Shown: positions 1-64,000, counted from the first letter of the stretch. The stretch is 64,000 bases of DNA from a candidate division WWE3 bacterium (GCA_943354835.1 CALRDH010000001.1:191298-255297); one strand, 5' to 3'. The notes: a model not told the origin generated them from the sequence alone. Made by a program: numbers and translations.

Positions 1-392
1 GCAATTGCTTTTATGATATCTTTTGATGCTTTTTCTAAGCCTCTTCGTATAAACATTGGGTTTGCTCCGGCGGCAACATTTCTAAGTCCTGCGTCTACGA
101 GCGCTTGAGCCAATACTGTTGCTGTTGTTGTTCCGTCGCCTGCGGCGTCATTAGTTTTTGTTGCCGCCTCTAAAACTAGCTTTGCTCCCATATTTTCAAA
201 TTTATCTTTTAAATCAACTTCTTTTGCGACGGTTACTCCATCATGTGTAACATTTGGAGCCCCCCATTCTTTGCTAATTCCGACATTTCGTCCGAGTGGT
301 CCCATTGTTGCGCCAACTGCATTTGCAAGTGCGTCAACTCCGGCTTTTAGTTTATTTCGTGCTTCTTGGTTGTATATTATTTTTTTTGCCAT
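1..392 (-). CDS. groL: Chaperonin GroEL, N-terminal ~130 aa (gene continues past window start)
   Basis: Reverse-strand translation from ATG at 390-392 gives [73 protein letters not shown]..., which is a canonical GroEL N-terminus. It lies directly downstream of groES. Confidence 0.9.
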
Positions 393-409
393 TTTTATTT
401 TTTAACTAA

Positions 410-700
410 TTACTCGATAACTGCAAGTATGTCGCTATCGTTAACTATTTTATATTCGATTCCATCAACAGTTACATTTTCTCCTGCCCATTTGCCTTTT
501 ATTAAAACCGTTTGTCCTTTTTTAACACCTGGCTTAATTAATTGTCCCGATTCTGAAAATCTTCCTTCGCCTACTGCAATGACTTCTGCCATGTGTGTCT
601 CTTCTTGTGCTTCGTCTGGTAAAAAGATTCCACCAGAAGTTTTTTCTTTTGCTTCAAGTAACTTAAGTACTACTTTGTCTGAAAGTGGTTTTATGGTCAT
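410..700 (-). CDS. groS: Co-chaperonin GroES
   Basis: 96 aa protein MTIKPLSDKVVLKLLEAKEKTSGGIFLPDEAQEE...TVDGIEYKIV matches the GroES family and sits immediately upstream of groEL on the same strand. Confidence 0.9.
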   Translation of the reverse strand: MTIKPLSDKVVLKLLEAKEKTSGGIFLPDEAQEETHMAEVIAVGEGRFSESGQLIKPGVKKGQTVLIKGKWAGENVTVDGIEYKIVNDSDILAVIE

Positions 701-751
701 ATGATTTTTATTACTATTTAAACTAATTTACACGTTTCGGGATAAAATATA

Positions 752-1216
752 TCAGACTAAGCTCGAGAGTGTCAATGAAAAATATCTAAGCCACGGAGAT
801 GTGGATTTATAAAAATATAAATAAGTGAATATGTCTATTATAAAGTTAACCAGAAACCCTAGAAATAAGTAAAACATTAAACCTCCGAATAAATAAGAAA
901 GTGTTAAAAGAATAAAAAGAACCTCAAAATTATGAAATATGTAAAAGTGTGGATTATGGTTTTTGAATTCTTGTTTAAAAAATTGCAATGCTGATTTAAT
1001 ATTTTTTGGATGCTTGGAAAAGAAATAATAAAAAAGATGATCGATGTCGATTAGAATTGATCCAATGATAAGAAGTATGGTTTGTGCCGAATTAAAACCG
1101 AGTAGCAATGAAATAACAATCGGAATCAATAAATTCGCAGAAATTTCTGAGACGAGTTGTTTTTTTAAGTTCATAGATATAGATAAAGTGTTTAGTATGT
1201 GTCGAACACAGTACAA
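752..1216 (-). CDS. Hypothetical small polytopic membrane protein
   Basis: 154 aa ORF with several hydrophobic segments and no recognisable motif. Confidence 0.4.
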   Translation of the reverse strand: MYCVRHILNTLSISMNLKKQLVSEISANLLIPIVISLLLGFNSAQTILLIIGSILIDIDHLFYYFFSKHPKNIKSALQFFKQEFKNHNPHFYIFHNFEVLFILLTLSYLFGGLMFYLFLGFLVNFIIDIFTYLYFYKSTSPWLRYFSLTLSSLV

Positions 1217-1301
1217 AGTATAGCAAAATATATTAGAATTTCGTGATTCGTGTTAACCTTTCTGTAAAGTAATTAGTTAAATAAATGTTTTATAAATTTT
1301 T

Positions 1302-2045
1302 ATGGATGAAAATCAAGAACCAGTACGTAATCAGCAAGGTCTAGACGGAATCACTAGGCGTAGCTTTTTACGAGCAGCTGCAGTAACTGGAGTGACATCA
1401 ATTCTAGGCAGCTCGTCTGCTTCTCCTATACCAGTAGCGCAAGGTGAAGGAGTTTTTAGAGCACGCGCAGGTGGTGGTGAAACACTCTACAGCACACTTG
1501 AGATTTCGTCACTGCAAGTACCTTTAGGCAATGAAAATCCTGAAATTGAAGGTGGACAGGAGGTTACACTACCTGTAGTTGAGATATCGCTTGATGAACT
1601 TGGTATTACTGGTGTCATCAATCCGGTAGTTTATGGACAAATTACAACTAATAATGGCCAAGATGTAATTGCAGAATCAACATTTGGTACTCAAGCTATA
1701 TTTGAAGGCCTTCAACGAACTGAAGGTGATGGTGAATATCCTGGTCGATTAGTAATAGTTCTTTCGGGAAGTGAAAAAATATCAAGCACTAGTCCAATTG
1801 GGAGGCATTTACGGGCAATGAGAGGACTTAATTTTCTGTCTCTAGAAGAAGGGGTTGATTTGCCTGATGATGCAGTTGTTGAGATAGCCGTAGGGTCAGC
1901 TGGTGTTTCTAGTATAGTTAGTTCTGAATTAGGAATTCTATCTATGGCTTACACTGAGCCCCCATCAATCAAAAAAGTATTTCAATGTTTTGGAGCTGGG
2001 GGTGATATAAATAGAATAGAATCAGAAGCGGTTGGTGTTGGTTAA
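1302..2045 (+). CDS. Secreted hypothetical protein with twin-arginine (Tat-type) signal peptide
   Basis: N-terminus ...GITRRSFLRAAAVTGVTSILGSSSASP fits the S/T-R-R-x-F-L Tat consensus. GC content and Ala/Gly/Val-rich composition are visibly higher than in neighbouring genes. Confidence 0.5.
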   Translation: MDENQEPVRNQQGLDGITRRSFLRAAAVTGVTSILGSSSASPIPVAQGEGVFRARAGGGETLYSTLEISSLQVPLGNENPEIEGGQEVTLPVVEISLDELGITGVINPVVYGQITTNNGQDVIAESTFGTQAIFEGLQRTEGDGEYPGRLVIVLSGSEKISSTSPIGRHLRAMRGLNFLSLEEGVDLPDDAVVEIAVGSAGVSSIVSSELGILSMAYTEPPSIKKVFQCFGAGGDINRIESEAVGVG

Positions 2046-2085
2046 CCATGTTTTTCAAGTTCATGGCGTAGAATGAGAGTTTTTC

Positions 2086-2124
2086 GAGGCCTGGGCCGGA
2101 ATCGAACTGGGGGTGAGAGTTTTC
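2086..2124 (-). repeat. tRNA 3'-half-like fragment (degenerate copy of tRNA-Cys anticodon-stem/T-arm/acceptor end); possible att-type direct repeat
   Basis: Minus-strand sense AAAACTCTCACCCCCAGTTCGATTCCGGCCCAGGCCTC aligns with the tRNA-Cys 3' half AAAACTCTCACCGTCGGTTCGATTCCGACTCGGGCCTC at about 30 of 38 positions. The T-stem is not self-complementary, so it is not a functional tRNA. Confidence 0.4.
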
Positions 2125-2134
2125 ATTTCAATAA

Positions 2135-2536
2135 TTATGGTTCTAGCCTCTTTGAGTCAAGTTTATCAAAGTCTTTGTCAAATGAATAAATTTGTTTGCA
2201 TTCATAGTTTTTTTCATCATTTAAACAGTCTACAAAATCAACATTTAGTTTTTCATATTTAACAAGAGCCTTCAGTATTAAGTTTATTTCCTCGACGTGT
2301 AACTTTGGGGTGTTGATTATTGATTTGATTACATCTGCAATATCGTTTTTCTTGAATTTATATAGAGATCTCAGTGTAAATTCTATTTCCATAATTACGA
2401 AAATTGTTGTATAGAAGGTTCCTTTTTCAGTATTGGCAATCTCGGTCAGAAATCTTTTTGATTTTGTAGATTGTATCTTGTGATCATCAAGTATGGCTCT
2501 TAAAAAAACATTCGTATCAATAAGGTAGCAGGTCAT
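2135..2536 (-). CDS. vapC: PIN-domain toxin (VapC-like)
   Basis: 133 aa protein MTCYLIDTNVFLRAIL... has the PIN N-terminal acidic motif. It overlaps the upstream antitoxin gene by 4 nt. Confidence 0.75.
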   Translation of the reverse strand: MTCYLIDTNVFLRAILDDHKIQSTKSKRFLTEIANTEKGTFYTTIFVIMEIEFTLRSLYKFKKNDIADVIKSIINTPKLHVEEINLILKALVKYEKLNVDFVDCLNDEKNYECKQIYSFDKDFDKLDSKRLEP

Positions 2537-2820
2537 TCAATTCCTTCGTGTACTATCGTTTTTGCATTAATTTCCATGGCTTTTCCAACGTCATCTTTTT
2601 TTGTGATATATTTTTTATCCTTCTTGAATTTATAACCAAAAAAGTCTTTTACTGTTTTGGTAATCGGTTTTATAATGATTTTATCATCTAGCAATTCAAA
2701 CACTACAATATCATTTGGGGAAATGGTCAACTCATTTCTGAACGCTATTGGTATTGTTATTTGTCCTTTTGTAGTTACGGTCGAAGTATTTCTATTCATG
2801 ATGTTGGAATTGTAACACAA
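2533..2820 (-). CDS. vapB: AbrB/MazE/SpoVT-type antitoxin (VapB-like)
   Basis: The segment TVTTKGQITIPIAFRNELTISPNDIVVFEL is a typical swapped-hairpin AbrB-fold motif. The true start may be the internal MNRNTST (ATG at about 2799). Confidence 0.7.
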   Translation of the reverse strand: MCYNSNIMNRNTSTVTTKGQITIPIAFRNELTISPNDIVVFELLDDKIIIKPITKTVKDFFGYKFKKDKKYITKKDDVGKAMEINAKTIVHEGIE

Positions 2821-2833
2821 GTAAGATTTTTGA

Positions 2834-2848
2834 AAAGGTAATACCTTT
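2834..2848. promoter_or_regulatory. 15-bp palindrome AAAGGTA-A-TACCTTT just upstream of the vapB start; putative TA operator
   Basis: Perfect inverted repeat located between tRNA-Cys and the antitoxin start codon. Type II antitoxins usually autoregulate via such sites. Confidence 0.3.
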
Positions 2849-2873
2849 AACCGTGGAGGGTTTTAAATTAATT

Positions 2874-2947
2874 TGGAGGCCCGAGTCGGAATCGAACCGA
2901 CGGTGAGAGTTTTGCAGACTCCTGCCTTACCACTTGGCTACCGGGCC
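2874..2947 (-). tRNA. tRNA-Cys (anticodon GCA), CCA encoded
   Basis: Minus-strand sequence GGCCCGGTAGCCAAGTGGTAAGGCAGGAGTCTGCAAAACTCTCACCGTCGGTTCGATTCCGACTCGGGCCTCCA folds as a cloverleaf with anticodon loop CTGCAAA and discriminator U73, the Cys identity element. Confidence 0.85.
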
Positions 2948-3031
2948 ATTTGGGTATATTTTAACATAAATATTAGCTTCTATTTCGTTGCAAATATAGT
3001 CTTTTAGTGTTAGTTTTTAGATAGATTAAAT

Positions 3032-4204
3032 ATGAAAAATTTCGATCCCTATCAAATTATCACCATCGTACTTTCTATAGCAATTATCGCGTCTATTGGA
3101 GTTTTTATTTATAACCTATCGTTTGGTGGTTTTGGCAAAGCCGCTTTAAGTGTTGATACACAAAATGGCAAAGCAACAGTAATTATTAATGGAAAAGATA
3201 AAGGGGAAACACCTGTTTATACGGAAGAACTTAACGCAAAAAATATAAATGTCCAAGTAAATGGTGAAGGTGCTTCGTATAGCACAATTGTTAAACCTGC
3301 AGGAGGAACTTTGGCCGTCATAAAAAGAGAACTTGGTGCAGGTGGAGCTTTTAGCTCTGGCTTAAATATTTGGTTTACTAAAGGTTCTGGGGCAGATTCA
3401 ATAATTTCTGTTATATCCCCAGATAGTGAAGGCGTTTCTGTTATTGTTGATGGCGTTGAAATGGGAAAAACACCAGTTAAGTTTTCAACTGGGGATTTGT
3501 TAAAGCAAAATGCTGAAGGCAAATATGTTCTTACTTTTAAAAAAGATAGATATCAAGATCAAGAAGTAGAAATAAAAGTTAAGCCTGGATATGAATTAAA
3601 TATTAGAACGGACATGTTTTTGAAACCCTTATCATCTGAAATTGTTTCATTAAGTGGATTTGCAGAAGGAATAAGATTTGTCGGATTTAAAGGAATGACA
3701 GATGCGGCTTTTGCCGACCGAAAGGTCTGGGCAAAAGCCGCATCCTACTGGCTTTCTTCTCGTGGTGCAATCACATTTGATGGAAATAAGATTGAAAAAT
3801 TTAATTACTTTTTATCCGATGACGGAAAGATTTTCAATTCAGAAGCAAATGAAATTTCAGCCGAAGACCTAAAGGTTGAATCAGGAAATGTTGTAATGTA
3901 TTTAGGTTCTGGAAATGATTCAAATATTTCAGATCCCGCAAAAACTATTATCGAAAAGGCAACTGGGAAAATTTCTCCTGCAGCTCCAAGCGCAGATGGA
4001 AAAGGAAGAATTAAAATTAAACCAACTGGCATTGGATATTTAAAGGTTCGAAGTTCCGCTTCAACTGGAAGCACCCAAGTAGGAAAAGTTGATGAAGGCA
4101 CTATTTTCAATGTTATTGAAGTTAAAAATGGATGGTATAAAATTTCTTACGAAACTGGTAAAGATGGTTGGGTTAGTGGAACGTATGTTGAAAGCGTCGA
4201 TTAA
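3032..4204 (+). CDS. Membrane-anchored protein with PEGA-like repeats and C-terminal bacterial SH3 (SH3b) domain
   Basis: N-terminal TM helix; VxVDGxxxGxTP PEGA-like segments; C-terminal GYLKVRSSASTGSTQVGKVDEGTIFNVIEVKNGWYKISYETGKDGWVSGTYV resembles SH3_3. Confidence 0.5.
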   Translation: MKNFDPYQIITIVLSIAIIASIGVFIYNLSFGGFGKAALSVDTQNGKATVIINGKDKGETPVYTEELNAKNINVQVNGEGASYSTIVKPAGGTLAVIKRELGAGGAFSSGLNIWFTKGSGADSIISVISPDSEGVSVIVDGVEMGKTPVKFSTGDLLKQNAEGKYVLTFKKDRYQDQEVEIKVKPGYELNIRTDMFLKPLSSEIVSLSGFAEGIRFVGFKGMTDAAFADRKVWAKAASYWLSSRGAITFDGNKIEKFNYFLSDDGKIFNSEANEISAEDLKVESGNVVMYLGSGNDSNISDPAKTIIEKATGKISPAAPSADGKGRIKIKPTGIGYLKVRSSASTGSTQVGKVDEGTIFNVIEVKNGWYKISYETGKDGWVSGTYVESVD

Positions 4205-4219
4205 TTTTCGTACCTGCCT

Positions 4220-4798
4220 ATGTACGCTAAAACTTTAGTAAAACTTATAGACTACGCAATATTTCCAGCTGTTTTAATTGCTTTTGCAAAAATTGGATCA
4301 GCCATTTTATTTTCTCGGTATTTTGATTTTTCATATAAATCCGATGGTGTGCGAATTGTTTTTGAAAGTGCGGAAGCTTTCATTGCAGTTAATTCATATT
4401 CGTCTTTAGTGATGTTTTTTTCTGTTCTTGCTGGACTTGGATGGGTAATTGTGAAGGCTCATTTATTTCACGATACACATATAAGCCCATCTTTTTCAGC
4501 AAAGCTTTTTAGTATGAATTTGCAAGAACTCATTCACACAACTGAAACTATATATTCTCAGGCTTTCATTTGGCTTTCATTTGCTTGGTTAACTACTATA
4601 GTTTTCGGGGTTTATAGCTATTTTGGTTTATCTTATGTTTGGATATTTTTTGTATCATTAGCATTTTCGATTATAGCAACGACTCTTTTAATTATTGATA
4701 TTGAAAAAGAAATTAAATCCGACAAAGAAATGTTTGATATTCCTTTTGAGCCGACTAATCGAGTCGTAAAATTTTCCGAGGAAATATTCGTAGCATGA
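4220..4798 (+). CDS. Hypothetical polytopic membrane protein
   Basis: 192 aa hydrophobic ORF, same strand and translationally coupled (ATGA overlap) to the next ORF. Confidence 0.4.
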   Translation: MYAKTLVKLIDYAIFPAVLIAFAKIGSAILFSRYFDFSYKSDGVRIVFESAEAFIAVNSYSSLVMFFSVLAGLGWVIVKAHLFHDTHISPSFSAKLFSMNLQELIHTTETIYSQAFIWLSFAWLTTIVFGVYSYFGLSYVWIFFVSLAFSIIATTLLIIDIEKEIKSDKEMFDIPFEPTNRVVKFSEEIFVA

Positions 4799-5223
4799 AA
4801 ACAATTCTAAAAAATTCCTTATTAGTTTCTATAGTTGCAGGACTTTTAGTTCTTCCTTTGTCTGGATTCGGACTTTTTGATTACACAAAGAGTGAAATAT
4901 CTCCTGCTGCGACTGTTTTAGGTGTACAAACTGCCATCTCATCTCAGCCAAAGATAAAAGTAATTGATCAGATTAGTTTGAAATTATCTATTTCTGATGA
5001 GAATGTTCAAAAATTTTATAATGTTGTTCCAGAAGAATACCTTTTTCCCGAATTCACTTCTTATGCTATTGGACCAAAAGATTTAGTTGATGCCGGATAT
5101 GTTTTTGAAATCGTTGAGAATGGATTATCAAAAGACCTTATAGTTACCGCGCCTAAATCTTTATCTAAATTAAAATCGCAAATTATTGAATTACCAATAA
5201 TCATAATAAAAGCAGAAAATTAA
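4795..5223 (+). CDS. Hypothetical secreted protein
   Basis: 142 aa ORF with an N-terminal signal-like hydrophobic segment. Confidence 0.4.
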   Translation: MKTILKNSLLVSIVAGLLVLPLSGFGLFDYTKSEISPAATVLGVQTAISSQPKIKVIDQISLKLSISDENVQKFYNVVPEEYLFPEFTSYAIGPKDLVDAGYVFEIVENGLSKDLIVTAPKSLSKLKSQIIELPIIIIKAEN

Positions 5224-5246
5224 TACATGATATAATCGTTGGAACG

Positions 5247-6167
5247 ATGATGATTTATCATTTTGTAAGGGCACTAAGACCAAGACAGTGGATAAAAAAT
5301 GCGGTTGTGTTTGCACCTCTTGTATTTCATGGAGTTTTATTTAACCCGTCATATTTTTTCAAAGCATTTTTAGCATTCTTATATTTTTGTGGGGTCGCCT
5401 CTGCATCATATTTAATCAATGACATTTGGGATGCACAAAGAGACAGACTGCATCCAGTAAAAAAGAACCGGCCTATAGCTTCGGGAGATTTACCTGTCAA
5501 AGTAGCTTGGGTCGCTGTTTTTATTTTATTTACTATTTTATTACCAAGTGCTTTTTTTGTAGTAGGAAAATATTTTGGAATTGTTTTATTACTTTATGTG
5601 TTTTTACAGATTGCATATAATTTCAAATTAAAAAACGTAATAATCGTTGATGCATTAACAATTTCGATCGGCTTTATTTTAAGAGCCTTCGCAGGAGCTC
5701 TAGCGATTCCTTTATCAATTTCATCTTGGTTAATTCTTGCAATTACAGGGGTTTCCCTACTATTAGCTTTTGGAAAACGTCGTGCTGAAAGAACTTTGCT
5801 TGAAGCGCAAGGAATTTCAAAAGCCAGTACAAGGTCAATATTAAGACATTATCCAGATAATTTGCTTGATTCTATGATTTCCATGTCTGCATCATTTTCG
5901 ATCATTACATATTCCTTATTTGCTTTTCAGGTTTCGCCAGAAAACTCTGTAGTCAGGGACCTTAGTTCTTATATACCTTCTACATTGTTAAGTGCGAAAT
6001 TGTTAATGTTAACAATTCCTTTGGTTATATATGGAGTAGGTAGATATTTATATGTGATTTATGAAAAAAGAGAGGGAGAAAGTCCTGAACGCGTTTTGTT
6101 AGACGATAAGCCTCTTTTTTATACTGCAATTATTTGGATTATTTCTGTAATCCTTATCACAAATTAA
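5247..6167 (+). CDS. UbiA-family prenyltransferase resembling decaprenyl-phosphate phosphoribosyltransferase (DPPR synthase)
   Basis: RPRQWIKNAVVFAPLVF, NDIWDAQRDRLHPVKKNRPIASG and multiple TM helices are the hallmark motifs of the DPPR-synthase subgroup of UbiA (Rv3806c-like). Confidence 0.7.
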   Translation: MMIYHFVRALRPRQWIKNAVVFAPLVFHGVLFNPSYFFKAFLAFLYFCGVASASYLINDIWDAQRDRLHPVKKNRPIASGDLPVKVAWVAVFILFTILLPSAFFVVGKYFGIVLLLYVFLQIAYNFKLKNVIIVDALTISIGFILRAFAGALAIPLSISSWLILAITGVSLLLAFGKRRAERTLLEAQGISKASTRSILRHYPDNLLDSMISMSASFSIITYSLFAFQVSPENSVVRDLSSYIPSTLLSAKLLMLTIPLVIYGVGRYLYVIYEKREGESPERVLLDDKPLFYTAIIWIISVILITN

Positions 6168-6170
6168 GTC

Positions 6171-7601
6171 TTATTTTGTTGGTTTTTTTACAAAATTTAG
6201 AAGTGCGATTCCTGCAATGATTACTGTTGCAAGAGTTGCAAGTGATAGAGCTCTTAATTGTCCTGAAGTCAAAATTCCTATAGCTCCAAGTAATAATGTT
6301 GTTGACCAATAAAAGATTGCAACTTTTTGTTTACTCCAGCCTAATCCTTCTAATAATTTATGGTGCAAATGCTCCCTATCGCCCCAAAATGGCATTTGAC
6401 CGCGTCTTAATCTTCTTACAATTGCGAAAAGTCCATCTAAAAATGGAATCATTAAAACAATCAATGTCGTCGCGACTTTTGTACTTCCAAGAATTGATAA
6501 CGCTGCGATAATAAGGCCTGCTGAAGTTGCACCAAACCCCCACAATAATTTTTGAGGTGGCCATGTAAAAAGTGCCATTCCAAGTCCTGCTCCAGATGTA
6601 AGTGCGGCTAGTTTTATAAATATGCCAACGCCTGGATCTTCATCTAATGTTTGAAGCATTAATATAGAAATTACAAAAGACGCAATTGTTACAAGTCCTG
6701 CATAAACTCCATCGGTTCCATTTGCCCATGACATAAAATTCATTGTCCAACCAATCCATAGTGCTGATGCAAGAGCTCCTAAATAATAAATTTTATGTTC
6801 TCCCATGAAATCTATTACATATTTGTAGGAGTCTAGTTTTATTGCTTCGCCAAATGGATTTGAAATATAGATTAGAATTATTCCAGATAAAACAGCAATC
6901 GCAATTGATAGTCCTTGAACCAAAAGTCTCTTGTATGGGCTTACATCCTTTTTATCATCTATAAGACCAACAACAACGCAAATGATAGAGCCTAATATTA
7001 TTCCAACTATTTTTTGACTTGAAAGAATAGGTAGAAGAAAAATCCCTGGTATTAAAATTCCAAGTAAAAAAGCTAATCCACCAGCTCTTGGTACGGGTTT
7101 TTTCAAAAGCATTGCTGGATGTTTATGTCTGAATGGGTCATCCATAAAGTTATACTTTTTGGCTAACTTAATTACCATTGGTGTGACTACTATTGTTGTT
7201 AGAAATGACAAAATCATTGGAACAAGCAATAGCCTTGTCCAAATAGGAAATATGATTTCTTTTGAAACTGATATATTTGCAATTCTAATTGTGTATAAAC
7301 TTAAGACAGAAACACAAAGAAGTGTCACGACGGAATAAAACCTTGAAATATAGAAATTGGATTTAGTATTTTCGACTATAGAGAAGGTTGCGTTTGTGAT
7401 TATTATAATCGCCGAAAGTGCAAGTAATATCCAAATGTTTGATTTATCTGCTAATTGTAAATTTCCCCAAGGTAAGGTATAGAGAAACGGAATTTTTGGG
7501 GGCAAGAAACTGTATGCAATTTTAATGTAATAACTTGTTAATAAAAATATTATTGTGCTTGCAATGTATATCCAGGTTAAAGAATTTAGTGTAAGTTTCA
7601 T
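6171..7601 (-). CDS. Polyprenyl-phosphate sugar-1-phosphate transferase (MraY/WecA, GT4 family) with ~150 aa N-terminal membrane extension
   Basis: HKHPAMLLKKPVPRAGGLAFLLG, DDKKDVSPYKRL and NFMSWANGTDGVYAGL are conserved MraY/WecA cytoplasmic-loop motifs; 10+ TM segments. Confidence 0.65.
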   Translation of the reverse strand: MKLTLNSLTWIYIASTIIFLLTSYYIKIAYSFLPPKIPFLYTLPWGNLQLADKSNIWILLALSAIIIITNATFSIVENTKSNFYISRFYSVVTLLCVSVLSLYTIRIANISVSKEIIFPIWTRLLLVPMILSFLTTIVVTPMVIKLAKKYNFMDDPFRHKHPAMLLKKPVPRAGGLAFLLGILIPGIFLLPILSSQKIVGIILGSIICVVVGLIDDKKDVSPYKRLLVQGLSIAIAVLSGIILIYISNPFGEAIKLDSYKYVIDFMGEHKIYYLGALASALWIGWTMNFMSWANGTDGVYAGLVTIASFVISILMLQTLDEDPGVGIFIKLAALTSGAGLGMALFTWPPQKLLWGFGATSAGLIIAALSILGSTKVATTLIVLMIPFLDGLFAIVRRLRRGQMPFWGDREHLHHKLLEGLGWSKQKVAIFYWSTTLLLGAIGILTSGQLRALSLATLATVIIAGIALLNFVKKPTK

Positions 7602-9145
7602 CTTGTTTTGGGTGTATAAAATGTAGTTTTAGGAAGTTCTCCAAACATCATTCTAGTTTCTGCATACAAAAATGGAACGAATGAAAATGTTAGCAAATTC
7701 AGCATTAACGCCGGACCTTCGATTATTGCGATAATTCTTCGCCAAAGCGGCCATTCTTTTGGAAGGCTACCCTTATATAGCATCATACGAACATATGTTG
7801 CTGGTATAAAAATAAAAAGCCCTCCTGTTAGTATTATGCTTAAAACTTGAGGAAGTCCGTAAACCGTTGAGGAATTTTTAAAAGCTGTATTAACAAATGT
7901 AATCAAAGAAAATCCGACTGTAATTAAAAAAGCGCTAGTTCTCATTAATAAATGTCGTTCAATTTTTGAATAACCCCACAATATTTTTTGTTCTAACGTA
8001 GCTTTTTTATTGTTTGCTTGTTTTAAGATTGCTTTTAATGCTATTACTGTTGTAACGCTTCCCCATCCCCATCTGACAAGTTGTTTATACAAATTCTGAT
8101 TTGCATTTATAAAATTTTTGCCGCCTGTTGCATCTCCATAAATTGGAATATAAAAATGCTTCTCGGAAAAATCTCCTTCTCTTGCGCCAAATGCTCTCCA
8201 GTAAAATACAGTATCGTCAATCAATGTTGTATCCCAAAAATCAGCTGCGATTAGTGTATCAAGTGCGCACGAATAACACGAAAACGACTCTTTTGGCATG
8301 CTGAAAAGATGACCCGAGGTCCAATTTGAAAGCATTCCTAAAGTTACATTGTTTGCTTCGATTCTCGAAGTTAAAGGAACTGTCCAGATATTATTGCTAA
8401 AAAGATGTACAACGGTTTCATAAAATCTATTAAATCTTTTTGCATCAATCAAATATTCGTATGCAATTCTTGAAAGAAATTCTTTGTGGATTTTCCAGTC
8501 AGAATCGTATGTTGTGAATATATAATTCTTAATATTTTTACTTTGTTTTAAAAGCTCTTTGACTGCATGCTTTGCTGCCCATGCTCTATTTGGTGAAGCT
8601 ACTCCAACAATTTCTCCGGGGATTCCTTTTGGATGTGCAAAAAACATTAATTCTGGAAAATTATTTTTATCATAATTTCCACGGATTTTTTCTAAAGTAC
8701 TTTTAACTTTTTCTTCGCCGAACTCTTCAACTCCAACAACCAATAAAATATTTTTAACTGGGAATGAAGATTTTATTATTGTTTCGATAGTTTCACTTAA
8801 AATTTCATAACCTTCGCTTACTGTAGGGATTAATATTAAATGCTTGAGTTTGTCTAGGCTTTCGGGTAAGGTTTCATTATTTGGAAGGTCTTTAAAATTT
8901 AATTCTTTGCATTTTTCGTACCAATCTATTGAAATTTCCTTTTCGTAAATTTTGTAACCTTTAATTAGCCCGATTCCATGAGTTATTGCCATATATACCC
9001 AATAAACTGCTAGATACGTTAGTATAAATGCAGCGATTTTTGGAGCTATAAGACCAAGCCAAATTGGCATAAGAAGCATTGTCCAAGTTAATACACCCGG
9101 AACTGCCATTAAAAATCTGTCTAATTTATTTTTCGTATCGATCAT
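7598..9145 (-). CDS. Membrane glycosyltransferase, GT2-like processive synthase (QxxRW motif)
   Basis: 515 aa with TM helices flanking a cytoplasmic domain carrying DSDW and QLVRWGWG (QxxRW), reminiscent of cellulose/chitin-synthase-like GT2. It overlaps the neighbours by 4 nt, so is likely operonic. Confidence 0.4.
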   Translation of the reverse strand: MIDTKNKLDRFLMAVPGVLTWTMLLMPIWLGLIAPKIAAFILTYLAVYWVYMAITHGIGLIKGYKIYEKEISIDWYEKCKELNFKDLPNNETLPESLDKLKHLILIPTVSEGYEILSETIETIIKSSFPVKNILLVVGVEEFGEEKVKSTLEKIRGNYDKNNFPELMFFAHPKGIPGEIVGVASPNRAWAAKHAVKELLKQSKNIKNYIFTTYDSDWKIHKEFLSRIAYEYLIDAKRFNRFYETVVHLFSNNIWTVPLTSRIEANNVTLGMLSNWTSGHLFSMPKESFSCYSCALDTLIAADFWDTTLIDDTVFYWRAFGAREGDFSEKHFYIPIYGDATGGKNFINANQNLYKQLVRWGWGSVTTVIALKAILKQANNKKATLEQKILWGYSKIERHLLMRTSAFLITVGFSLITFVNTAFKNSSTVYGLPQVLSIILTGGLFIFIPATYVRMMLYKGSLPKEWPLWRRIIAIIEGPALMLNLLTFSFVPFLYAETRMMFGELPKTTFYTPKTR

Positions 9146-9912
9146 TTTAATTTAAAAAATGCAAAGGCATTTTTCGTGGTTCTATCTTCTACCTCTTTTG
9201 TGGAAATCCCTTTGATTTCAGCAATTTCTTGTGCTACAAGTTTAACATATTTCGATGAATTTACTTTTACTCCAGCCTTTTTGGCGCTTATCGGAATTAG
9301 GTATGGAGAATCTGTTTCTAACATTATTTTTTCTAGTGGAATTCTTTTTATGGCGTCTCTTAAATCACCCGCGTTTGGGTATGTAACGATGCCTGTTATA
9401 GATAACATAAGTCCAAGATCTAAGGCTTTTTTTGCGGTTTCGTAATTTTCGCAAAAACAGTGCCAGACGGCGGGAAATGGGGCGCGCCCCATTTCCCGCC
9501 CTAATATATCTAATAAATCTTCTGTCCCTTGTCTTGAATGTATTATTATTGGCAAATTCAATTCTCTTGATATTTCAATTTGAGAAATAAACAAGGATGC
9601 TTGAGCATCCTTGCTTCTCTTTATTTCTGGTAAGTGTGGATTTGTATAATCAAGTCCACATTCTCCAATTGCGACAACTTTTTTGCTTCTTGCTAATTCT
9701 TTTATCAATTTCAATTTTTCCCCGTCTGGGATTTCATTTTCGGGAATTACATCATGAGGATAAAGTCCGCATGTTGCAAAAACGTGATCATTTGAATTTG
9801 CTTTTTCTACTGCGTTTTTAGCTTCAGACAATGTGTGTCCGATGAGTATCTCTATGTCTGCTCTTTCTTCGTTGTTTTCGGATATTGAGTGAGTGTGCGT
9901 ATCAACAATCAT
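9142..9912 (-). CDS. tatD: TatD-family metal-dependent hydrolase/DNase
   Basis: MIVDTHTHS... (HxH), ...IGECGLDY..., ...WHCF... and ...ETDSPYL... are the four TatD metal-binding motifs in order. Confidence 0.85.
   Translation of the reverse strand: MIVDTHTHSISENNEERADIEILIGHTLSEAKNAVEKANSNDHVFATCGLYPHDVIPENEIPDGEKLKLIKELARSKKVVAIGECGLDYTNPHLPEIKRSKDAQASLFISQIEISRELNLPIIIHSRQGTEDLLDILGREMGRAPFPAVWHCFCENYETAKKALDLGLMLSITGIVTYPNAGDLRDAIKRIPLEKIMLETDSPYLIPISAKKAGVKVNSSKYVKLVAQEIAEIKGISTKEVEDRTTKNAFAFFKLK
9469..9500. repeat. 32-bp perfect GC-rich palindrome GGCGGGAAATGGGGCGC|GCCCCATTTCCCGCC embedded in the tatD coding sequence
   Basis: Read directly; it encodes the GREMGRAPFPA loop of TatD. GC-rich in an AT-rich genome. 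Confidence 0.7.
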
Positions 9913-9916
9913 TTTA

Positions 9917-10447
9917 CTAGATGAAAAATGGGAATATTCTGATTATTGCGTATGATCCAATTATCGCGACAAGAATTCCCAAAAAAGCTCCGCCAATGAC
10001 GTCTGCAAGATAGTGCTTTCCAAGAAATATTCTTGTTATGGCGACGAGGCCTGCTATACCAAATACAAACATTGTTTCAACAATATTGTATTTATAATAT
10101 ATGGTCATGAGTGTTGCTAATGTAAAGATATTTGATGTGTGTCCTGACGGGAATGCTCCACTTGATAATTTCATCCCCCATAAATTATTTTTGAACGTGG
10201 TTTTTGGGCGTGGAATTTTGAATAAAAATTTTATTCCTTCAGCTATTATTAATTGCGTTAGATAAATAGGAACGAATGCGAAAAGTGCTTGATAACCGCT
10301 TATTACCGCAATTATTATAAGGATTATGCCAGCTCCGAATGAACTTCCGAGTTCTGTGAATATAAATATAAACTTTTTAATTCGAGAATCTTTTATATCA
10401 TTTTCGAAGTCAAAAGATGTTTTGAGCAAGGAATTTATTAGCTTCAT
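9917..10447 (-). CDS. PAP2-family lipid phosphatase (undecaprenyl/decaprenyl-diphosphate or phospho-sugar-lipid phosphatase-like)
   Basis: KFLFKIPRP...PSGHTS...HYLADVIGG matches the PAP2 signature KxxxxxxRP / PSGH / SRxxxxxHxxxD, with multiple TM helices. Confidence 0.7.
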   Translation of the reverse strand: MKLINSLLKTSFDFENDIKDSRIKKFIFIFTELGSSFGAGIILIIIAVISGYQALFAFVPIYLTQLIIAEGIKFLFKIPRPKTTFKNNLWGMKLSSGAFPSGHTSNIFTLATLMTIYYKYNIVETMFVFGIAGLVAITRIFLGKHYLADVIGGAFLGILVAIIGSYAIIRIFPFFI

Positions 10448-10508
10448 TTTGAGCTATTCTATCATTTAGCCTTTTGACTGCAAGCAATTTCTTTGATATC
10501 GTAGTCGC

Positions 10509-11474
10509 ATGGCTATAACAGAGTTTATGTCTGCACTCAACCAAGTTGCGAGCGAAAGAAATATTACTCCAAAAGATGTTTTGGATACATTGAAAGTTGC
10601 TTTGGTTGCTGCATATGTAAAAGATAATCCAGATATTGAAGAAGGTTCTGATCATAAAGTTGAAGCAGAAATCGATTCAGAAACTGGAGAAGTTAAAATT
10701 TTAAGAAATAAAAAAGACGTAACCCCTGCAGGTTTTGGCCGTATTGCTTCTCAAACAGCAAAGCAAGTAATTTTGCAAAAGATTAGAGAAGCAGAAAAAG
10801 AATCAATCGCTGATGAATATCGTGATTTAATTGGAACTATTGTTCAGGGTTATATTTTTAGGATTGATAAAGACACGGTTATTATGGATGTCGGTAAAAC
10901 TCAAGGAATATTACCTGTTTTTGAGCAAATTCCATCGGAAAGATATATGGTTAATCAAAAATATAAAGTTTTGATTAAAGATGTTTCTGACACCGAGGAT
11001 AGTTCAGGTTCAAATATTATACTTTCAAGAAAAGATGCAGGTTTTATAGAAGAACTTTTTAGACAAGAAGTGCCAGAAATTTCACAAGGTATCGTAAAAA
11101 TTGAAAGCATTGCACGTGAAGCTGGTCAAAGAACTAAAATCGCAGTTTCTTCAAAGGAAGAAAAAATTGATCCATCTGGAGCATGTATTGGCCAGCGTGG
11201 TGTACGCGTTCAGGCCGTTACCGACGAATTAAACGGCGAAAAAATCGATATTATAAACTATAGCCATGATGCTGATAAATTTATTGCAGCTTCTTTGGCC
11301 CCAGCTCATGTTTTAGATGTTGTTTTAAATGAATCCGATAAATCCGCAAAGATAATCGTCGCAGAAGATCAGCTTTCTTTAGCAATTGGAAACAAGGGTC
11401 AAAACGCAAGGCTTGCAGCAAAACTTACAGGATGGAAAATAAATATTGATGGCAACGAACCAGAGAAAGAATAA
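10509..11474 (+). CDS. nusA: Transcription termination/antitermination factor NusA
   Basis: N-terminus MAITEFMSALNQVASERNITPKDVLDTLKVALVAAY, S1-like segment, then KH segments GACIGQRGVRVQAV and NKGQNARLAAKLTGWKINI. Confidence 0.85.
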   Translation: MAITEFMSALNQVASERNITPKDVLDTLKVALVAAYVKDNPDIEEGSDHKVEAEIDSETGEVKILRNKKDVTPAGFGRIASQTAKQVILQKIREAEKESIADEYRDLIGTIVQGYIFRIDKDTVIMDVGKTQGILPVFEQIPSERYMVNQKYKVLIKDVSDTEDSSGSNIILSRKDAGFIEELFRQEVPEISQGIVKIESIAREAGQRTKIAVSSKEEKIDPSGACIGQRGVRVQAVTDELNGEKIDIINYSHDADKFIAASLAPAHVLDVVLNESDKSAKIIVAEDQLSLAIGNKGQNARLAAKLTGWKINIDGNEPEKE

Positions 11475-11488
11475 ATAGTAAAGTTCCA

Positions 11489-12991
11489 ATGAAAATAGAC
11501 CAGAATAAAAAAGCTAAAAATGAAAAAACCACATATGTAAGGCCTCCAATAGTGACTTTAATGGGACATGTTGACCATGGAAAAACCTCTATTTTGGATG
11601 CAATTCGCGAATCACATTTAACAAAAAAAGAATCTGGTGGAATAACTCAACACATTGGAGCATATACAGTTGAAAAGTCGGGTAAAAAGATTACTTTTAT
11701 AGACACACCAGGACACGAAGCTTTTACTAAAATGAGAGCTAGAGGTGGTGCTGCGGCCGATATTGTAATATTGGTCGTTGCCGCAGATGACGGTGTTATG
11801 CCTCAAACCGAAGAAGCTATCATGCATGCAAAGGCGGCCGCAGCGCCAATTATTGTTGCAATAAATAAGGTCGATCTTCCAGGTGTTGATATTATGCGAG
11901 TCAAAAAAGGGTTAGCAGATAACGGCATAATGGTTGAAGGTTTTGGTGGTGATATAGTCGCAGTTTTGGTTTCCGCAACTAAAAAGACTGGTATAAATGA
12001 GCTTTTAGACGTAATTAATTTGGTTGCCGAAATGCATCCGGATGAATTTCAGTCACAAGTATCTGATCCATTAGAGGTTTTAGCAATTGAATCCAGACAC
12101 GATCCACGAAGTGGTATAACGGTTTCTGCAATTGTTAAAAAGGGAATTTTAAAATTACGAGATGAAATTTGTACAAAAGATTCTGTTGCGAAAGTTAAAG
12201 CAATTATTGATTCAAGTGGAAAGCGTGTTTTACTTGCCATGCCTGGCGATGCTATTGAAATACTTGGATTTACGAATGTTCCGCAATCTGGAGACATTAT
12301 TACAACGATCGATAGATTGGAAACATTAAAAGCTGGTAATATTTTGGAATCTCCGTTGCCTGTGGCTGATGCATCAGAAGTTCAATCGAAATCTGCAAAG
12401 TCTTTGAATTTGGTTTTGCGCGCAGACACACTTGGCACTTTGGAAGCGATTATTTCTTCGATTAGCAAAATAAAAGTTGAAGATGCTATAGCAAATATAA
12501 TGTTTTCTGGAACTGGAGAGGTTAAAGAATCTGATATCCTTCTCGCTTCTACAGGTAAAGCTATTATTATTGCGTTTAAAGTTGGAGTTCCTCCATCAAT
12601 TTCAAAGGCGGCTGAAGCTCAAAAAGTTATTATTCGCGAACACGAAATAATTTATAAATTACTCGAAGAAATTGAAGGCGCTTTACAAGGAGTAATAGAA
12701 ATTGAAGAAGCTAAAGTTAAAGGAAAGGGTTTTGTAATAGAAAAGTTTGTATTGCCAAAATCAAATACAGTTGTTGCCGGAATTTTGATAGAGGCTGGAA
12801 AACTAAAATCAAATAGCAGGATCGGAGTTTTTAGAGGTGAAGCAGATACTCCTTTATATGTTGCACGTATTAAAAGTATGCACATTGGTCCAAACGAAGT
12901 TCAGGTTGCAAATAAGGGTGACGAAGTGGGTGTAATATTTAAACCAGAAACTACAGATATAAACCTCGATGACAGAATTGTAGCCTTATAA
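11489..12991 (+). CDS. infB: Translation initiation factor IF-2 (short form lacking N-terminal extension)
   Basis: G-domain motifs [18 protein letters not shown]; 500 aa; directly follows nusA as in the canonical nusA-infB operon. Confidence 0.9.
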
Positions 12992-13066
12992 TTTTTACAA
13001 ATAAACTTGATCGAAACCTCAATCTATAGTATGATTATCCATTCGGCCTATAGCCGTACTTAACGT

Positions 13067-13702
13067 ATGTCAAAAAAAGATTCTAGAATAACAAACTTAA
13101 TAGAAAAGGCTCACAATATAGCTGTTATGTGCGGTCCTTCTGGCGAAGCAACTGTTCCTGGTGGAATAGCAATCGCGTCCTATATAGAAGATGTCTATGG
13201 TCGAAAAGCCGATATTTATTATGGTGGGGATTTTTCGATCGTTAATACTGATCTTTTTTCTCAAGCTGATATTAAATCGAAATTCACGCAAAAATCATTG
13301 AAGATTTCGATTGATTTTTCAAATACTGATATAAAGACTGTCGATTATTATAAAGATGGCGACTCAAAGTTAGTTTTGGAAGTTAGTCCGATAATTGATA
13401 AGTTTGAGAATGATCGTGTGAGCTTTGAGGTAGTCGGAACTCATCATGATTTAATAGTTACCGTTGGTGTTTCAGATTTAATCGAACTCGGAGATTTGTA
13501 TTCGAAAAATCAAAGTTTGTTCGAAAAAACTGAAATTATAAATATTGATAATTCACCTAAAAATAAAAACTACGGAGCATTGAATTTAGTTGATTTCTCG
13601 GCACAATCTTTATCTTCGCTTATTTTTGCAAAATTTTTAGAATGGGGCTATATGCCTAGTAAAAAAGCGAGTAAAAGTTTGTTAGTTGGTTTAAGTAATT
13701 AG
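13067..13702 (+). CDS. Hypothetical protein, degenerate DHH/NrnA-like phosphoesterase fold (probably inactive)
   Basis: Weak similarity to the NrnA N-terminus ([23 protein letters not shown]) and a THHD motif in place of DHH. It occupies the slot where rbfA/truB usually sit. Confidence 0.3.
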
Positions 13703-13757
13703 TTATAATTTGGCGGATTGCCTTATTTTGCCGATATTGCTAGAATATAAACACATT

Positions 13758-14027
13758 ATGGCATTAACAAAACAGAAAAAAGAAAAAGTTATAAAAGGGT
13801 TTCAGAGAGTAGAAACCGATACTGGTTCAACAGAAGTTCAAGTAGCACTTCTTTCTGAAAGCATAGTTGCATTAACTGATCATTTAAAGATACATAAAAA
13901 AGACAGCCATTCTAGACGTGGTCTTTTGCAAATGGTTGGAAAAAGAAGAAAACTCCTTCATTACCTCAAGTCTAAAAAAGCAATAATCTATCAAGAATTA
14001 GTTAAAAAGTTAAAATTGAAGGCTTGA
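13758..14027 (+). CDS. rpsO: 30S ribosomal protein S15
   Basis: [70 protein letters not shown] is full-length S15. The track ORF begins 16 codons upstream at a less likely start. Confidence 0.85.
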
Positions 14028-14148
14028 TCTGATTGGATACCTCCGAACTTGTTGTTCTCGTAGTTGATTACCTGGTGATTGTTTCGGTCTTCAGATATTC
14101 GATTACGAACTACTTCTTCGTCGGTCGTCCCTTTAGTATCAATCAAAA

Positions 14149-16368
14149 ATGATCGTCACTTCCGAAACCGTGTTTAACGGGGAAAAATTAGTGTTTGAAT
14201 GTGGAAAGATCGCTGGTAGCGCGACTATTGCTGTTACTGCGACTCTTGGAGAAACTGTTGTTTTAGTAACTGTTGTTTGTACTCCTGGTCTTTTAGAAGG
14301 CGACTATTTTCCATTAAGAGTTGAATATGAAGAAAGATTTTATGCAGGTGGACAAATCGGTGGATCAAGATTCACAAGAAGAGAAGGTCGTCCAACTGAT
14401 GAAGCTTCTGTAAGTGCAAGATTAATGGATCACGCAATAAGACCTCTTTTTCCAAAAGATTTCATGGATGAAACTCAAATTATTACTACGGTTTTATCTT
14501 ACGATGGTAAAAATAGCCCAGTATTATTAGGCTTTTTAGCTGCTTCTGCAGCGCTTTTTGCAAGTGGAATGCCTTTTAAGGGGCCACTCGTTCCTTTGAG
14601 AATTCAAAAAAGTAATGGCGAGATTAGTTTCGGATTTTCCGAACCAGAAGAAAATTGTGATATGGATTTAATTGTGACTTATTTAGAGAATGGATCAAAG
14701 GTCCAAGCTATTGAAGCACATGCAAATATAATCCCAGAAGCAGAAGTTGTTGCTGCAATCAATGCAGGAGCTGAATTTACTAAACCATTATTCGAATTCC
14801 AAAATGAATTTGTAAAAAAGATGGGGCTTCCGGTCCGTGAATATACAAGAGCTTGGTTAAACAAGGATGCTATTGATGAATTCAAAGATGATGTTTTGCC
14901 TGTTGTCTCAAATATGTATGATAAGGGTTTTATATTTGAAGGAACTGAATGGCATCAAGGAGTTTCTGAAATCGAATCGGTTCTTATATCAAAATTTAAG
15001 GAAAAATATTCTTTTATGCAGGTCAAAGCTTTGATTTCTGAAGTCGAAAAAGAATTTATTCGAGATTTAGTCCTTAATAAAGGAAAAAGAATTGATGGAA
15101 GAGGTATTTCCGAAATCAGACCTTTGTCGGCAGAAGTCGGACTTTTACCAAGAGTTCATGGATCAGCTTTATTCAATCGAGGTAAAACTCAATCTTTATC
15201 AATTTCGACATTGGCTTCAGGATCACAAAAGCAATTAGTCCAAAATATGGATAGCGAAGAAGAGAAAAGATATATGCATCATTATAATTTCCCTCCATAT
15301 TCAACAGGTGAAGCAAAAGGATTAAAAGGTCCAGGAAGAAGAGAAATTGGTCATGGAATGTTAGCTGAAAAAGCTTTGGTTCCAGTTTTACCAAAAGAAG
15401 AAGATTTTGGTTATGCAATAAGAGTTGTTTCAGAAATTACTTCTTCAAATGGTTCAACTTCAATGGCAGCAACTTGCGCATCTTCGCTTTCTTTAATGGA
15501 TGCAGGAGTTCCAATTTCCGAGCACGTTGGAGGAATTGGTGTTGGCCTTTTTGTTGATTCTGAAAAGAGCGGTCTAAAAGTAAGCGATTACAAACTTTTG
15601 ACAGATATTATTGGGTATGAAGATTATGCTGGATATATGGATTTTAAAATGACTGGTACTAAAAACGGCATGACTGCTATTCAAATGGAATTAAAGGTTC
15701 AAGGTGTTCCAATCGAACTTATTTCTGATATTTTTGAGAAATCAAAAGCCGCACGTCTTAAAGTTTTGGATGTTATGAACGGCGTAATCAGTTCTCCAAG
15801 AGATTCTGTTAGCAAATATGCTCCGAAACTTGTGACTATAAAGATAGAAAAAAGCACGATTGGTCAGGTTATTGGTTCTGGTGGAGCTGTAATTAAAGGA
15901 ATAATGGAAGATTATGATTGTGAAGTTGATGTAAGTGAAAAAGAAGATCATGCTTTGGTTTCAATTGCCGGAATCGATATTGAAAAAATAAATGCAGCAA
16001 GAGATTTTATTTTGTCGATTGTTACTCCAGTTGAAGTTGGTGATGTTTTTGAAGGAAAAGTTACAAGGGTGGAAAACTATGGAGCTTTTGTAGAAATCGC
16101 ACCAAAGAAAGAAGGTTTACTTCATGTTTCAGAATATTCTTATGAATATGTTGAAGATATAACTAAACTAGTTTCACTCGGAGATGTTTTAAAAGTAAAA
16201 GTAAACGGAGTAGAAAACGGAAAAATATCTTTGTCTAAAAAGGCTTTGGAAGAAAGACCAGAAGGTTATGTTGAGCCTGAAAGAAAACCAAGGCCAGAAC
16301 GAAGTGGTGGCGGTGGATTTAGAAGTACTGGTCGTAGAGATGACAGAAGAGGCGGAAACCGTTATTGA
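14149..16368 (+). CDS. pnp: Polyribonucleotide nucleotidyltransferase (PNPase)
   Basis: Two RNase PH domains (GQIGGSRFTRREGRPTDEASVSARLMDHAIRPLFP..., GHGMLAEKAL), KH and S1 domains, and a basic RGG-like tail; canonical rpsO-pnp linkage. Confidence 0.9.
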   Translation: MIVTSETVFNGEKLVFECGKIAGSATIAVTATLGETVVLVTVVCTPGLLEGDYFPLRVEYEERFYAGGQIGGSRFTRREGRPTDEASVSARLMDHAIRPLFPKDFMDETQIITTVLSYDGKNSPVLLGFLAASAALFASGMPFKGPLVPLRIQKSNGEISFGFSEPEENCDMDLIVTYLENGSKVQAIEAHANIIPEAEVVAAINAGAEFTKPLFEFQNEFVKKMGLPVREYTRAWLNKDAIDEFKDDVLPVVSNMYDKGFIFEGTEWHQGVSEIESVLISKFKEKYSFMQVKALISEVEKEFIRDLVLNKGKRIDGRGISEIRPLSAEVGLLPRVHGSALFNRGKTQSLSISTLASGSQKQLVQNMDSEEEKRYMHHYNFPPYSTGEAKGLKGPGRREIGHGMLAEKALVPVLPKEEDFGYAIRVVSEITSSNGSTSMAATCASSLSLMDAGVPISEHVGGIGVGLFVDSEKSGLKVSDYKLLTDIIGYEDYAGYMDFKMTGTKNGMTAIQMELKVQGVPIELISDIFEKSKAARLKVLDVMNGVISSPRDSVSKYAPKLVTIKIEKSTIGQVIGSGGAVIKGIMEDYDCEVDVSEKEDHALVSIAGIDIEKINAARDFILSIVTPVEVGDVFEGKVTRVENYGAFVEIAPKKEGLLHVSEYSYEYVEDITKLVSLGDVLKVKVNGVENGKISLSKKALEERPEGYVEPERKPRPERSGGGGFRSTGRRDDRRGGNRY

Positions 16369-16403
16369 TAAGCGGCTAGCATTATTTCTGTTAGAATTGT
16401 TTT

Positions 16404-17498
16404 ATGTCTTCTGCTTATAAGATTTGTGAAAAGTGTGATAGTGCATATACAGGAAGTGTTTGCTTAAAATGCGGGCATTTTGAAGATGCATCACATAATG
16501 ATAATCGGCTTGATGACACTGCGCAGAAGTCAGAAGACTTTGGTTTTCTGACTTCTGCGATTAATGAGAATCGTTCCAAACTTTCAGCAGATTTAAAAAG
16601 TGTTAAAAAGAAATCCCGTGGGTTTTTCTTTCCTTTGTTTCTTGGCATGGTTCTTTTAGGTATTGGAGGATATGCATATTTTCGTTTTATCTATTTTACC
16701 CCTGAATATATTAGTCCTGCTGTGCTTTCCGCACAGATAACAAAAAAGCCTGGTGAGATAGTTAACGAAGTTGTGGAAATCTTCGATTCTAAAGAAAAAT
16801 CTATTCCTTTAGATATTGGGCATGAAGAGGGTAATTTCGATCAGTATGATTTTGCACAGTTTGCTTCTCCCGATACATCTTTGCTTATTACTGCATTTAA
16901 TATCAGAGACGTTCTTTCAAAATATTATGAAGATAAGGGAATTTTAAAAAATTTAAAGTCCGAATTTGATTTATCTGATAATGATATTGATGTGTTTTTC
17001 TCAAAAGGGTTTGCAGTTTATTTCCCTGATAGCGATTTTTCCAAGTGGGGATTTGCAATTTATGTTGAAGACCAGAATTTTGTTGATTCACGTGTTAGTA
17101 AGTTGAAAGATAAAAAAGAGAAGAAGGGATTCGCTTTTAAAGATTATTTTGCTGACGTTGTAGAAATAAAATCGGATGATGAGAAGTCGATGCATTTTCT
17201 TTTAGTATCGAATTCAAAAGAATATCTTGATCAGATGAAAGAATCTTCAGAGGGAAACCTTACGAATTTAGCTGTGGATATAAAATATACTAGAGTTAAA
17301 ACTGATTTGCCAAAACTTGGACAAATTTCCTTTTACAGAAAAACTGATTCCTCTATTTGGAATTTAATGGTCGAGTGGATCGCTTCAAAATATGATTATG
17401 TTGGTTTAGACAAGATCTTATCTGCAATAGATGCTCCTGGCATAGTCTTTTTTTCAAACAGCCAAAAACTAAAAATAACAACAGCCGATGTGATGTGA
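16404..17498 (+). CDS. Hypothetical membrane protein with N-terminal zinc-ribbon
   Basis: CEKCDSAYTGSVCLKCGHF CxxC...CxxC ribbon, one TM helix, then a large extracytoplasmic domain. Confidence 0.4.
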   Translation: MSSAYKICEKCDSAYTGSVCLKCGHFEDASHNDNRLDDTAQKSEDFGFLTSAINENRSKLSADLKSVKKKSRGFFFPLFLGMVLLGIGGYAYFRFIYFTPEYISPAVLSAQITKKPGEIVNEVVEIFDSKEKSIPLDIGHEEGNFDQYDFAQFASPDTSLLITAFNIRDVLSKYYEDKGILKNLKSEFDLSDNDIDVFFSKGFAVYFPDSDFSKWGFAIYVEDQNFVDSRVSKLKDKKEKKGFAFKDYFADVVEIKSDDEKSMHFLLVSNSKEYLDQMKESSEGNLTNLAVDIKYTRVKTDLPKLGQISFYRKTDSSIWNLMVEWIASKYDYVGLDKILSAIDAPGIVFFSNSQKLKITTADVM

Positions 17499-17543
17499 GT
17501 GTAGTAGTTGACGCGTGTACGCCTGGCGTGTTAATGTGTACGC

Positions 17544-17843
17544 ATGAAGAAAACTCAAAGAGAAATAAATATTCGTGAAGCAAGACCTCTCCTTAATAAG
17601 TTATCTGAAGAAGTCGCGTTAACTGATGGTTATTACATAATTACTGTTCGAGATAAACCAAGGTCCATATTAACAAATTACAATGAAGAATTGGTTAGCA
17701 TGCTTGACAAGAAAATGTCTAAAAAATCTGTTACTGCAGGCTCTGTTTTTGCAGATGGAATGGGTAAATGGTTTAAAAACAATCCCCCTATAATTTCTAA
17801 AAAAGATATCACAAGAGAGATTGATAAAATCGCATATGTTTGA
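17544..17843 (+). CDS. Phd/YefM-type antitoxin
   Basis: INIREARPLLNKLSEEVALTDGYYIITVRDKPRSILT fits the Phd/YefM N-terminal fold; overlaps the downstream PIN gene by 23 nt. Confidence 0.6.
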   Translation: MKKTQREINIREARPLLNKLSEEVALTDGYYIITVRDKPRSILTNYNEELVSMLDKKMSKKSVTAGSVFADGMGKWFKNNPPIISKKDITREIDKIAYV

Positions 17844-18264
17844 CGAAGTCTCTTCCTTACTTTTAGATACAAGTTTTATTGTCGGACTTTTTTATGGAGA
17901 TAAATCGACTATTGATAAAGTTTATGATGTTTTGCCTGCGCTCATCACTGTAGACCATCTGTATATTAATAATTACATTATGTCTGAAACACTTACTGTG
18001 CTTTCTCAAAGGATTGGAAAGAAAAAGGCAAGGGAAAGCCTTGAATTTATTTCTGGGCAACGCGTAGATTTAATAGATATCTTAAGAAAAACCGAAGATT
18101 TGGCATTCGATGAATTCTTTAAAATTGAAAGAAAGGATATTAGTTTTGTTGACGTGATGTCTGTTTTGCAAGCTAAAGAAAAATCAATAGGTGGTGTGCT
18201 TACTTTGGACAAGCATTTTGGGTATCTAGGTAAGAAATATGGTGTAAAGATATTTGCGCTGTAA
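17821..18264 (+). CDS. PIN-domain toxin (VapC-like)
   Basis: LLLDTSFIVGLFY... is a PIN acidic N-terminal motif; 147 aa, overlapping the upstream antitoxin. Confidence 0.65.
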   Translation: MIKSHMFDEVSSLLLDTSFIVGLFYGDKSTIDKVYDVLPALITVDHLYINNYIMSETLTVLSQRIGKKKARESLEFISGQRVDLIDILRKTEDLAFDEFFKIERKDISFVDVMSVLQAKEKSIGGVLTLDKHFGYLGKKYGVKIFAL

Positions 18265-18355
18265 TAAGGGTAGCCCTTTTATGCTAAAATATCCTCGCTT
18301 GGTGAAGTTGAGCAAGAGATAACCTTCAAGCCAAATTTCCGAAATTCCCGAATGC

Positions 18356-18432
18356 GGGCGGATAGCTCAACTGGTTAGAGCATCAAGCTTATACCTTGAA
18401 GGTTCATGGTTCGAGTCCATGTCCGCCCACCA
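18356..18432 (+). tRNA. tRNA-Ile with UAU anticodon (TAT), CCA encoded
   Basis: GGGCGGATAGCTCAACTGGTTAGAGCATCAAGCTTATACCTTGAAGGTTCATGGTTCGAGTCCATGTCCGCCCACCA has a perfect 5-bp anticodon stem TCAAG/CTTGA, loop CTTATAC (U33, A37) and discriminator A73. Confidence 0.8.
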
Positions 18433-18589
18433 GAAAACTATAGGTTGTGTCTTCTTGGTTTTGTGATAATATATCAGCGTACATTAAATATGAAAGGCTA
18501 AGACGAAGAGAATTAGTAGCGCTTTTTTGGTGACACTAGAGACTATGCGGATGCTGAAAGCATAGCGTACAAATTTTGCGTGAATTACC

Positions 18590-18806
18590 TCTTCTGAGCT
18601 GGTTATCTGAAACTTCCATTCGGAAATAAAGATAATCCGGGCGCTCCCGTTATAGAGATTAAGGTATGTCACATACGAAACAGAGTACTTTATAAGGTCA
18701 ACACGGTAACGTGTTGATAAAGCAAGGTGGTACAGCCAAATTTAAGGCCCTTGCATTAACAGTTGTAATTAATTTACAGATGTTTTTGCAAGGGCTTTTT
18801 TGTTCT
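18590..18806 (+). ncRNA. Candidate structured ncRNA (motifs colinear with bacterial RNase P RNA; unconfirmed) ending in a hairpin plus U-run
   Basis: About 400 nt downstream of tRNA-Ile has no sense ORF. The + strand carries, in RNase P order, GGAAA..UCCGGGCGCUCC, AACAGAG, a CAACACGGUAACGUGUUG hairpin, AGCAAGG, CCAAAU and UAAGGCCC. The region ends with GCCCTTGCA...TGCAAGGGCTTTTTTG. No P4 3' strand (CCGG...) was found, so the assignment is weak. Confidence 0.2.
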
Positions 18807-18834
18807 TTGCTCAAATATCTCAATAAACATAAAA

Positions 18835-19722
18835 ATGTCAGTTAATGTAATAGAAGACCATTCTTTGTCGACATCATCCTTGGAAGATGTTTTTGGCATT
18901 GGCCATGTCGAAGTAACATGTAACCCAATCGCGGTAAATCAAAGGTGGGAACATCAGCTAAATGAGCGACATTTAAAGCTAGTTACGGTTTTATGTGTCC
19001 CATGTAATTCAAGTGGGTGGTTTTGTCGCTTAGACGACCCTAATCATAAAGCTACACAACAACTTGAGATCATTAATGAAGCCGTAAGGAACATCCAGAG
19101 GTTGGGTTTTGCAGTTGACTGGACTGTAATACTGGGTGATATTTCTAATTTTGTTGGGCTGTGTTTGGATGGACGTGAGATAGGTGAAGCGGTTAATTTA
19201 TCTACTTCCTTTTTGACGTCGCACGGAAATGCGCCGTTTGATGGTGCTGGCTTTTTAATTGGTGAATATGAGGAACGCCTTAAGAAGAATTTTTTTAGCG
19301 GTAATGTATCAGTGGCTTCAGCTTTAGAAAAAACATCAGAGTTGGATGCCGTTATACTTAGAGAAAGATTTGAAATGGCCAATTCATTAATACGAGATTT
19401 AGGTTGTAGCCAAGAGTGGCGCTTGCAAGTCGAAAGTCTGGCACGGGCGAAAGGGGCGAAAACAAAGAGTTTTCCAGATAGTTTGCAAATGCTGTTAAGC
19501 TTAAATAAGGTTGAGTCGAATATTTGGTCGGAGGCATTATTTGAGTTGATAGGTTCTGCACGTGTAAGGACCTTGGTTTCAGCATGCTTTCCGGAAAATA
19601 GTATCTTGGTTTCTATGCAGTCACCGGAAATCGATGATTTTTTTCATTTATTAGGAAATGGCGAAAGTTTTCCAACAATTAGAGCTTTTCCTAGAGAATT
19701 ACTTAGTAGTTTAGATGATTAG
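18835..19722 (+). CDS. Hypothetical protein (no recognisable domain), moderately GC-shifted
   Basis: 295 aa ORF; its composition (W, R, C, H more frequent) differs from core genes. Confidence 0.4.
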   Translation: MSVNVIEDHSLSTSSLEDVFGIGHVEVTCNPIAVNQRWEHQLNERHLKLVTVLCVPCNSSGWFCRLDDPNHKATQQLEIINEAVRNIQRLGFAVDWTVILGDISNFVGLCLDGREIGEAVNLSTSFLTSHGNAPFDGAGFLIGEYEERLKKNFFSGNVSVASALEKTSELDAVILRERFEMANSLIRDLGCSQEWRLQVESLARAKGAKTKSFPDSLQMLLSLNKVESNIWSEALFELIGSARVRTLVSACFPENSILVSMQSPEIDDFFHLLGNGESFPTIRAFPRELLSSLDD

Positions 19723-19854
19723 GAATGGAAATAATAATATGAAAATTAACGAATTGAATTTATCAAGCCCTATTGGTATAGATCAAGTTGATTGGTCGAA
19801 AACCGTGAACATATATACGATTTTATGTCCGTTTATAAAGGTTACAAAAAATGA

Positions 19855-20610
19855 ATGTTTTTTTCTTCTGATTTAAGGTTTTATTCAAAGGTTGAAGGAG
19901 ATCATTTTATTGATGTGGCCGATGCCGTACAAGTGAATCCAAAATTTATATTATTAACTTTTGAATTGCCAATTATTTTAGAGAAGTTAAACTCGATGGG
20001 GATTAATTATAAATACACGATTTATATTGCGGACGAACTTAATACGTTGATGAGGCGATATATTAGTGATTGTGGCAAAGAAGCAATAGAAAAAATTGAA
20101 AAAAGTCGTTGGTTAATGTTGTCTAGTGTTAAGGAAGCCCTTGATATTGCATTGAATGGCAAGAATATTCAAGTCGACGTTCTTTTGACTTCTCGAGTAG
20201 AAAAAATGGAAAAGAGTATTGATGATTTGTTTTTGAAACTTTTGAACGAAAGTTTCCGAAAGGAGTTTTTGAGTAAGTCGCAAAAAGAGTATGCTGAACT
20301 TGTTGAATATTGGAAGAATCTTTCTGGGTATGAAGGTAAGGAATTTGAAAAGATGATTTTAAGGGATCAAGTTGCTTATCGCGCGGTTATGGGCGAGGTA
20401 ATCAGGAAAAGTGGTAATCCATTGATTTTTTCAGGTCAGCCACCAGAGCCAGGTGATTATTTCCATGGAATTATAAAGAAAAAGGTCTTACCAACAATGC
20501 ATGTTTTCAGAAATGTAGAAGGGATTGATGTTATAAGCGATATTGTGAATGAAGCCGATTTAAATATTCATATGAAGAAATTCGACAAGATTAGTTTTGT
20601 AGATTTGTAA
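19855..20610 (+). CDS. Hypothetical protein
   Basis: 251 aa ORF with no recognisable motif. Confidence 0.4.
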   Translation: MFFSSDLRFYSKVEGDHFIDVADAVQVNPKFILLTFELPIILEKLNSMGINYKYTIYIADELNTLMRRYISDCGKEAIEKIEKSRWLMLSSVKEALDIALNGKNIQVDVLLTSRVEKMEKSIDDLFLKLLNESFRKEFLSKSQKEYAELVEYWKNLSGYEGKEFEKMILRDQVAYRAVMGEVIRKSGNPLIFSGQPPEPGDYFHGIIKKKVLPTMHVFRNVEGIDVISDIVNEADLNIHMKKFDKISFVDL

Positions 20611-20630
20611 TAATGTTATATCTTTGATGT

Positions 20631-21191
20631 ATGCAAGACCACACGAATTCAGATTCAAAAAATCAGGCTGTCCCAACTATTCTGGAAGTTGCGCGTGATG
20701 CAATGAATTCTACTGAGGTTGATTTGTATCAATCCGGCAATATTTCTATAATTGGGGAAACCCATATTGTTGCTGGAGCTAACGATAAAATTATTTCTGT
20801 TGTTAAAGAAAAAATAGCAGGTTCACATACTGTATTTTTAGAATTTGATCCTGATAGTATATTGTCAGCAACATATAAGGAGTCTTCTGTGTCTCCTAGT
20901 GCTGGATCTATAGCAAAGGAATTAGCCATAGAAGCCGGAAAGCCGGTTGTTATATTAGATGATAGAGTCTCTTCTCCTATGCGTAAATTTGAGCAGGTTG
21001 GTTTTACCGGCGAAGAAGCGGTAAAAGCTTATGGATGTCAGCTTGGAATACTTTATTTTATTGAACGTCCTAACGAATCGCCGACTTTTGTTATAGGTGA
21101 CTTTTTAACAAAATTAGGCGCATCGGAGAGTACAACGCTTGAGGTTTGTAATCGCGTTCATGGTGGAATTATGGGCTTTCTTAGAAATTAA
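20631..21191 (+). CDS. TIKI/TraB/PrgY-family protein, N-terminal part (first GxxH repeat)
   Basis: IIGETHIVAGANDKIISVVKEKIAGSHTVFLEFDPD resembles the first GxxH...E half of the TraB/GumN/TIKI fold. It terminates at TAA in the same frame as the next ORF. Confidence 0.4.
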   Translation: MQDHTNSDSKNQAVPTILEVARDAMNSTEVDLYQSGNISIIGETHIVAGANDKIISVVKEKIAGSHTVFLEFDPDSILSATYKESSVSPSAGSIAKELAIEAGKPVVILDDRVSSPMRKFEQVGFTGEEAVKAYGCQLGILYFIERPNESPTFVIGDFLTKLGASESTTLEVCNRVHGGIMGFLRN

Positions 21192-21203
21192 GAAGGATAC
21201 GGG

Positions 21204-21431
21204 ATGTTTGATTTTTTAAGAGATTACAGTTTAGGAGATTCTGTAATAAGAGACCATGAATATGCCGGAGCTATAAAAAGGGCTCTTGGTGATGATCCGA
21301 ATCAAACCGCGACTGTGGTTGTTGGTAAGTCGCATGCAAAACCAATAGCAGATATTCTAAACAACGAATATCAGCCCCCAGAAAATATAAAAGGTGTTAT
21401 TAAAAACGTTCGTGATTATATTAATCGATAA
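21204..21431 (+). CDS. TIKI/TraB-family C-terminal fragment (second GxxH repeat), in frame with the preceding ORF
   Basis: VVVGKSHAKPIADIL is the second GxxH motif. Both ORFs share a frame and are separated only by TAA plus 12 nt, suggesting a nonsense-interrupted gene. Confidence 0.35.
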   Translation: MFDFLRDYSLGDSVIRDHEYAGAIKRALGDDPNQTATVVVGKSHAKPIADILNNEYQPPENIKGVIKNVRDYINR

Positions 21432-21492
21432 GAGGAGTTATCCATTTTGTTAGTCTGTAGCCGATTTCTATATTTTTATGGTCCAGTCATCT

Positions 21493-21508
21493 TGACATAT
21501 ATATGTCA
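21493..21508. promoter_or_regulatory. 16-bp perfect palindrome TGACATATATATGTCA containing a TTGACA -35 hexamer; putative TA operator/promoter
   Basis: Located about 20 nt upstream of the ribbon-helix-helix antitoxin start. Confidence 0.35.
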
Positions 21509-21529
21509 GGGTATTAGTCTATATGTTAT

Positions 21530-21754
21530 ATGAAAACAATTCGTACAACTTTCAGAATTGAAGAACAACTAAAAATAGAGGCAGATAAAAAAGCTTTTGA
21601 TTTGAATATTACGTTACAAAAGTTGTTCAACGATGCTTTGCGCATGTTATTGAAAGATTTGAGTAGACAAAAAGCTTCTAGAGTAGTTCTTTTTAGTAAG
21701 CCAGTCGACAAAAGGATCGATAATTTAACAAGAGACGAAATTTATGAAGATTAA
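21530..21754 (+). CDS. Ribbon-helix-helix (CopG/VapB-like) antitoxin
   Basis: 74 aa; RTTFRIEEQLKIEADKKAFDLNITLQKLFNDALRMLL is RHH-like; overlaps the downstream PIN gene by 11 nt. Confidence 0.5.
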   Translation: MKTIRTTFRIEEQLKIEADKKAFDLNITLQKLFNDALRMLLKDLSRQKASRVVLFSKPVDKRIDNLTRDEIYED

Positions 21755-22196
21755 TGGAAAAAAGTTGCTTATAGATAGCAATATATTAATCTACTCTGTA
21801 GATAGTCTTTCTCCGAAATATGATGTTTCTGTAAGCTTTATGAAAGCTTCCGCAGATAAGCTTTGCTTTCCAGTAATAGCTCATCAAAATATTCTAGAAA
21901 CTGTAAGGGTGTTAACTCACAAGAAGTATAATAATCCACTAACAAAAGATGAAGTTTTTATTTTTACTAAAAGTCTGGAGAAGTTTTGTGAGGTTATCTC
22001 TCCTAACCGTGAAACATGGGAAATTATGAAGGCCTTATTAGGCAAGTATAAAGTTATTTCGAATCGGATATTTGATTGTTATCTGGTTGCGACAATGCTT
22101 TCAAATGATATAAAAATTATCGCAACTGATAACGTTAAAGATTTAGAAATTTTTGAAGAAATAAAAGTTTACAATCCTTATAATTTAAGTTCATGA
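21744..22196 (+). CDS. PIN-domain toxin (VapC-like)
   Basis: KKLLIDSNILIYSVD... is the PIN N-terminal motif; 150 aa. Confidence 0.65.
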   Translation: MKINGKKLLIDSNILIYSVDSLSPKYDVSVSFMKASADKLCFPVIAHQNILETVRVLTHKKYNNPLTKDEVFIFTKSLEKFCEVISPNRETWEIMKALLGKYKVISNRIFDCYLVATMLSNDIKIIATDNVKDLEIFEEIKVYNPYNLSS

Positions 22197-22504
22197 GTTT
22201 TCCATCTATATTTTTCGATTTCAACTTCGTGTTCTTTTTTAAATTTTACGCCTTCTTTTTCTAAAAGCGATTGTTGGTCATCGCGATTAAATATCGACCC
22301 ACGGATTGTTAGTTTGCCTTCATTGTTTATGACTCTCCACCATGGGACCTCTGTGTCGGCAGGAAGCTTGTTTAAAATCATACCGACAGCTCTTGCTGCA
22401 CGTGGTGAACCTGCATAAACCGCGATTTGGCCGTAAGAGGCAACCTTGCCGAAAGGGATTGCCTTGATGTGGTTTATAGCTTTTTGCTTAAAATTCTCCA
22501 TCAA
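22178..22504 (-). CDS. Alkyltransferase-like (ATL) DNA-binding protein (MGMT fold lacking catalytic Cys)
   Basis: AIPFGKVASYGQIAVYAGSPRAARAVGMIL...VPWWRVIN has the MGMT helix-turn-helix plus PWxRV in place of PCHRV, which is the ATL signature. Confidence 0.6.
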   Translation of the reverse strand: MMENFKQKAINHIKAIPFGKVASYGQIAVYAGSPRAARAVGMILNKLPADTEVPWWRVINNEGKLTIRGSIFNRDDQQSLLEKEGVKFKKEHEVEIEKYRWKTHELKL

Positions 22505-23240
22505 TTATTTTTTCTGCAAATTTTAATTGTTCAGGTGTATTTATCCCGATTCCTTCTTTTGGGTTTATTGATATTGTTTCTATTTTTGCATTTGATTTTA
22601 TTGCGAGAGCTAAAAGATCTGTTAGGTAATATTCTTTTTGAGCGTTATCAGCTTTAATTTTTGCTATGTTTTCCCAGAGCCAATTTGAATTAAAGCAGAA
22701 ATATGATGGATTAACTTCCTTAATCGCGAGTTCTTCTGGTGTAGCATCTTTCTTTTCTACTATTTTTATCGGACGATTACTGTCGTCTCGAACAATTCTT
22801 CCGAAATCATAAAAGCATGACTGCCATGAATCAAAATTATCAACGGAAATTGTTGCCATTGTAAGATCGGCCATTTTTTCTGAATGTTTATTTATAATGT
22901 CATTTATTGTTTGAATTGAGATAAATGGCATGTCACCATATAAAACAAGAACATTATCAAATTTATTTGAAATTGCGTCTTTAGCGCACATTACTGCGTG
23001 TCCAGTTCCTAATTGTTCCGTTTGTTCTACATAATTGTAATCTTGGCCGACTACATTTTTTACTAAATCTTTTTCATACCCGACAACAATATAGATATCA
23101 GACTTCGAAAATTTTGAATCTAGTGACTCAAGTAAATATTTAATAAGTGGCTTTCCATTTAAGCTTACAAGAACTTTTGGCTCAAGCGTTCCCATTCTTG
23201 TGCCTTTGCCAGCTGCCAAAATTAAAATAGCGGTTTTCAT
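22488..23240 (-). CDS. Sugar-1-phosphate nucleotidyltransferase (GlmU N-terminal-domain-like, e.g. UDP-GlcNAc pyrophosphorylase)
   Basis: MKTAILILAAGKGTRMGTLEPKVLVSLNGKPLI is the GxGTRx motif of the nucleotidyltransferase family; 250 aa with no acetyltransferase hexapeptide domain. Confidence 0.7.
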   Translation of the reverse strand: MKTAILILAAGKGTRMGTLEPKVLVSLNGKPLIKYLLESLDSKFSKSDIYIVVGYEKDLVKNVVGQDYNYVEQTEQLGTGHAVMCAKDAISNKFDNVLVLYGDMPFISIQTINDIINKHSEKMADLTMATISVDNFDSWQSCFYDFGRIVRDDSNRPIKIVEKKDATPEELAIKEVNPSYFCFNSNWLWENIAKIKADNAQKEYYLTDLLALAIKSNAKIETISINPKEGIGINTPEQLKFAEKIIDGEF

Positions 23241-23271
23241 GAAGTTGATTCTACTATGATAGTATTTTGAT

Positions 23272-24129
23272 GTGAAGACAAATAATCGAAATATAATAAT
23301 TGTAGTTGCTTTGGGCGTTTTTATCTCTGTATCAGCGGCAGTTTTTTATTATTTTGTTTTTTGGAATAAAAAAGTAGAACCGGTTATCGATACTACTCCA
23401 GTTGTTGCTGAAACTCCTAAAAAGATAGAGCCGGATTTTGAAGGAATTAATCCTGAAATGCCAAAAGTCGTTGTTGAAAAACCTCCTGCCGTTATAGAAA
23501 AGGATATAAAAAAGACAGAAAAATCTGTAGCTGAAGCTCCAGCGGCTCAGCCTACCGCCCCTTCTAATAACAAAAAGCCGAAAGTAAATATACTTTCTTA
23601 TGGTTTATCCGATAGGACTCATGATAACGATAAAGGAATAAGCATTTCTGCTCGCGCTGAAGATTCTGATGGTTATATTTCAAAAGTAGAAATTTATATT
23701 GACGATGAAAAGCAGGCTACGGTTTTGCCGCGAAATATTGGCGGAAAGTCAAAAACATTACTTGATGATCCAGAAGATATTTTTGATATTACAGAAGACG
23801 TTGGTAATGCTATACAAGAAGATGTTGATGATGGTGATATTAGTTATGTTTATAGAGACAGCAAAGAGTGGACGAAGGCTTCTGAAAGTTGTGGAGTTTC
23901 AAAAGGTTTTGTACATATATTTGTTGGTGAATCAAAATATTATGATGTTAGAAGTACTGAAGATTTAGATGAAAATGTTATTTGTTATGAATCTGAAACT
24001 ATTAGTGTTGATAATTTATATTACTTTATGTGGCAACCAGAAAACGGCTCGCATGATGTATATGCAATTGCATATGATCAATATGGCGCAAAAACGACAT
24101 CAGAAACCATTGAGATAGAGGTCGATTAG
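23272..24129 (+). CDS. Membrane-anchored extracellular protein with Pro-rich linker and Ig-like domain
   Basis: N-terminal TM, PxP-rich linker, and a C-terminal beta-rich region (ISISARAEDSDGYISKVEIYIDD..., HDVYAIAYDQYGAKTTSETIEIEV) typical of bacterial Ig-like folds. Confidence 0.4.
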   Translation: MKTNNRNIIIVVALGVFISVSAAVFYYFVFWNKKVEPVIDTTPVVAETPKKIEPDFEGINPEMPKVVVEKPPAVIEKDIKKTEKSVAEAPAAQPTAPSNNKKPKVNILSYGLSDRTHDNDKGISISARAEDSDGYISKVEIYIDDEKQATVLPRNIGGKSKTLLDDPEDIFDITEDVGNAIQEDVDDGDISYVYRDSKEWTKASESCGVSKGFVHIFVGESKYYDVRSTEDLDENVICYESETISVDNLYYFMWQPENGSHDVYAIAYDQYGAKTTSETIEIEVD

Positions 24130-24521
24130 AGAGGGTTTGATAAATTTATTTCTTTGAGAAGTTCTTCCTTTGTCATTTTATTCGAGGCCAAGATAAATCT
24201 TATATTAAGATCTTTAGTTGCTTTTTGTATTTTTTTTGAATTGTCGATGATTATTATGTCTGAATTTTTATCAATAATACTCTGGAGTAAGCCCACTTTA
24301 TTATGAGAAATAAAGATCAAATTTTTAGAGAAATAACTATATAGATTTGTTAATCTAAGTTTTAGAGTCTGGATATTGTAGAATCCTTGAGAAAATATGC
24401 CGAGTTCATAATTGTTAGACAGTTGACTTATCGCATCGGCAATGGCGGTTTTTCGTAGAAAGCTTAGGCCAGTTTTTACTAGAGTGCCATCGATATCGAA
24501 AAGCAATATGTTTTTTTCCAT
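24126..24521 (-). CDS. Small HAD-like hydrolase-fold protein
   Basis: MEKNILLFDIDGTLVKTG carries the HAD motif I DxDGT. Confidence 0.45.
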   Translation of the reverse strand: MEKNILLFDIDGTLVKTGLSFLRKTAIADAISQLSNNYELGIFSQGFYNIQTLKLRLTNLYSYFSKNLIFISHNKVGLLQSIIDKNSDIIIIDNSKKIQKATKDLNIRFILASNKMTKEELLKEINLSNPL

Positions 24522-24545
24522 CGAATATATTTTATACTAAATGCG

Positions 24546-25277
24546 ATGCTACAAAAATATTTGATTCAGTATTTCCGGATGGCTAGATTATATAAAACCT
24601 TTAATTTTCTTTTTGTAGTTTTGGGATACGGTATTGCTTCAATGACTATTTCTGTAGTAATGTTTGGCCGATTGGTTTTATTTTATTTTCTATTTGCTGT
24701 TTTTATTTATGGAGCGCTTTATGTTTTCAATTCAATTGAAGATAATTTAGATATTGAGGCAAAGATTTATAACTTACAATTTCGTTTCGTTATTATTAGT
24801 ATCTCTTTTGGGATTATCGGCTTATATTTACTTTCTCCTGAAACTTTGCCGGTAGTTGGAACACTTATATTATTAAATATAATTTACTCAAAATTCTTGA
24901 AGAAGATGTCTGTACCACTAGCAATAATTATTATTGCTTCAACTGGATCATTGAAAATACTTTTAGGCGTTATTCTTGCTGGTGGTAGCTTTGCTTTATT
25001 TGTTCCATTATTAGTTTGTAATTATCTTTCTTCTGTATGTTTTCATTCACTAAGAAATCATTTTAAAGGAGCCTTATCGATTGCTGTTCTCAAAGTACTT
25101 TATGTATGCAGTATTACTGCATTGATGTTTTTAACTTTTTATTATTCTACAACTGGATCATTGATTGATATGTATATTTGCATCTTTTATATGTTGTTTT
25201 GTGTTATTTCACTATCCGTATTTGTAAAAAATAATATTATTGGTAGCGCAATTATTAACTTTATGCACTTGCGATAG
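24546..25277 (+). CDS. Hypothetical polytopic membrane protein (weak UbiA-like N..D..D motif)
   Basis: 243 aa, about 7 TM helices, NSIEDNLDIE segment. Confidence 0.35.
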   Translation: MLQKYLIQYFRMARLYKTFNFLFVVLGYGIASMTISVVMFGRLVLFYFLFAVFIYGALYVFNSIEDNLDIEAKIYNLQFRFVIISISFGIIGLYLLSPETLPVVGTLILLNIIYSKFLKKMSVPLAIIIIASTGSLKILLGVILAGGSFALFVPLLVCNYLSSVCFHSLRNHFKGALSIAVLKVLYVCSITALMFLTFYYSTTGSLIDMYICIFYMLFCVISLSVFVKNNIIGSAIINFMHLR

Positions 25278-25280
25278 CTC

Positions 25281-26360
25281 CTATGTCAGTAGCGGTTTTA
25301 TATATTTTTCTATTGATGATTTGGATAATCTTGGAAGATAGTCACCTAAAAAATAAACGCCATTTGCGAGTTTTATATTTTTTTGAAAATCCATAATGGA
25401 TTTTTCTGTTAGGCCAAAGGCTTTATCGCAGACGAATATATCTGGATCAATAAGCCAAATCTTTTTGGTATTAAGTCGAGCTTTCAAATTGTTCGACAAG
25501 TGATTTAGTCTTCTTTCGTGCATGAATTTATTTATTGGGAAAATATTTTTTAGTTCGGGAATTATAATGTCTTCGCTAATTCTAATTGCGTTTACTTTGC
25601 CAGCTGCAGGCGAAAGTGGACATCCACATCCAATTATTTTAACGTTCTTATTTATTTTTCTTATATCTGAGAGAAGTTTTGATAGCATTTTGTCGGGTTT
25701 ATCTGAAGATGTATATTTTGTGTTGTAATGCCCAGCATATAAAAAGTCTAATTTAATCAACTCATATCCCCAGACTTTTATTATGCTTTCCAAGCATTTA
25801 ATTATATAGTCATAAGCTTCTTTTATTTCGAGATCTAAGATGTACTTTTTCCTAGGTATTAATTTATCGAAGAAAAAATTTTTTAATCCATTTATTGGTT
25901 GTCTTGTTTTATTTCTTACTATCCATTCAGGATGCTTCTTATAAACTGATGATTTTGGTCCTATTAAAAATGGTGAAACCCATATTCCTGGTTTTATATT
26001 TTTGCTTTTAATATATTTGGCGACCTCTTGCATCATTTGTGGAAACTTATTTGTATCGCATGAATCCCAGTCTCCCCATTGTGTCCACCCGTCATCTATA
26101 ACTAGATAATCGAGTTTTAATGTATTTGTGTTTTCATACATCCAATCAGCGATTTCAAATATATCTGATTGTGAAACGTTTCTTCCAAAATATGGCCAAG
26201 ATGACCATCCACGAATTGGTTTTTGATTTTGTGGTTTGTCAATCGTGCATTCACTGTTATCCATTCCGAACGGAGAAAAATATCTAATCCTCGATAATAG
26301 CGTTTTTTCTTTTCCGCAAGCCGTCCAAGATTGCCAGCCTGTTAAATTAACTTTTTCCAT
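25281..26360 (-). CDS. Glycoside hydrolase, alpha-galactosidase/melibiase-like (GH27/GH36-type TIM barrel)
   Basis: IRGWSSWPYFGRNVSQSDIFEIADWM...LDYLVIDDGWTQWGDW...FPQMMQEVAKYIKSKNIKPGIWVSPF matches the GWxSW ... IDDGW ... FP.G...KPGIY motif series of clan GH-D. Confidence 0.55.
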   Translation of the reverse strand: MEKVNLTGWQSWTACGKEKTLLSRIRYFSPFGMDNSECTIDKPQNQKPIRGWSSWPYFGRNVSQSDIFEIADWMYENTNTLKLDYLVIDDGWTQWGDWDSCDTNKFPQMMQEVAKYIKSKNIKPGIWVSPFLIGPKSSVYKKHPEWIVRNKTRQPINGLKNFFFDKLIPRKKYILDLEIKEAYDYIIKCLESIIKVWGYELIKLDFLYAGHYNTKYTSSDKPDKMLSKLLSDIRKINKNVKIIGCGCPLSPAAGKVNAIRISEDIIIPELKNIFPINKFMHERRLNHLSNNLKARLNTKKIWLIDPDIFVCDKAFGLTEKSIMDFQKNIKLANGVYFLGDYLPRLSKSSIEKYIKPLLT

Positions 26361-26374
26361 ATTTATATTTTATA

Positions 26375-27706
26375 TTAAACGGGATATGGCGAGTTTGCTA
26401 ATCCCAGTTTAAATAGAATTCTTTCTATTGCGAAAACCATTTGGCTGTTTTTGATGCTCCAAAGCCATCCAGGTTTTCCGTCGTATAGTGTGTGCCAGTT
26501 TCCATCAAACATTAAAATCCCAAGTAGTTGTGTAAAAATGCTAAAAACAAAAAATGTCCAGAAAATTATATTAAACGGTTTCTTAACAAAATATTTCGAA
26601 GTAATGAACGGAATTAAAAGCAAAACCATATATGGAATCATTTCAGTCATCATTCTGTATCCCCAACAGTAACCGCCGTACCAGGCATACCATTTTCCAA
26701 GAGCTACCGTGTGAAAAAAAATAATCAAAATCATAGCGATTTCAAATGGGCGTTCTTTCCAATTTCTAACATATTTATTAATTCCGTAGAAAATAAATAT
26801 TAAAATAGGGGAAACAATTAAAACGCCTTTACTTGGAGAAATCCAAAGTCCTGATGCTCCTACAATTAATTTCTCATAAAAATCACCGAATCTATCGCCG
26901 TATTCAATGTTTAAAAGCGAACCAAATAAATATCTATTTAATGCGGCATCTAAAATAAATGGAATTACTGCCATTAAAGCGTATTTTATGCAGTTCATTA
27001 AAAGTTCATTAAAACTTTTGCGGTGAATCCATAATATATACAAGCCGAAAATTCCAATCGATATAATATTTGTTGGTCTTGCCATATATGAAAATCCGAA
27101 AATTAAACCAGCCCACCCATACTTTTTATAATCCAAAAGCAAAATTCCTGCCGTAAATAAAAGTTGGCTTGAAGTTTGTTGCCATAAACCTTGGCTACTC
27201 GTGCTAAAAGTATTTGTTGCGAAGGCGTAAATTATTGTCAAAAGTAAAACCTGTTTACTTGATTTTAAGCGTTTTTGAAGAAGCAAAAAGAAAAGTCCAA
27301 CCGAAAGTGCTGTCATTGCAGAAGCCGAAAGCCTGCTCATCACACGAATAGATTCAATCGAAACGTCCAAGTTTAATAATGATGGGACGATGTAAAACGG
27401 CGTTGCCAAAAAGCCTGCAAACATTGGATAACTTGAATAATACTTTTCACCGACTTGTTTTAGGTAATACGGAGTTTGTGTTTTATCGTCCGGCTGCGGG
27501 TAAGAGTCGGAAAGTACTTCGTAATATTCATTTAAATCTAAATTGCCTTCTTTAATAATAGAAAACGGAACTGTTGCGATAGCAAGAAAATCCTCGCTTT
27601 GAAGAGTTAAATTATTTAACTGTGTAAGATAGACGGACAAGAACGATGAGACAAAAATTAAGAAAGACAGAACTGTTATTGTAGTGAACGAAAAACGGAA
27701 TTGCAT
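26375..27706 (-). CDS. GT-C-fold polytopic membrane protein (glycosyltransferase family 39/83-like), paralog 1 of 6
   Basis: 443 aa with 10+ TM helices and architecture like the other paralogs in the window. Confidence 0.4.
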   Translation of the reverse strand: MQFRFSFTTITVLSFLIFVSSFLSVYLTQLNNLTLQSEDFLAIATVPFSIIKEGNLDLNEYYEVLSDSYPQPDDKTQTPYYLKQVGEKYYSSYPMFAGFLATPFYIVPSLLNLDVSIESIRVMSRLSASAMTALSVGLFFLLLQKRLKSSKQVLLLTIIYAFATNTFSTSSQGLWQQTSSQLLFTAGILLLDYKKYGWAGLIFGFSYMARPTNIISIGIFGLYILWIHRKSFNELLMNCIKYALMAVIPFILDAALNRYLFGSLLNIEYGDRFGDFYEKLIVGASGLWISPSKGVLIVSPILIFIFYGINKYVRNWKERPFEIAMILIIFFHTVALGKWYAWYGGYCWGYRMMTEMIPYMVLLLIPFITSKYFVKKPFNIIFWTFFVFSIFTQLLGILMFDGNWHTLYDGKPGWLWSIKNSQMVFAIERILFKLGLANSPYPV

Positions 27707-27752
27707 ATTACAAGCTTATCACTTAGCTTTCCTTTGATATACTGTATCTACT

Positions 27753-29282
27753 TTGAAATTATTATTAATCTTTCTCGCGATTTATTTCTGCTTTTCATTT
27801 TTTACGTATAAAGACTATGGTGCAACTGGCGATGAGTCGACTGAAAGACGTGCGGCTCAGGACTTGTCGCGATATTTAAGCTCTCCGACCTCTTATGATT
27901 CGATAATTAATTATAATTACAACGATAAAATTAACGTTACTTTTGGCCATCATCCACTTGTAACAAAGTATCAACGTTCATATCAATTAATTCAAAACTA
28001 TTTCAATTTTAAAGGCTATTATGAATGGGGTCATTTATTTAATTTAATCTTCGGATCTATACTTTTTGTTTTAACTTATTGTGTATTTTTTATTGAATAC
28101 AAATCGTCAAAAAAAGCCATAATCCCTGTGATTTTTTTAGCCACGTGTGCAAGGTTGTCTGGCGATATTCCGACGAATAATAAGGATGTCCCATTTGCCA
28201 CGATGTATCTGGCTTCCGTTTTGCTCATATATTTATTTTCAAAACTGGAACCAAATAAATACTTGAAGATTCTTTTACTTGGAATTGTTTTTGGTATAAC
28301 TCAAACGTTTCGGGCTGTTGGGTTTTCGATTTATTTTGTATACATAATTTATTATTTTTACAATGAATTTATAGAAGGCCGAAAATTCACAGTTTCCAAA
28401 ATCGCCAATTTCTTTCTAGAGTTGTCCATAATTGTTGGATTCTCACTTTTTATCTCGATGTCAATTTTTCCGTGGCTAGGTTCAAACTTTTTCGCTAATT
28501 TTTTTAATCTACTTTTAGATGCAAAAAGTTTCCAAAACTGGGATGACACGATATTTTTCGCTGGTAAATTTTTATATAAAGCAGATCGTCCATGGTATTA
28601 CTTATTCACATGGATTTTCATTACAACTCCTGTTTATATTTTAGCTTTAATGGGATCGTCAGTTTTTTTCGTAAAAAAGCTTTTTAGAAATAAGCTTTTT
28701 GTAATCTCAACAATTTCGATGTTTGTAAACATATGCCTTTACTTAGCCATGCATCCAGTTATTTACAATGGTATTAGACATTTTTTGTTTATCTTGCCAA
28801 TGATCGTAATTTTTTCGGGAGTCGTATTTGTCTATTTATTGGAACACGTAAACAAAAAAATATTCAGATATATCGGGATTTTAATAATTTTGAATATATC
28901 GCTTGTTGTGTATGACTTATATCGACTTCATCCATATGAATATATCTACTTTAATGAATTAATTGGAGGAATACGTGGAGCTTCGGGCAAATATGAATTG
29001 GATTATTGGGGCGCAAGCTATAAAGAGGCTACTGAATGGATTGTTAAAAGTACTGATTTAACACAAAAAGATTTTATATATGCGTGTAATGTTGATTATG
29101 CTGTTGATTATTATTCAGGTAAAAAATTCTTTATGACTTATGGATACCCAGAGTACGCAAACTACACGATTTGCGATAGCGAAAATGAAATGAAGCGAAA
29201 CTACACTGGAAAAATCTTATACGAGGTAAAGCGTGATGGAGTTATTTTAAATACTGTAAGAGAACATGAAAAAACTAAGTAA
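27753..29282 (+). CDS. GT-C-fold glycosyltransferase (PMT_2/ArnT-like), paralog 2
   Basis: First extracytoplasmic loop YKDYGATGDESTERRAAQDL (DE motif) after TM1, then 11+ TM helices and a C-terminal soluble domain. Confidence 0.5.
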   Translation: MKLLLIFLAIYFCFSFFTYKDYGATGDESTERRAAQDLSRYLSSPTSYDSIINYNYNDKINVTFGHHPLVTKYQRSYQLIQNYFNFKGYYEWGHLFNLIFGSILFVLTYCVFFIEYKSSKKAIIPVIFLATCARLSGDIPTNNKDVPFATMYLASVLLIYLFSKLEPNKYLKILLLGIVFGITQTFRAVGFSIYFVYIIYYFYNEFIEGRKFTVSKIANFFLELSIIVGFSLFISMSIFPWLGSNFFANFFNLLLDAKSFQNWDDTIFFAGKFLYKADRPWYYLFTWIFITTPVYILALMGSSVFFVKKLFRNKLFVISTISMFVNICLYLAMHPVIYNGIRHFLFILPMIVIFSGVVFVYLLEHVNKKIFRYIGILIILNISLVVYDLYRLHPYEYIYFNELIGGIRGASGKYELDYWGASYKEATEWIVKSTDLTQKDFIYACNVDYAVDYYSGKKFFMTYGYPEYANYTICDSENEMKRNYTGKILYEVKRDGVILNTVREHEKTK

Positions 29283-30618
29283 TAAATTGCACGTTTTCGT
29301 AATGTTTTTTTCCTTTTTTATTTCGATTTTATTTACATATAGCTACATAGATTTTAGTTCTAATATGTCTGTTGGAGTAGGGCATGTATATACCGCGAAA
29401 AGCCTTGCTCTGTCTGGGGATTTTAATGTGGATGAATATTGGGGAAATTCTGGCGTTGATGTGATTACCGCGTTTGACGGACACAAGTATGTTGCGTATG
29501 CACCGTTAAACGCTGTCTTAATGGCTATTCCGTATTATGGTTTGCAGTTTTTTTATTTTTTCTATTCGAAACTTGTTGGCCCAATAAATGGTGATATATC
29601 AATTATTCTAGAAAGTTTAGCTTTTAGTTTACCATCCAGCATTTTTTATTCGTTAGCTGGATTTTTGCTTTTTAGGTTTTTGATGGAATCAGGTATCAAA
29701 AAAATGATAGCCATTTTGACCGTAATCGGATTTTTGTTTGGAACGATATTCTTAAATTATAGTGTTAGTTTTTTTAATCATGTTCCTGCCGCATTTTTTA
29801 TTTTCTATTCATATTGTTTGATATCAAAGCCAAAAACAGATAAAGCGTTTTTATTTGCTGGGATTCTTACTGGGCTTGCTTTTCTAACTGAATTTCCGAC
29901 TATTTTGTTTTCCGTTGCTGTAGGTTTATTTCTTCTTTACGAACTAAAATATGAAAAACTTAATGTTGATATATTTTTAAAGCGATTATCTTATTTCTCT
30001 ATACCAATCGTTTTTTCAATTTTTCTTCTTGGGCTTTATAACTATGTCCATTTCGGATCTCCTTTTTTGATGGCGGAACAGATTTTGTATCAACAAAAAT
30101 TGGCATTGGGTGTTGGAGTCGAGCATGGTTTTAGTCAAAATCCAGTATACGGGATTTGGGGATTATACTTTTCACCTCTAAAAGGATTGTTTTTGATATC
30201 GCCGTTTTTATTATTTTCTTTTTTGGGATTTCGAAATTATTTAAAACAAAACAAGAAGTTAGCTATTTTGGGATTATCATACATCGTGTTTGTGTCGCTT
30301 TTATACTCGCTTTGGCCTGATTGCTTTGGAGCAACGCCATTTGGTCCAAGGTATTTAATTTCAGTAATTCCTTTTTTAGCTTTTTACTCTGGTTTTGCGT
30401 TAAAAAGTAAGTTAAATATTTGCATATATTCGATTTTAATTACTTTTGGAGTTTTTATTTGTGTGATGAATCTATTAGACGGATTGCCCTCGGGTAGGTG
30501 GTTTTCACCGACTAATTGTAATTCTATGCAATACGGGTCCTTTTTTAAAGCAAATAGTTATCTTATGAATTTGATAAAAGGAGATTTTAGGTTTGCGTCA
30601 ATTCTACTAAAAGGGTAG
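29266..30618 (+). CDS. GT-C-fold membrane protein, paralog 3
   Basis: 450 aa polytopic protein overlapping the upstream paralog by 17 nt (operonic). Confidence 0.4.
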   Translation: MKKLSNKLHVFVMFFSFFISILFTYSYIDFSSNMSVGVGHVYTAKSLALSGDFNVDEYWGNSGVDVITAFDGHKYVAYAPLNAVLMAIPYYGLQFFYFFYSKLVGPINGDISIILESLAFSLPSSIFYSLAGFLLFRFLMESGIKKMIAILTVIGFLFGTIFLNYSVSFFNHVPAAFFIFYSYCLISKPKTDKAFLFAGILTGLAFLTEFPTILFSVAVGLFLLYELKYEKLNVDIFLKRLSYFSIPIVFSIFLLGLYNYVHFGSPFLMAEQILYQQKLALGVGVEHGFSQNPVYGIWGLYFSPLKGLFLISPFLLFSFLGFRNYLKQNKKLAILGLSYIVFVSLLYSLWPDCFGATPFGPRYLISVIPFLAFYSGFALKSKLNICIYSILITFGVFICVMNLLDGLPSGRWFSPTNCNSMQYGSFFKANSYLMNLIKGDFRFASILLKG

Positions 30619-30623
30619 CCCTT
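30611..30623. terminator. Recurring 13-nt hairpin motif AAGGGTAGCCCTT spanning the stop codons of two convergent genes
   Basis: The same motif (or its reverse complement) occurs at 18266, 32203 and 60000. Here the TAG stop of the + gene and TAA stop of the - gene both lie inside it. Confidence 0.3.
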
Positions 30624-31491
30624 ATAATTCCTCTAGCTCTCCGAGTCCAGATTCTTTTCTGTCTATATAGCGAAGGTAGTTTTCTGTTGTGGTTAGTCTT
30701 TTGTGTCCTGCGATTTTAGAGACGAGAAGAACGCTTGCTCCTCTTTTGAGGTGTTCTGCTACAAATGTGTGTCTTAAATCATTTACAGTGACGTCATCGA
30801 GCTGAATTTGTTTAAGATATCTTCCAATTGTCGCTCTTATGTTTCTAACTAGTAATGGATTTCCTGTTTTTGTTACGAATAAATGGTCGAGTTTTGAAGA
30901 AGGTCTTTCTTTTAGAAAGCCTTTTATTGCAGAAATTACTGCAGAATTAAGAGGAATTGTTCTGCCTGGGTTTTCTTTTGTTCCAGGTACTTCTAAAATT
31001 CCTTTTGCATCATGTTCTATTTTTATGTGATCGACTTTAATAAATGCTAATTCAGATATTCTAAGGCCTGTTTGAAGGAAGATTTCTATTATTGCACGTG
31101 TTCTTATATCGTCTTTTACTGTATCTCTTAACGCTCTGTACTCGATTTTAGTTAATATTCTTGGAGCATTTTGCTCAAGCCTTGGATGTTGAATAAATTG
31201 TGCAGGATCGTTTTCTATAATTCTTTCGTCAAGAAGAAATTTAAAAAATGTTTTGATTGCATTTATTTTTCTTGAGATAGTTTTTTTTGTGTAATTACTG
31301 TCCGATAGGTTTCTTAAGAAGTTCTCAATAATGGATTTACTAAGCTCGTGGGCACTTGATATATTTTGCCTTACTGCGAAGTCTGCTAATTGCTCAATAT
31401 CCTTTGCATAGGCCACAACAGTCGCTGTCGCTCTGCCTTTTGATATCAAACTCTGTACAAATTTTTCCCTCGCTGATGACAATAGTGTCAT
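30622..31491 (-). CDS. Tyrosine site-specific recombinase, XerC/XerD family
   Basis: 289 aa with catalytic R...HxxR...Y spacing (ARG, HDLRHTF, TENYLRY) and an N-terminal SAM-like core-binding domain. Confidence 0.8.
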   Translation of the reverse strand: MTLLSSAREKFVQSLISKGRATATVVAYAKDIEQLADFAVRQNISSAHELSKSIIENFLRNLSDSNYTKKTISRKINAIKTFFKFLLDERIIENDPAQFIQHPRLEQNAPRILTKIEYRALRDTVKDDIRTRAIIEIFLQTGLRISELAFIKVDHIKIEHDAKGILEVPGTKENPGRTIPLNSAVISAIKGFLKERPSSKLDHLFVTKTGNPLLVRNIRATIGRYLKQIQLDDVTVNDLRHTFVAEHLKRGASVLLVSKIAGHKRLTTTENYLRYIDRKESGLGELEEL

Positions 31492-31581
31492 ATTATAAGT
31501 TATATTATCTTGGGCAGATCAAACAACTATAAGTTTAGTCTATACACACAAAAAAAAGTGTCAATACTTTTAGACACTTTT

Positions 31582-31656
31582 TGGTTGCGGGGCCAGGATT
31601 TGCACCTGGGTCTCGAGATTATGAGCCTCGCGTGGTTGCTACTCCACTACCCCGCG
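31582..31656 (-). tRNA. tRNA-Met (anticodon CAT), initiator-like (C1xA72 mismatch)
   Basis: Minus-strand sequence CGCGGGGTAGTGGAGTAGCAACCACGCGAGGCTCATAATCTCGAGACCCAGGTGCAAATCCTGGCCCCGCAACCA has anticodon loop CTCATAA. The 5' C opposite A72 is the bacterial initiator hallmark, though the anticodon stem lacks three G-C pairs. Confidence 0.7.
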
Positions 31657-31710
31657 CCGATATTCATGTGACATATTTTACAACCTTTGACGCGAAAAAG
31701 CTAGGTTTTA

Positions 31711-32091
31711 TCAGTAAAATTTAAATTCGCTAAGCCAGAGACGCCAATTCTCGTTTTTTGTAGGCAACTTTTCCGATTGGTTTTCTTTTTCTTCATATGT
31801 AGCGCTAGAATCGCCCATTATTATGATTTTTTCACCTGGACGAGTTAAATTTAAGCGTTCTGTGGCCTCTTTTTCTATAAACTCTGGGGTATTTGCAAAT
31901 TCGATCTTTTCTGCCAATTCCTTATTAGAATTTTCAATTTCAACAACTTGTTCTTTTGCTTGATCTAACTTATTTATGCTTGTATTTAACCTGATAATAG
32001 ATCTGATTATATTAGCGAATATAAAAATTAATACGATTGTAATAATAATTGGAAATTTGCTATTACTGTTACTGACTTTTCTGTCTTGCAT
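31711..32091 (-). CDS. Septum formation initiator family protein (FtsB/DivIC-like)
   Basis: 126 aa with N-terminal TM, coiled-coil (LDQAKEQVVEIENSNKELAEKIE) and C-terminal ...ATERLNLTRPGEKII motif. Confidence 0.5.
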   Translation of the reverse strand: MQDRKVSNSNSKFPIIITIVLIFIFANIIRSIIRLNTSINKLDQAKEQVVEIENSNKELAEKIEFANTPEFIEKEATERLNLTRPGEKIIIMGDSSATYEEKENQSEKLPTKNENWRLWLSEFKFY

Positions 32092-32116
32092 ATGTCTAGT
32101 ATACTATTCCCATGAT

Positions 32117-32192
32117 CTGGCGGCGTAGCTCAACGGTTAGAGCACAGCCCTCATAAAGCTGGGGTTGGTAGTTCGATTCTACCCGCCGCCAC
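32117..32192 (+). tRNA. tRNA-Met (anticodon CAT), elongator-type (G1-C72 paired); could alternatively be a lysidine tRNA-Ile2
   Basis: GGCGGCGTAGCTCAACGGTTAGAGCACAGCCCTCATAAAGCTGGGGTTGGTAGTTCGATTCTACCCGCCGCCACCA with anticodon loop CTCATAA. Confidence 0.75.
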
Positions 32193-32202
32193 CATTGCAG
32201 AT

Positions 32203-32215
32203 ATAAGGGCTACCC
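32203..32215. terminator. 13-nt hairpin motif AAGGGCTACCCTT followed by TTTTTG, downstream of tRNA-Met
   Basis: Reverse-complement form of the recurring motif, followed by a T-run; plausible tRNA terminator. Confidence 0.35.
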
Positions 32216-32247
32216 TTTTTGTGTATTTGTCATGATAAACTGTTTCC

Positions 32248-33246
32248 ATGAAAAGAATTCTTACAGGTGATCGTCCTACAGGTCCTTTGCATTTAGGCCA
32301 TTATGTTGGCTCTTTAGAAAACCGTGTAAAACTTCAAAATGATTATGATTCTTATATATTAATTGCTGATGTTCAAGCTTTAACTGATAATTTTGACAGT
32401 CCAGAAAAGGTAAGGTTAAACACTTTGCAAGTTTTGCTTGATAATATTTCAGTCGGACTTGATCCAGAAAAAGTTACATTTCATTTGCAGTCCGCAATTT
32501 CACAAACTGCAGAACTCACAATTTTTTATGCAAATCTTGTTTCTATCGCAAGACTTGAAAGAAATCCAACAGTAAAAGACGAGATTTTGCAAAAAGCTGA
32601 CAAATTTAAAGAATCCGCAACTTTGGGCTTTTTGATGTATCCAGTTTCGCAAGCTGCTGATATTACGATAGTTAAGGGTGAAGTTGTTCCTGTTGGAGAG
32701 GATCAAGTTCCACATATTGAACAAGCACGCGAAATTGTACGAAAATTCAATTCTATTTATGGAGATGTTTTTACAGAGCCAGAAGTTTTGTTAAGTGAAA
32801 ATAAAAGATTAATTGGAACGGATGGAAACGCAAAAATGAGCAAGTCGATCGGGAATTGTATTTATTTATCTGATACCGCCGAATCTGTAAATGAAAAAGT
32901 TAAAAATATGTTTACAGATCCAAATCGAATAAGGGCGACAGATCCAGGAAAAGTAGAAGGAAATCCGGTTTTTATTTATCATGATATTTTTAATACAAAT
33001 AAGCCCGAAGTCGAGGACTTAAAATCTAGATATTTAAAAGGTACGGTTGGAGATGTTGAAGTAAAACAAAAACTCGCAGTCGCGATAAATACATTTTTGG
33101 AGCCAATAAGAGAAAGAAACGCAAAATTTTCTGATCAAAAACTTCTTATGGAAATTTTAGACGCAGGCACAAAAAAAGCACAAAAAATCGCACAAGAGAC
33201 AATGAGAGAAGTAAAAGATGCGATGGGGCTATATCAAATCAGATAA
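32248..33246 (+). CDS. trpS: Tryptophan--tRNA ligase
   Basis: TGDRPTGPLHLGHYVG (HIGH) and KMSKSIGN (KMSKS) motifs; 332 aa. Confidence 0.9.
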   Translation: MKRILTGDRPTGPLHLGHYVGSLENRVKLQNDYDSYILIADVQALTDNFDSPEKVRLNTLQVLLDNISVGLDPEKVTFHLQSAISQTAELTIFYANLVSIARLERNPTVKDEILQKADKFKESATLGFLMYPVSQAADITIVKGEVVPVGEDQVPHIEQAREIVRKFNSIYGDVFTEPEVLLSENKRLIGTDGNAKMSKSIGNCIYLSDTAESVNEKVKNMFTDPNRIRATDPGKVEGNPVFIYHDIFNTNKPEVEDLKSRYLKGTVGDVEVKQKLAVAINTFLEPIRERNAKFSDQKLLMEILDAGTKKAQKIAQETMREVKDAMGLYQIR

Positions 33247-33250
33247 TCCG

Positions 33251-34585
<1,335 letters not shown>

Positions 34586-34604
34586 CTAGAAAAAATGGCT
34601 TTTT

Positions 34605-34681
34605 TGGTCGGGGTGAGAGGACTTGAACCTCTGGCCTCCGCGTCCCAAACGCGGCGCGCTAGCCAACTGCGCCACACCCCG
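34605..34681 (-). tRNA. tRNA-Pro (anticodon TGG)
   Basis: Minus-strand sequence CGGGGTGTGGCGCAGTTGGCTAGCGCGCCGCGTTTGGGACGCGGAGGCCAGAGGTTCAAGTCCTCTCACCCCGACCA has anticodon loop TTTGGGA. Confidence 0.85.
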
Positions 34682-34689
34682 ATATTTTC

Positions 34690-34779
34690 TGGCGGAGGGG
34701 ACAGGATTTGAACCTGCGCGGAACTTTTGGTCCCAACGATTTAGCAAACCGTCGCCTTAAACCGCTCGGCCACCCCTCC
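34690..34779 (-). tRNA. tRNA-Ser (anticodon GCT), long variable arm
   Basis: Minus-strand sequence GGAGGGGTGGCCGAGCGGTTTAAGGCGACGGTTTGCTAAATCGTTGGGACCAAAAGTTCCGCGCAGGTTCAAATCCTGTCCCCTCCGCCA is a type II tRNA with anticodon loop TTGCTAA. Confidence 0.85.
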
Positions 34780-34843
34780 ATCTTTCCAGTATTTTAGCAT
34801 TTTAATGCTTCCTATTGGTATCGGATATTATATACTTTTTAGT

Positions 34844-35407
34844 ATGACTAGATTATATCTAATGCGACATGCTGATGCATACGATGAAAACGGCGTACAG
34901 CTTCACGATTATCATTTAAACAATTTCGGCAAAGTTCAAGCACTTCAACTTGCAAGAAGACTTTCTGGAAATAAATTCGACGTTATGTATTGTAGCAAAA
35001 TTAGAAGGGCAATCGAAACTTGTGAAACTGTTAATGAGTATCACCATAATGAAGTTATGTTTTCTGCGAAATTTAATGAAGTTGGTACGGAAGATTGGCC
35101 ACACCCTGGAGTAGTTACAAAACCACAGGTGCTTGGTGATTATAAAGTTACATCAGAACGAATTTATACAATCTTTAAACAAGTCGTAGATGAAAATAAA
35201 GATAAAGAAGTTGCAATATTCACACATGGAAACTGGATTCGTGTTTTACTTGCCGAAATTCTTGCAGATGGAGATCCAAAAACTTTCGCTCATTTTGTAA
35301 TAAGTAATTCTTCTTTAACAATTATTGACGTTAACGAAGAAGGCTTCGAACATATTATTACAGTTTCTGATGGCGCTCATACGCATCTATACGAGACAAA
35401 GATCTAA
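34844..35407 (+). CDS. Histidine phosphatase superfamily protein (phosphoglycerate-mutase-like)
   Basis: MTRLYLMRHADA carries the RHG/A catalytic motif at the N-terminus, with a later H in ...FTHGNWIRV. The track ORF begins 13 codons upstream. Confidence 0.6.
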   Translation: MTRLYLMRHADAYDENGVQLHDYHLNNFGKVQALQLARRLSGNKFDVMYCSKIRRAIETCETVNEYHHNEVMFSAKFNEVGTEDWPHPGVVTKPQVLGDYKVTSERIYTIFKQVVDENKDKEVAIFTHGNWIRVLLAEILADGDPKTFAHFVISNSSLTIIDVNEEGFEHIITVSDGAHTHLYETKI

Positions 35408-35433
35408 GTTCTTATTGTGGTAGAATTCGACTA

Positions 35434-35949
35434 ATGGAGATGCAAGACAAAAGCAACATCATAAAGCCTTCGCAAGTACTTATAGAATGGGACGCTCCAG
35501 AAAGAGTTTTCAAAACTAAACCTCGAGAATTTTATAGAAAAACCGGCGTAATAATAATATTCTTTGCAATCCTCCTTTTAATAATTAAAGAATTTTTAAT
35601 AATCGGAGTTTTAGGAATCGTGTTTTTTGTTGTATATGTTTTTCATACGGTTCCGCCAAAAGTTGTACATCATAAAATAACTACAAATGGGCTTGATTAC
35701 GCTTCCGAACATTTATACACATGGGCAGAATTACAATCATTTTATATAGAGAAAAAAGACGATACAGACTTTTTGGTATTAAACACAAAAAACCCAATCC
35801 CAGGAAGAATACTGCTTTTGCTTGACGCCAAAACAAATCATCAAAAACTATCAGAAATAATAAACGACTATATCTCAATAATAGAAAAACCAGAAATAAC
35901 CATGATGGAAAAATTCATGAACCAAGTATCGAAAAAAATAAATTTCTGA
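35434..35949 (+). CDS. Hypothetical membrane protein
   Basis: 171 aa with two adjacent TM helices (IIIFFAILLLIIKEFLIIGVLGIVFFVVYVF). Confidence 0.4.
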   Translation: MEMQDKSNIIKPSQVLIEWDAPERVFKTKPREFYRKTGVIIIFFAILLLIIKEFLIIGVLGIVFFVVYVFHTVPPKVVHHKITTNGLDYASEHLYTWAELQSFYIEKKDDTDFLVLNTKNPIPGRILLLLDAKTNHQKLSEIINDYISIIEKPEITMMEKFMNQVSKKINF

Positions 35950-35994
35950 TAACATTCACCATTAACAAATAAGTCTCCTGCAAAAAAATAAAAA

Positions 35995-36963
35995 TATGAA
36001 TTTGCCTATAGTGGAAGTAGAAGCTGTTTTTTTTCCCAAGATGTTTTAGAAGCTTATGAATCTGCCCCCAGGCCTAAATATCTAGTAGCAGGGTTAAGTG
36101 TTGAATTTAAAAGTGACAGAAAACCTAAATCTGTTCCAACTCCAGCGTGTCAACTTTTCGCAGTAAATAATACTGAAAGTCATGATGTTTACTTTTTTGT
36201 ACAAGATAATGGTTGTGATTTTGAAGCCGACTTAACAAGTCTTGATGCATGTGAGTCTATTGTACTAAGTTATATTTTGCTTGGTTATGATGATAAATTC
36301 AGTATATCGGAGGATACAAAAGTTTATTTAATTAAACGATGTTTACAACTCGGTCAAGACTTCGATAAAACTGTTTCTTATATTTATGCAAAAACGGGGG
36401 TTGATATTAAAGATGTTACTGTTATGGCTATCTCTACAGAAGATTTAAATGCAGATTTAGGTATGCGTGCAAAAAATATTCAAAGTCTGTGTACTAGACG
36501 GTGTAGCGATTCTGAAGTTGAAAGATTGCTCCCCGAAATATTGAAGGCATTACCTAATAAAAAAATTGTTAAAGGCGATGAATTAAAAGAAATTAAGCCG
36601 ATTCAGTGGGATGTTGACGAAAAAGGACGTTCTTATCTAAAAATTTTCAATCGTTATGGTCATTCGTTTTTTTTATATGAGCCAAATGGAAAGCCTAAGT
36701 ATGTTGTTGAATCCTGTGCGACTGAAATTTCAAAAGTACATGGAGGTGGTAGTTTTCCGTTTTTAGCAATTCAACTTGCAATTAGTAATGGAGGTGAAGT
36801 TTCTGAAGAAGTGCTATTAGGCTTAGCAAAGGGACAAGGTCATAAAGCTGGTTTAGCGCAATTGCTTAAAGGATGTGGAATTTTTTGTTTTGATAAAAAA
36901 AGTCGCATGTATTATTTAGATACTCTTGGCGGAGGGGGGGGGATTCGAACCCCCGTGCCATAA
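35995..36963 (+). CDS. Hypothetical protein (ORF extended upstream of the track call to ATG at 35995)
   Basis: The reading frame is open from the TAA at 35962 through an ATG at 35995 into the track ORF 36277..36963 (its first codon is TTG). The 3' 37 nt overlap tRNA-Ser(CGA) on the opposite strand. Confidence 0.4.
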   Translation, partial: YEFAYSGSRSCFFSQDVLEAYESAPRPKYLVAGLSVEFKSDRKPKSVPTPACQLFAVNNTESHDVYFFVQDNGCDFEADLTSLDACESIVLSYILLGYDDKFSISEDTKVYLIKRCLQLGQDFDKTVSYIYAKTGVDIKDVTVMAISTEDLNADLGMRAKNIQSLCTRRCSDSEVERLLPEILKALPNKKIVKGDELKEIKPIQWDVDEKGRSYLKIFNRYGHSFFLYEPNGKPKYVVESCATEISKVHGGGSFPFLAIQLAISNGGEVSEEVLLGLAKGQGHKAGLAQLLKGCGIFCFDKKSRMYYLDTLGGGGGIRTPVP

Positions 36964-37014
36964 ATGACGCAAGCTTTTCGAGAGCTGCCAATTAAACCGC
37001 TCTTGCACCCCTCC
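36927..37014 (-). tRNA. tRNA-Ser (anticodon CGA), long variable arm
   Basis: Minus-strand sequence GGAGGGGTGCAAGAGCGGTTTAATTGGCAGCTCTCGAAAAGCTTGCGTCATTTATGGCACGGGGGTTCGAATCCCCCCCCCTCCGCCA has anticodon loop CTCGAAA and the same acceptor stem as the GCT isoacceptor. Confidence 0.75.
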
Positions 37015-37075
37015 GCGAATGTCTTTTAGTGTACGTGCTTATTTTATCGTATAATTAGTGACGAAGCCATATTGT

Positions 37076-37152
37076 GCACTCGTAGCTCAGCTGGATAGAG
37101 CGCAACTTTGCGGAAGTTGAGGTCACAGGTTCAAATCCTGTCGGGTGCACCA
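37076..37152 (+). tRNA. tRNA-Arg (anticodon GCG as folded; unusual)
   Basis: GCACTCGTAGCTCAGCTGGATAGAGCGCAACTTTGCGGAAGTTGAGGTCACAGGTTCAAATCCTGTCGGGTGCACCA has a perfect anticodon stem CAACT/AGTTG and loop TTGCGGA. Confidence 0.7.
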
Positions 37153-37182
37153 CAGTTATTTTTTATATGCGGTTTTGAAAAA

Positions 37183-37836
37183 ATGAAAAACGGTGAAAAT
37201 GAAATTGATACGATTATTTTTGATGTAGATGGTACATTGTCTGAGGAAGTCTCATGGTTAAAACTCACCGATGGATTGGGCGCCTCATCTGAAACTCATG
37301 CCCAGATATTTGCTAAATTCAAAAACGGAGAATTAAAATATCCGGAAGCCAAACAAAAGCTTATTTCATTATGGCAAGAAACCGGAAATGCGAATAAAGG
37401 ATATATGGAAGATATGTTTAGATCGTGGAATCTAAAAGGTGATGCTGTTGAAACTATGGAGTATCTTAAGGCGTCGTATCGAATTTGTTTAATGTCAGGT
37501 GCTGTCGATCTGTATGTCAAAGTGGTTGCTGAAAAGTTGGGAATAGATCATTGGTATGCTAATACAGAACTTGTTTGGGATGAAGTCGGAAACCTTATTG
37601 ATTTTCATTATTTTGCGGATCAATCAGAAAAGAAACTAGAGCATTTTTACGAATATATCGCTAAATTCGGTTTGCTTACATGTCAATGTGCCGTGGTCGG
37701 TGATGGGGATAGTGATATTGCATTATTTAGAGAATTACCTTTTGGGGTTGCAGTAAACAAGCAACCGAATTCTGAATTAGAAGCTTTGGCAACAAGAACT
37801 ATATCTGATTTAAGTGAGTTACAAGGAATTTTCTAG
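37183..37836 (+). CDS. HAD-superfamily hydrolase (subfamily IB, phosphoserine-phosphatase-like)
   Basis: MKNGENEIDTIIFDVDGTL (motif I DxDGT) ... VVGDGDSD (motif IV). The track ORF starts inside tRNA-Arg; this start is the first ATG after the tRNA. Confidence 0.6.
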   Translation: MKNGENEIDTIIFDVDGTLSEEVSWLKLTDGLGASSETHAQIFAKFKNGELKYPEAKQKLISLWQETGNANKGYMEDMFRSWNLKGDAVETMEYLKASYRICLMSGAVDLYVKVVAEKLGIDHWYANTELVWDEVGNLIDFHYFADQSEKKLEHFYEYIAKFGLLTCQCAVVGDGDSDIALFRELPFGVAVNKQPNSELEALATRTISDLSELQGIF

Positions 37837-37846
37837 CGGATATCTT

Positions 37847-39238
37847 TTATATCTTTTCATAAATCACTCCCTGCGCGTCTCTTTGAACTTCGGTGTAGTT
37901 GTATTTTGCGGGATTTTCACGAAGTAGTAAATCAAGAAATGTTCCGTTTGCGATTAGCAAATAATTTGTTTCATATTTGTTTAAAATCTGTTCCCAATCT
38001 GGTTGGGTTTGTGTTATTTTTAGCCATGTTGTGTATGGGCTTTCTCCGTTTTCACCTATCCATGCTGGCATTCTTCCGTCTATAAAAAATTTCATATTTG
38101 GTAATTTCCATACTAAAAAACCTCCCCATTCGTATGTGTTATATACATTTCCTGACTTATCCTTAAAGAATTCAACTTGATTGTTAAGAAATTGATCTTG
38201 GCCTTTATTATATTTATTTATCGAAACTACATTCGTAAATCCGAAATAAAGTATTAGGCCAAAAAGACATAAAAAGGAAAAATCATGAATAAATGAGGTC
38301 CATTTTTTTGGCATTTTAAATTTCCTGAATTCATAGCTTGCGAATATTACAGCTGAAAAATAATAAATCGGAAGATTTCTGCGGGCCGAAATTGCAAGGT
38401 ATGTCGATAATAAAAGAAGAACCAAAAAGAATATATTGAAATTTTTATAATTGGTTTTTGACAAATGTATGTAAAACAAAACTCCAGTTAGTGAAAGTAT
38501 CAAAAGAACATAATTTTGTGGAGGCGGAACCCATTCAGCAATTAATGTGTTCATTGGAATTTGCATGTGGTGATAAATTTCTAGGTAAATTCGGTAGCCA
38601 AATGGATTTATTAGAGTTGCGAGTATTCCTGTTATTGTGAGAAATATAAAACTTCTAAATTCACGGAAATCAACTTTTTTGAAAATCCATCTGTAAAAAA
38701 CATTTGCTGTGTAAATTCCCAAAACAATTGGCCCTAAGAAAAATCCTGCATGTGTGTTTGCCCAAATTAAAAATAGTAAGGGAAGAAGATATACAAGCTT
38801 TTTTCGTGATAAAAGGTAGATCTCTAGAAATAAAAATAAAAGCGTCATGAATTGAGACCTGAATCCAAGTGAAATCGTCGACCATGAAAAAGCCGTCGCA
38901 ATTAAAATAAGAGACATCTTTACTAGGAAATCTCCACGCATGGTTTTGTAAATCACAAAGATTATAAGCGATGAAACTATGGTTCCGATTATGCTAATTG
39001 CTACAAATCCACCAACATCGAAGGTTAGTGAAATTAGTGCGTCGTATATAAAACTTGGATATGCCCATTTGTAATCTTTTAAGAAATAGGTAAATGTATT
39101 GTCAATGCATGGTTTTTGAAGCTTGAGAAGTTCGCTTCCGCATCTGTAATGCCAGCCGAAATCCGGGTCTGTGTTTGGAATGAGGAATAGAAAAAAGATG
39201 AATGCAAAGAAGGATATGAAAAGTGTGTGCTTTCGCAT
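37847..39238 (-). CDS. GT-C-fold polytopic membrane protein, paralog 4
   Basis: 463 aa with 12+ TM helices. Confidence 0.4.
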   Translation of the reverse strand: MRKHTLFISFFAFIFFLFLIPNTDPDFGWHYRCGSELLKLQKPCIDNTFTYFLKDYKWAYPSFIYDALISLTFDVGGFVAISIIGTIVSSLIIFVIYKTMRGDFLVKMSLILIATAFSWSTISLGFRSQFMTLLFLFLEIYLLSRKKLVYLLPLLFLIWANTHAGFFLGPIVLGIYTANVFYRWIFKKVDFREFRSFIFLTITGILATLINPFGYRIYLEIYHHMQIPMNTLIAEWVPPPQNYVLLILSLTGVLFYIHLSKTNYKNFNIFFLVLLLLSTYLAISARRNLPIYYFSAVIFASYEFRKFKMPKKWTSFIHDFSFLCLFGLILYFGFTNVVSINKYNKGQDQFLNNQVEFFKDKSGNVYNTYEWGGFLVWKLPNMKFFIDGRMPAWIGENGESPYTTWLKITQTQPDWEQILNKYETNYLLIANGTFLDLLLRENPAKYNYTEVQRDAQGVIYEKI

Positions 39239-39251
39239 CTTTCTATTATAC

Positions 39252-39293
39252 GGGCCAGGCCCGAAAGGGCCTAGGCCCTTTCGGGCCTGGCCC
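39252..39293. repeat. 42-bp perfect GC-rich palindrome GGGCCAGGCCCGAAAGGGCC-TA-GGCCCTTTCGGGCCTGGCCC forming the core of a divergent promoter pair
   Basis: Read directly. Each half contains a GGCCC-GAAA/TTTC-GGGCC hairpin. A TATAAT lies 1 nt beyond the left end on the minus strand, and TAGAAT lies 10 nt beyond the right end on the plus strand (ATG at 39317). Confidence 0.7.
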
Positions 39294-39316
39294 CCATAGA
39301 ATGCTAGAATATCCGC

Positions 39317-41092
39317 ATGGACAGTATTTCCGAAATAAAATCAAAGTTAAATATCATCGACCTTATAGGAACTTATACTCCTTTAAAGCAGTCTGGCAAA
39401 AATCACAAAGGTTTGTGTCCGTTTCACTCTGAAAAAACACCGTCATTTATGGTTTCCGAAGATCTCCAAAGATATAGATGTTTTGGCTGCGGAAAAAGTG
39501 GCGATGTCTTCAACTTTATTATGGATGTTGAAGGTGTAGATTTTCCTGAAGCCTTAAAAGTCCTTGCTGAAAAAACTGGAGTAAAACTTGATTTAAAGTC
39601 TGATGCTTTTAACAAAAAAGATAAAGATGCGACATCAAAAATATATGAGATCAATGAAATCGCTTCGAAGTTTTATCAGCATTTATTGAATAAACACGAA
39701 TTTGGCGAAGTCGGCCGTGCTTATATAAAAAAACGCCAGGTTTCCGCAAAAATTGTTAAGGATTTTGGTATCGGATACGCGCCAAATTCGTGGGATAGCC
39801 TTTCAAGATATTTGATTTCAAAAAAATTTACAGCAGAAGAAATTATTAATTCAGGCCTTGGTAAATATAGGAAATCTTCTAAAAACACTTACGATATTTT
39901 TCGCGGACGTCTGATGTTTCCATTAAGAGACAACATGGGCCGAATAACAGGCTTTTCCGGGAGAGCACTTTTTGAAGATCAAGATCCAAAATATATAAAT
40001 ACAGCTGAAACAGAAGTTTTTCATAAAGAAAGATTTCTTTTCGGTCTTGATTTGGCGAAAAACGCAATTCGAAAGGCTAATTTGGCGATTATTGTCGAAG
40101 GTGAATTCGATATGATTTCGCCTTATCAAGCTGGTTACGAAAATATTGTTGCTTCTAAAGGAACGGCTTTAACAATGGGACAAGTGAATTTATTAAAAAG
40201 ATATGCTCAAACAATTGTTTTGATTTTCGATAATGATGTCGCCGGAGCCGATGCCTCAGTACGTGGAATCGACATTATTAAAGATTGCGGACTCGATATA
40301 AAAATCGCAGTTTTGCCGGAAGGTTCAAAAGATCCTGACGAACTTATTAAAAAAGATACAAATTTATTTGGTGAGGTTGTTAGAAATGCATTGCCTTTGT
40401 GGGATTATTATTTTTCGTATGCTTCAAGCAAATATAATTTGTCTAATATCTTTGAAAAGAAAAAGGCTTCGCAGTTTTTGATAAATATTATTAATGAAAT
40501 CGAGGATGAGGTTGTCAGGTCAACATATATTAAAAAGTTCTCTGTGCTTTTTGATGTTGATGAATCAGTTGTAAAAAATCAAATTGATAAAAGTGTTCCT
40601 TCAACAAGAAGTAGATTTACGACTGATGTTCCAGAAAAAATAGTTATGGAAAGTGGTTTTGAAGATTATCCAGGTTCTGAAGTTTATGTTTTAACTCTTT
40701 TGATGGATGCAAATAATTTAGAATTCGAAGCTTTTTCAAATGTAATTAATCCAGATTTTTTTACAAATCAGTTTATTAAGGATTTATTTATAGAACTTAC
40801 GGATAGTAGAAAAGATTCAAAAAGCTTTGATGTAAAGGCCTTTTATGCTAAACTTCAGCACAGTCACCCTAATGTATATAGTTTGTTTGAAAAAGTTTAT
40901 TTACGTGGCAGATTTGAAGATACGCAGTCTCTTTCTGATGAGATCGCATTTGCTATTTTGCGCTTAAAACAAGCCTTCCAAAAAAGAAGGCGTAAAGAAT
41001 TGGCGGTTGCCATTGCAAAAGCTGAAGCGGTTTCTGATTTTACTCTTGTTGCAAGTTTGCAAAAAGAGGTTAAAGAGGTTTCGAATCTTTGA
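39317..41092 (+). CDS. dnaG: DNA primase
   Basis: Zinc ribbon [13 protein letters not shown]...CFGCGKSGD, then TOPRIM ([15 protein letters not shown]); 591 aa. Confidence 0.9.
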
Positions 41093-41114
41093 TAGATCTG
41101 TCTTTTTCAAATTT

Positions 41115-42389
41115 ATGGCTTCTTCAATTAAGAACAATCCAAAGATTAAAAATCTTATAAATAAAGGACGAAGTAAAGGTCACGTTACGTATCAAGAGAT
41201 TTTGAGCGCAATTCCACAGGTAGAAGAAGATCTAGAAGTTTTGGATGAACTTTATGGAATTTTGCTTGAAGATAAGATTGAAGTTCTTGAAGATACGGTT
41301 GATTTAGAGGAAGAAGCTTCTAAGGGAGTTTTAGATCTTCAGAAAGAATTGAAAGAGACAAGTCTTCAGTCGACTTTGGATCGTGCGATTACAGGAGATC
41401 CTGTTCGTATGTATTTAAGAGAAATTGGTCGAGAAGGTCTTTTAACAGCAGCCGAAGAGGTTGAGCTTGCTCAAATGGTCGAAGCTGTTGCTTATCAAGA
41501 TGCAATCGCTGAACTTACAAAAAAAGGCGTTAAAAAACCAAATTACAAACAAATCGCAGAGCTTATGCTTCAAGGAGAGTTTGATGATGTTGGTAAAAAA
41601 CTTCGTGTTGATCAATCAAAAAAACAACTCGAAGATTTTACTTCCAATAAAAGAACTTTTAAGATGAAGAAGGCTAGGTATAGATTGATTAATTCAAACC
41701 TTCGACTTGTTGTTTCCATCGCAAAGAGATATATGAATCGTGGTCTTACTTTTTCGGATCTTATTCAAGAAGGAAATATAGGACTTATGAGGGCTGTTGA
41801 TAAATTTGATTGGCGACGTGGATTTAAATTTTCAACATATGCAACATGGTGGATAAGACAGGCAATTACAAGAGCTATTGCTGATCAAGCAAGAACTATA
41901 AGAATTCCTGTTCACATGATTGAAACTATTAATAAGCTTAAAAGGATTCAAAGAGAACTTGAACAAAAGTATGAAAGAGAAGCAACGGCAAAAGAAATCG
42001 GAAAAGTCATGGGAATTGAGCCTGAAAAAGTCGAAGAGATTTTAAAGATTTCTCAAGAGCCAAGTAGTCTTCAAGCAAAAGTTGGAAAAGAAGGCGATAC
42101 GGAACTTTCAGAATTTATTGAAGATTTAGATACTGAAACTCCAGAAGATATGGCTTCATACGAACTCTTGAAGGGTCATATTGTTGAGGTTTTGGATACT
42201 TTAAGCGAAAGAGAACAGAAAGTTTTGGAGTTGCGCTTTGGCCTCAAAGACCATAAGCCACGAACGCTTGAAGAAGTCGGAAAAGTTTTTGGTGTTACAC
42301 GTGAGCGTATTAGGCAGATCGAGGCCAAAGCGCTTAGAAAGTTAAGACATCCAAGCAGAAGCAGAAAATTAAGAGATTATCTTGATTAA
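41115..42389 (+). CDS. rpoD: RNA polymerase primary sigma factor (sigma-70)
   Basis: Regions 1.2 to 4 are present: [79 protein letters not shown]. Start chosen at the [11 protein letters not shown] after the dnaG stop rather than the overlapping TTG in the track. Confidence 0.9.
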
Positions 42390-42907
42390 ATAGGTACACC
42401 TTTTAGGAGCACGCCGACTGCGAATGCGACAGCAGCGGCGATGCCTCCTATTACAAGCGATCTCGCTCCTGTGTATATTGGGTTTTTGCTTGTAAAAAAT
42501 CCTTCAGCTATTCCAATAGATATTAATGATGTTGTCATTATGGCTACTGCTATTTCAAATTGATTCGGGATTTTGAAAAAGTATGGAAAAACCGGTAAAA
42601 CTCCTGCAATTATAAATGCAATAAATGTGACAATTCCATTTGCGATGGCTGGTGTTTTTTTGAATTTTTGATGCTGTGCTGATTCATATTCCTCTTCGCC
42701 TTTTGCTCCTAAATAATTTCCAGAAGCCATTGAAAATCCATCAGCAAATAAATTCGCGACTCCTAAAATTACAATAACCTTTGGATCCAAATTTGCCCCC
42801 AAAGAGCCTGCAATAACTGCAAACGTTGTAACAAGACCGTCATTAGAAGCAAGAATTGATGCATGCAAAAACGAAGCCTTATCGGAAATAGATGGTTTAA
42901 ATTTCAT
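42386..42907 (-). CDS. VIT1/CCC1-family membrane protein (iron/manganese transporter-like)
   Basis: [23 protein letters not shown] and [21 protein letters not shown] are VIT-family motifs. Start taken at MKFKPS. Confidence 0.55.
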
Positions 42908-43053
42908 ATAAAAACATTCTAGCATTATGTAGAAACTGGATTAACTAGAAGTTGGGAAAAGACTAGGAAAGAATTAGATAAATGCGTTATAATATGCTCC
43001 AACTGCCATCGTGAATTGCATGGTGGTTTGATTGAGTTAGAAAAATTTAACAA

Positions 43054-43128
43054 TCCGCGGTAGCTCAATGGTGGAGCAGATTCCTGTTAAGAATAAGGTT
43101 GTTGGTTCGAGCCCAACCCGCGGAGCCA
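43054..43128 (+). tRNA. tRNA-Asn (anticodon GTT)
   Basis: TCCGCGGTAGCTCAATGGTGGAGCAGATTCCTGTTAAGAATAAGGTTGTTGGTTCGAGCCCAACCCGCGGAGCCA has anticodon loop CTGTTAA and discriminator G73. Confidence 0.8.
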
Positions 43129-43188
43129 GTTAGTACTAGTCAACCTGGATTAAACCTGCCTACGTTTATGTATGAAAGGTAGGTTTGT

Positions 43189-43788
43189 ATGGAGAATATA
43201 GCAGACAACCCAAGCAATATTACTTTAATCTTCATTGGTGCAATTATAGCCTTTATAAGTACCAACATTGTTGAATATATTAAAAATTGGAGCGAACTAA
43301 GAGGCAAAACAAAGAATTTTAAACTGTTTATAAAACTGGAATTGGAAGTTATTGCTAAGACTCTTGAAAAGCTTCAAACAGGATTATCTTATGGCCGTTA
43401 CTATGATTATCTATTGTTAGATAGGATAAAGGAGAGCATTGATAATCTTGAAAAAGTCAGGATTGACGTAATTTACCTTTCTGATCCAGAATTAAAAGAA
43501 AAATTTATCGAAACAACCTCTGATATCTCCACCTATATTGCTACTGTCAGAATGGTGCAACAACTTTTTTATGATGATAGGGGCAAATCGTTAGGACAGG
43601 CAGAAGTAAATAAACCAGTAGCAATTAGTAATAAATCTAAAAAACTTATAAAAAAGGAAAACAAAAGTGAAGAACTAGTTTCCGAGGAAGCATGGAAAGC
43701 GTTTAATGAGAGACGTATCGAAAAAACAATTGAATACGTTGAAATAAAGCGAAAACTTGAAGAATTAATTAAAGGCCTGGCTAGCTAA
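43189..43788 (+). CDS. Hypothetical protein, N-terminal TM plus coiled-coil
   Basis: 199 aa; first gene after tRNA-Asn; no recognisable domain. Confidence 0.35.
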   Translation: MENIADNPSNITLIFIGAIIAFISTNIVEYIKNWSELRGKTKNFKLFIKLELEVIAKTLEKLQTGLSYGRYYDYLLLDRIKESIDNLEKVRIDVIYLSDPELKEKFIETTSDISTYIATVRMVQQLFYDDRGKSLGQAEVNKPVAISNKSKKLIKKENKSEELVSEEAWKAFNERRIEKTIEYVEIKRKLEELIKGLAS

Positions 43789-43842
43789 TTTTTTCGCTTG
43801 TTTTTTTGATTTCGTCTAGTTTTTCAAATCAATATTCTATAT

Positions 43843-44433
43843 ATGATTGAAAATTTAACTCCAAATAATGAATTGAATGAGCAACAGATAAAATTACTCA
43901 ATGGGGATAAGGAGGAACAGTTTTTGCTTAAAAGAGAAATTCATAGAGATATTTTTCCAATTATGGTCGAAGGTTTTAGGCAAATTAGGGAGCTAACACA
44001 AAATATAGCAATTATTTCTGGGGCTATAGCGGCTTTTACAATTCCTATTTTAAATACTGATCTAGTGCAAACCAAGGTATTGGCTTATATTGCTTTATTG
44101 TTGCTTTTTATCTCTATAGTCTACGCGATTCATCATTTGTCTGAAGTTATTTCGAAGGAAGTGAACGATCTATCAAAACAACATTCAACATACAATGATA
44201 TCCTCGATGATGCTATTGATAGAGTAAATACTGTGTTGTTAACTGGTAATATTGATAAGCTAAATGTTGATGAGAAGAAAGTTTTAAAAAAACTTTCCAC
44301 TATAAAAATACTGCCTAAAATTGATAGAAGCTTAAATATTCTTAAGACAATTATATTTGCTGCTTTAGTTTATTTGTTTTTATCATTCATTCCACTTAAC
44401 GAAATAATTCGGTTTCTTCATTTGGAATCATAG
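43843..44433 (+). CDS. Hypothetical membrane protein (central and C-terminal TM helices)
   Basis: 196 aa with no recognisable domain. Confidence 0.35.
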   Translation: MIENLTPNNELNEQQIKLLNGDKEEQFLLKREIHRDIFPIMVEGFRQIRELTQNIAIISGAIAAFTIPILNTDLVQTKVLAYIALLLLFISIVYAIHHLSEVISKEVNDLSKQHSTYNDILDDAIDRVNTVLLTGNIDKLNVDEKKVLKKLSTIKILPKIDRSLNILKTIIFAALVYLFLSFIPLNEIIRFLHLES

Positions 44434-44444
44434 AGCATCCTCCG

Positions 44445-44831
44445 TTGTATAATTCCTTTATGAATTCAGTATCTGTAGAACTCATGGTTGATGATATACA
44501 AAAAACTGTAGAGTTCTATAAAACAGTTTTAGGTTTTGAAGTAATACTTGAAACTCCAGATGATAAGCCGACTTTTGCTATTATAAAAAGCAATAACGTG
44601 AAGCTTATGTTGTATATCAGGGAAGAGTTTGCAAACGAAATCCCAAAATTCAAAAACGAGAAACTAGGCGGCTCAATCGCGTTATATATAGGCGTAGATA
44701 ACATTAAGAATTGGCACAAAAGACTAGAGAGCAAAGTGAAGGTTGTACAAAAATTACACGCTACAGAATACGGTACAGAAGAATTCTCCTTTGAAGATAT
44801 CAATGGATATGTGTTAATGTTCCACGAATAA
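44445..44831 (+). CDS. VOC/glyoxalase-family protein
   Basis: SVELMVDDIQKTVEFYKTVLGFEV is the beta-alpha-beta-beta-beta module signature of glyoxalase/bleomycin-resistance folds. Confidence 0.5.
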   Translation: MYNSFMNSVSVELMVDDIQKTVEFYKTVLGFEVILETPDDKPTFAIIKSNNVKLMLYIREEFANEIPKFKNEKLGGSIALYIGVDNIKNWHKRLESKVKVVQKLHATEYGTEEFSFEDINGYVLMFHE

Positions 44832-44948
44832 ACCCAATGATTCGTGTCTTATAGATAGTTTATAGTTGTGGGTGGTGCTTGTGGATAGTATTTGATATCA
44901 AAAACTTTCTATTGTGGAAAGTAATTATGTCGGATATTTGCGAAAAAA

Positions 44949-45548
44949 CTACTTAATTAATGCTTCTAGATATGCCTTGTTCGGAATTGCAATTATTTGT
45001 TGAATACTATTTGCACCATAAAGCTTGATGAGTTTGTGCAGGTTTTTGCACGTGTCTATAAGAAGTTTTTTGTCCATAGACTCGCTATTTTGGTCAGTTG
45101 CAAATTGAAGCAAAGCAATTGACCCAAATGCGATTTCTTGTTCAGTTATAGTTTGTGGCAAGTCAGTTGTTACCGATCTACTACCATCCCTATCGAAATA
45201 AGTTCCGCTTATTATTTTTACTGTATTATCTGTAGTTTTTACTTTTCTGTATTCAATTATTTCTTTCAGCCCAGACAATTCAAATAAGTCAATTCCATTT
45301 TCGATTCCATAATTAGCTGCTCTATCAATAGAATTCATTATTAAAGTGATTGGTTCTGAAGGCAGTAAGCCATATCCGCCAAAGTTATATATCATTTTAA
45401 CTGTGTAGCAGGCATATAGTCTAATGTATTCGGGGTTGGGGGTGGTGTGTACAGGATTGATAGAAATACTGACTTTCTTATTACCATCAAAACAGATCCC
45501 GTATTTTAATATATCAGTTTTACCGGATAGATAATCTAACAATCCCAT
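44949..45548 (-). CDS. Hypothetical protein
   Basis: 199 aa with no recognisable motif. Confidence 0.35.
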   Translation of the reverse strand: MGLLDYLSGKTDILKYGICFDGNKKVSISINPVHTTPNPEYIRLYACYTVKMIYNFGGYGLLPSEPITLIMNSIDRAANYGIENGIDLFELSGLKEIIEYRKVKTTDNTVKIISGTYFDRDGSRSVTTDLPQTITEQEIAFGSIALLQFATDQNSESMDKKLLIDTCKNLHKLIKLYGANSIQQIIAIPNKAYLEALIK

Positions 45549-45816
45549 ATATGGTATTTATACCACTTGTTGGAACTTAATCAATCAGAACGGAGTGCTT
45601 AATCATGACATAATCGCTAGTTCTGAGATGTGAACATGCTTACCTTGATATTAAGTTTTTCGATAAAATTTTTTATAAGTTAGTTTCCGTATTTGCAGTG
45701 TCGATAATCTCCTCTAGTTGCGGATTTTGCATACCTTTAAAATCAATTAAAAGAATTGGCTTCTGATTGTAGTAAGCTCAATTCGTATCGCATTCTCGAA
45801 GCGGTATAATATTGCC

Positions 45817-46176
45817 ATGAAATTTATTTTTTTATTTTTAATTTTAGCTTGTCTCATGGGTGGTTGGTTTTACTGGTATGAAGTAAGACCGGCAAAAATT
45901 CGACACGATTGTTCATGGGTTAAACATACTTCAGGGTTTGTTGATGCAATTCCTGCTATGACAGAAGATGAATTATGGCAGAAGGGTTTACTTAGGGATT
46001 GTAGTACCGCATATGAATCAGTTTTTTATGAATCTGTAACCACTCTCTGTGAATCTTCGAATAGCAGGATAATCGAAAAGTATAAAAACGCAATTGATGC
46101 AGTGCCAGCAAAAGAATGGTGGGAACCTGCCAACCCTAAGGAATATGCGTTTTGTTTGCACGATCAAGGGCTTTGA
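45817..46176 (+). CDS. Hypothetical small protein with N-terminal TM/signal
   Basis: 119 aa, Cys-containing (4 Cys). Confidence 0.35.
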   Translation: MKFIFLFLILACLMGGWFYWYEVRPAKIRHDCSWVKHTSGFVDAIPAMTEDELWQKGLLRDCSTAYESVFYESVTTLCESSNSRIIEKYKNAIDAVPAKEWWEPANPKEYAFCLHDQGL

Positions 46177-46337
46177 TTCTTAAAAAGATATTCTATTCGG
46201 AGTATTTGGATTACATTTGAAAGATTAAAATTCTCATTGGTCTATTCGAATATCAGTATCTCTGTTTTCAAATACTCCTTCACCATGAAATCAATTCTTG
46301 TAACATCCTCGACGCGGAGCCAAAATACCCCATAGTC

Positions 46338-46365
46338 TTGAAGTTCTCGCTTTTTCTGCTATAAT
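46338..46365 (+). promoter_or_regulatory. Near-consensus sigma-70 promoter (TTGAAG -16 nt- TATAAT) for lipoprotein gene A, paralogous to the promoter at 52227
   Basis: -35 at 46338-46343 and -10 at 46360-46365, followed by CCCATTCTCC, which is shared with promoter B. Confidence 0.5.
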
Positions 46366-46541
46366 TTCGCCCATTCTCCAAGGAATATAAACATATTGCT
46401 AATTCAGCATTCATTAAATCCTAGGGAGATAGTACATTAAAATGGCGGGTTAGCTCTTGTGTCTGCTTCCTAAAAATTACTCTTGTAAATTCAACGTGAA
46501 AATATAAGTGTGACCTTTAGGAGGTAGGCGTAGGAGCAAAA

Positions 46542-47114
46542 ATGCTTTGGAAAATCTTGATTAAATCTTTGTGGGAAAATTGGCCGGCCCTATTGGGTTT
46601 GGCTGCAATGGTATTACCTTTGGCTGCATGTCCACCAGAAGGTGCGACCTCAACCCCGATCCCGGCTGTAACGGCACAAGCGACATACGTCGCGCCGACT
46701 GCGGTGCCTTCGCAAGGAGAGATACTCGAAATCAATATGAGGATTAGCTCCGACGTCGAAGGAGGGAAATGCCTTTCAAGTGGAGACAAGTTTTACTTAA
46801 GTCTTCAAATGGAAGGAATCCCCGAAGATTGGGAAGGGCCTAGATCGGCTAACGTGATTTTTCAAGTCGGTCTTCTGGAAGATGGCCAAATTTGGGTTTT
46901 GAACGAAACCCAGGCCATTAAATTCCAGCTTGACACGGGCGAGACGGCCCAAGGGTCCATAAGGGTAGTTTTTTCACTACCCGACGGATCCGCTGTGAGA
47001 TTCGAAAATCCGGAGTTTCCATACTTCAGATATACGGGTCAAAACCAGGAGGGCAAGTTTTGTTTTGATTTGCCTTTTGGAACGTCTCCAGGAGCGCCTT
47101 TGCGAAAGGCCTAG
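46542..47114 (+). CDS. GC-rich secreted lipoprotein-like protein A (lipobox LAAC)
   Basis: MLWKILIKSLWENWPALLGLAAMVLPLAAC|PPEG...; markedly higher GC than surroundings; two Cys in the mature part. Confidence 0.5.
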   Translation: MLWKILIKSLWENWPALLGLAAMVLPLAACPPEGATSTPIPAVTAQATYVAPTAVPSQGEILEINMRISSDVEGGKCLSSGDKFYLSLQMEGIPEDWEGPRSANVIFQVGLLEDGQIWVLNETQAIKFQLDTGETAQGSIRVVFSLPDGSAVRFENPEFPYFRYTGQNQEGKFCFDLPFGTSPGAPLRKA

Positions 47115-47142
47115 CTAGCGCGAATTAACCCGCCATCGCACC

Positions 47143-47208
47143 GGACTACGGATCAGTCATGATGTGTGCCCATAAAGCCACCTCCCCATCAATGACAATC
47201 CGTAGTCC
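47143..47208. repeat. Imperfect ~21-bp inverted repeat (GGACTACGGATCAGTCATGAT / ATCAATGACAATCCGTAGTCC) flanking a 22-nt core, immediately 3' of lipoprotein gene A
   Basis: Read directly; the 11 outer bases form a perfect IR and no T-run follows. Confidence 0.4.
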
Positions 47209-47249
47209 AAGTTCCAAATATTCTTTTCCCAAGCTGATATAATTGTCAC

Positions 47250-47735
47250 GTGTCTAAAATCCTTATTAGTTCATGTCTTCTTGGTTTAAATACTAGGTAT
47301 GATGGTAAGAATAAATTAAATGAAAAGCTTGTGGAGCTGGCAAGAAATAAACAAATTGTTTTTGTTTGTCCAGAACAGTTGAGTGGTTTGTCTACGCCAA
47401 GAGAGCCTGCAGAAATTGAAGCAGGAAAATCGTCTAAAGATGTACTTGAAGGTAATGCCCGCGTTATAACAATTTCAGGAAATACCCAAACAAAAGAATT
47501 TCTTATCGGCGCACAAAAGACATTGGATTTATGTAAAAGTCTTGATATAAAAGTCGCGATTTTGAAAGAGAATAGTCCTTCGTGTGCCTCAAATAATGTA
47601 TATGATGGAACCTTTAAAGGCGGGAAAATTCCAGGCACCGGCGTTGTCGCAGAGCTTTTAAAACAAAACGGCATTACCGTATACAACGAAGACAACTATC
47701 CATTGAGTTTGTTTGATAGCACTAAGCAAATCTAA
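47250..47735 (+). CDS. DUF523-family protein
   Basis: MSKILISSCLLGLNTRYDGKNK...VFVCPEQLSGLSTPREPAEI resembles DUF523 (YbbK-like) proteins. Confidence 0.5.
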   Translation: MSKILISSCLLGLNTRYDGKNKLNEKLVELARNKQIVFVCPEQLSGLSTPREPAEIEAGKSSKDVLEGNARVITISGNTQTKEFLIGAQKTLDLCKSLDIKVAILKENSPSCASNNVYDGTFKGGKIPGTGVVAELLKQNGITVYNEDNYPLSLFDSTKQI

Positions 47736-47775
47736 ATATACACACAATTTGTGTGGCTTTAGGAAAGTATGATTT

Positions 47776-48930
47776 TTAGTATATGAATCCTGACAGGTTT
47801 TCTTTGTTTATTAATCCAAATTCGCCATTTTCGTATTCGAGCCATTTAGATGGTGTTTTCTTTTTGGTGTCGGAGTATTTTATTTCATATCCAAATAATT
47901 TGCCTTCTCTATCTTCTACAAGATCTATTTCACTTCCGTCATACGTTCGCCAAAAATGTTGTGTTGCGTATATTCTGTGGTATTCCCTAAATTTCATTCG
48001 TTCCGATATCACGAAATTTTCCCATACATGGCCAAGGTCAGTTCTTTTATCGAATGTATTGAAATTATCCAAAATAGCGTTTCTTATACCAACATCGTAG
48101 AAGAATATTTTTTTGCTTGTAGATATTTCCCGACGTTTATTTTTTGAATATGATGGAAGTCTATATATAACAAAGCTTTTCTCAAGCAAGTCCACATATC
48201 TTTCAACAGTTTTTGAATCAATTTTTAGTAAATTAGACAATTCTGTATACGATACTTGTGAGCCGATTTGTAATGCTAATGCTTTTAAGAGGTCATTTAA
48301 AACCTGCGGATTTTTAATCTCCTGAAATTCGAGTATATCTTTAAATAAATAGCTTGACGTAATTTCTTTCAATAACCGTATCTTTTCGTCATCGGAGTCA
48401 GTTTTAATAATTTCTGGATACATTCCAAATCGTAAAAAAGAAGGAATGCTTTTTATAGCGGCAAGCTTGCCTTTGTCTGCAATGTATTCTTCAAAGCTTA
48501 TCGGATAAAGTTGATATGTAAACTTTCTTCCTGTTAAAGGCTCTGATGTGGATTGCAGTAAGTTTATGCTTGAAGATCCTGTCAAAATTATTTGTTTAGT
48601 TTTTTTGTAGTTATCTACAAGAAGTTTTATTGTGATGCCAATGTTAGGCACTCTTTGAGCCTCGTCAATTAGTACTATTTCGTTGTCACCAATAATTCCG
48701 TCGAGTTGTGTGAAATCTTTATTTCTTAGTACGTCTATGTCGGTGGAGTCATCTGCATTAAGCCTTAGAATTTTTTTGTTTTTGTATGTTGTGTTGAGTT
48801 GATCAAGTAATGTTGTTTTCCCGACTTGCCTTGCTCCGACTATAATAATCACCTTGCCTTTAAAGAAATCTTTAATTATAAGTGGTTCTTGAAGCCTTTT
48901 TATGTCAGCCATAATAAATTTATACCACAA
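47776..48930 (-). CDS. AAA+ ATPase with C-terminal DUF4143 (COG1373-type)
   Basis: Walker A GARQVGKTT, Walker B VLIDEAQ, and a C-terminal DUF4143-like region; 384 aa. Confidence 0.75.
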   Translation of the reverse strand: MWYKFIMADIKRLQEPLIIKDFFKGKVIIIVGARQVGKTTLLDQLNTTYKNKKILRLNADDSTDIDVLRNKDFTQLDGIIGDNEIVLIDEAQRVPNIGITIKLLVDNYKKTKQIILTGSSSINLLQSTSEPLTGRKFTYQLYPISFEEYIADKGKLAAIKSIPSFLRFGMYPEIIKTDSDDEKIRLLKEITSSYLFKDILEFQEIKNPQVLNDLLKALALQIGSQVSYTELSNLLKIDSKTVERYVDLLEKSFVIYRLPSYSKNKRREISTSKKIFFYDVGIRNAILDNFNTFDKRTDLGHVWENFVISERMKFREYHRIYATQHFWRTYDGSEIDLVEDREGKLFGYEIKYSDTKKKTPSKWLEYENGEFGLINKENLSGFIY

Positions 48931-48935
48931 ATTAC

Positions 48936-48969
48936 GCGTAAATCAAGGATTACGATCCTTGGTTTACGC
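48936..48969. promoter_or_regulatory. Inverted repeat with 14-bp arms GCGTAAATCAAGGA/TCCTTGGTTTACGC (6-bp spacer) abutting the -10 region of the DUF4143 ATPase gene; putative operator
   Basis: Perfect complement with one G-T position; a TATAAAT lies between the IR and the ATG on the minus strand. Confidence 0.4.
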
Positions 48970-49261
48970 ATAGTATAAAACATTATTTTGCGGTTAAGAA
49001 ACAATAGTGAGTAGTGTGGTGGGGTAAGTTACATTTCGTCTTGTGAGACTAAGTTCGGAATGTAAATAAATTCATTCTGCTTCTCAAAAAAAGTTCTAAC
49101 GTCGTACACAGTGCGGAGCCAAAATATCCATAACGTTTCTTGTTTCTGCCCTGAATAAAATTTTTGATACTACTTGGCTGGGAAGGCTCCTTTTCTTCAA
49201 TATTTTGAATTATTCCGTTGTATATATCTTCTTCACTTCCTGTAGTCTTTTCACTAACCTT

Positions 49262-49443
49262 ACGTAAGCAAGGAAAATGCAAATAGTCGTGAATATACTA
49301 ATACTGTTGTTTTTGATATATCCGGAAGTCACAAAGACATTGCGGATCAAATTGCTCAAATACTTGGTGGTTCAGTTGTAAGTCAAATGCCATCTGGAGA
49401 AAATAAACCAGATGCAGATATTTTGATTATTGCTGGTAAGTAA
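49262..49443 (+). pseudogene. Possible frameshifted small LytR_C-domain gene: a TM-like ORF from the ATG at 49277 in one frame and a LytR_C-like ORF in the +2 frame
   Basis: One frame reads MQIVVNILILLFLIYPEV... from 49277; the +2 frame reads ...NTVVFDISGSHKDIADQIAQILGGSVVSQMPSGENKPDADILIIAGK* with no start codon. The latter resembles the LytR_C domain seen at 60423..61646. Confidence 0.25.
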
Positions 49444-50116
49444 ATTCTCCGTAGATTATAACTTTTGTTCCTTTGTCTTCATCTGATGCTTTTACTGTTC
49501 GTTTGTCTCCCATTTCTGGCGTTGTCCATGCGAATAACTTTTCTGCATCTTCATTTCTCATGTTAAGGCATCCGTGGCTTTGTGGTGTTCCAAATTTGTC
49601 GTGCCAGTATGTTCCGTGAAAGCTAAAGCCTTTTGACCAAGGGATTTCATCATTTCCGAAAAATTGTACAAATTGAACATTGGGAAGATAGTAGTAAGTG
49701 TGAAGCGCTTTACTTCCGCCAGACATTTTTTGTGAAGTTGTTTTATATGCAATAGTGAATTCTCCAGTTGGAGTTTTGCCCCATTTCCCAGACGAAATTA
49801 AAAATTCCATAACTTTTTCATCGCCCTCAAATGCGTATACCATTTGTTTTGATAAATCTACTTCGATGTGTTTTTCAACGGTTGAATCTGATTCACTGTC
49901 TCCTAATACCTGACTTTCAGATGATGCAAAATCGGATGATATAACTTTTTTCCCAAGAAACTCTCCAACTTGATTTTTAGTATCGTAAGTGCCCAAGGAG
50001 TTTAAATTATCTGATGTTGGTTCCCATTGATTTGTAAAGTAATAGGGTAAAACATTTATATAAAGATAGGAGGCGATGGCCAAAGTCAAAAATCCTAACA
50101 GCTTCTTACTGGGCAT
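49427..50116 (-). CDS. L,D-transpeptidase (YkuD-domain) with N-terminal signal/anchor
   Basis: Catalytic motif ...PQSHGCLNMRNEDAEKLFAW (H-G-C) within a YkuD-like domain. Confidence 0.7.
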   Translation of the reverse strand: MPSKKLLGFLTLAIASYLYINVLPYYFTNQWEPTSDNLNSLGTYDTKNQVGEFLGKKVISSDFASSESQVLGDSESDSTVEKHIEVDLSKQMVYAFEGDEKVMEFLISSGKWGKTPTGEFTIAYKTTSQKMSGGSKALHTYYYLPNVQFVQFFGNDEIPWSKGFSFHGTYWHDKFGTPQSHGCLNMRNEDAEKLFAWTTPEMGDKRTVKASDEDKGTKVIIYGEFTYQQ

Positions 50117-50178
50117 AAATCTATCTTAGTTAGAATTAGTAATTTGCACAAGTTCCTTTATTAAAGTAAGGTTAGTTT

Positions 50179-51102
50179 ATGAAATTGTTAAAACTGCTCA
50201 CTTCATTTTTGTTTATTCTTTTGTTAACTTTATACGCCTTTGCTCCAAACAAGGTTTACGCTTTTAATTTTTTTGGTGCTGTTTTAGGTGATGAGGATCA
50301 AAGTGACGGCAAAGATGAGGACGAGAATGAGAATGAGGATGAAAAAGATGATGAGGACCAAGAAGATGAAGACGACGAGGAAAAAGAAGAAGAGGAGAAG
50401 GAAGAAGAAGAGAATAAAGAAACTAGAACAACGACGGTGAATTCTGATGGCACAAGAACGGTTGTTAAAAGAAAGGTTGAGGATAATGGAAAGATCGAGA
50501 TCGAATCAAAGACGTATAGCATTAGTGGAAAGGTTATCGAGGAACAAAAAATAAAAAGTGGCGATAATGAAATTGAAGCTGAATTTAAAGGGATTTCTGA
50601 AGTAAAGTTTAAATCGAAAAATGGCGATGATTTTAAGTTGATGATTAAAGATGAGAATAAGATTCTTACGAAGGTTGTATATGATTCTGTTGAAAACAAC
50701 ATGCGTGTTGTAGGAAAGCCTGAAGATGAAAGTGATGATGTTTTAATTCGCGAAGAAAAAGACGGCACATATGAAATTGAAAAAGATGGCGAAAAGATGC
50801 AGGTTTTGTTGCCACTAACTGTTGATGATTCTGATGGAACTATTTCTGTTTTAACGGATTCTGGCGAGAAAACTTTGACGAATTTTCCAGATGAGCTTTT
50901 GAAAAAGGCTAAATCAACGGTCAAAGTAAAAGAAAAAGACGGCAAAGTTATATATGAACTTAGCGAAGAAAAAGCAGAAAAATTATTAGGGCTTTTTCAA
51001 ACAAATATCGCAAGCCTTGTTACATACGACGCTGAAACCGGAAACGAAATCGAAAGCCAACAAGACTTTTGGAACAAAATGATCGATGCGATTAGCTTCT
51101 GA
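50179..51102 (+). CDS. Secreted protein with long acidic (D/E-rich) low-complexity region
   Basis: Signal peptide, then DEDQSDGKDEDENENEDEKDDEDQEDEDDEEKEEEEKEEEENKE, then a beta-rich domain. Confidence 0.4.
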   Translation: MKLLKLLTSFLFILLLTLYAFAPNKVYAFNFFGAVLGDEDQSDGKDEDENENEDEKDDEDQEDEDDEEKEEEEKEEEENKETRTTTVNSDGTRTVVKRKVEDNGKIEIESKTYSISGKVIEEQKIKSGDNEIEAEFKGISEVKFKSKNGDDFKLMIKDENKILTKVVYDSVENNMRVVGKPEDESDDVLIREEKDGTYEIEKDGEKMQVLLPLTVDDSDGTISVLTDSGEKTLTNFPDELLKKAKSTVKVKEKDGKVIYELSEEKAEKLLGLFQTNIASLVTYDAETGNEIESQQDFWNKMIDAISF

Positions 51103-51113
51103 TACAATAGGTA

Positions 51114-52004
51114 TTGATGAAACTCGAAAAAAGACTTATTTCAACTAATTTTGTTAAGACTCCGACTAAAAAGTATGGGATTTGTATTCACACTATGGTG
51201 GGAACTCTTTCTGGTACCGATTCTTTTTTTAGAAATCCAGCAGCTAAGGTTAGTTCACATTATGGTGTAGATTTAACGACAGATTCTGTTTATCAATGGG
51301 TAGAGGAGGGAAATATTGCGTGGGCGCAAGGGCGTATTAGCGGTCCGACAAATAAGCTTGTTTTAGATAAGGGTGGAGATCCAAACGAGTATTTTATTTC
51401 TATCGAATGTGCTGATAGTAGAAATCCTGCTGGGGCTGATAGATCATTGCAAACAAAAACAGTTGCAGAGCTTGTTGCTGATATTGTAACTCGAAATAAT
51501 ATTCCTTTAGATCGTGATCATGTTTGTGGACATAGGGAAATTTATGATAAGAAGAGTTGTCCAGGAAATTTAAATATCGATCAGATTGTAGAAATGGCTC
51601 GTGATATAATTTCTGGAATGGCAGATAATTTACTTGATCCAACAAAAGATTTACCAGCATGGTTAGAGGATATGTATGGTCTTAAAGATAAGGCTTGGTA
51701 TGATAAGCGCGGTAATTTCGGAGATGTTGTTAAAAAAGCTGATAGTTTGTATTCCAATGAACAGATTTTAAATAAGAGGATTGAAACTCTTGATAAAAAG
51801 GTTCTTGAATTGAATGCAAAGGTTTTGGAATTGAATAAGAAGTTGAGTGAATCAAGCCCATTACAAGGTGAAGTTGATGCTTTAAAAAGTAAACTTTCAA
51901 AAGCCGAAGCCGAAATTGTAGCTTTAAATAAAAAAATCGCAAATCAAACAAATCCATTTGAGGACTTTATAAAATACCTCGTTAACCTAGTAAAAAGATC
52001 GTAA
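51114..52004 (+). CDS. N-acetylmuramoyl-L-alanine amidase (Amidase_2/PGRP fold) with C-terminal coiled-coil
   Basis: GICIHTMVG...SSHYGVD...ISIECAD...CGHREIYDKKSCPGN carries the zinc ligands (H, H, C) typical of Amidase_2; the C-terminal 80 aa are heptad-rich. Confidence 0.65.
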   Translation: MMKLEKRLISTNFVKTPTKKYGICIHTMVGTLSGTDSFFRNPAAKVSSHYGVDLTTDSVYQWVEEGNIAWAQGRISGPTNKLVLDKGGDPNEYFISIECADSRNPAGADRSLQTKTVAELVADIVTRNNIPLDRDHVCGHREIYDKKSCPGNLNIDQIVEMARDIISGMADNLLDPTKDLPAWLEDMYGLKDKAWYDKRGNFGDVVKKADSLYSNEQILNKRIETLDKKVLELNAKVLELNKKLSESSPLQGEVDALKSKLSKAEAEIVALNKKIANQTNPFEDFIKYLVNLVKRS

Positions 52005-52226
52005 AAGTCTGAGATTTAATTCCAGGAGTTTCTTTCTTTTTGTAAATAGCTTTTATTTTTTTTATATAAATTTTTGGATAAACCTTTTAGTGATTTTAGT
52101 TTGGTTTTAAGTTTTACGTTAAACTTTCCTGTATTCATATTAAATTTAATAGTACAAAAATATTTCTCTTTTGTCTGCGTAGTAATCTGCGCGATTATCG
52201 CGTGGTACAGATTGAAAAATACCCGC

Positions 52227-52254
52227 TTGCAAATATCCTATAGTTATGTATAAT
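52227..52254 (+). promoter_or_regulatory. Near-consensus sigma-70 promoter (TTGCAA -16 nt- TATAAT) for lipoprotein-like gene B, paralogous to the promoter at 46338
   Basis: -35 at 52227-52232 and -10 at 52249-52254, followed by CCCATTCTGC. A 13-bp palindrome CGCGAT-T-ATCGCG lies about 30 nt upstream. Confidence 0.5.
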
Positions 52255-52421
52255 CATCCCCATTCTGCTCAGGCACATTAAAAAAGTGCCTACTTACTGA
52301 AAGCCACGCTCAAAACCGAAAACTTGTCCCATTACCAAACAGGTGTAGTGAGAGTGACTCTCAGGAGGTAGGCAAAAAAACGTCGAAGTTCAAAAAACAA
52401 ACCCGCAGCTAGGAGCTAACA

Positions 52422-52868
52422 ATGTTAGTTTTCGTTTTGTTGAAGAACATTAAAAAAATCGTAGTTCCGGTTGGTCTTGTAATCATGATGTTGCTACTCG
52501 CAGCATTTGAGTGCACTCCTGAGGAGCCACGGGGGAAAGCCCTCCAGCCGGTCTACGGAACATCGTCGGAACAAGCAGTCGTGCAAAGATTTGTACAAAT
52601 ACGGTCAGCAAAAAGCTGCGAGCCATATTTTGAGGTCGAGATGACATCCCAAGGGGCAAGACACACTTACACAATTGTGAAGAGCCCGGCAGGGTTAGGG
52701 GTTGGTCTTGTCGACGACCCGAATAATTTCAATCTAGTGCGGCTTGATGACGAAGTCGAGATGGAATTCGAAGAAGGTTTCAAAGCCACCTTTGACCCTA
52801 CTCCGGCGTTCAATCCAGAAACCGGCTGTTTTGAGTCACAAGATTTTGCCGTGATTTTTAGACGTTAG
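52422..52868 (+). CDS. GC-rich secreted protein B (signal peptide ending LLAAFEC, lipobox-like)
   Basis: MLVFVLLKNIKKIVVPVGLVIMMLLLAAFEC|TPEEP...; high GC; two Cys in the mature part, including a C-terminal GCFES comparable to KFCFD in protein A. Confidence 0.45.
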   Translation: MLVFVLLKNIKKIVVPVGLVIMMLLLAAFECTPEEPRGKALQPVYGTSSEQAVVQRFVQIRSAKSCEPYFEVEMTSQGARHTYTIVKSPAGLGVGLVDDPNNFNLVRLDDEVEMEFEEGFKATFDPTPAFNPETGCFESQDFAVIFRR

Positions 52869-52871
52869 CCC

Positions 52872-52908
52872 TCCCTCCGCCGTACCGCGGTACTTTTCAA
52901 TTTTTTGT
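52872..52908 (+). terminator. Putative intrinsic terminator (GTACCGCGGTAC palindrome plus T-rich tract) after gene B
   Basis: CCGCCGTACCGCGGTACTTTTCAATTTTTTG begins 3 nt after the stop. Confidence 0.3.
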
Positions 52909-52953
52909 TTTGTGTTTTAGGCTTTTTAACCTATAATATTTCTTGTTTTTATT

Positions 52954-53754
52954 ATGCCCGATAGTACCGAATTGCTAGAATTTAATACTGCTTTGTATGT
53001 TAACCCTAAAGGGTCTGTTTTGGATATTCCTGAATTAAATGACTCAATTGATCGTGTTGCTCCATTTATTGGTAGATGGTACGGAGCTGGCACGAAGGAG
53101 ACTCCAGCGCAGTCGATGGAGCTTGATTTTGGCGGTAGTAATATGGCAGCGGTTACTTTCAAAGATAATGAAGTTGTCGGATATTTAAGTGGCCAACTAT
53201 TTGAGACGGATGGTCTTTTTGGCAATGATCTTACTCAGGTTTTTCGAACATATGGTTTTGTAGTGAATCCAGATTATAGAGGTATGGGAATTGGAGGTGT
53301 TTTATTCGAAAATATTTTAGGACAATGCGATGCATTTTATGGAGATACAAGAAATTTTTCTGTTGTTCGAATTGCAGCAAAATTAGCACAAGAACGTGGT
53401 GATTACCTGCAATTTGGATTTCAAAGATATATCCCTGATTGGGCGGTTCAACACAAACATGAATTTCAACAGCTTATAAGGTCTCTTTGGTACGAAAATT
53501 TAAAATCTGTTGCCGGTTCGGATGGATATCAAATCCCAGAAAAACATTCAAAGAGGCTTTGTTATTCAGCTGAATATGCATATGGACTTTGGCCACAGTA
53601 CACATATGCTCCTGAATGGATAACAACAGGAGAGCAACCAATAAAAGAAGGTGAACTTTTTAATGAAATGTTTGAGTTTTTAAACCAATATCCAGATCTT
53701 TATTCTCCAATGCTCTACGTAAAACGCCCTTGTTTACCGATATTTTTATTCTAA
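52954..53754 (+). CDS. GNAT-family N-acetyltransferase-like protein
   Basis: GFVVNPDYRGMGIGGVLFENILGQ is the GNAT motif A (R/Q-x-x-G-x-G/A). Confidence 0.5.
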   Translation: MPDSTELLEFNTALYVNPKGSVLDIPELNDSIDRVAPFIGRWYGAGTKETPAQSMELDFGGSNMAAVTFKDNEVVGYLSGQLFETDGLFGNDLTQVFRTYGFVVNPDYRGMGIGGVLFENILGQCDAFYGDTRNFSVVRIAAKLAQERGDYLQFGFQRYIPDWAVQHKHEFQQLIRSLWYENLKSVAGSDGYQIPEKHSKRLCYSAEYAYGLWPQYTYAPEWITTGEQPIKEGELFNEMFEFLNQYPDLYSPMLYVKRPCLPIFLF

Positions 53755-54502
53755 GTGCTAGAAGTCCTAGTACAGCTACTGCTGATGATGCGTAGATTGC
53801 TATCATCCATGGTTCTTTTGTGTCTGTTCCGGCTGATATTCCATGTATTAGAAATAGTATGTAAAAGAGAAAGCTTGAGTAGTGAATTTTTCTCCATATT
53901 TTTGTGTTTAGTATTTTTCCACGCAAATGAGATGTTGTTATAAGAATTAAAGCCAAGTATAAAGCGATTACTCCAATTGCAATCGGAAGGCTTATATTTA
54001 CTCCTATAGACGATGTTAAATCCCTTTGTAAAAGGAACGGTACAAATATTTCTGCTGGTTGTAAAACAATATACATATCAAACATCAAAGAAATTATGTG
54101 AAACACTAAAAATCCAAATGCTAAATAAGTTGCTGTAAATGAATGAGATTCAAGCGCACTTGCTGGCATAACAAACCTCATAAATTTCAAGCTTAACTTT
54201 GTCGACATAAAAAGTCCCATGCAAATAACAAGCGTAAAAAGCACAAACGAAGTAATCCCGGAAATTCTTGCAAGATACCAAGCGACTGGAATATTAGTTT
54301 CAATTTTATTTGGCCAAATAATCTCCTTTGAATCAGCAACAAGCGGATTAGTTTTATAAATTGTTGTTTCTGCGGAATCTGAAATACCATCTAAATCAGA
54401 ATCCTTTTGATCTATCGCAAACGCATTAGAAGATGCAAAAAGGAAAGAGGCAAATGCAAATAAAATCGTGGTCAGCAAAATCTTAATTTTCTTTCCAAAC
54501 AT
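53660..54502 (-). CDS. Ferric-reductase-like transmembrane protein (MsrQ/YedZ-type, haem-binding His pairs) with N-terminal Ca-binding-like DSDLDGISD motif
   Basis: Signal peptide, DQKDSDLDGISDSAE, then 6 TM helices with conserved His (…VFHIISLMFDMY…, …IHYSSFLFYILFLIHG…) typical of the ferric reductase domain. Confidence 0.4.
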   Translation of the reverse strand: MFGKKIKILLTTILFAFASFLFASSNAFAIDQKDSDLDGISDSAETTIYKTNPLVADSKEIIWPNKIETNIPVAWYLARISGITSFVLFTLVICMGLFMSTKLSLKFMRFVMPASALESHSFTATYLAFGFLVFHIISLMFDMYIVLQPAEIFVPFLLQRDLTSSIGVNISLPIAIGVIALYLALILITTSHLRGKILNTKIWRKIHYSSFLFYILFLIHGISAGTDTKEPWMIAIYASSAVAVLGLLALRIKISVNKGVLRRALENKDLDIGLKTQTFH

Positions 54503-55439
54503 ATTTTTTTGCTTTCGAACTAATGAAAACCTCTTCGCCTTTAGTCATTATAACCGATGCAATATTTTTATCTTTACTAAAATCCTGTGCATTTTTTAAA
54601 CCCATTAACACAAGACATTTCGCATAAACATCAGCTTCAACAACATCACTAGAAACTACAGTTGCTGTAACTATCTCATTTTGAACACTATCCATTTTAA
54701 ACGGATCAATCAAATGATTCTTAGCTTGGCCATTTAAAACCCACTTTCTGCGATTTATTCCAGAAGTACAAATACCCTTATTCCTTACAATTAAAGTTGG
54801 CGTTTCTAAATCTTCAATCCGAATCGCCCAATATGGATAATTATTCAAAGTGTCTTTACCCGACAAGTACATATCACCACCAGCATTCACGCAATAATTA
54901 TCATATTTAATGCTTAAAAATTCAGATACTCTTTTTACAATAAAACTTTTTCCGATGCCTCCTAAATCAATATTTAAATCAATTGGCTTTGAAATTTGTT
55001 TAGATTTTTCATCGACGAGTATTTCATCCATAGAAAAAATCTTGTCGTTTAACATTTGGACATTTTTAGAATAACCAGAATTAATTAACGTGTTAATTAT
55101 CGTTGGATTGAAAAAACCATTTGTTTTTTTATAAAATTTTTTGCATAAAACTAGCATTTCAAAAAGGTCACCGGAGGTTGTAAGATTTGCGGAATTGTTA
55201 AAAACAAAAAGTTCATTATTTTCAATAAACCTACTAAATCTCTTTTCAAAAGATCTAAACATTTCAATACCTTGTTCTAAGTCTTTTTTAATTTCTTTTT
55301 TTGAGAATTTTTCAGACGATGCAAAAAGATAAACATCAGTCGACATTATTTCATTGTGGATTTCGATTTCAGAGTAGTTCAATCGCGTCGTTAATGCCAT
55401 TTTTATTGATATCTTCAAATGGGATATATGAAAAATCAT
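54483..55439 (-). CDS. apbE: FAD:protein FMN transferase (ApbE/Ftp family)
   Basis: IDLGGIGKSFIVKRVSEFL, VNAGGDMYLSG, ICTSGINRRKW...NHLIDPF and ...VVEADVYAKCLVLMG follow the ApbE motif order (DLGGIAKG, GGDI, TSG-Y-R, HIIDP, ADALAT). Confidence 0.65.
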   Translation of the reverse strand: MIFHISHLKISIKMALTTRLNYSEIEIHNEIMSTDVYLFASSEKFSKKEIKKDLEQGIEMFRSFEKRFSRFIENNELFVFNNSANLTTSGDLFEMLVLCKKFYKKTNGFFNPTIINTLINSGYSKNVQMLNDKIFSMDEILVDEKSKQISKPIDLNIDLGGIGKSFIVKRVSEFLSIKYDNYCVNAGGDMYLSGKDTLNNYPYWAIRIEDLETPTLIVRNKGICTSGINRRKWVLNGQAKNHLIDPFKMDSVQNEIVTATVVSSDVVEADVYAKCLVLMGLKNAQDFSKDKNIASVIMTKGEEVFISSKAKKYVWKEN

Positions 55440-55800
55440 CTTCGCCTGGATATCTATCTAAGGCATTTGGAACAGAATCTAAATCATCGTCTGTAAAAAA
55501 ATCCCATTCTGGAGTATTTGGATTTGGGTCAATTGCATCAACCAATTTATCGCCATCAGAATCATTAACAAATTCGAGTGGGAGTACGTCTACGACTTTT
55601 GTAACAATAGGAAGCAAAACCTCTTCATAGACTTCTGGTCTACGTTCATCATCGTCATCTTCTTCCTCCTCCTCGTTTTCTTCTTCGTCATCATCTTCCG
55701 CAAAAATGCTTGTCGGGTTAATAATATTTTGCTTTTCATACGAAAAAAGCATCAGCCCGAGAATTAAAAATATAATTGATAATAACGTTAATTTTTTCAT
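55369..55800 (-). CDS. Secreted acidic protein with DSDGD Ca-binding-like motif
   Basis: Signal peptide; EDDDEEENEEEEEDDDDE tract; DSDGDKLVDAIDPNPN resembles Tsp3/dockerin-type Ca-binding loops. Confidence 0.35.
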   Translation of the reverse strand: MKKLTLLSIIFLILGLMLFSYEKQNIINPTSIFAEDDDEEENEEEEEDDDDERRPEVYEEVLLPIVTKVVDVLPLEFVNDSDGDKLVDAIDPNPNTPEWDFFTDDDLDSVPNALDRYPGEDDFSYIPFEDINKNGINDAIELL

Positions 55801-56168
55801 GATGTTTTTGTAACTGGTTTTGATTGTGGTTTCATAAATTTTTGTGTTTGCTGTGGAAGCGTTACCGTTGTTTTTATAGGAACTGCTCTTTGTGCGATTA
55901 AATCAGGTTGTCTTGCCAAAAGCTGATTATATTGGGTCTGGATTTCAGCCATCTTATCTCGGTTTTGTTTTTGTATCGCTTGAATATTTTCCAAATTCGA
56001 CTTTTGATACAGTGTCCAATTATTAAATGCACCTTCTTTAGCTTGTCTTGAAAGTGCAAGCTTTTCGATTTTTTTAGATCTCTCTGTAAAAAGAACCGCA
56101 AAACTAGAAGATGCGAAAAATACAATTGTAATTACAACCAAAGCGAGTCTTAAAAAAATCTTATTCAT
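55797..56168 (-). CDS. Secreted coiled-coil Q-rich hypothetical protein
   Basis: 123 aa with signal peptide and Q/K-rich helical region; translationally coupled to neighbours. Confidence 0.35.
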   Translation of the reverse strand: MNKIFLRLALVVITIVFFASSSFAVLFTERSKKIEKLALSRQAKEGAFNNWTLYQKSNLENIQAIQKQNRDKMAEIQTQYNQLLARQPDLIAQRAVPIKTTVTLPQQTQKFMKPQSKPVTKTS

Positions 56169-57421
56169 AACAAAAATATTCTAGCATTTTGGGTTTTAAT
56201 CGCACAAATTAGAGGGAAGTATTTTGAATAGCCATTTATTTCACAATCATAATTGTTCCATGGATTTTGATATCCAATTATTGATATTAAAATTGTTATC
56301 GCATAAATAAAACCAATCAAGGCGATTAATATTTTCGAATTTTTAAATTTGGATAATAGATTATTAATATTTTCGACGCTTAGTATATAAAGTAGTGGAA
56401 TTAGTGGCAGAAATCTTCGTGGGCCAAAGGAAGATCCTCCGTAGTTTTTTTGCATAAATGTATTGAGTAATATATAGCCCAAAGTTATTGCAATTATTAA
56501 TATCCATTTTTTATCAAATCGTTTAACAAAAAGTGAAAATAGAAGTATCGGTTGATATAAAAATAAACCGTATGTTCCGAACGTGTAGTTGAAAAAGCGT
56601 ATTAGTATTGGATCGTCTAGAAGTTCGAATCCAGTTTTATTATAAAGCCATTTTGAATTCTCGTATGATAAATAGATGCTTGGAAACAATTGTGGCGGAA
56701 GTAGCGTTTTAAATTGAATGTAATTCAAAACAAAATGGAAGATCGTTATTGGTAAGCTCGATAATAATATTATTAGTAGATTTTTTATTTTTAAATTATT
56801 TTTGTGTGTAAATATGTACCAACATAAAGTCACAGGTATAACAATCGCACCGCTTGTAATATCAATCGCAAGAATCAGCGAAAGTAAAACACCAATTGCT
56901 AAAGATGTTGTGACGTTTTGTTTTTTTTGAATTAAAAAATAAAAAAGAAGAAGATGGACCGCAGTTTCAAGTATGTGATTAGTTAAAAATTGAGAGTATG
57001 AAAATATCAATGTTCCGAAAATTAAAAATAATGAATGTTTTAAATTAAGGATTTTCCTTGAAGTTATAAAAATTATTAAGATCGGAATTATATTAGTTAG
57101 AAATGTGGAAAGTTTGTATATAGCAACTTGGTTTTGTATAAGTGCCGGTTTTATTTGGAAAACGAATTTAATAAAGTTTCCTGTTACGAAATTTAAAAAC
57201 GGGGGCTTTGATGAATAACTTTTTCCTTCATATACTACTCTATCGCCGATCTTACTGTAAGGTGTATCGTCTATATTAAGTTTTGAACTTTGCACGATCG
57301 ACATTATTCCTGCAAGTCTTGATGCGTCATTGTCTGATATTGGATGTGAAGGAATTCTTATGAAAAAAAATATTAGGATAAAGATTGAAAAAAATAGTGT
57401 TGTCAAATTTATTTTTAGCAT
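56165..57421 (-). CDS. GT-C-fold polytopic membrane protein, paralog 5
   Basis: 418 aa with 11+ TM helices; first gene of the minus-strand operon that ends with ApbE and the ferric-reductase-like protein. Confidence 0.4.
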   Translation of the reverse strand: MLKINLTTLFFSIFILIFFFIRIPSHPISDNDASRLAGIMSIVQSSKLNIDDTPYSKIGDRVVYEGKSYSSKPPFLNFVTGNFIKFVFQIKPALIQNQVAIYKLSTFLTNIIPILIIFITSRKILNLKHSLFLIFGTLIFSYSQFLTNHILETAVHLLLFYFLIQKKQNVTTSLAIGVLLSLILAIDITSGAIVIPVTLCWYIFTHKNNLKIKNLLIILLSSLPITIFHFVLNYIQFKTLLPPQLFPSIYLSYENSKWLYNKTGFELLDDPILIRFFNYTFGTYGLFLYQPILLFSLFVKRFDKKWILIIAITLGYILLNTFMQKNYGGSSFGPRRFLPLIPLLYILSVENINNLLSKFKNSKILIALIGFIYAITILISIIGYQNPWNNYDCEINGYSKYFPLICAIKTQNARIFLL

Positions 57422-57440
57422 GTTACATGTTACATTGTAG

Positions 57441-59063
57441 TTGATATTTCTTATGTATAAAACATTTAAATCTGGACGGTTTCATTACTTTATTCTTATT
57501 TCTTTTTTATTAATCGCTCTTTTTTTTAGGTTTTATAATCTTGGATATTCTGATTTTCAAGGGGATGAAGCGAAAATTTTTTTATATAGAACATTAGATC
57601 AGGATTTTATTTCAACTTTATTTACAAATTCCAAGGGTCCGGGGCAATATATCGTTGTTTATCTGATGGATAAAATATATGGGATTATCGGCGGAGGTTT
57701 TGACCAAGAACCTTTTTTTAGAATTCCATTTGCTTTAGTCGGGGGAGGTTCCGTCTGGCTTTTTTATAGACTTGGAAAATTATTTGGCGGCAAGAATGCA
57801 GGCTTGTATGCCTGCATTCTTGCCAGTTTAAATGGATTTTTCATTGCTTTTTCTCGGATTGTTCAATACCAATCTTTCAATATCCTTTTGTCCTTAATAT
57901 CATCTATATTTTTTATAATTTATCTGAAAAATAAATCTAAAAAACACTTGTTTGTATCCGGGTTTGTGTCAGCAATTGGTTTCCTTTTCCATTATGACGC
58001 GATTTTTTACATCGTTCCTCAATGCATAATCCTACTTCTTTCTCTAAATCGAGAAACTTTAATTAGAAATATTTCAGCTTATATTTTTGGTTTATCATTT
58101 GTTCTAGTTTTCTTTTTGCCTTATATATTTAGTAGTTCATTTTATTCAACTATAAATTACATTTTGAACGAAAGGTCAATTGGCTTTTTTAGTTACGATT
58201 CCATTTATTATGGTTTTAAATTGATATCAATATATTTCCCTAAGGAATTTGTAATTTCAATTGGTCTAGTTTTATGTTTATCGTTTATTTTTTGGTATAA
58301 AACACACCGAGACAAATTGGTTTTGATATTACTTTTTTTAATCACAGCTTTAATTATTGCCAGATATATTAATGTTGAGCCACGGAGAATTCTAATTTTC
58401 CCATCAACATTTTTAGCAGTATTTGCAATTATTATTTTTCTAATGAAAAAATTAAAAGTTTCATTAATAGATAGCTACTTGTTTCTATGGGTCAGTATTT
58501 CTTTCGTAGTTTTCTTCTTATTTTTAAACAAACCGTTAACTCATATCTACAATGTTTTTATTCCATTAACTTTTGTTGTTGCAATTAATTTTGATAGATT
58601 AAAGTATCATTTAACAAAAATTATTGGGCTGTCGTTGGTAACTCTTGCATTAATATCATTCAATTATCAAGCTTATATTGAAAACGGCTCGGAATATCCA
58701 TGGAGTAAAAAAACATACCTATTTGGCGATATGTATAGTGGGATTTCAGAAGGTGAGATAGTTCGAGGGATCTTTGGTTTTCCATATTATAGGAATTTAA
58801 ATAATCTAGGCATGTCAGTTTCATCAATTATTCAAAAAAATGAAAAGCCTATTTTATACTCAAACATTAAGGACTCAAGGCTTAAGTTTTATGTTGACGC
58901 GAAATATCCTGCTAATGGAAGTAATGAAATTCCTGTGTATGTAGAAATTAAAAACTCTATTGACTATGAAGGCAATTATCCACCAAAGGATTTGATTTTA
59001 GAAAAAGTTTTGGAGACGACATGGTATTCTGTTTATAGAGGAAAGTTTTATGTCTTTTATTAA
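57441..59063 (+). CDS. GT-C-fold glycosyltransferase (PMT_2/ArnT-like), paralog 6
   Basis: YNLGYSDFQGDEAKIFLY (DE motif in the first periplasmic loop), 12+ TM helices, C-terminal soluble domain. Confidence 0.5.
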   Translation: MIFLMYKTFKSGRFHYFILISFLLIALFFRFYNLGYSDFQGDEAKIFLYRTLDQDFISTLFTNSKGPGQYIVVYLMDKIYGIIGGGFDQEPFFRIPFALVGGGSVWLFYRLGKLFGGKNAGLYACILASLNGFFIAFSRIVQYQSFNILLSLISSIFFIIYLKNKSKKHLFVSGFVSAIGFLFHYDAIFYIVPQCIILLLSLNRETLIRNISAYIFGLSFVLVFFLPYIFSSSFYSTINYILNERSIGFFSYDSIYYGFKLISIYFPKEFVISIGLVLCLSFIFWYKTHRDKLVLILLFLITALIIARYINVEPRRILIFPSTFLAVFAIIIFLMKKLKVSLIDSYLFLWVSISFVVFFLFLNKPLTHIYNVFIPLTFVVAINFDRLKYHLTKIIGLSLVTLALISFNYQAYIENGSEYPWSKKTYLFGDMYSGISEGEIVRGIFGFPYYRNLNNLGMSVSSIIQKNEKPILYSNIKDSRLKFYVDAKYPANGSNEIPVYVEIKNSIDYEGNYPPKDLILEKVLETTWYSVYRGKFYVFY

Positions 59064-59244
59064 GAATTTTATTTTAGGACCGATGAAGTGTCCGACATGT
59101 AAAGGTAAGGGTGTTGTTAAGTGTAAGAAGTGTGGTGGTAAAGGTGCTTTGGGTTGGCCAGCAAAATTAGATTGTAAACAATGTAAAACTTCTGGTGATG
59201 TTAAGTGTGTGAACTGCAAAGGCAAGGGCTACGTTAATAGATAG
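59050..59244 (+). CDS. Small DnaJ-CR-type zinc-finger protein (4x CxxCxGxG)
   Basis: CPTCKGKG, CKKCGGKG, CKQCKTSG and CVNCKGKG in 64 aa; overlaps the upstream gene end by 14 nt. Confidence 0.5.
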   Translation: MSFIKNFILGPMKCPTCKGKGVVKCKKCGGKGALGWPAKLDCKQCKTSGDVKCVNCKGKGYVNR

Positions 59245-59269
59245 TTTTTTATTATGCTAAGATTCTGAC

Positions 59270-59977
59270 ATGGAATTTATAGAGGCTGACTACGAAAATA
59301 TTCATTTTAGAATTGAAGAAGCTAGGTATAAGTTTTCTCCCGAAGAGTTAGCAGAAGCTAAATTAATTTGGGATAAAAAGGTTTCAGAAAATCCTAGAAT
59401 TTTTAACGGACAAGCATTTGCTGGATACGGATATGACTTAATAGATGGAAAACATATAATAACTGTTACTGATGTCCTTTATGATAAATTTATTTGGAAC
59501 AGGGAAACAGGTAGAAGTCTTCCCGGATTTTCGTCTTTGGTAGTTGGTGTTGTTCTTCATAAAGACGGGAAAGTATATTTACCAATTCGTGGAGGAACTA
59601 CATATTTTTCAGGTAGATTACATCCAGTTCTAGGTGGCGTCGACTATGATGAAAGCATTAGCGGTCAAGATCTTGGTTACTACATTAAAAGCATAGGTTT
59701 TAAAGAGTTGGAAGAGGAGGTTGGATTAGATAATTCAATTTCCTTGGATGATTTGCAATTTTGGGGATTTTTGTACGATGCAAAACTAGAACGTTTCGAT
59801 ATGATTTTTTTATGTGAATGCGAAATTAAATCGCTTACAAACTGGGAGAATTCAGGGGTTGGTGTTTTTACACGCGCTGAGTTTGAGGAAAAACTAAAAG
59901 CTGAACCAGACGCATTTTTGCCAACTCAACAAGCTCTATTTCCTGCGATTCTAAAAGAAGACAAAATTTGGGAATAA
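59270..59977 (+). CDS. Hypothetical protein, degenerate Nudix-like
   Basis: GGVDYDESISGQDLGYYIKSIGFKELEEEVGL loosely resembles the Nudix box (Gx5Ex7REUxEExGU) but with K for R and altered spacing. Confidence 0.3.
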   Translation: MEFIEADYENIHFRIEEARYKFSPEELAEAKLIWDKKVSENPRIFNGQAFAGYGYDLIDGKHIITVTDVLYDKFIWNRETGRSLPGFSSLVVGVVLHKDGKVYLPIRGGTTYFSGRLHPVLGGVDYDESISGQDLGYYIKSIGFKELEEEVGLDNSISLDDLQFWGFLYDAKLERFDMIFLCECEIKSLTNWENSGVGVFTRAEFEEKLKAEPDAFLPTQQALFPAILKEDKIWE

Positions 59978-59999
59978 AAATCTATGTCAAATCTCCAAA

Positions 60000-60012
60000 A
60001 AGGGCTACCCTT
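60000..60012. terminator. 13-nt hairpin motif AAGGGCTACCCTT between a gene 3' end and the tRNA-Trp 3' end (T-run on the minus strand)
   Basis: On the minus strand the tRNA-Trp CCA is followed by TAAATAAGGGTAGCCCTTTTTGG. Confidence 0.35.
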
Positions 60013-60017
60013 ATTTA

Positions 60018-60092
60018 TGGCAGGCGGGGTGGGGCTCGAACCCACAGTCCGGGTTTTGGAGACCCGTGGTTTGCCAATTAACCGACCCGCCT
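60018..60092 (-). tRNA. tRNA-Trp (anticodon CCA)
   Basis: Minus-strand sequence AGGCGGGTCGGTTAATTGGCAAACCACGGGTCTCCAAAACCCGGACTGTGGGTTCGAGCCCCACCCCGCCTGCCA has anticodon loop CTCCAAA and discriminator G73. Confidence 0.85.
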
Positions 60093-60164
60093 ATGGTGCC
60101 TTCTAATATGCTACATTTATTATAGCAAGAAAAGAATTTTAAAACCTTTAGGAGGTGATTCTGA

Positions 60165-60401
60165 ATGAAAGAAATACATATGTTGACCTTTACAATGGTC
60201 ATTGTCGGTGCCTTGAACTGGGGATTGGTTGGAGCTTTGGATATTAACTTGGTAAATATGCTATTTGGAGGATTTGCCTCACTAGAAACTGTAATTTACC
60301 TACTTGTTGGAGTTTCAGCAATCGCTGAAGTAATAATGCACGCGAATTGTTGCAAATGGTGTGCAGTGGAGCATTCCAAGTCCAAGAAGAGTAAGAAGTG
60401 A
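60165..60401 (+). CDS. DUF378-family small membrane protein
   Basis: MLTFTMVIVGALNWGLVGALDINLVNMLFGGFASLETVIYLLVGVSA matches the DUF378 (GGLNWGLVG) signature; RBS GGAGGTG 7 nt upstream. Confidence 0.6.
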   Translation: MKEIHMLTFTMVIVGALNWGLVGALDINLVNMLFGGFASLETVIYLLVGVSAIAEVIMHANCCKWCAVEHSKSKKSKK

Positions 60402-60422
60402 TAAGGCTTGTGTTAATAAAAT

Positions 60423-61646
60423 ATGTTTTCTCTGCCATTTTCTAAAAAATCAGGTCTTCTGTATATAAGAAGAGACAAAGCGCAACTTTATATAGTTGGA
60501 TCATCTTCCTCAATTGAGGTTGTTTTTGATCCTGCCGTATTTCAAAACCTTGAAGTAAAAGATAAAGACGCTTTTGGATCTTCCATAAAAGAAATTATCC
60601 AAAAAAAAATTTCAAAAAATATTTCGATTTTGATCGTGCTTTCAAGTGACATTGTTTTCAGAAAGGATATGCCAAAAATTTCAGGTGGAGAGCTAGATCA
60701 AGAAATAAATAAATTTATAGATGCAATTCCTATGGATAACGAGAGCCTTGATTATAGGATTATGCCAGTAGAAACTGGCGTCGCGGTAGTTGCGACAAAT
60801 TCTGTAATCTATAACATCGCCCGCGACGCCGTAGAATCTTTAGGTTGTAGTGTAATTGCTATTGTTCCATCAGCTTTTTTTGGGGTTACGACAAGCGATA
60901 TCACGCTTAACGTATTTGCTCAAATTGCAAAAGCTAACGTTTCATTTGGTGAAACAGATTTTATGCGAAAAGGTCCACACGGTAAGATTGTAACTAATCC
61001 AATTTCTATTATGAATAAAGACCGCCCAACACCTACTGTTTCATCTATTTCAAGTTTGTCTCAAGCTTCTACGACTGCAGGTTCCGCTTTTGGTAGCCCA
61101 TCTGGAGTTGTTGAAGTTAAGTCGACTATTAGTAAGAAATCAGTTTTTCTTGTGATTTTAGCGATAGCTTTATTTGGAACTTCAGGTTTTTTGATTAAGA
61201 AATATTATCTGGATGACAAAAATTCAAAAGTAACTGATCAGCCAAAGTTAGAAATGGAAGTTTTGTCAGCTCCCGTTGCTGAAACTTCAGTAGAAGCTCC
61301 GGTTGTAGTCGAGGAAGAAATTACCGAAACTCCTGTTGCCTCAAAAGTTGAAAAATCAGATTTACGATTTAATATTTTAAATTCCACAAAAGTTTCTGGA
61401 CTTGCATCAAAAGCAAAAGACGCAATTTCAAAACTTGGATATTCCAAGTTCGAAGTTGGAAATTCCACGGAAGTTTTGACAAATGTTCAGATAATTTTGT
61501 ATAAAGAAATTCCAGAGGAATATTTGACGGAAATTTCGGAATCAATTAAAGAAACTTTTAAAGTAGATGAAGTTGATGTTAAGGAAGATTTTAAAGAGAC
61601 CTTCGATTTTGACATACAAATAACTCTTGCCGGTATTGCAAAATAA
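60423..61646 (+). CDS. Membrane protein with C-terminal LytR_C domain
   Basis: Central TM helix (SVFLVILAIALFGTSGFLI), then the C-terminal LRFNILNSTKVSGLASKAKDAISKLGYSKFEVGNSTEVLTNVQIILYKE typical of LytR_C. Confidence 0.45.
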   Translation: MFSLPFSKKSGLLYIRRDKAQLYIVGSSSSIEVVFDPAVFQNLEVKDKDAFGSSIKEIIQKKISKNISILIVLSSDIVFRKDMPKISGGELDQEINKFIDAIPMDNESLDYRIMPVETGVAVVATNSVIYNIARDAVESLGCSVIAIVPSAFFGVTTSDITLNVFAQIAKANVSFGETDFMRKGPHGKIVTNPISIMNKDRPTPTVSSISSLSQASTTAGSAFGSPSGVVEVKSTISKKSVFLVILAIALFGTSGFLIKKYYLDDKNSKVTDQPKLEMEVLSAPVAETSVEAPVVVEEEITETPVASKVEKSDLRFNILNSTKVSGLASKAKDAISKLGYSKFEVGNSTEVLTNVQIILYKEIPEEYLTEISESIKETFKVDEVDVKEDFKETFDFDIQITLAGIAK

Positions 61647-61775
61647 TGCATACCGTTGTGTTTTTATTTAGATTGATATATAATCAGCGCAGTTTAGTTG
61701 AGATTCCTTTAAGAGCCTCGTATGGAACTTCGAAGTGAATTCTTTAGATATAGAACTTTCAGGGGGTGAATTTAA

Positions 61776-62045
61776 TTGAATAGATTGTACGTAGGCAATT
61801 TAGCCTATTCAGTAACCGGAGACGTATTAGCTCAGCTTTTCGCTGCAGCTGGTACAGTTTTAAACGCTGATGTTATATTCGACAGACAAACCAACCGATC
61901 AAAAGGATTTGGATTTGTTGAAATGAGTACTGACGACGAAGCCAAAAAAGCCATTGAAATGTTTAATGGAAAAGAGCAAGACGGAAGATCATTAGTCGTA
62001 AACGAAGCAAGACCAAAAGCCCCAGCTACCAACAACAGGTACTAA
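61776..62045 (+). CDS. RRM-type RNA-binding protein
   Basis: RNP-2 LYVGNL and RNP-1 KGFGFVEM in 89 aa; RBS AGGGGGTG upstream. Confidence 0.75.
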   Translation: MNRLYVGNLAYSVTGDVLAQLFAAAGTVLNADVIFDRQTNRSKGFGFVEMSTDDEAKKAIEMFNGKEQDGRSLVVNEARPKAPATNNRY

Positions 62046-62084
62046 GCTTTAGGTTTCAGAACTTTTAAGTTTTGAAAAAGAATC

Positions 62085-62115
62085 GGCGGTCGCGAAAGCG
62101 ACCGCCTTTTTTTTT
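62085..62115 (+). terminator. Rho-independent terminator GGCGGTCGC-GAAA-GCGACCGCC plus T9
   Basis: 9-bp GC-rich stem, GNRA loop and 9 consecutive T, located 40 nt after the RRM gene stop. Confidence 0.65.
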
Positions 62116-62181
62116 GCCTTTTTTATCTTATATTTCAGAATGTGTAGTCATATAGTATACTTCCGTCAACGGAGGTTTATT

Positions 62182-63135
62182 ATGAAAGTATTAGTAACTG
62201 GTGCCGCAGGATTTATCGGCTCACACTTGTCTGAACGTTTATTATCGATGGGTCATGAAGTTGTCGGAATTGATTCATTTACAGATTATTATCCAAGGGT
62301 CTTAAAGGATCTAAATGCAAAAAGCATAAGGGTTGCTGGGGCCAAATTATTTGAAATGGATTTAGTCGGTACAGATCTTAGCGAGGCTGTTGATGGTGTA
62401 AATTATATTTATCATTTAGCCGCTCAACCTGGAATATCAAGTAAGGTCCCTTTTGAGAATTTCGTAAGAAATAACGTTTATGCTACGCAGAATATTTTAG
62501 AAGCCGCACTAACTTCAAATACCTTAAAATGTTTTGTTAACATAGGAACGTCATCAATATATGGAGCTCATGCTACTGACACTGAAGATGCAGCACCAAA
62601 ACCAACTTCATACTATGGTGTTACGAAGCTTGCATCCGAGCAACTCGTTTTAGCATATAACAGAGATAAAGGCCTTCCAGCCTGTTCTTTTAGACCATTT
62701 TCAGTATATGGAGAAAGGGAGCGTCCTGAAAAACTTTATCCAAAACTAATAAAAAGTATTCTTGAAGGAACAGATTTTACTTTATTTGAAGGTAGTGAAA
62801 AACATGTTCGAAGTTACACTTATGTAGGCGATATAATTGATGGATTAGTTTCAGTGATTGATAATATTGATGTGTGTAATGGGCAAATATTTAATCTTGG
62901 GACTGATAAGACTATAACAACTGGCGATGGAATTTCAATTATAGAAAAAGCTTTAGGAATGAAAGCCAAGATAGTTGTCGTTCCAAAACGCCCAGGAGAT
63001 CAACTTGAAACTAGTGCGAATATATTAAAAGCAAGAAAGTTGTTGAATTATAACCCGCAAACGTTAGTTCAAGACGGTTTAACTCGTGAGGCGAACTGGT
63101 ATAAGCAAGAAATATTTGGAAAAATTATCTTATAA
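62182..63135 (+). CDS. NAD-dependent sugar epimerase/dehydratase (SDR family, UDP-glucose 4-epimerase-like)
   Basis: MKVLVTGAAGFIGSHL (GxxGxxG Rossmann) and YxxxK (YGVTKLASE); the track ORF starts 14 codons upstream. Confidence 0.8.
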   Translation: MKVLVTGAAGFIGSHLSERLLSMGHEVVGIDSFTDYYPRVLKDLNAKSIRVAGAKLFEMDLVGTDLSEAVDGVNYIYHLAAQPGISSKVPFENFVRNNVYATQNILEAALTSNTLKCFVNIGTSSIYGAHATDTEDAAPKPTSYYGVTKLASEQLVLAYNRDKGLPACSFRPFSVYGERERPEKLYPKLIKSILEGTDFTLFEGSEKHVRSYTYVGDIIDGLVSVIDNIDVCNGQIFNLGTDKTITTGDGISIIEKALGMKAKIVVVPKRPGDQLETSANILKARKLLNYNPQTLVQDGLTREANWYKQEIFGKIIL

Positions 63136-64000
63136 ATGAATAACAAAGAAATAAAAACGGAAAACTGGGATCCACTTGATCAAGTCACATCAAATGTTAA
63201 GGATGTTTCACGCCTTATTAAGAGGAAGTCTGATAATGGCAAGGTTTCAATTGTTATACCTTGTTATAACGAGTCAGGAAATATTGGTAAAACAATAGAT
63301 GCTTTGTTGGAAGAAGAAAAGAAGTCTGGCTATAAATTTGAAATAATTCCCGTTGACGATGGAAGCAAGGATGACACTTGGAATATTATTGCAGATTATT
63401 CAAAAAAACACTCACAGGTTATTGGTATTCAACAGTTAGGTAATTTTGGTCAATCACAGGCTTACCAAGCTGGTTTTGATATAGCAACTGGAGATTATGT
63501 TTTGATTTGTTCTGCCGACCTTGAAACTCCACTTGAAAATATAAATAGAATTATTGATTATTTAGATTCTGGTTATGATTTTGTTAATACAAATCGAGTT
63601 GGTAGATGGGGCGGAGATCGCGCTGTTAAAAGTGGTTATGCAAATAGAATAATAAAGAAAATTTCAGGAATGGATATTCAAGACAGAGGCAGTGGAATGA
63701 AAGGCATGATTGCACCTTTAGCTCAAAATCTAAAATTTTATGGTGATATGCATCGATTTATTCCTGATTATGTTAGCGTTTACGGCGCACGAATTGTTGA
63801 ATTTTCAACAAAATTTCAAGATAGAGAGTTTGGAGTATCCGCATATAAAGGTCATAAAAGAACTGTAAAAGTTCTTCTTGATTTAACAACTTTGATGTTC
63901 ATGCTTTATTTTGCCAAAAAGCCACACACGATGATGCCTGGAAGACTTTTTGGTTTTACGGGAGCCATCATGGCCGTTTTAGGTGGATTAATTTCATTCC
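63136..64000 (+). CDS. GT2 glycosyltransferase, polyprenyl-phosphate sugar synthase-like (DPM1/ArnC-like); C-terminus beyond window
   Basis: VSIVIPCYNESGNIGKTIDAL...IIPVDDGSKDDTW...LICSADLETP are GT2 DxD-type motifs, and the C-terminal hydrophobic segment is typical of DPM1/GtrB-like enzymes. The ATG follows the upstream stop directly. Confidence 0.75.
   Translation, partial: MNNKEIKTENWDPLDQVTSNVKDVSRLIKRKSDNGKVSIVIPCYNESGNIGKTIDALLEEEKKSGYKFEIIPVDDGSKDDTWNIIADYSKKHSQVIGIQQLGNFGQSQAYQAGFDIATGDYVLICSADLETPLENINRIIDYLDSGYDFVNTNRVGRWGGDRAVKSGYANRIIKKISGMDIQDRGSGMKGMIAPLAQNLKFYGDMHRFIPDYVSVYGARIVEFSTKFQDREFGVSAYKGHKRTVKVLLDLTTLMFMLYFAKKPHTMMPGRLFGFTGAIMAVLGGLISF

Follow-up and report, generated by a model that had tools for sequence, protein, structure and literature searches.

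The window analysed here, that is, the whole 64-kb stretch of DNA, contains two plus-strand genes, gene A (46542..47114, 190 aa, GC3 0.48) and gene B (52422..52868, 148 aa, GC3 0.48), which are most likely genes for small exported proteins of foreign codon composition. A first reading, made from the sequence alone, had described both as enriched in GC and rich in Ala, Pro and Gly, and this description is borne out by sliding-window GC (450 and 500 nt), by GC3 and by residue content. In 500-nt windows the GC content rises to 0.49 at A and 0.46 at B, compared with ∼0.345 for the whole window, and the top 25 GC windows of the 64 kb (450 nt each) all fall within A or B (25/25; z = 3.3–4.4). The GC3 values (0.482 for A and 0.483 for B) lie outside the range of 18 other genes (0.229–0.349), which indicates that codon usage, and not amino-acid content alone, has been shifted. 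Ala, Pro and Gly together account for 26% of the residues of A and 20% of those of B (mean 14%, range 10–20% for comparison).

The product of gene A has at its N-terminus a signal peptide that ends in LAAC, followed by a low-complexity linker and then by a mature beta-sandwich domain containing two Cys. The B product begins with a hydrophobic signal-like segment that is homologous to the A-family segment, and continues into a beta-rich mature part that is an orphan: no B homologues were found, even by exhaustive HMMER search, and comparison of the mature parts of A and B detected no similarity. Both signal peptides had been read as ending in a lipobox-like Cys, a claim that holds in part. The pattern used was of the PROSITE PS00013 type, {DERK}(6)-[LIVMFWSTAG](2)-[LIVMFYSTAGCQ]-[AGS]-C, sought downstream of an N-region containing K/R and inside the first 35 residues. 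Gene A (PLAAC) misses this strict pattern at position -4, although its LAAC core fits [LVI][ASTVI][GAS]C, and one of five homologues (L123) passes the strict regular expression; B was rejected as a lipobox protein, as AFEC fails position -1. Lipidation of the A family is plausible from the conservation of the Cys at the point where the hydrophobic region ends.

Each gene is preceded by a predicted promoter on the plus strand. The A promoter region (46323..46377) comprises AAATACCCCATAG (46323–46335), a -35 element TTGAAG (46338–46343), a 16-nt spacer, a -10 element TATAAT (46360–46365) and CCCATTCT (46370–46377), whilst the B region (52227..52266) comprises TTGCAA (52227–52232), AAATATCCTATAG (52231–52243), TATAAT (52249–52254) and CCCATTCT (52259–52266). 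The two had been described as a pair of near-consensus promoters; in agreement, TTGAAG-16-TATAAT (46338–46365) and TTGCAA-16-TATAAT (52227–52254) are the two best-scoring sigma-70-like sites in the 45.5–53.5 kb interval (10/12 each), where the overall count of promoter-like sites shows no excess over chance, and they lie just upstream of A and B. The combination TATAAT-N4-CCCATTCT occurs exactly twice, at these two promoters, from which A and B would be transcribed. At two loci with A homologues (L128 and L132) a znf gene precedes the homologue and no clear promoter is seen before the leader, so there the 5′ UTR may lie within an operon transcript.

Gene A lies among the remains of an integrative element. 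A tRNA-Asn(GTT) gene (43054..43128, plus strand; ARAGORN and Rfam) ends in CGCGGAGCCA (43119–43128), the att core, which is repeated downstream. The first repeat closes scar 1 (46238..46322, minus strand), a large serine recombinase remnant, derived from the C-terminal tail (..FWLRVEDVTRIDFMVKEYLKTEILIFE and stop), that ends in CGCGGAGCCA at 46313–46322 and directly abuts the A promoter; scar 2 (49004..49121, minus strand), a second recombinase-tail remnant (..WLRTVYDVRTFFEKQNEFIYIPNLVSQDEM and stop), ends in GCGGAGCCA (49113–49121), followed by AAATATCC. A repeat of the tRNA-Asn 3′ end lies on either side of gene A. As the window holds the tRNA, two repeats and two tail remnants with no recombinase gene, these features are read as degenerate remnants. 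An intact version is found at a related locus, L125, where an 11-kb element has integrated at tRNA-Asn (11133–11207), with the A homologue as its final cargo gene. There a 550-aa ORF (9522–11174) runs into the tRNA and matches the same-position gene of the sister locus L128 (Pfam Resolvase, Recombinase, Zn_ribbon_recom), and GCGGAGCCA is repeated beside the A homologue, such that L125 has the tRNA end, the 3′-end repeat and the internal recombinase of a tRNA-specific integrative element; replication or packaging genes were not seen in its 11 kb. Since the 3′ end of the recombinase gene spans attP, integration swaps its last ∼30 codons. The arrangement resembles the tycheposons of Prochlorococcus, tRNA-targeting integrative elements that form tandem arrays with degenerate remnants (bioRxiv 10.1101/2020.12.28.424599), in its integration at a tRNA 3′ end, in the partial tRNA repeats and recombinase fragments downstream, and in its cargo genes within the array; it differs in using a large serine recombinase and in its CPR-like host.

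No att repeat was found at B. What the two genes have in common is the promoter, the leader and the signal peptide, and for B nothing more. Homology between the two 5′ regions sets in upstream of the -35 element, continues across the leader and reaches into the signal peptide, so that the leaders are conserved well beyond the promoter hexamers. The proposal of a duplicated or mobilized promoter–leader cassette with divergent secreted cargo is thus upheld by homologous 5′ regions joined to unlike mature parts, with mobilization directly supported for A. A sigma-70-type promoter, a 5′ UTR of ∼160–170 nt and a signal peptide would together make up a 5′ expression module.

Within this 5′ UTR, the main feature is a long RNA stem-loop, P2 (74–92 nt, −30 to −40 kcal/mol), in which AGGAGGUAGGC is base-paired to a 5′ arm rich in pyrimidines. 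The sequence-only reading had picked out a shared 20-nt block, GTGACYYTNAGGAGGTAGGC, and this was found at both sites (46510–46529 and 52354–52373; chance expectation 0); as AGGAGGTAGGC occurs only twice in the window, it is no general RBS context. The block had been placed after a short hairpin, which needs correction, as it is instead the 3′ arm of the long one. In A, P2 occupies 46453..46537 on the plus strand (85 nt; −40.5 kcal/mol; z = −8.8), with a lower stem of 22 bp that includes six G-U pairs and a 3′ arm that holds the conserved block at 46507–46529 and AGGAGGUAGGC at 46519–46529. In the B leader (52272..52374, plus strand), a small hairpin P1 (GGCAC, 52272–52276; GUGCC, 52286–52290) overlaps the base of P2 (52287–52374; −32.3 kcal/mol; z = −4.4), and the block lies at 52351–52373. 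Each P2 copy folds as one extended hairpin (z = −4.4 to −8.8; none of 200 shuffles was equally stable), and the block is fully base-paired within it in every isolated and full-length fold. The 19-nt consensus of the 3′ arm, UGACYYUYAGGAGGUAGGC, contains a perfect 7-nt Shine–Dalgarno (SD)-like sequence.

A P2-type leader precedes every A homologue found, across six metagenomic lineages with ∼55–60% protein identity, on contigs from groundwater metagenomes. Third codon positions of the adjacent gene differ by 0.5–0.69 for most lineage pairs and by 0.29–0.46 among the closest, and across the loci the 19-nt block is identical save at its Y positions, with variation in the paired part confined to the 5′ arm. 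In an alignment of eight P2 sequences, 98% of cells are paired, compared with 34–48% in slid registers. Compensatory double changes occur in three pairs, and single changes that preserve pairing, nearly all to or from G-U, in seven. Of 500 shuffles, one matched the covariation score of the alignment and 54 its count of pairs changed on both sides; with only about six independent sequences, the covariation is modest. Leader identity is 81–90% and CDS identity 68–84% among the A-type loci outside the window, and the window copy of A is 60–65% identical to them in leader and CDS alike. The leader of B resembles the leaders of distant A homologues more than it does that of A in the same genome, which indicates that the A/B duplication is not recent. 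It would be hard to credit, and was already disfavoured, that the hairpin is a functionless relic, unselected, and that the shared upstream sequence only records a 5′ gene segment that was recently duplicated or recombined: A and B do share everything from promoter through signal peptide, as segmental duplication would give, but the kinship of the B leader with distant homologues speaks against recency, the 19-nt arm is identical in lineages with near-saturated synonymous sites, and changes in the 5′ arm are constrained towards pairing.

A covariance model built on P2 scored 88.7 and 87.5 bits on the plus strand and 28–34 bits on the minus strand, with no further match in the 64 kb; the far higher plus-strand score argues for a plus-strand RNA. 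It also bears on a DNA-level reading, which would have the mobile element use the inverted repeats for recombination or protein binding, for instance as att arm sites, transposon ends or an operator. In keeping with such a role, the A cassette adjoins the att repeats of the serine-recombinase element, a AAATAYCCNATAG motif is shared by the two promoters and comes up again after the second att repeat, and the stems of a hairpin in the 3′ UTR of A-type genes are invariant on both arms, as would fit equally a DNA site recognized by sequence and an RNA. This reading is nevertheless very unlikely given the strand difference (88 against ∼30 bits), the P2 substitutions, which nearly all preserve G-U pairs on one strand and would be C-A mismatches on the other, the position and orientation of P2, which are constant for two different cargo genes (between the promoter and the start codon), and the lack of an att repeat at B.

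The suggestion that the leaders hold a cis-regulatory RNA is thereby reinforced: a conserved stem-loop is present, with wobble-preserving and compensatory changes and plus-strand covariance scores. It had also been stated that neither leader could be named as a riboswitch, and indeed Rfam gives no match for either. At gathering scores, Rfam 15 found only tRNAs in the whole window, and E-value scans of both leaders and the 3′ hairpin returned weak matches to eukaryotic miRNAs, sRNAs, lncRNAs and snoRNAs, far below gathering scores. A riboswitch in the generic sense was rejected, as in place of a multi-helix aptamer the P2 consensus is a single unbranched stem-loop with 0 branch points, and the sole alternative pairing in the leader is the 5-bp overlap between P1 and the base of P2. 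Such a single long hairpin resembles an element of processing, stability or translation more than a ligand sensor.

The true SD and AUG lie 10–50 nt downstream of the P2 block. A second AGGAG before each ATG, as had been claimed, is present for both genes: in A at 46532–46536, with a small putative SD/AUG hairpin P3 read from the sequence (GAGCA-AAAA-UGCUU; 46532..46549, plus strand), and in B at 52411–52415, with its P3 (GGAGCUAAC-AAU-GUUAGUUUU; 52411..52435, plus strand); an equivalent, GAGCAU-UACA-AUGCUU, occurs in all A homologues. Relative to the A-type leaders, B carries an insertion of ∼38 nt between P2 and the true SD/P3. The SD-like sequence within P2 appears to serve no start codon of its own, as ATG, GTG and TTG are absent from the 5–12 nt after the block in the A types and B; the ATG follows this first AGGAGG(U) at 17–19 nt in the A types, and in B at 52 nt, past an in-frame stop. 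In the window copy of A alone, the 3′ arm of P2 also covers the true SD (46532–46536), which lies outside P2 in B and every homologue (6/7 lineages); direct translational repression is therefore not a conserved feature.

These positions weigh on a simpler reading, in which P2 is a repressor or sensor hairpin (an RNA thermometer, or SD occlusion gated by a protein or helicase) whose melting frees the ribosome-binding sequences with no RNase step. Pairing of the SD-like sequence to a U/C-rich strand through many G-U pairs is reminiscent of ROSE and fourU thermometers, P3 hairpins are found in all copies, and in the window copy of A the P2 stem covers the true SD as well. We nonetheless consider it improbable: ROSE and fourU elements rely on a marginally stable helix and were rejected as a class for P2, which at −30 to −40 kcal/mol is far above what physiological temperatures melt, the functional SD escapes P2 in the lineages just named, and a heat-shift signal seems implausible for contigs of groundwater origin.

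On balance, P2 is probably a new cis-acting 5′ UTR element that controls mRNA processing, stability or translation and that sits on mobilized cargo genes. The element would act post-transcriptionally, with the SD-like sequence of the 3′ arm locked against the anti-SD-like, pyrimidine-rich 5′ arm. Given the stability of the duplex, the buried block would be freed only by RNase III-type (double-strand-specific) cleavage or by active unwinding. Hairpins of this kind are known from RNase III leaders such as those of the T7 early and late mRNAs, lambda N and E. coli adhE, where an occluded RBS can be released, or a stabilizing hairpin left behind, by cleavage. P2 shares with them a long near-perfect stem with a small internal loop in a 5′ UTR, the known examples standing before strongly expressed genes, but it matches none of the Rfam families in sequence or covariance, and its cleavage is a prediction. 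Once freed, the block could bind 30S subunits as a stabilizer or standby site, in the manner of STAB-SD, and this binding would set mRNA half-life and ribosome loading. STAB-SD elements of the Bacillus thuringiensis cry3A type are 5′ mRNA stabilizers in which a strong, accessible SD-like sequence lies upstream of the real RBS. In the hbs mRNA of B. subtilis, ribosome-dependent protection is combined with a structured 5′ UTR, and a 5′/3′ UTR interaction modulates RNase access (PMC5737220). The A and B leaders are like both in carrying a strong SD-like sequence well before the real RBS and in lacking a start codon that this sequence could use; they are unlike STAB-SD in that a −30 to −40 kcal/mol hairpin encloses the block and makes it inaccessible, and in their CPR-like host. 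RNase processing of P2 and its effect on mRNA stability or translation would both follow from this favoured reading, and P2 could also be a mere constitutive stabilizer or a protein-binding site.

The 3′ ends of the genes offer a further partner for the block. A-type genes carry a 3′ UTR hairpin (47143..47208 in A, plus strand) with an invariant 11-bp basal stem (GGACUACGGAU/AUCCGUAGUCC) and an apical loop GCCACCUCC (47177–47185) that is complementary to the leader block; the hairpin is 83–97% identical across A-type loci, exceeding the conservation of the CDS, and in homologues a U-rich tract follows it. An integron attC cassette was considered for this hairpin and rejected, as it is bounded by GGACTACGGAT and ATCCGTAGTCC, without the R′ (GTTRRRY) or R″ (RYYYAAC) core sites, and the genes have their own promoters, whereas the ORF of such a cassette is promoterless. 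The 3′ end of B (52869..52910, plus strand) consists of CCCUCCCUCC (52869–52878) right after the stop, a hairpin like that of an intrinsic terminator (52879–52891) and a T-rich tail. Control of stability or translation through SD-linked UTRs has been published for hbs (PMC5737220) and for icaR of S. aureus, where pairing of the 5′ and 3′ UTRs blocks initiation and creates an RNase III substrate (PMC3868564). By analogy, the C-rich loop (GCUUACCUCC or GCCACCUCC) might base-pair with GGAGGUAGGC, the block of the leader, and so regulate translation or give rise to an RNase III site; it would do this in cis or, as a 3′UTR-derived small RNA, in trans on the leaders of both genes. The loop is unpaired in folds of the full-length mRNA, both of its variants remain complementary to the block (9–10 bp, −16.7 to −19.1 kcal/mol; p = 0.002–0.045 against shuffled 3′ UTRs in the A family), and the 3′ UTR of A ranks within the top five block targets among 1278 window segments. 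Cross-talk of this kind is still doubtful. In icaR the target is the functional SD, whereas in A the complement is the upstream SD-like block, which pairs with its local 5′ arm in all full-length MFE folds and cofolds, leaving both hairpins local and the 5′–3′ helix absent. B has the leader and lacks the 3′ hairpin, and the complementarity of its CCCUCCCUCC to the block is not significant (p = 0.23). An invariant leader 3′ arm offers no covariation with the 3′ loop, and with its U-rich tract the 3′ hairpin may be a plain terminator or stabilizer.

The cis-acting element favoured above could also be one part of a three-part SD/anti-SD switch that CPR bacteria would carry on mobile cargo genes, in which the invariant block AGGAGGUAGGC, a 'super-SD', would be contested by the local anti-SD-like 5′ arm, the exposed ACCUCC loop of the 3′ hairpin and the 16S rRNA tail, with the 3′ hairpin acting in cis or as a 3′UTR-derived small RNA on the A and B leaders. 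We regard this elaboration as a long shot; if it is true, the mobile element carries a portable post-transcriptional circuit for surface-protein genes, usable before unrelated cargo.

The window is AT-rich (34.6% GC), and genes A (46542-47114) and B (52422-52868), both of which encode small exported proteins with a signal peptide, are its only strong compositional outliers. GC content peaks in 500-nt windows at 0.49 over A and 0.46 over B, and of the 450-nt windows across the 64 kb the top 25 by GC all fall in A or B (z = 3.3-4.4). The shift is located in codon third positions, where GC (GC3) is 0.482 and 0.483 for A and B vs 0.229-0.349 in 18 neighbouring genes, and there is a smaller amino-acid effect too: Ala+Pro+Gly make up 26% of A and 20% of B against a mean of 14%. 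The GC enrichment proposed in a sequence-only reading of the window is therefore borne out, as are the near-consensus paired promoters it described, since TTGAAG-16-TATAAT (46338-46365) and TTGCAA-16-TATAAT (52227-52254) are the best two promoter-like sites in 8 kb. The extended motif TATAAT-N4-CCCATTCT is confined, within the window, to these A and B sites. The conserved 20-nt block of the leaders, GTGACYYTNAGGAGGTAGGC, which might have proved ubiquitous in the genome, was found in the window in two places only, the leaders of A and B, where 0 are expected.

A near-match of the block on the reverse strand at 52288-52307 revealed that it makes up the 3′ half of a longer inverted repeat, and folding gave a single extended stem-loop, termed P2, in each leader (A: 46453-46537, -40.5 kcal/mol, z = -8.8; B: 52287-52374, -32.3 kcal/mol, z = -4.4). 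The recurring block picked out by eye is real, and has to be redescribed as one arm of this hairpin. Within P2, AGGAGGUAGGC is paired with a pyrimidine-rich 5′ arm that resembles an anti-Shine-Dalgarno (anti-SD) sequence, with many G-U pairs. Ahead of P2 is a short hairpin, P1 (GCAC/GUGC stem, loop AUUAAAWAA), whilst the real SD (AGGAG) and the AUG are found downstream, inside a small hairpin, GAGCA(U)-loop-(A)UGCUU at A-type loci and GGAGCUAAC-AAU-GUUAGUUUU at B; the B leader has ~38 extra nt between P2 and the real SD. Rfam scans of the leaders matched no family, in keeping with the earlier statement that no riboswitch could be named in them.

Relatives of protein A are few: only a handful, from groundwater and other metagenomes, were found among 5.8 billion proteins searched (54-60% identical, with a further, partial match at 85%), and one additional A-type locus was recovered by a DNA pattern scan. 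The same leader is present at every A-type locus with upstream sequence. Differences at codon third positions are near saturation in most lineage pairs (0.5-0.69; 0.29-0.46 among the closest), and despite this UGACYYUYAGGAGGUAGGC is constant across lineages; changes in the paired part of this block are restricted to its 5′ arm partner and keep the pairing. In the P2 alignment 98% of cells are paired, vs 34-48% in slid registers: seven pairs show a one-sided change, nearly all to or from G-U, and three have changed on both sides (G-C to A-U, C-G to A-U and C-G to U-A). The observed covariation score, which rests on ~6 independent sequences, was reached by 1/500 shuffles, and the support it lends to P2 is suggestive rather than overwhelming. 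When a covariance model made from the alignment was scanned against the window, it recovered the two leaders only, at 88 bits on the (+) strand vs about 30 on the (-) strand. Two rival explanations are a site that acts at the DNA level and a relic without function; the pairing-preserving variation, the covariation and the strand-biased model scores argue for an RNA structure that is specific to one strand and maintained by purifying selection.

Scans of viral contigs for the leader block gave 0 matches, and a metagenome scan with the two-arm leader pattern gave one true locus and two chance matches. The scan of genome contigs used GTGACNNNNAGGAGGTAGGC, too loose a pattern: the matches listed were chance occurrences in GC-rich genomes, and the one Patescibacteria match among them lies inside an alaS-like coding sequence. 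The weak profile match P0009 is without the leader and unrelated. An intergenic repeat of Bacillaceae (Cytobacillus, Sporosarcina and related; loci L033, L034, L036, L050, L087, L098, L101, L102 and L120) is multi-copy, ~110 nt in length and folds into a long hairpin; CCUCC is contained in the 5′ arm, and the 3′ arm (..UGUGACCUCGAGGAGGUAGGCGCUGGAGC) bears a striking likeness to the window block. The repeat shares its locus with copies of Bacillaceae-1 RNA in L033 and L034, the two scanned loci in which copies turned up. Its likeness to the block is probably convergence or chance. The block presumably also resembles the T7 gene 10 ‘epsilon’ leader, a likeness given no weight here. Within the window, a GC-rich perfect palindrome, GGGCCAGGCCCGAAAGGGCCTAGGCCCTTTCGGGCCTGGCCC (39243-39296), located directly upstream of dnaG in AT-rich surroundings, gave weak covariance-model matches on both strands.

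Similarity between proteins A and B ends after the signal peptide, where LLKNWKGL..GL...L..AC is aligned with LLKNIKKIVVPVGL...LLLAAFEC. No homology between the mature parts was detected by BLASTP or hhalign, which align the signal peptide only, and MAFFT leaves the Cys residues of A and B unaligned; a two-Cys framework common to both, apparent on visual inspection, was not accepted as evidence, and the lipobox proposed for the two proteins is only partly supported. Neither protein matched Pfam, NCBIfam or PHROGs, and B had no homologue among 1.84 billion representatives searched exhaustively with HMMER. The mature part of A is predicted to form a beta-sandwich (pLDDT 84-92), a model for which comparison with the PDB gave no meaningful neighbour. 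The leader of B is closer to those of distant A homologues than to that of gene A, with which it shares a genome. Because A/B similarity is confined to the 5′ part and the signal peptide, gene B is an A-family promoter-leader-signal-peptide module fused to another mature domain, one that is either unrelated to that of A or unrecognisably diverged. The interpretation offered earlier, a duplicated or mobilised cassette of promoter and leader with divergent secreted cargo, was essentially right.

A-type genes are also followed by a 66-nt hairpin (47143-47208 in the window), which has an invariant 11-bp basal stem and is 83-97% identical across loci, exceeding the coding sequence; viral-contig scans for it gave 0 matches. 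In the apical loop GCUUACCUCC or GCCACCUCC is left exposed and is complementary to the leader block over 9-10 bp (-16.7 to -19.1 kcal/mol, p = 0.002-0.045 in a probe-based test), which speaks for a rival reading whereby the loop would pair with the block, 5′-3′ or in trans, in the manner of the Staphylococcus aureus icaR mRNA (PMC3868564). When the complete 5′ and 3′ UTRs were folded against each other as a duplex, shuffles scored as well, so that fold carried no information. Full-length folds keep the block in its local hairpin, and B is without the 3′ hairpin: all that its 3′ end offers is a CCCUCCCUCC tract with an ordinary terminator, and complementarity to the block is not significant. 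Since the block stays local in the folds and the complementarity in B is non-significant, icaR-like pairing is ranked as a rival and not as the main model.

The A homologues are followed, on the opposite strand, by a short reading frame that closes with ..WLR plus about 28 aa. Two contigs that carry A homologues, L125 and L128, are otherwise identical and part exactly at TGGCTCCGC (GCGGAGCCA on the + strand). This 9-mer is the 3′ end of tRNA-Asn and the att core of a serine-recombinase integrative element. L125 contains a complete 11-kb integrated element, in the order tRNA-Asn; a 550-aa large serine recombinase, the last codons of which (WLRGLDSNQQPYS-stop) run antisense to the tRNA; an HTH_17 protein; a type IIG restriction-modification enzyme; an HTH protein; znf, a small GC-rich gene of the DnaJ zinc-finger type; the A homologue; the original tail of the recombinase, displaced; and the GCGGAGCCA repeat (recombinase-to-tRNA region 9522-11207, distal site about 129). 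This gene order places attP within the recombinase gene and makes A the attR-proximal cargo; as the frame spans attP, integration swaps the last roughly 30 codons for tRNA antisense. Apart from znf and A, which alone are GC-rich, the L125 element is AT-rich, so the GC anomaly belongs to the cargo genes themselves, and the mobile-element context explains it as a cargo signature; its cause may be either a GC-richer donor pool or selection.

In the window, the 3′ end of tRNA-Asn (43054-43128) recurs at 46313-46322 and again at 49113-49121. A recombinase-tail remnant precedes each repeat and AAAATAYCC follows it; between the repeats are gene A and the genes for a 2-thiouracil desulfurase and an AAA_14/DUF4143 ATPase. 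The window has no recombinase gene, only the two tail-plus-repeat scars, which resemble the degenerate tandem remnants reported for other elements that target tRNA genes (bioRxiv 10.1101/2020.12.28.424599).

Several further observations concern these regions. L128 and L125/L129, from different samples, are identical over ~10.7 kb and split exactly after GCGGAGCCA (10746 onward), where one contig continues into a chromosomal-like flank, GTTAGGGC (cf. the window tRNA flank GTTAGTAC), and the other into the remainder of a further recombinase-like ORF, a difference suggestive of single vs tandem integration states in one population. The GC-rich znf encodes 60-71 aa with CxxCxGxG repeats, has its own TTGCAA/TATAAT-like promoter and gives a weak Pfam DnaJ_CXXCXGXG match, below the gathering score. 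It is upstream of the A homologue in L125 (1051-1266, - strand), L128 (about 9609-9824) and L132 (2-210, apparently a pseudogene), and downstream in L133 (about 888-1070); the window has none. The motif AAATAYCC(N)ATA(G/A) occurs right after both att repeats (46323-46335 and 49122-49134), in the B promoter (52231-52243) and in the znf promoter of relatives (L128, about 9560), and may be part of an extended att/arm site or a common promoter element. An ORF in the metagenomic contig L121 (882-1322), ~250 nt downstream of an A homologue, resembles by eye an IS30-family transposase, a further sign of plastic regions around the cassettes. Elsewhere in the window, ARAGORN called a tRNA-Ile with anticodon UAU (18356-18432).

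In both leaders, a conserved, extremely stable, transcription-oriented stem-loop buries a perfect 7-nt SD-like sequence upstream of the real ribosome-binding site, and it is reused before two cargos. A simple repressor hairpin is a further rival account; a thermometer or spontaneous breathing is disfavoured because P2 is so stable. The conserved SD-like arm, without a usable start codon, recalls STAB-SD elements (5′ mRNA stabilisers with an SD-like sequence) and standby sites, and RNase III classically acts on long, near-perfect duplexes interrupted by a small internal loop. P2 would act on the mRNA: its processing or unwinding would make the block accessible to 30S subunits and determine mRNA stability and ribosome loading. 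We lean towards P2 being a cis-acting post-transcriptional element of this general type.

The leader hairpin, joined in the A family by the 3′ hairpin, is a small and new family of RNA motifs, carried on mobilised cargo genes of a bacterium that is probably CPR-like, judging by its gene content, its AT-richness and the groundwater in which the relatives were found; it belongs to a known kind, structured 5′ UTR elements based on SD/anti-SD pairing, and its known distribution is tiny. To our knowledge, CPR/Patescibacteria-like bacteria cannot be grown alone, and almost nothing is known of their post-transcriptional control. A compact RNA element, absent from Rfam and better conserved than the genes it serves, now has defined coordinates and structure; it fronts two apparently unrelated exported proteins and is tied to a tRNA-Asn-specific integrative element, which itself documents a serine recombinase with attP inside the recombinase reading frame. 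Among the proteins of these epibionts, those of the surface are the likeliest mediators of host attachment. If the proposed control of stability or translation is true, P2 would be a useful part for heterologous expression and, for the bacteria themselves, a portable expression module for surface proteins, probably horizontally exchanged.
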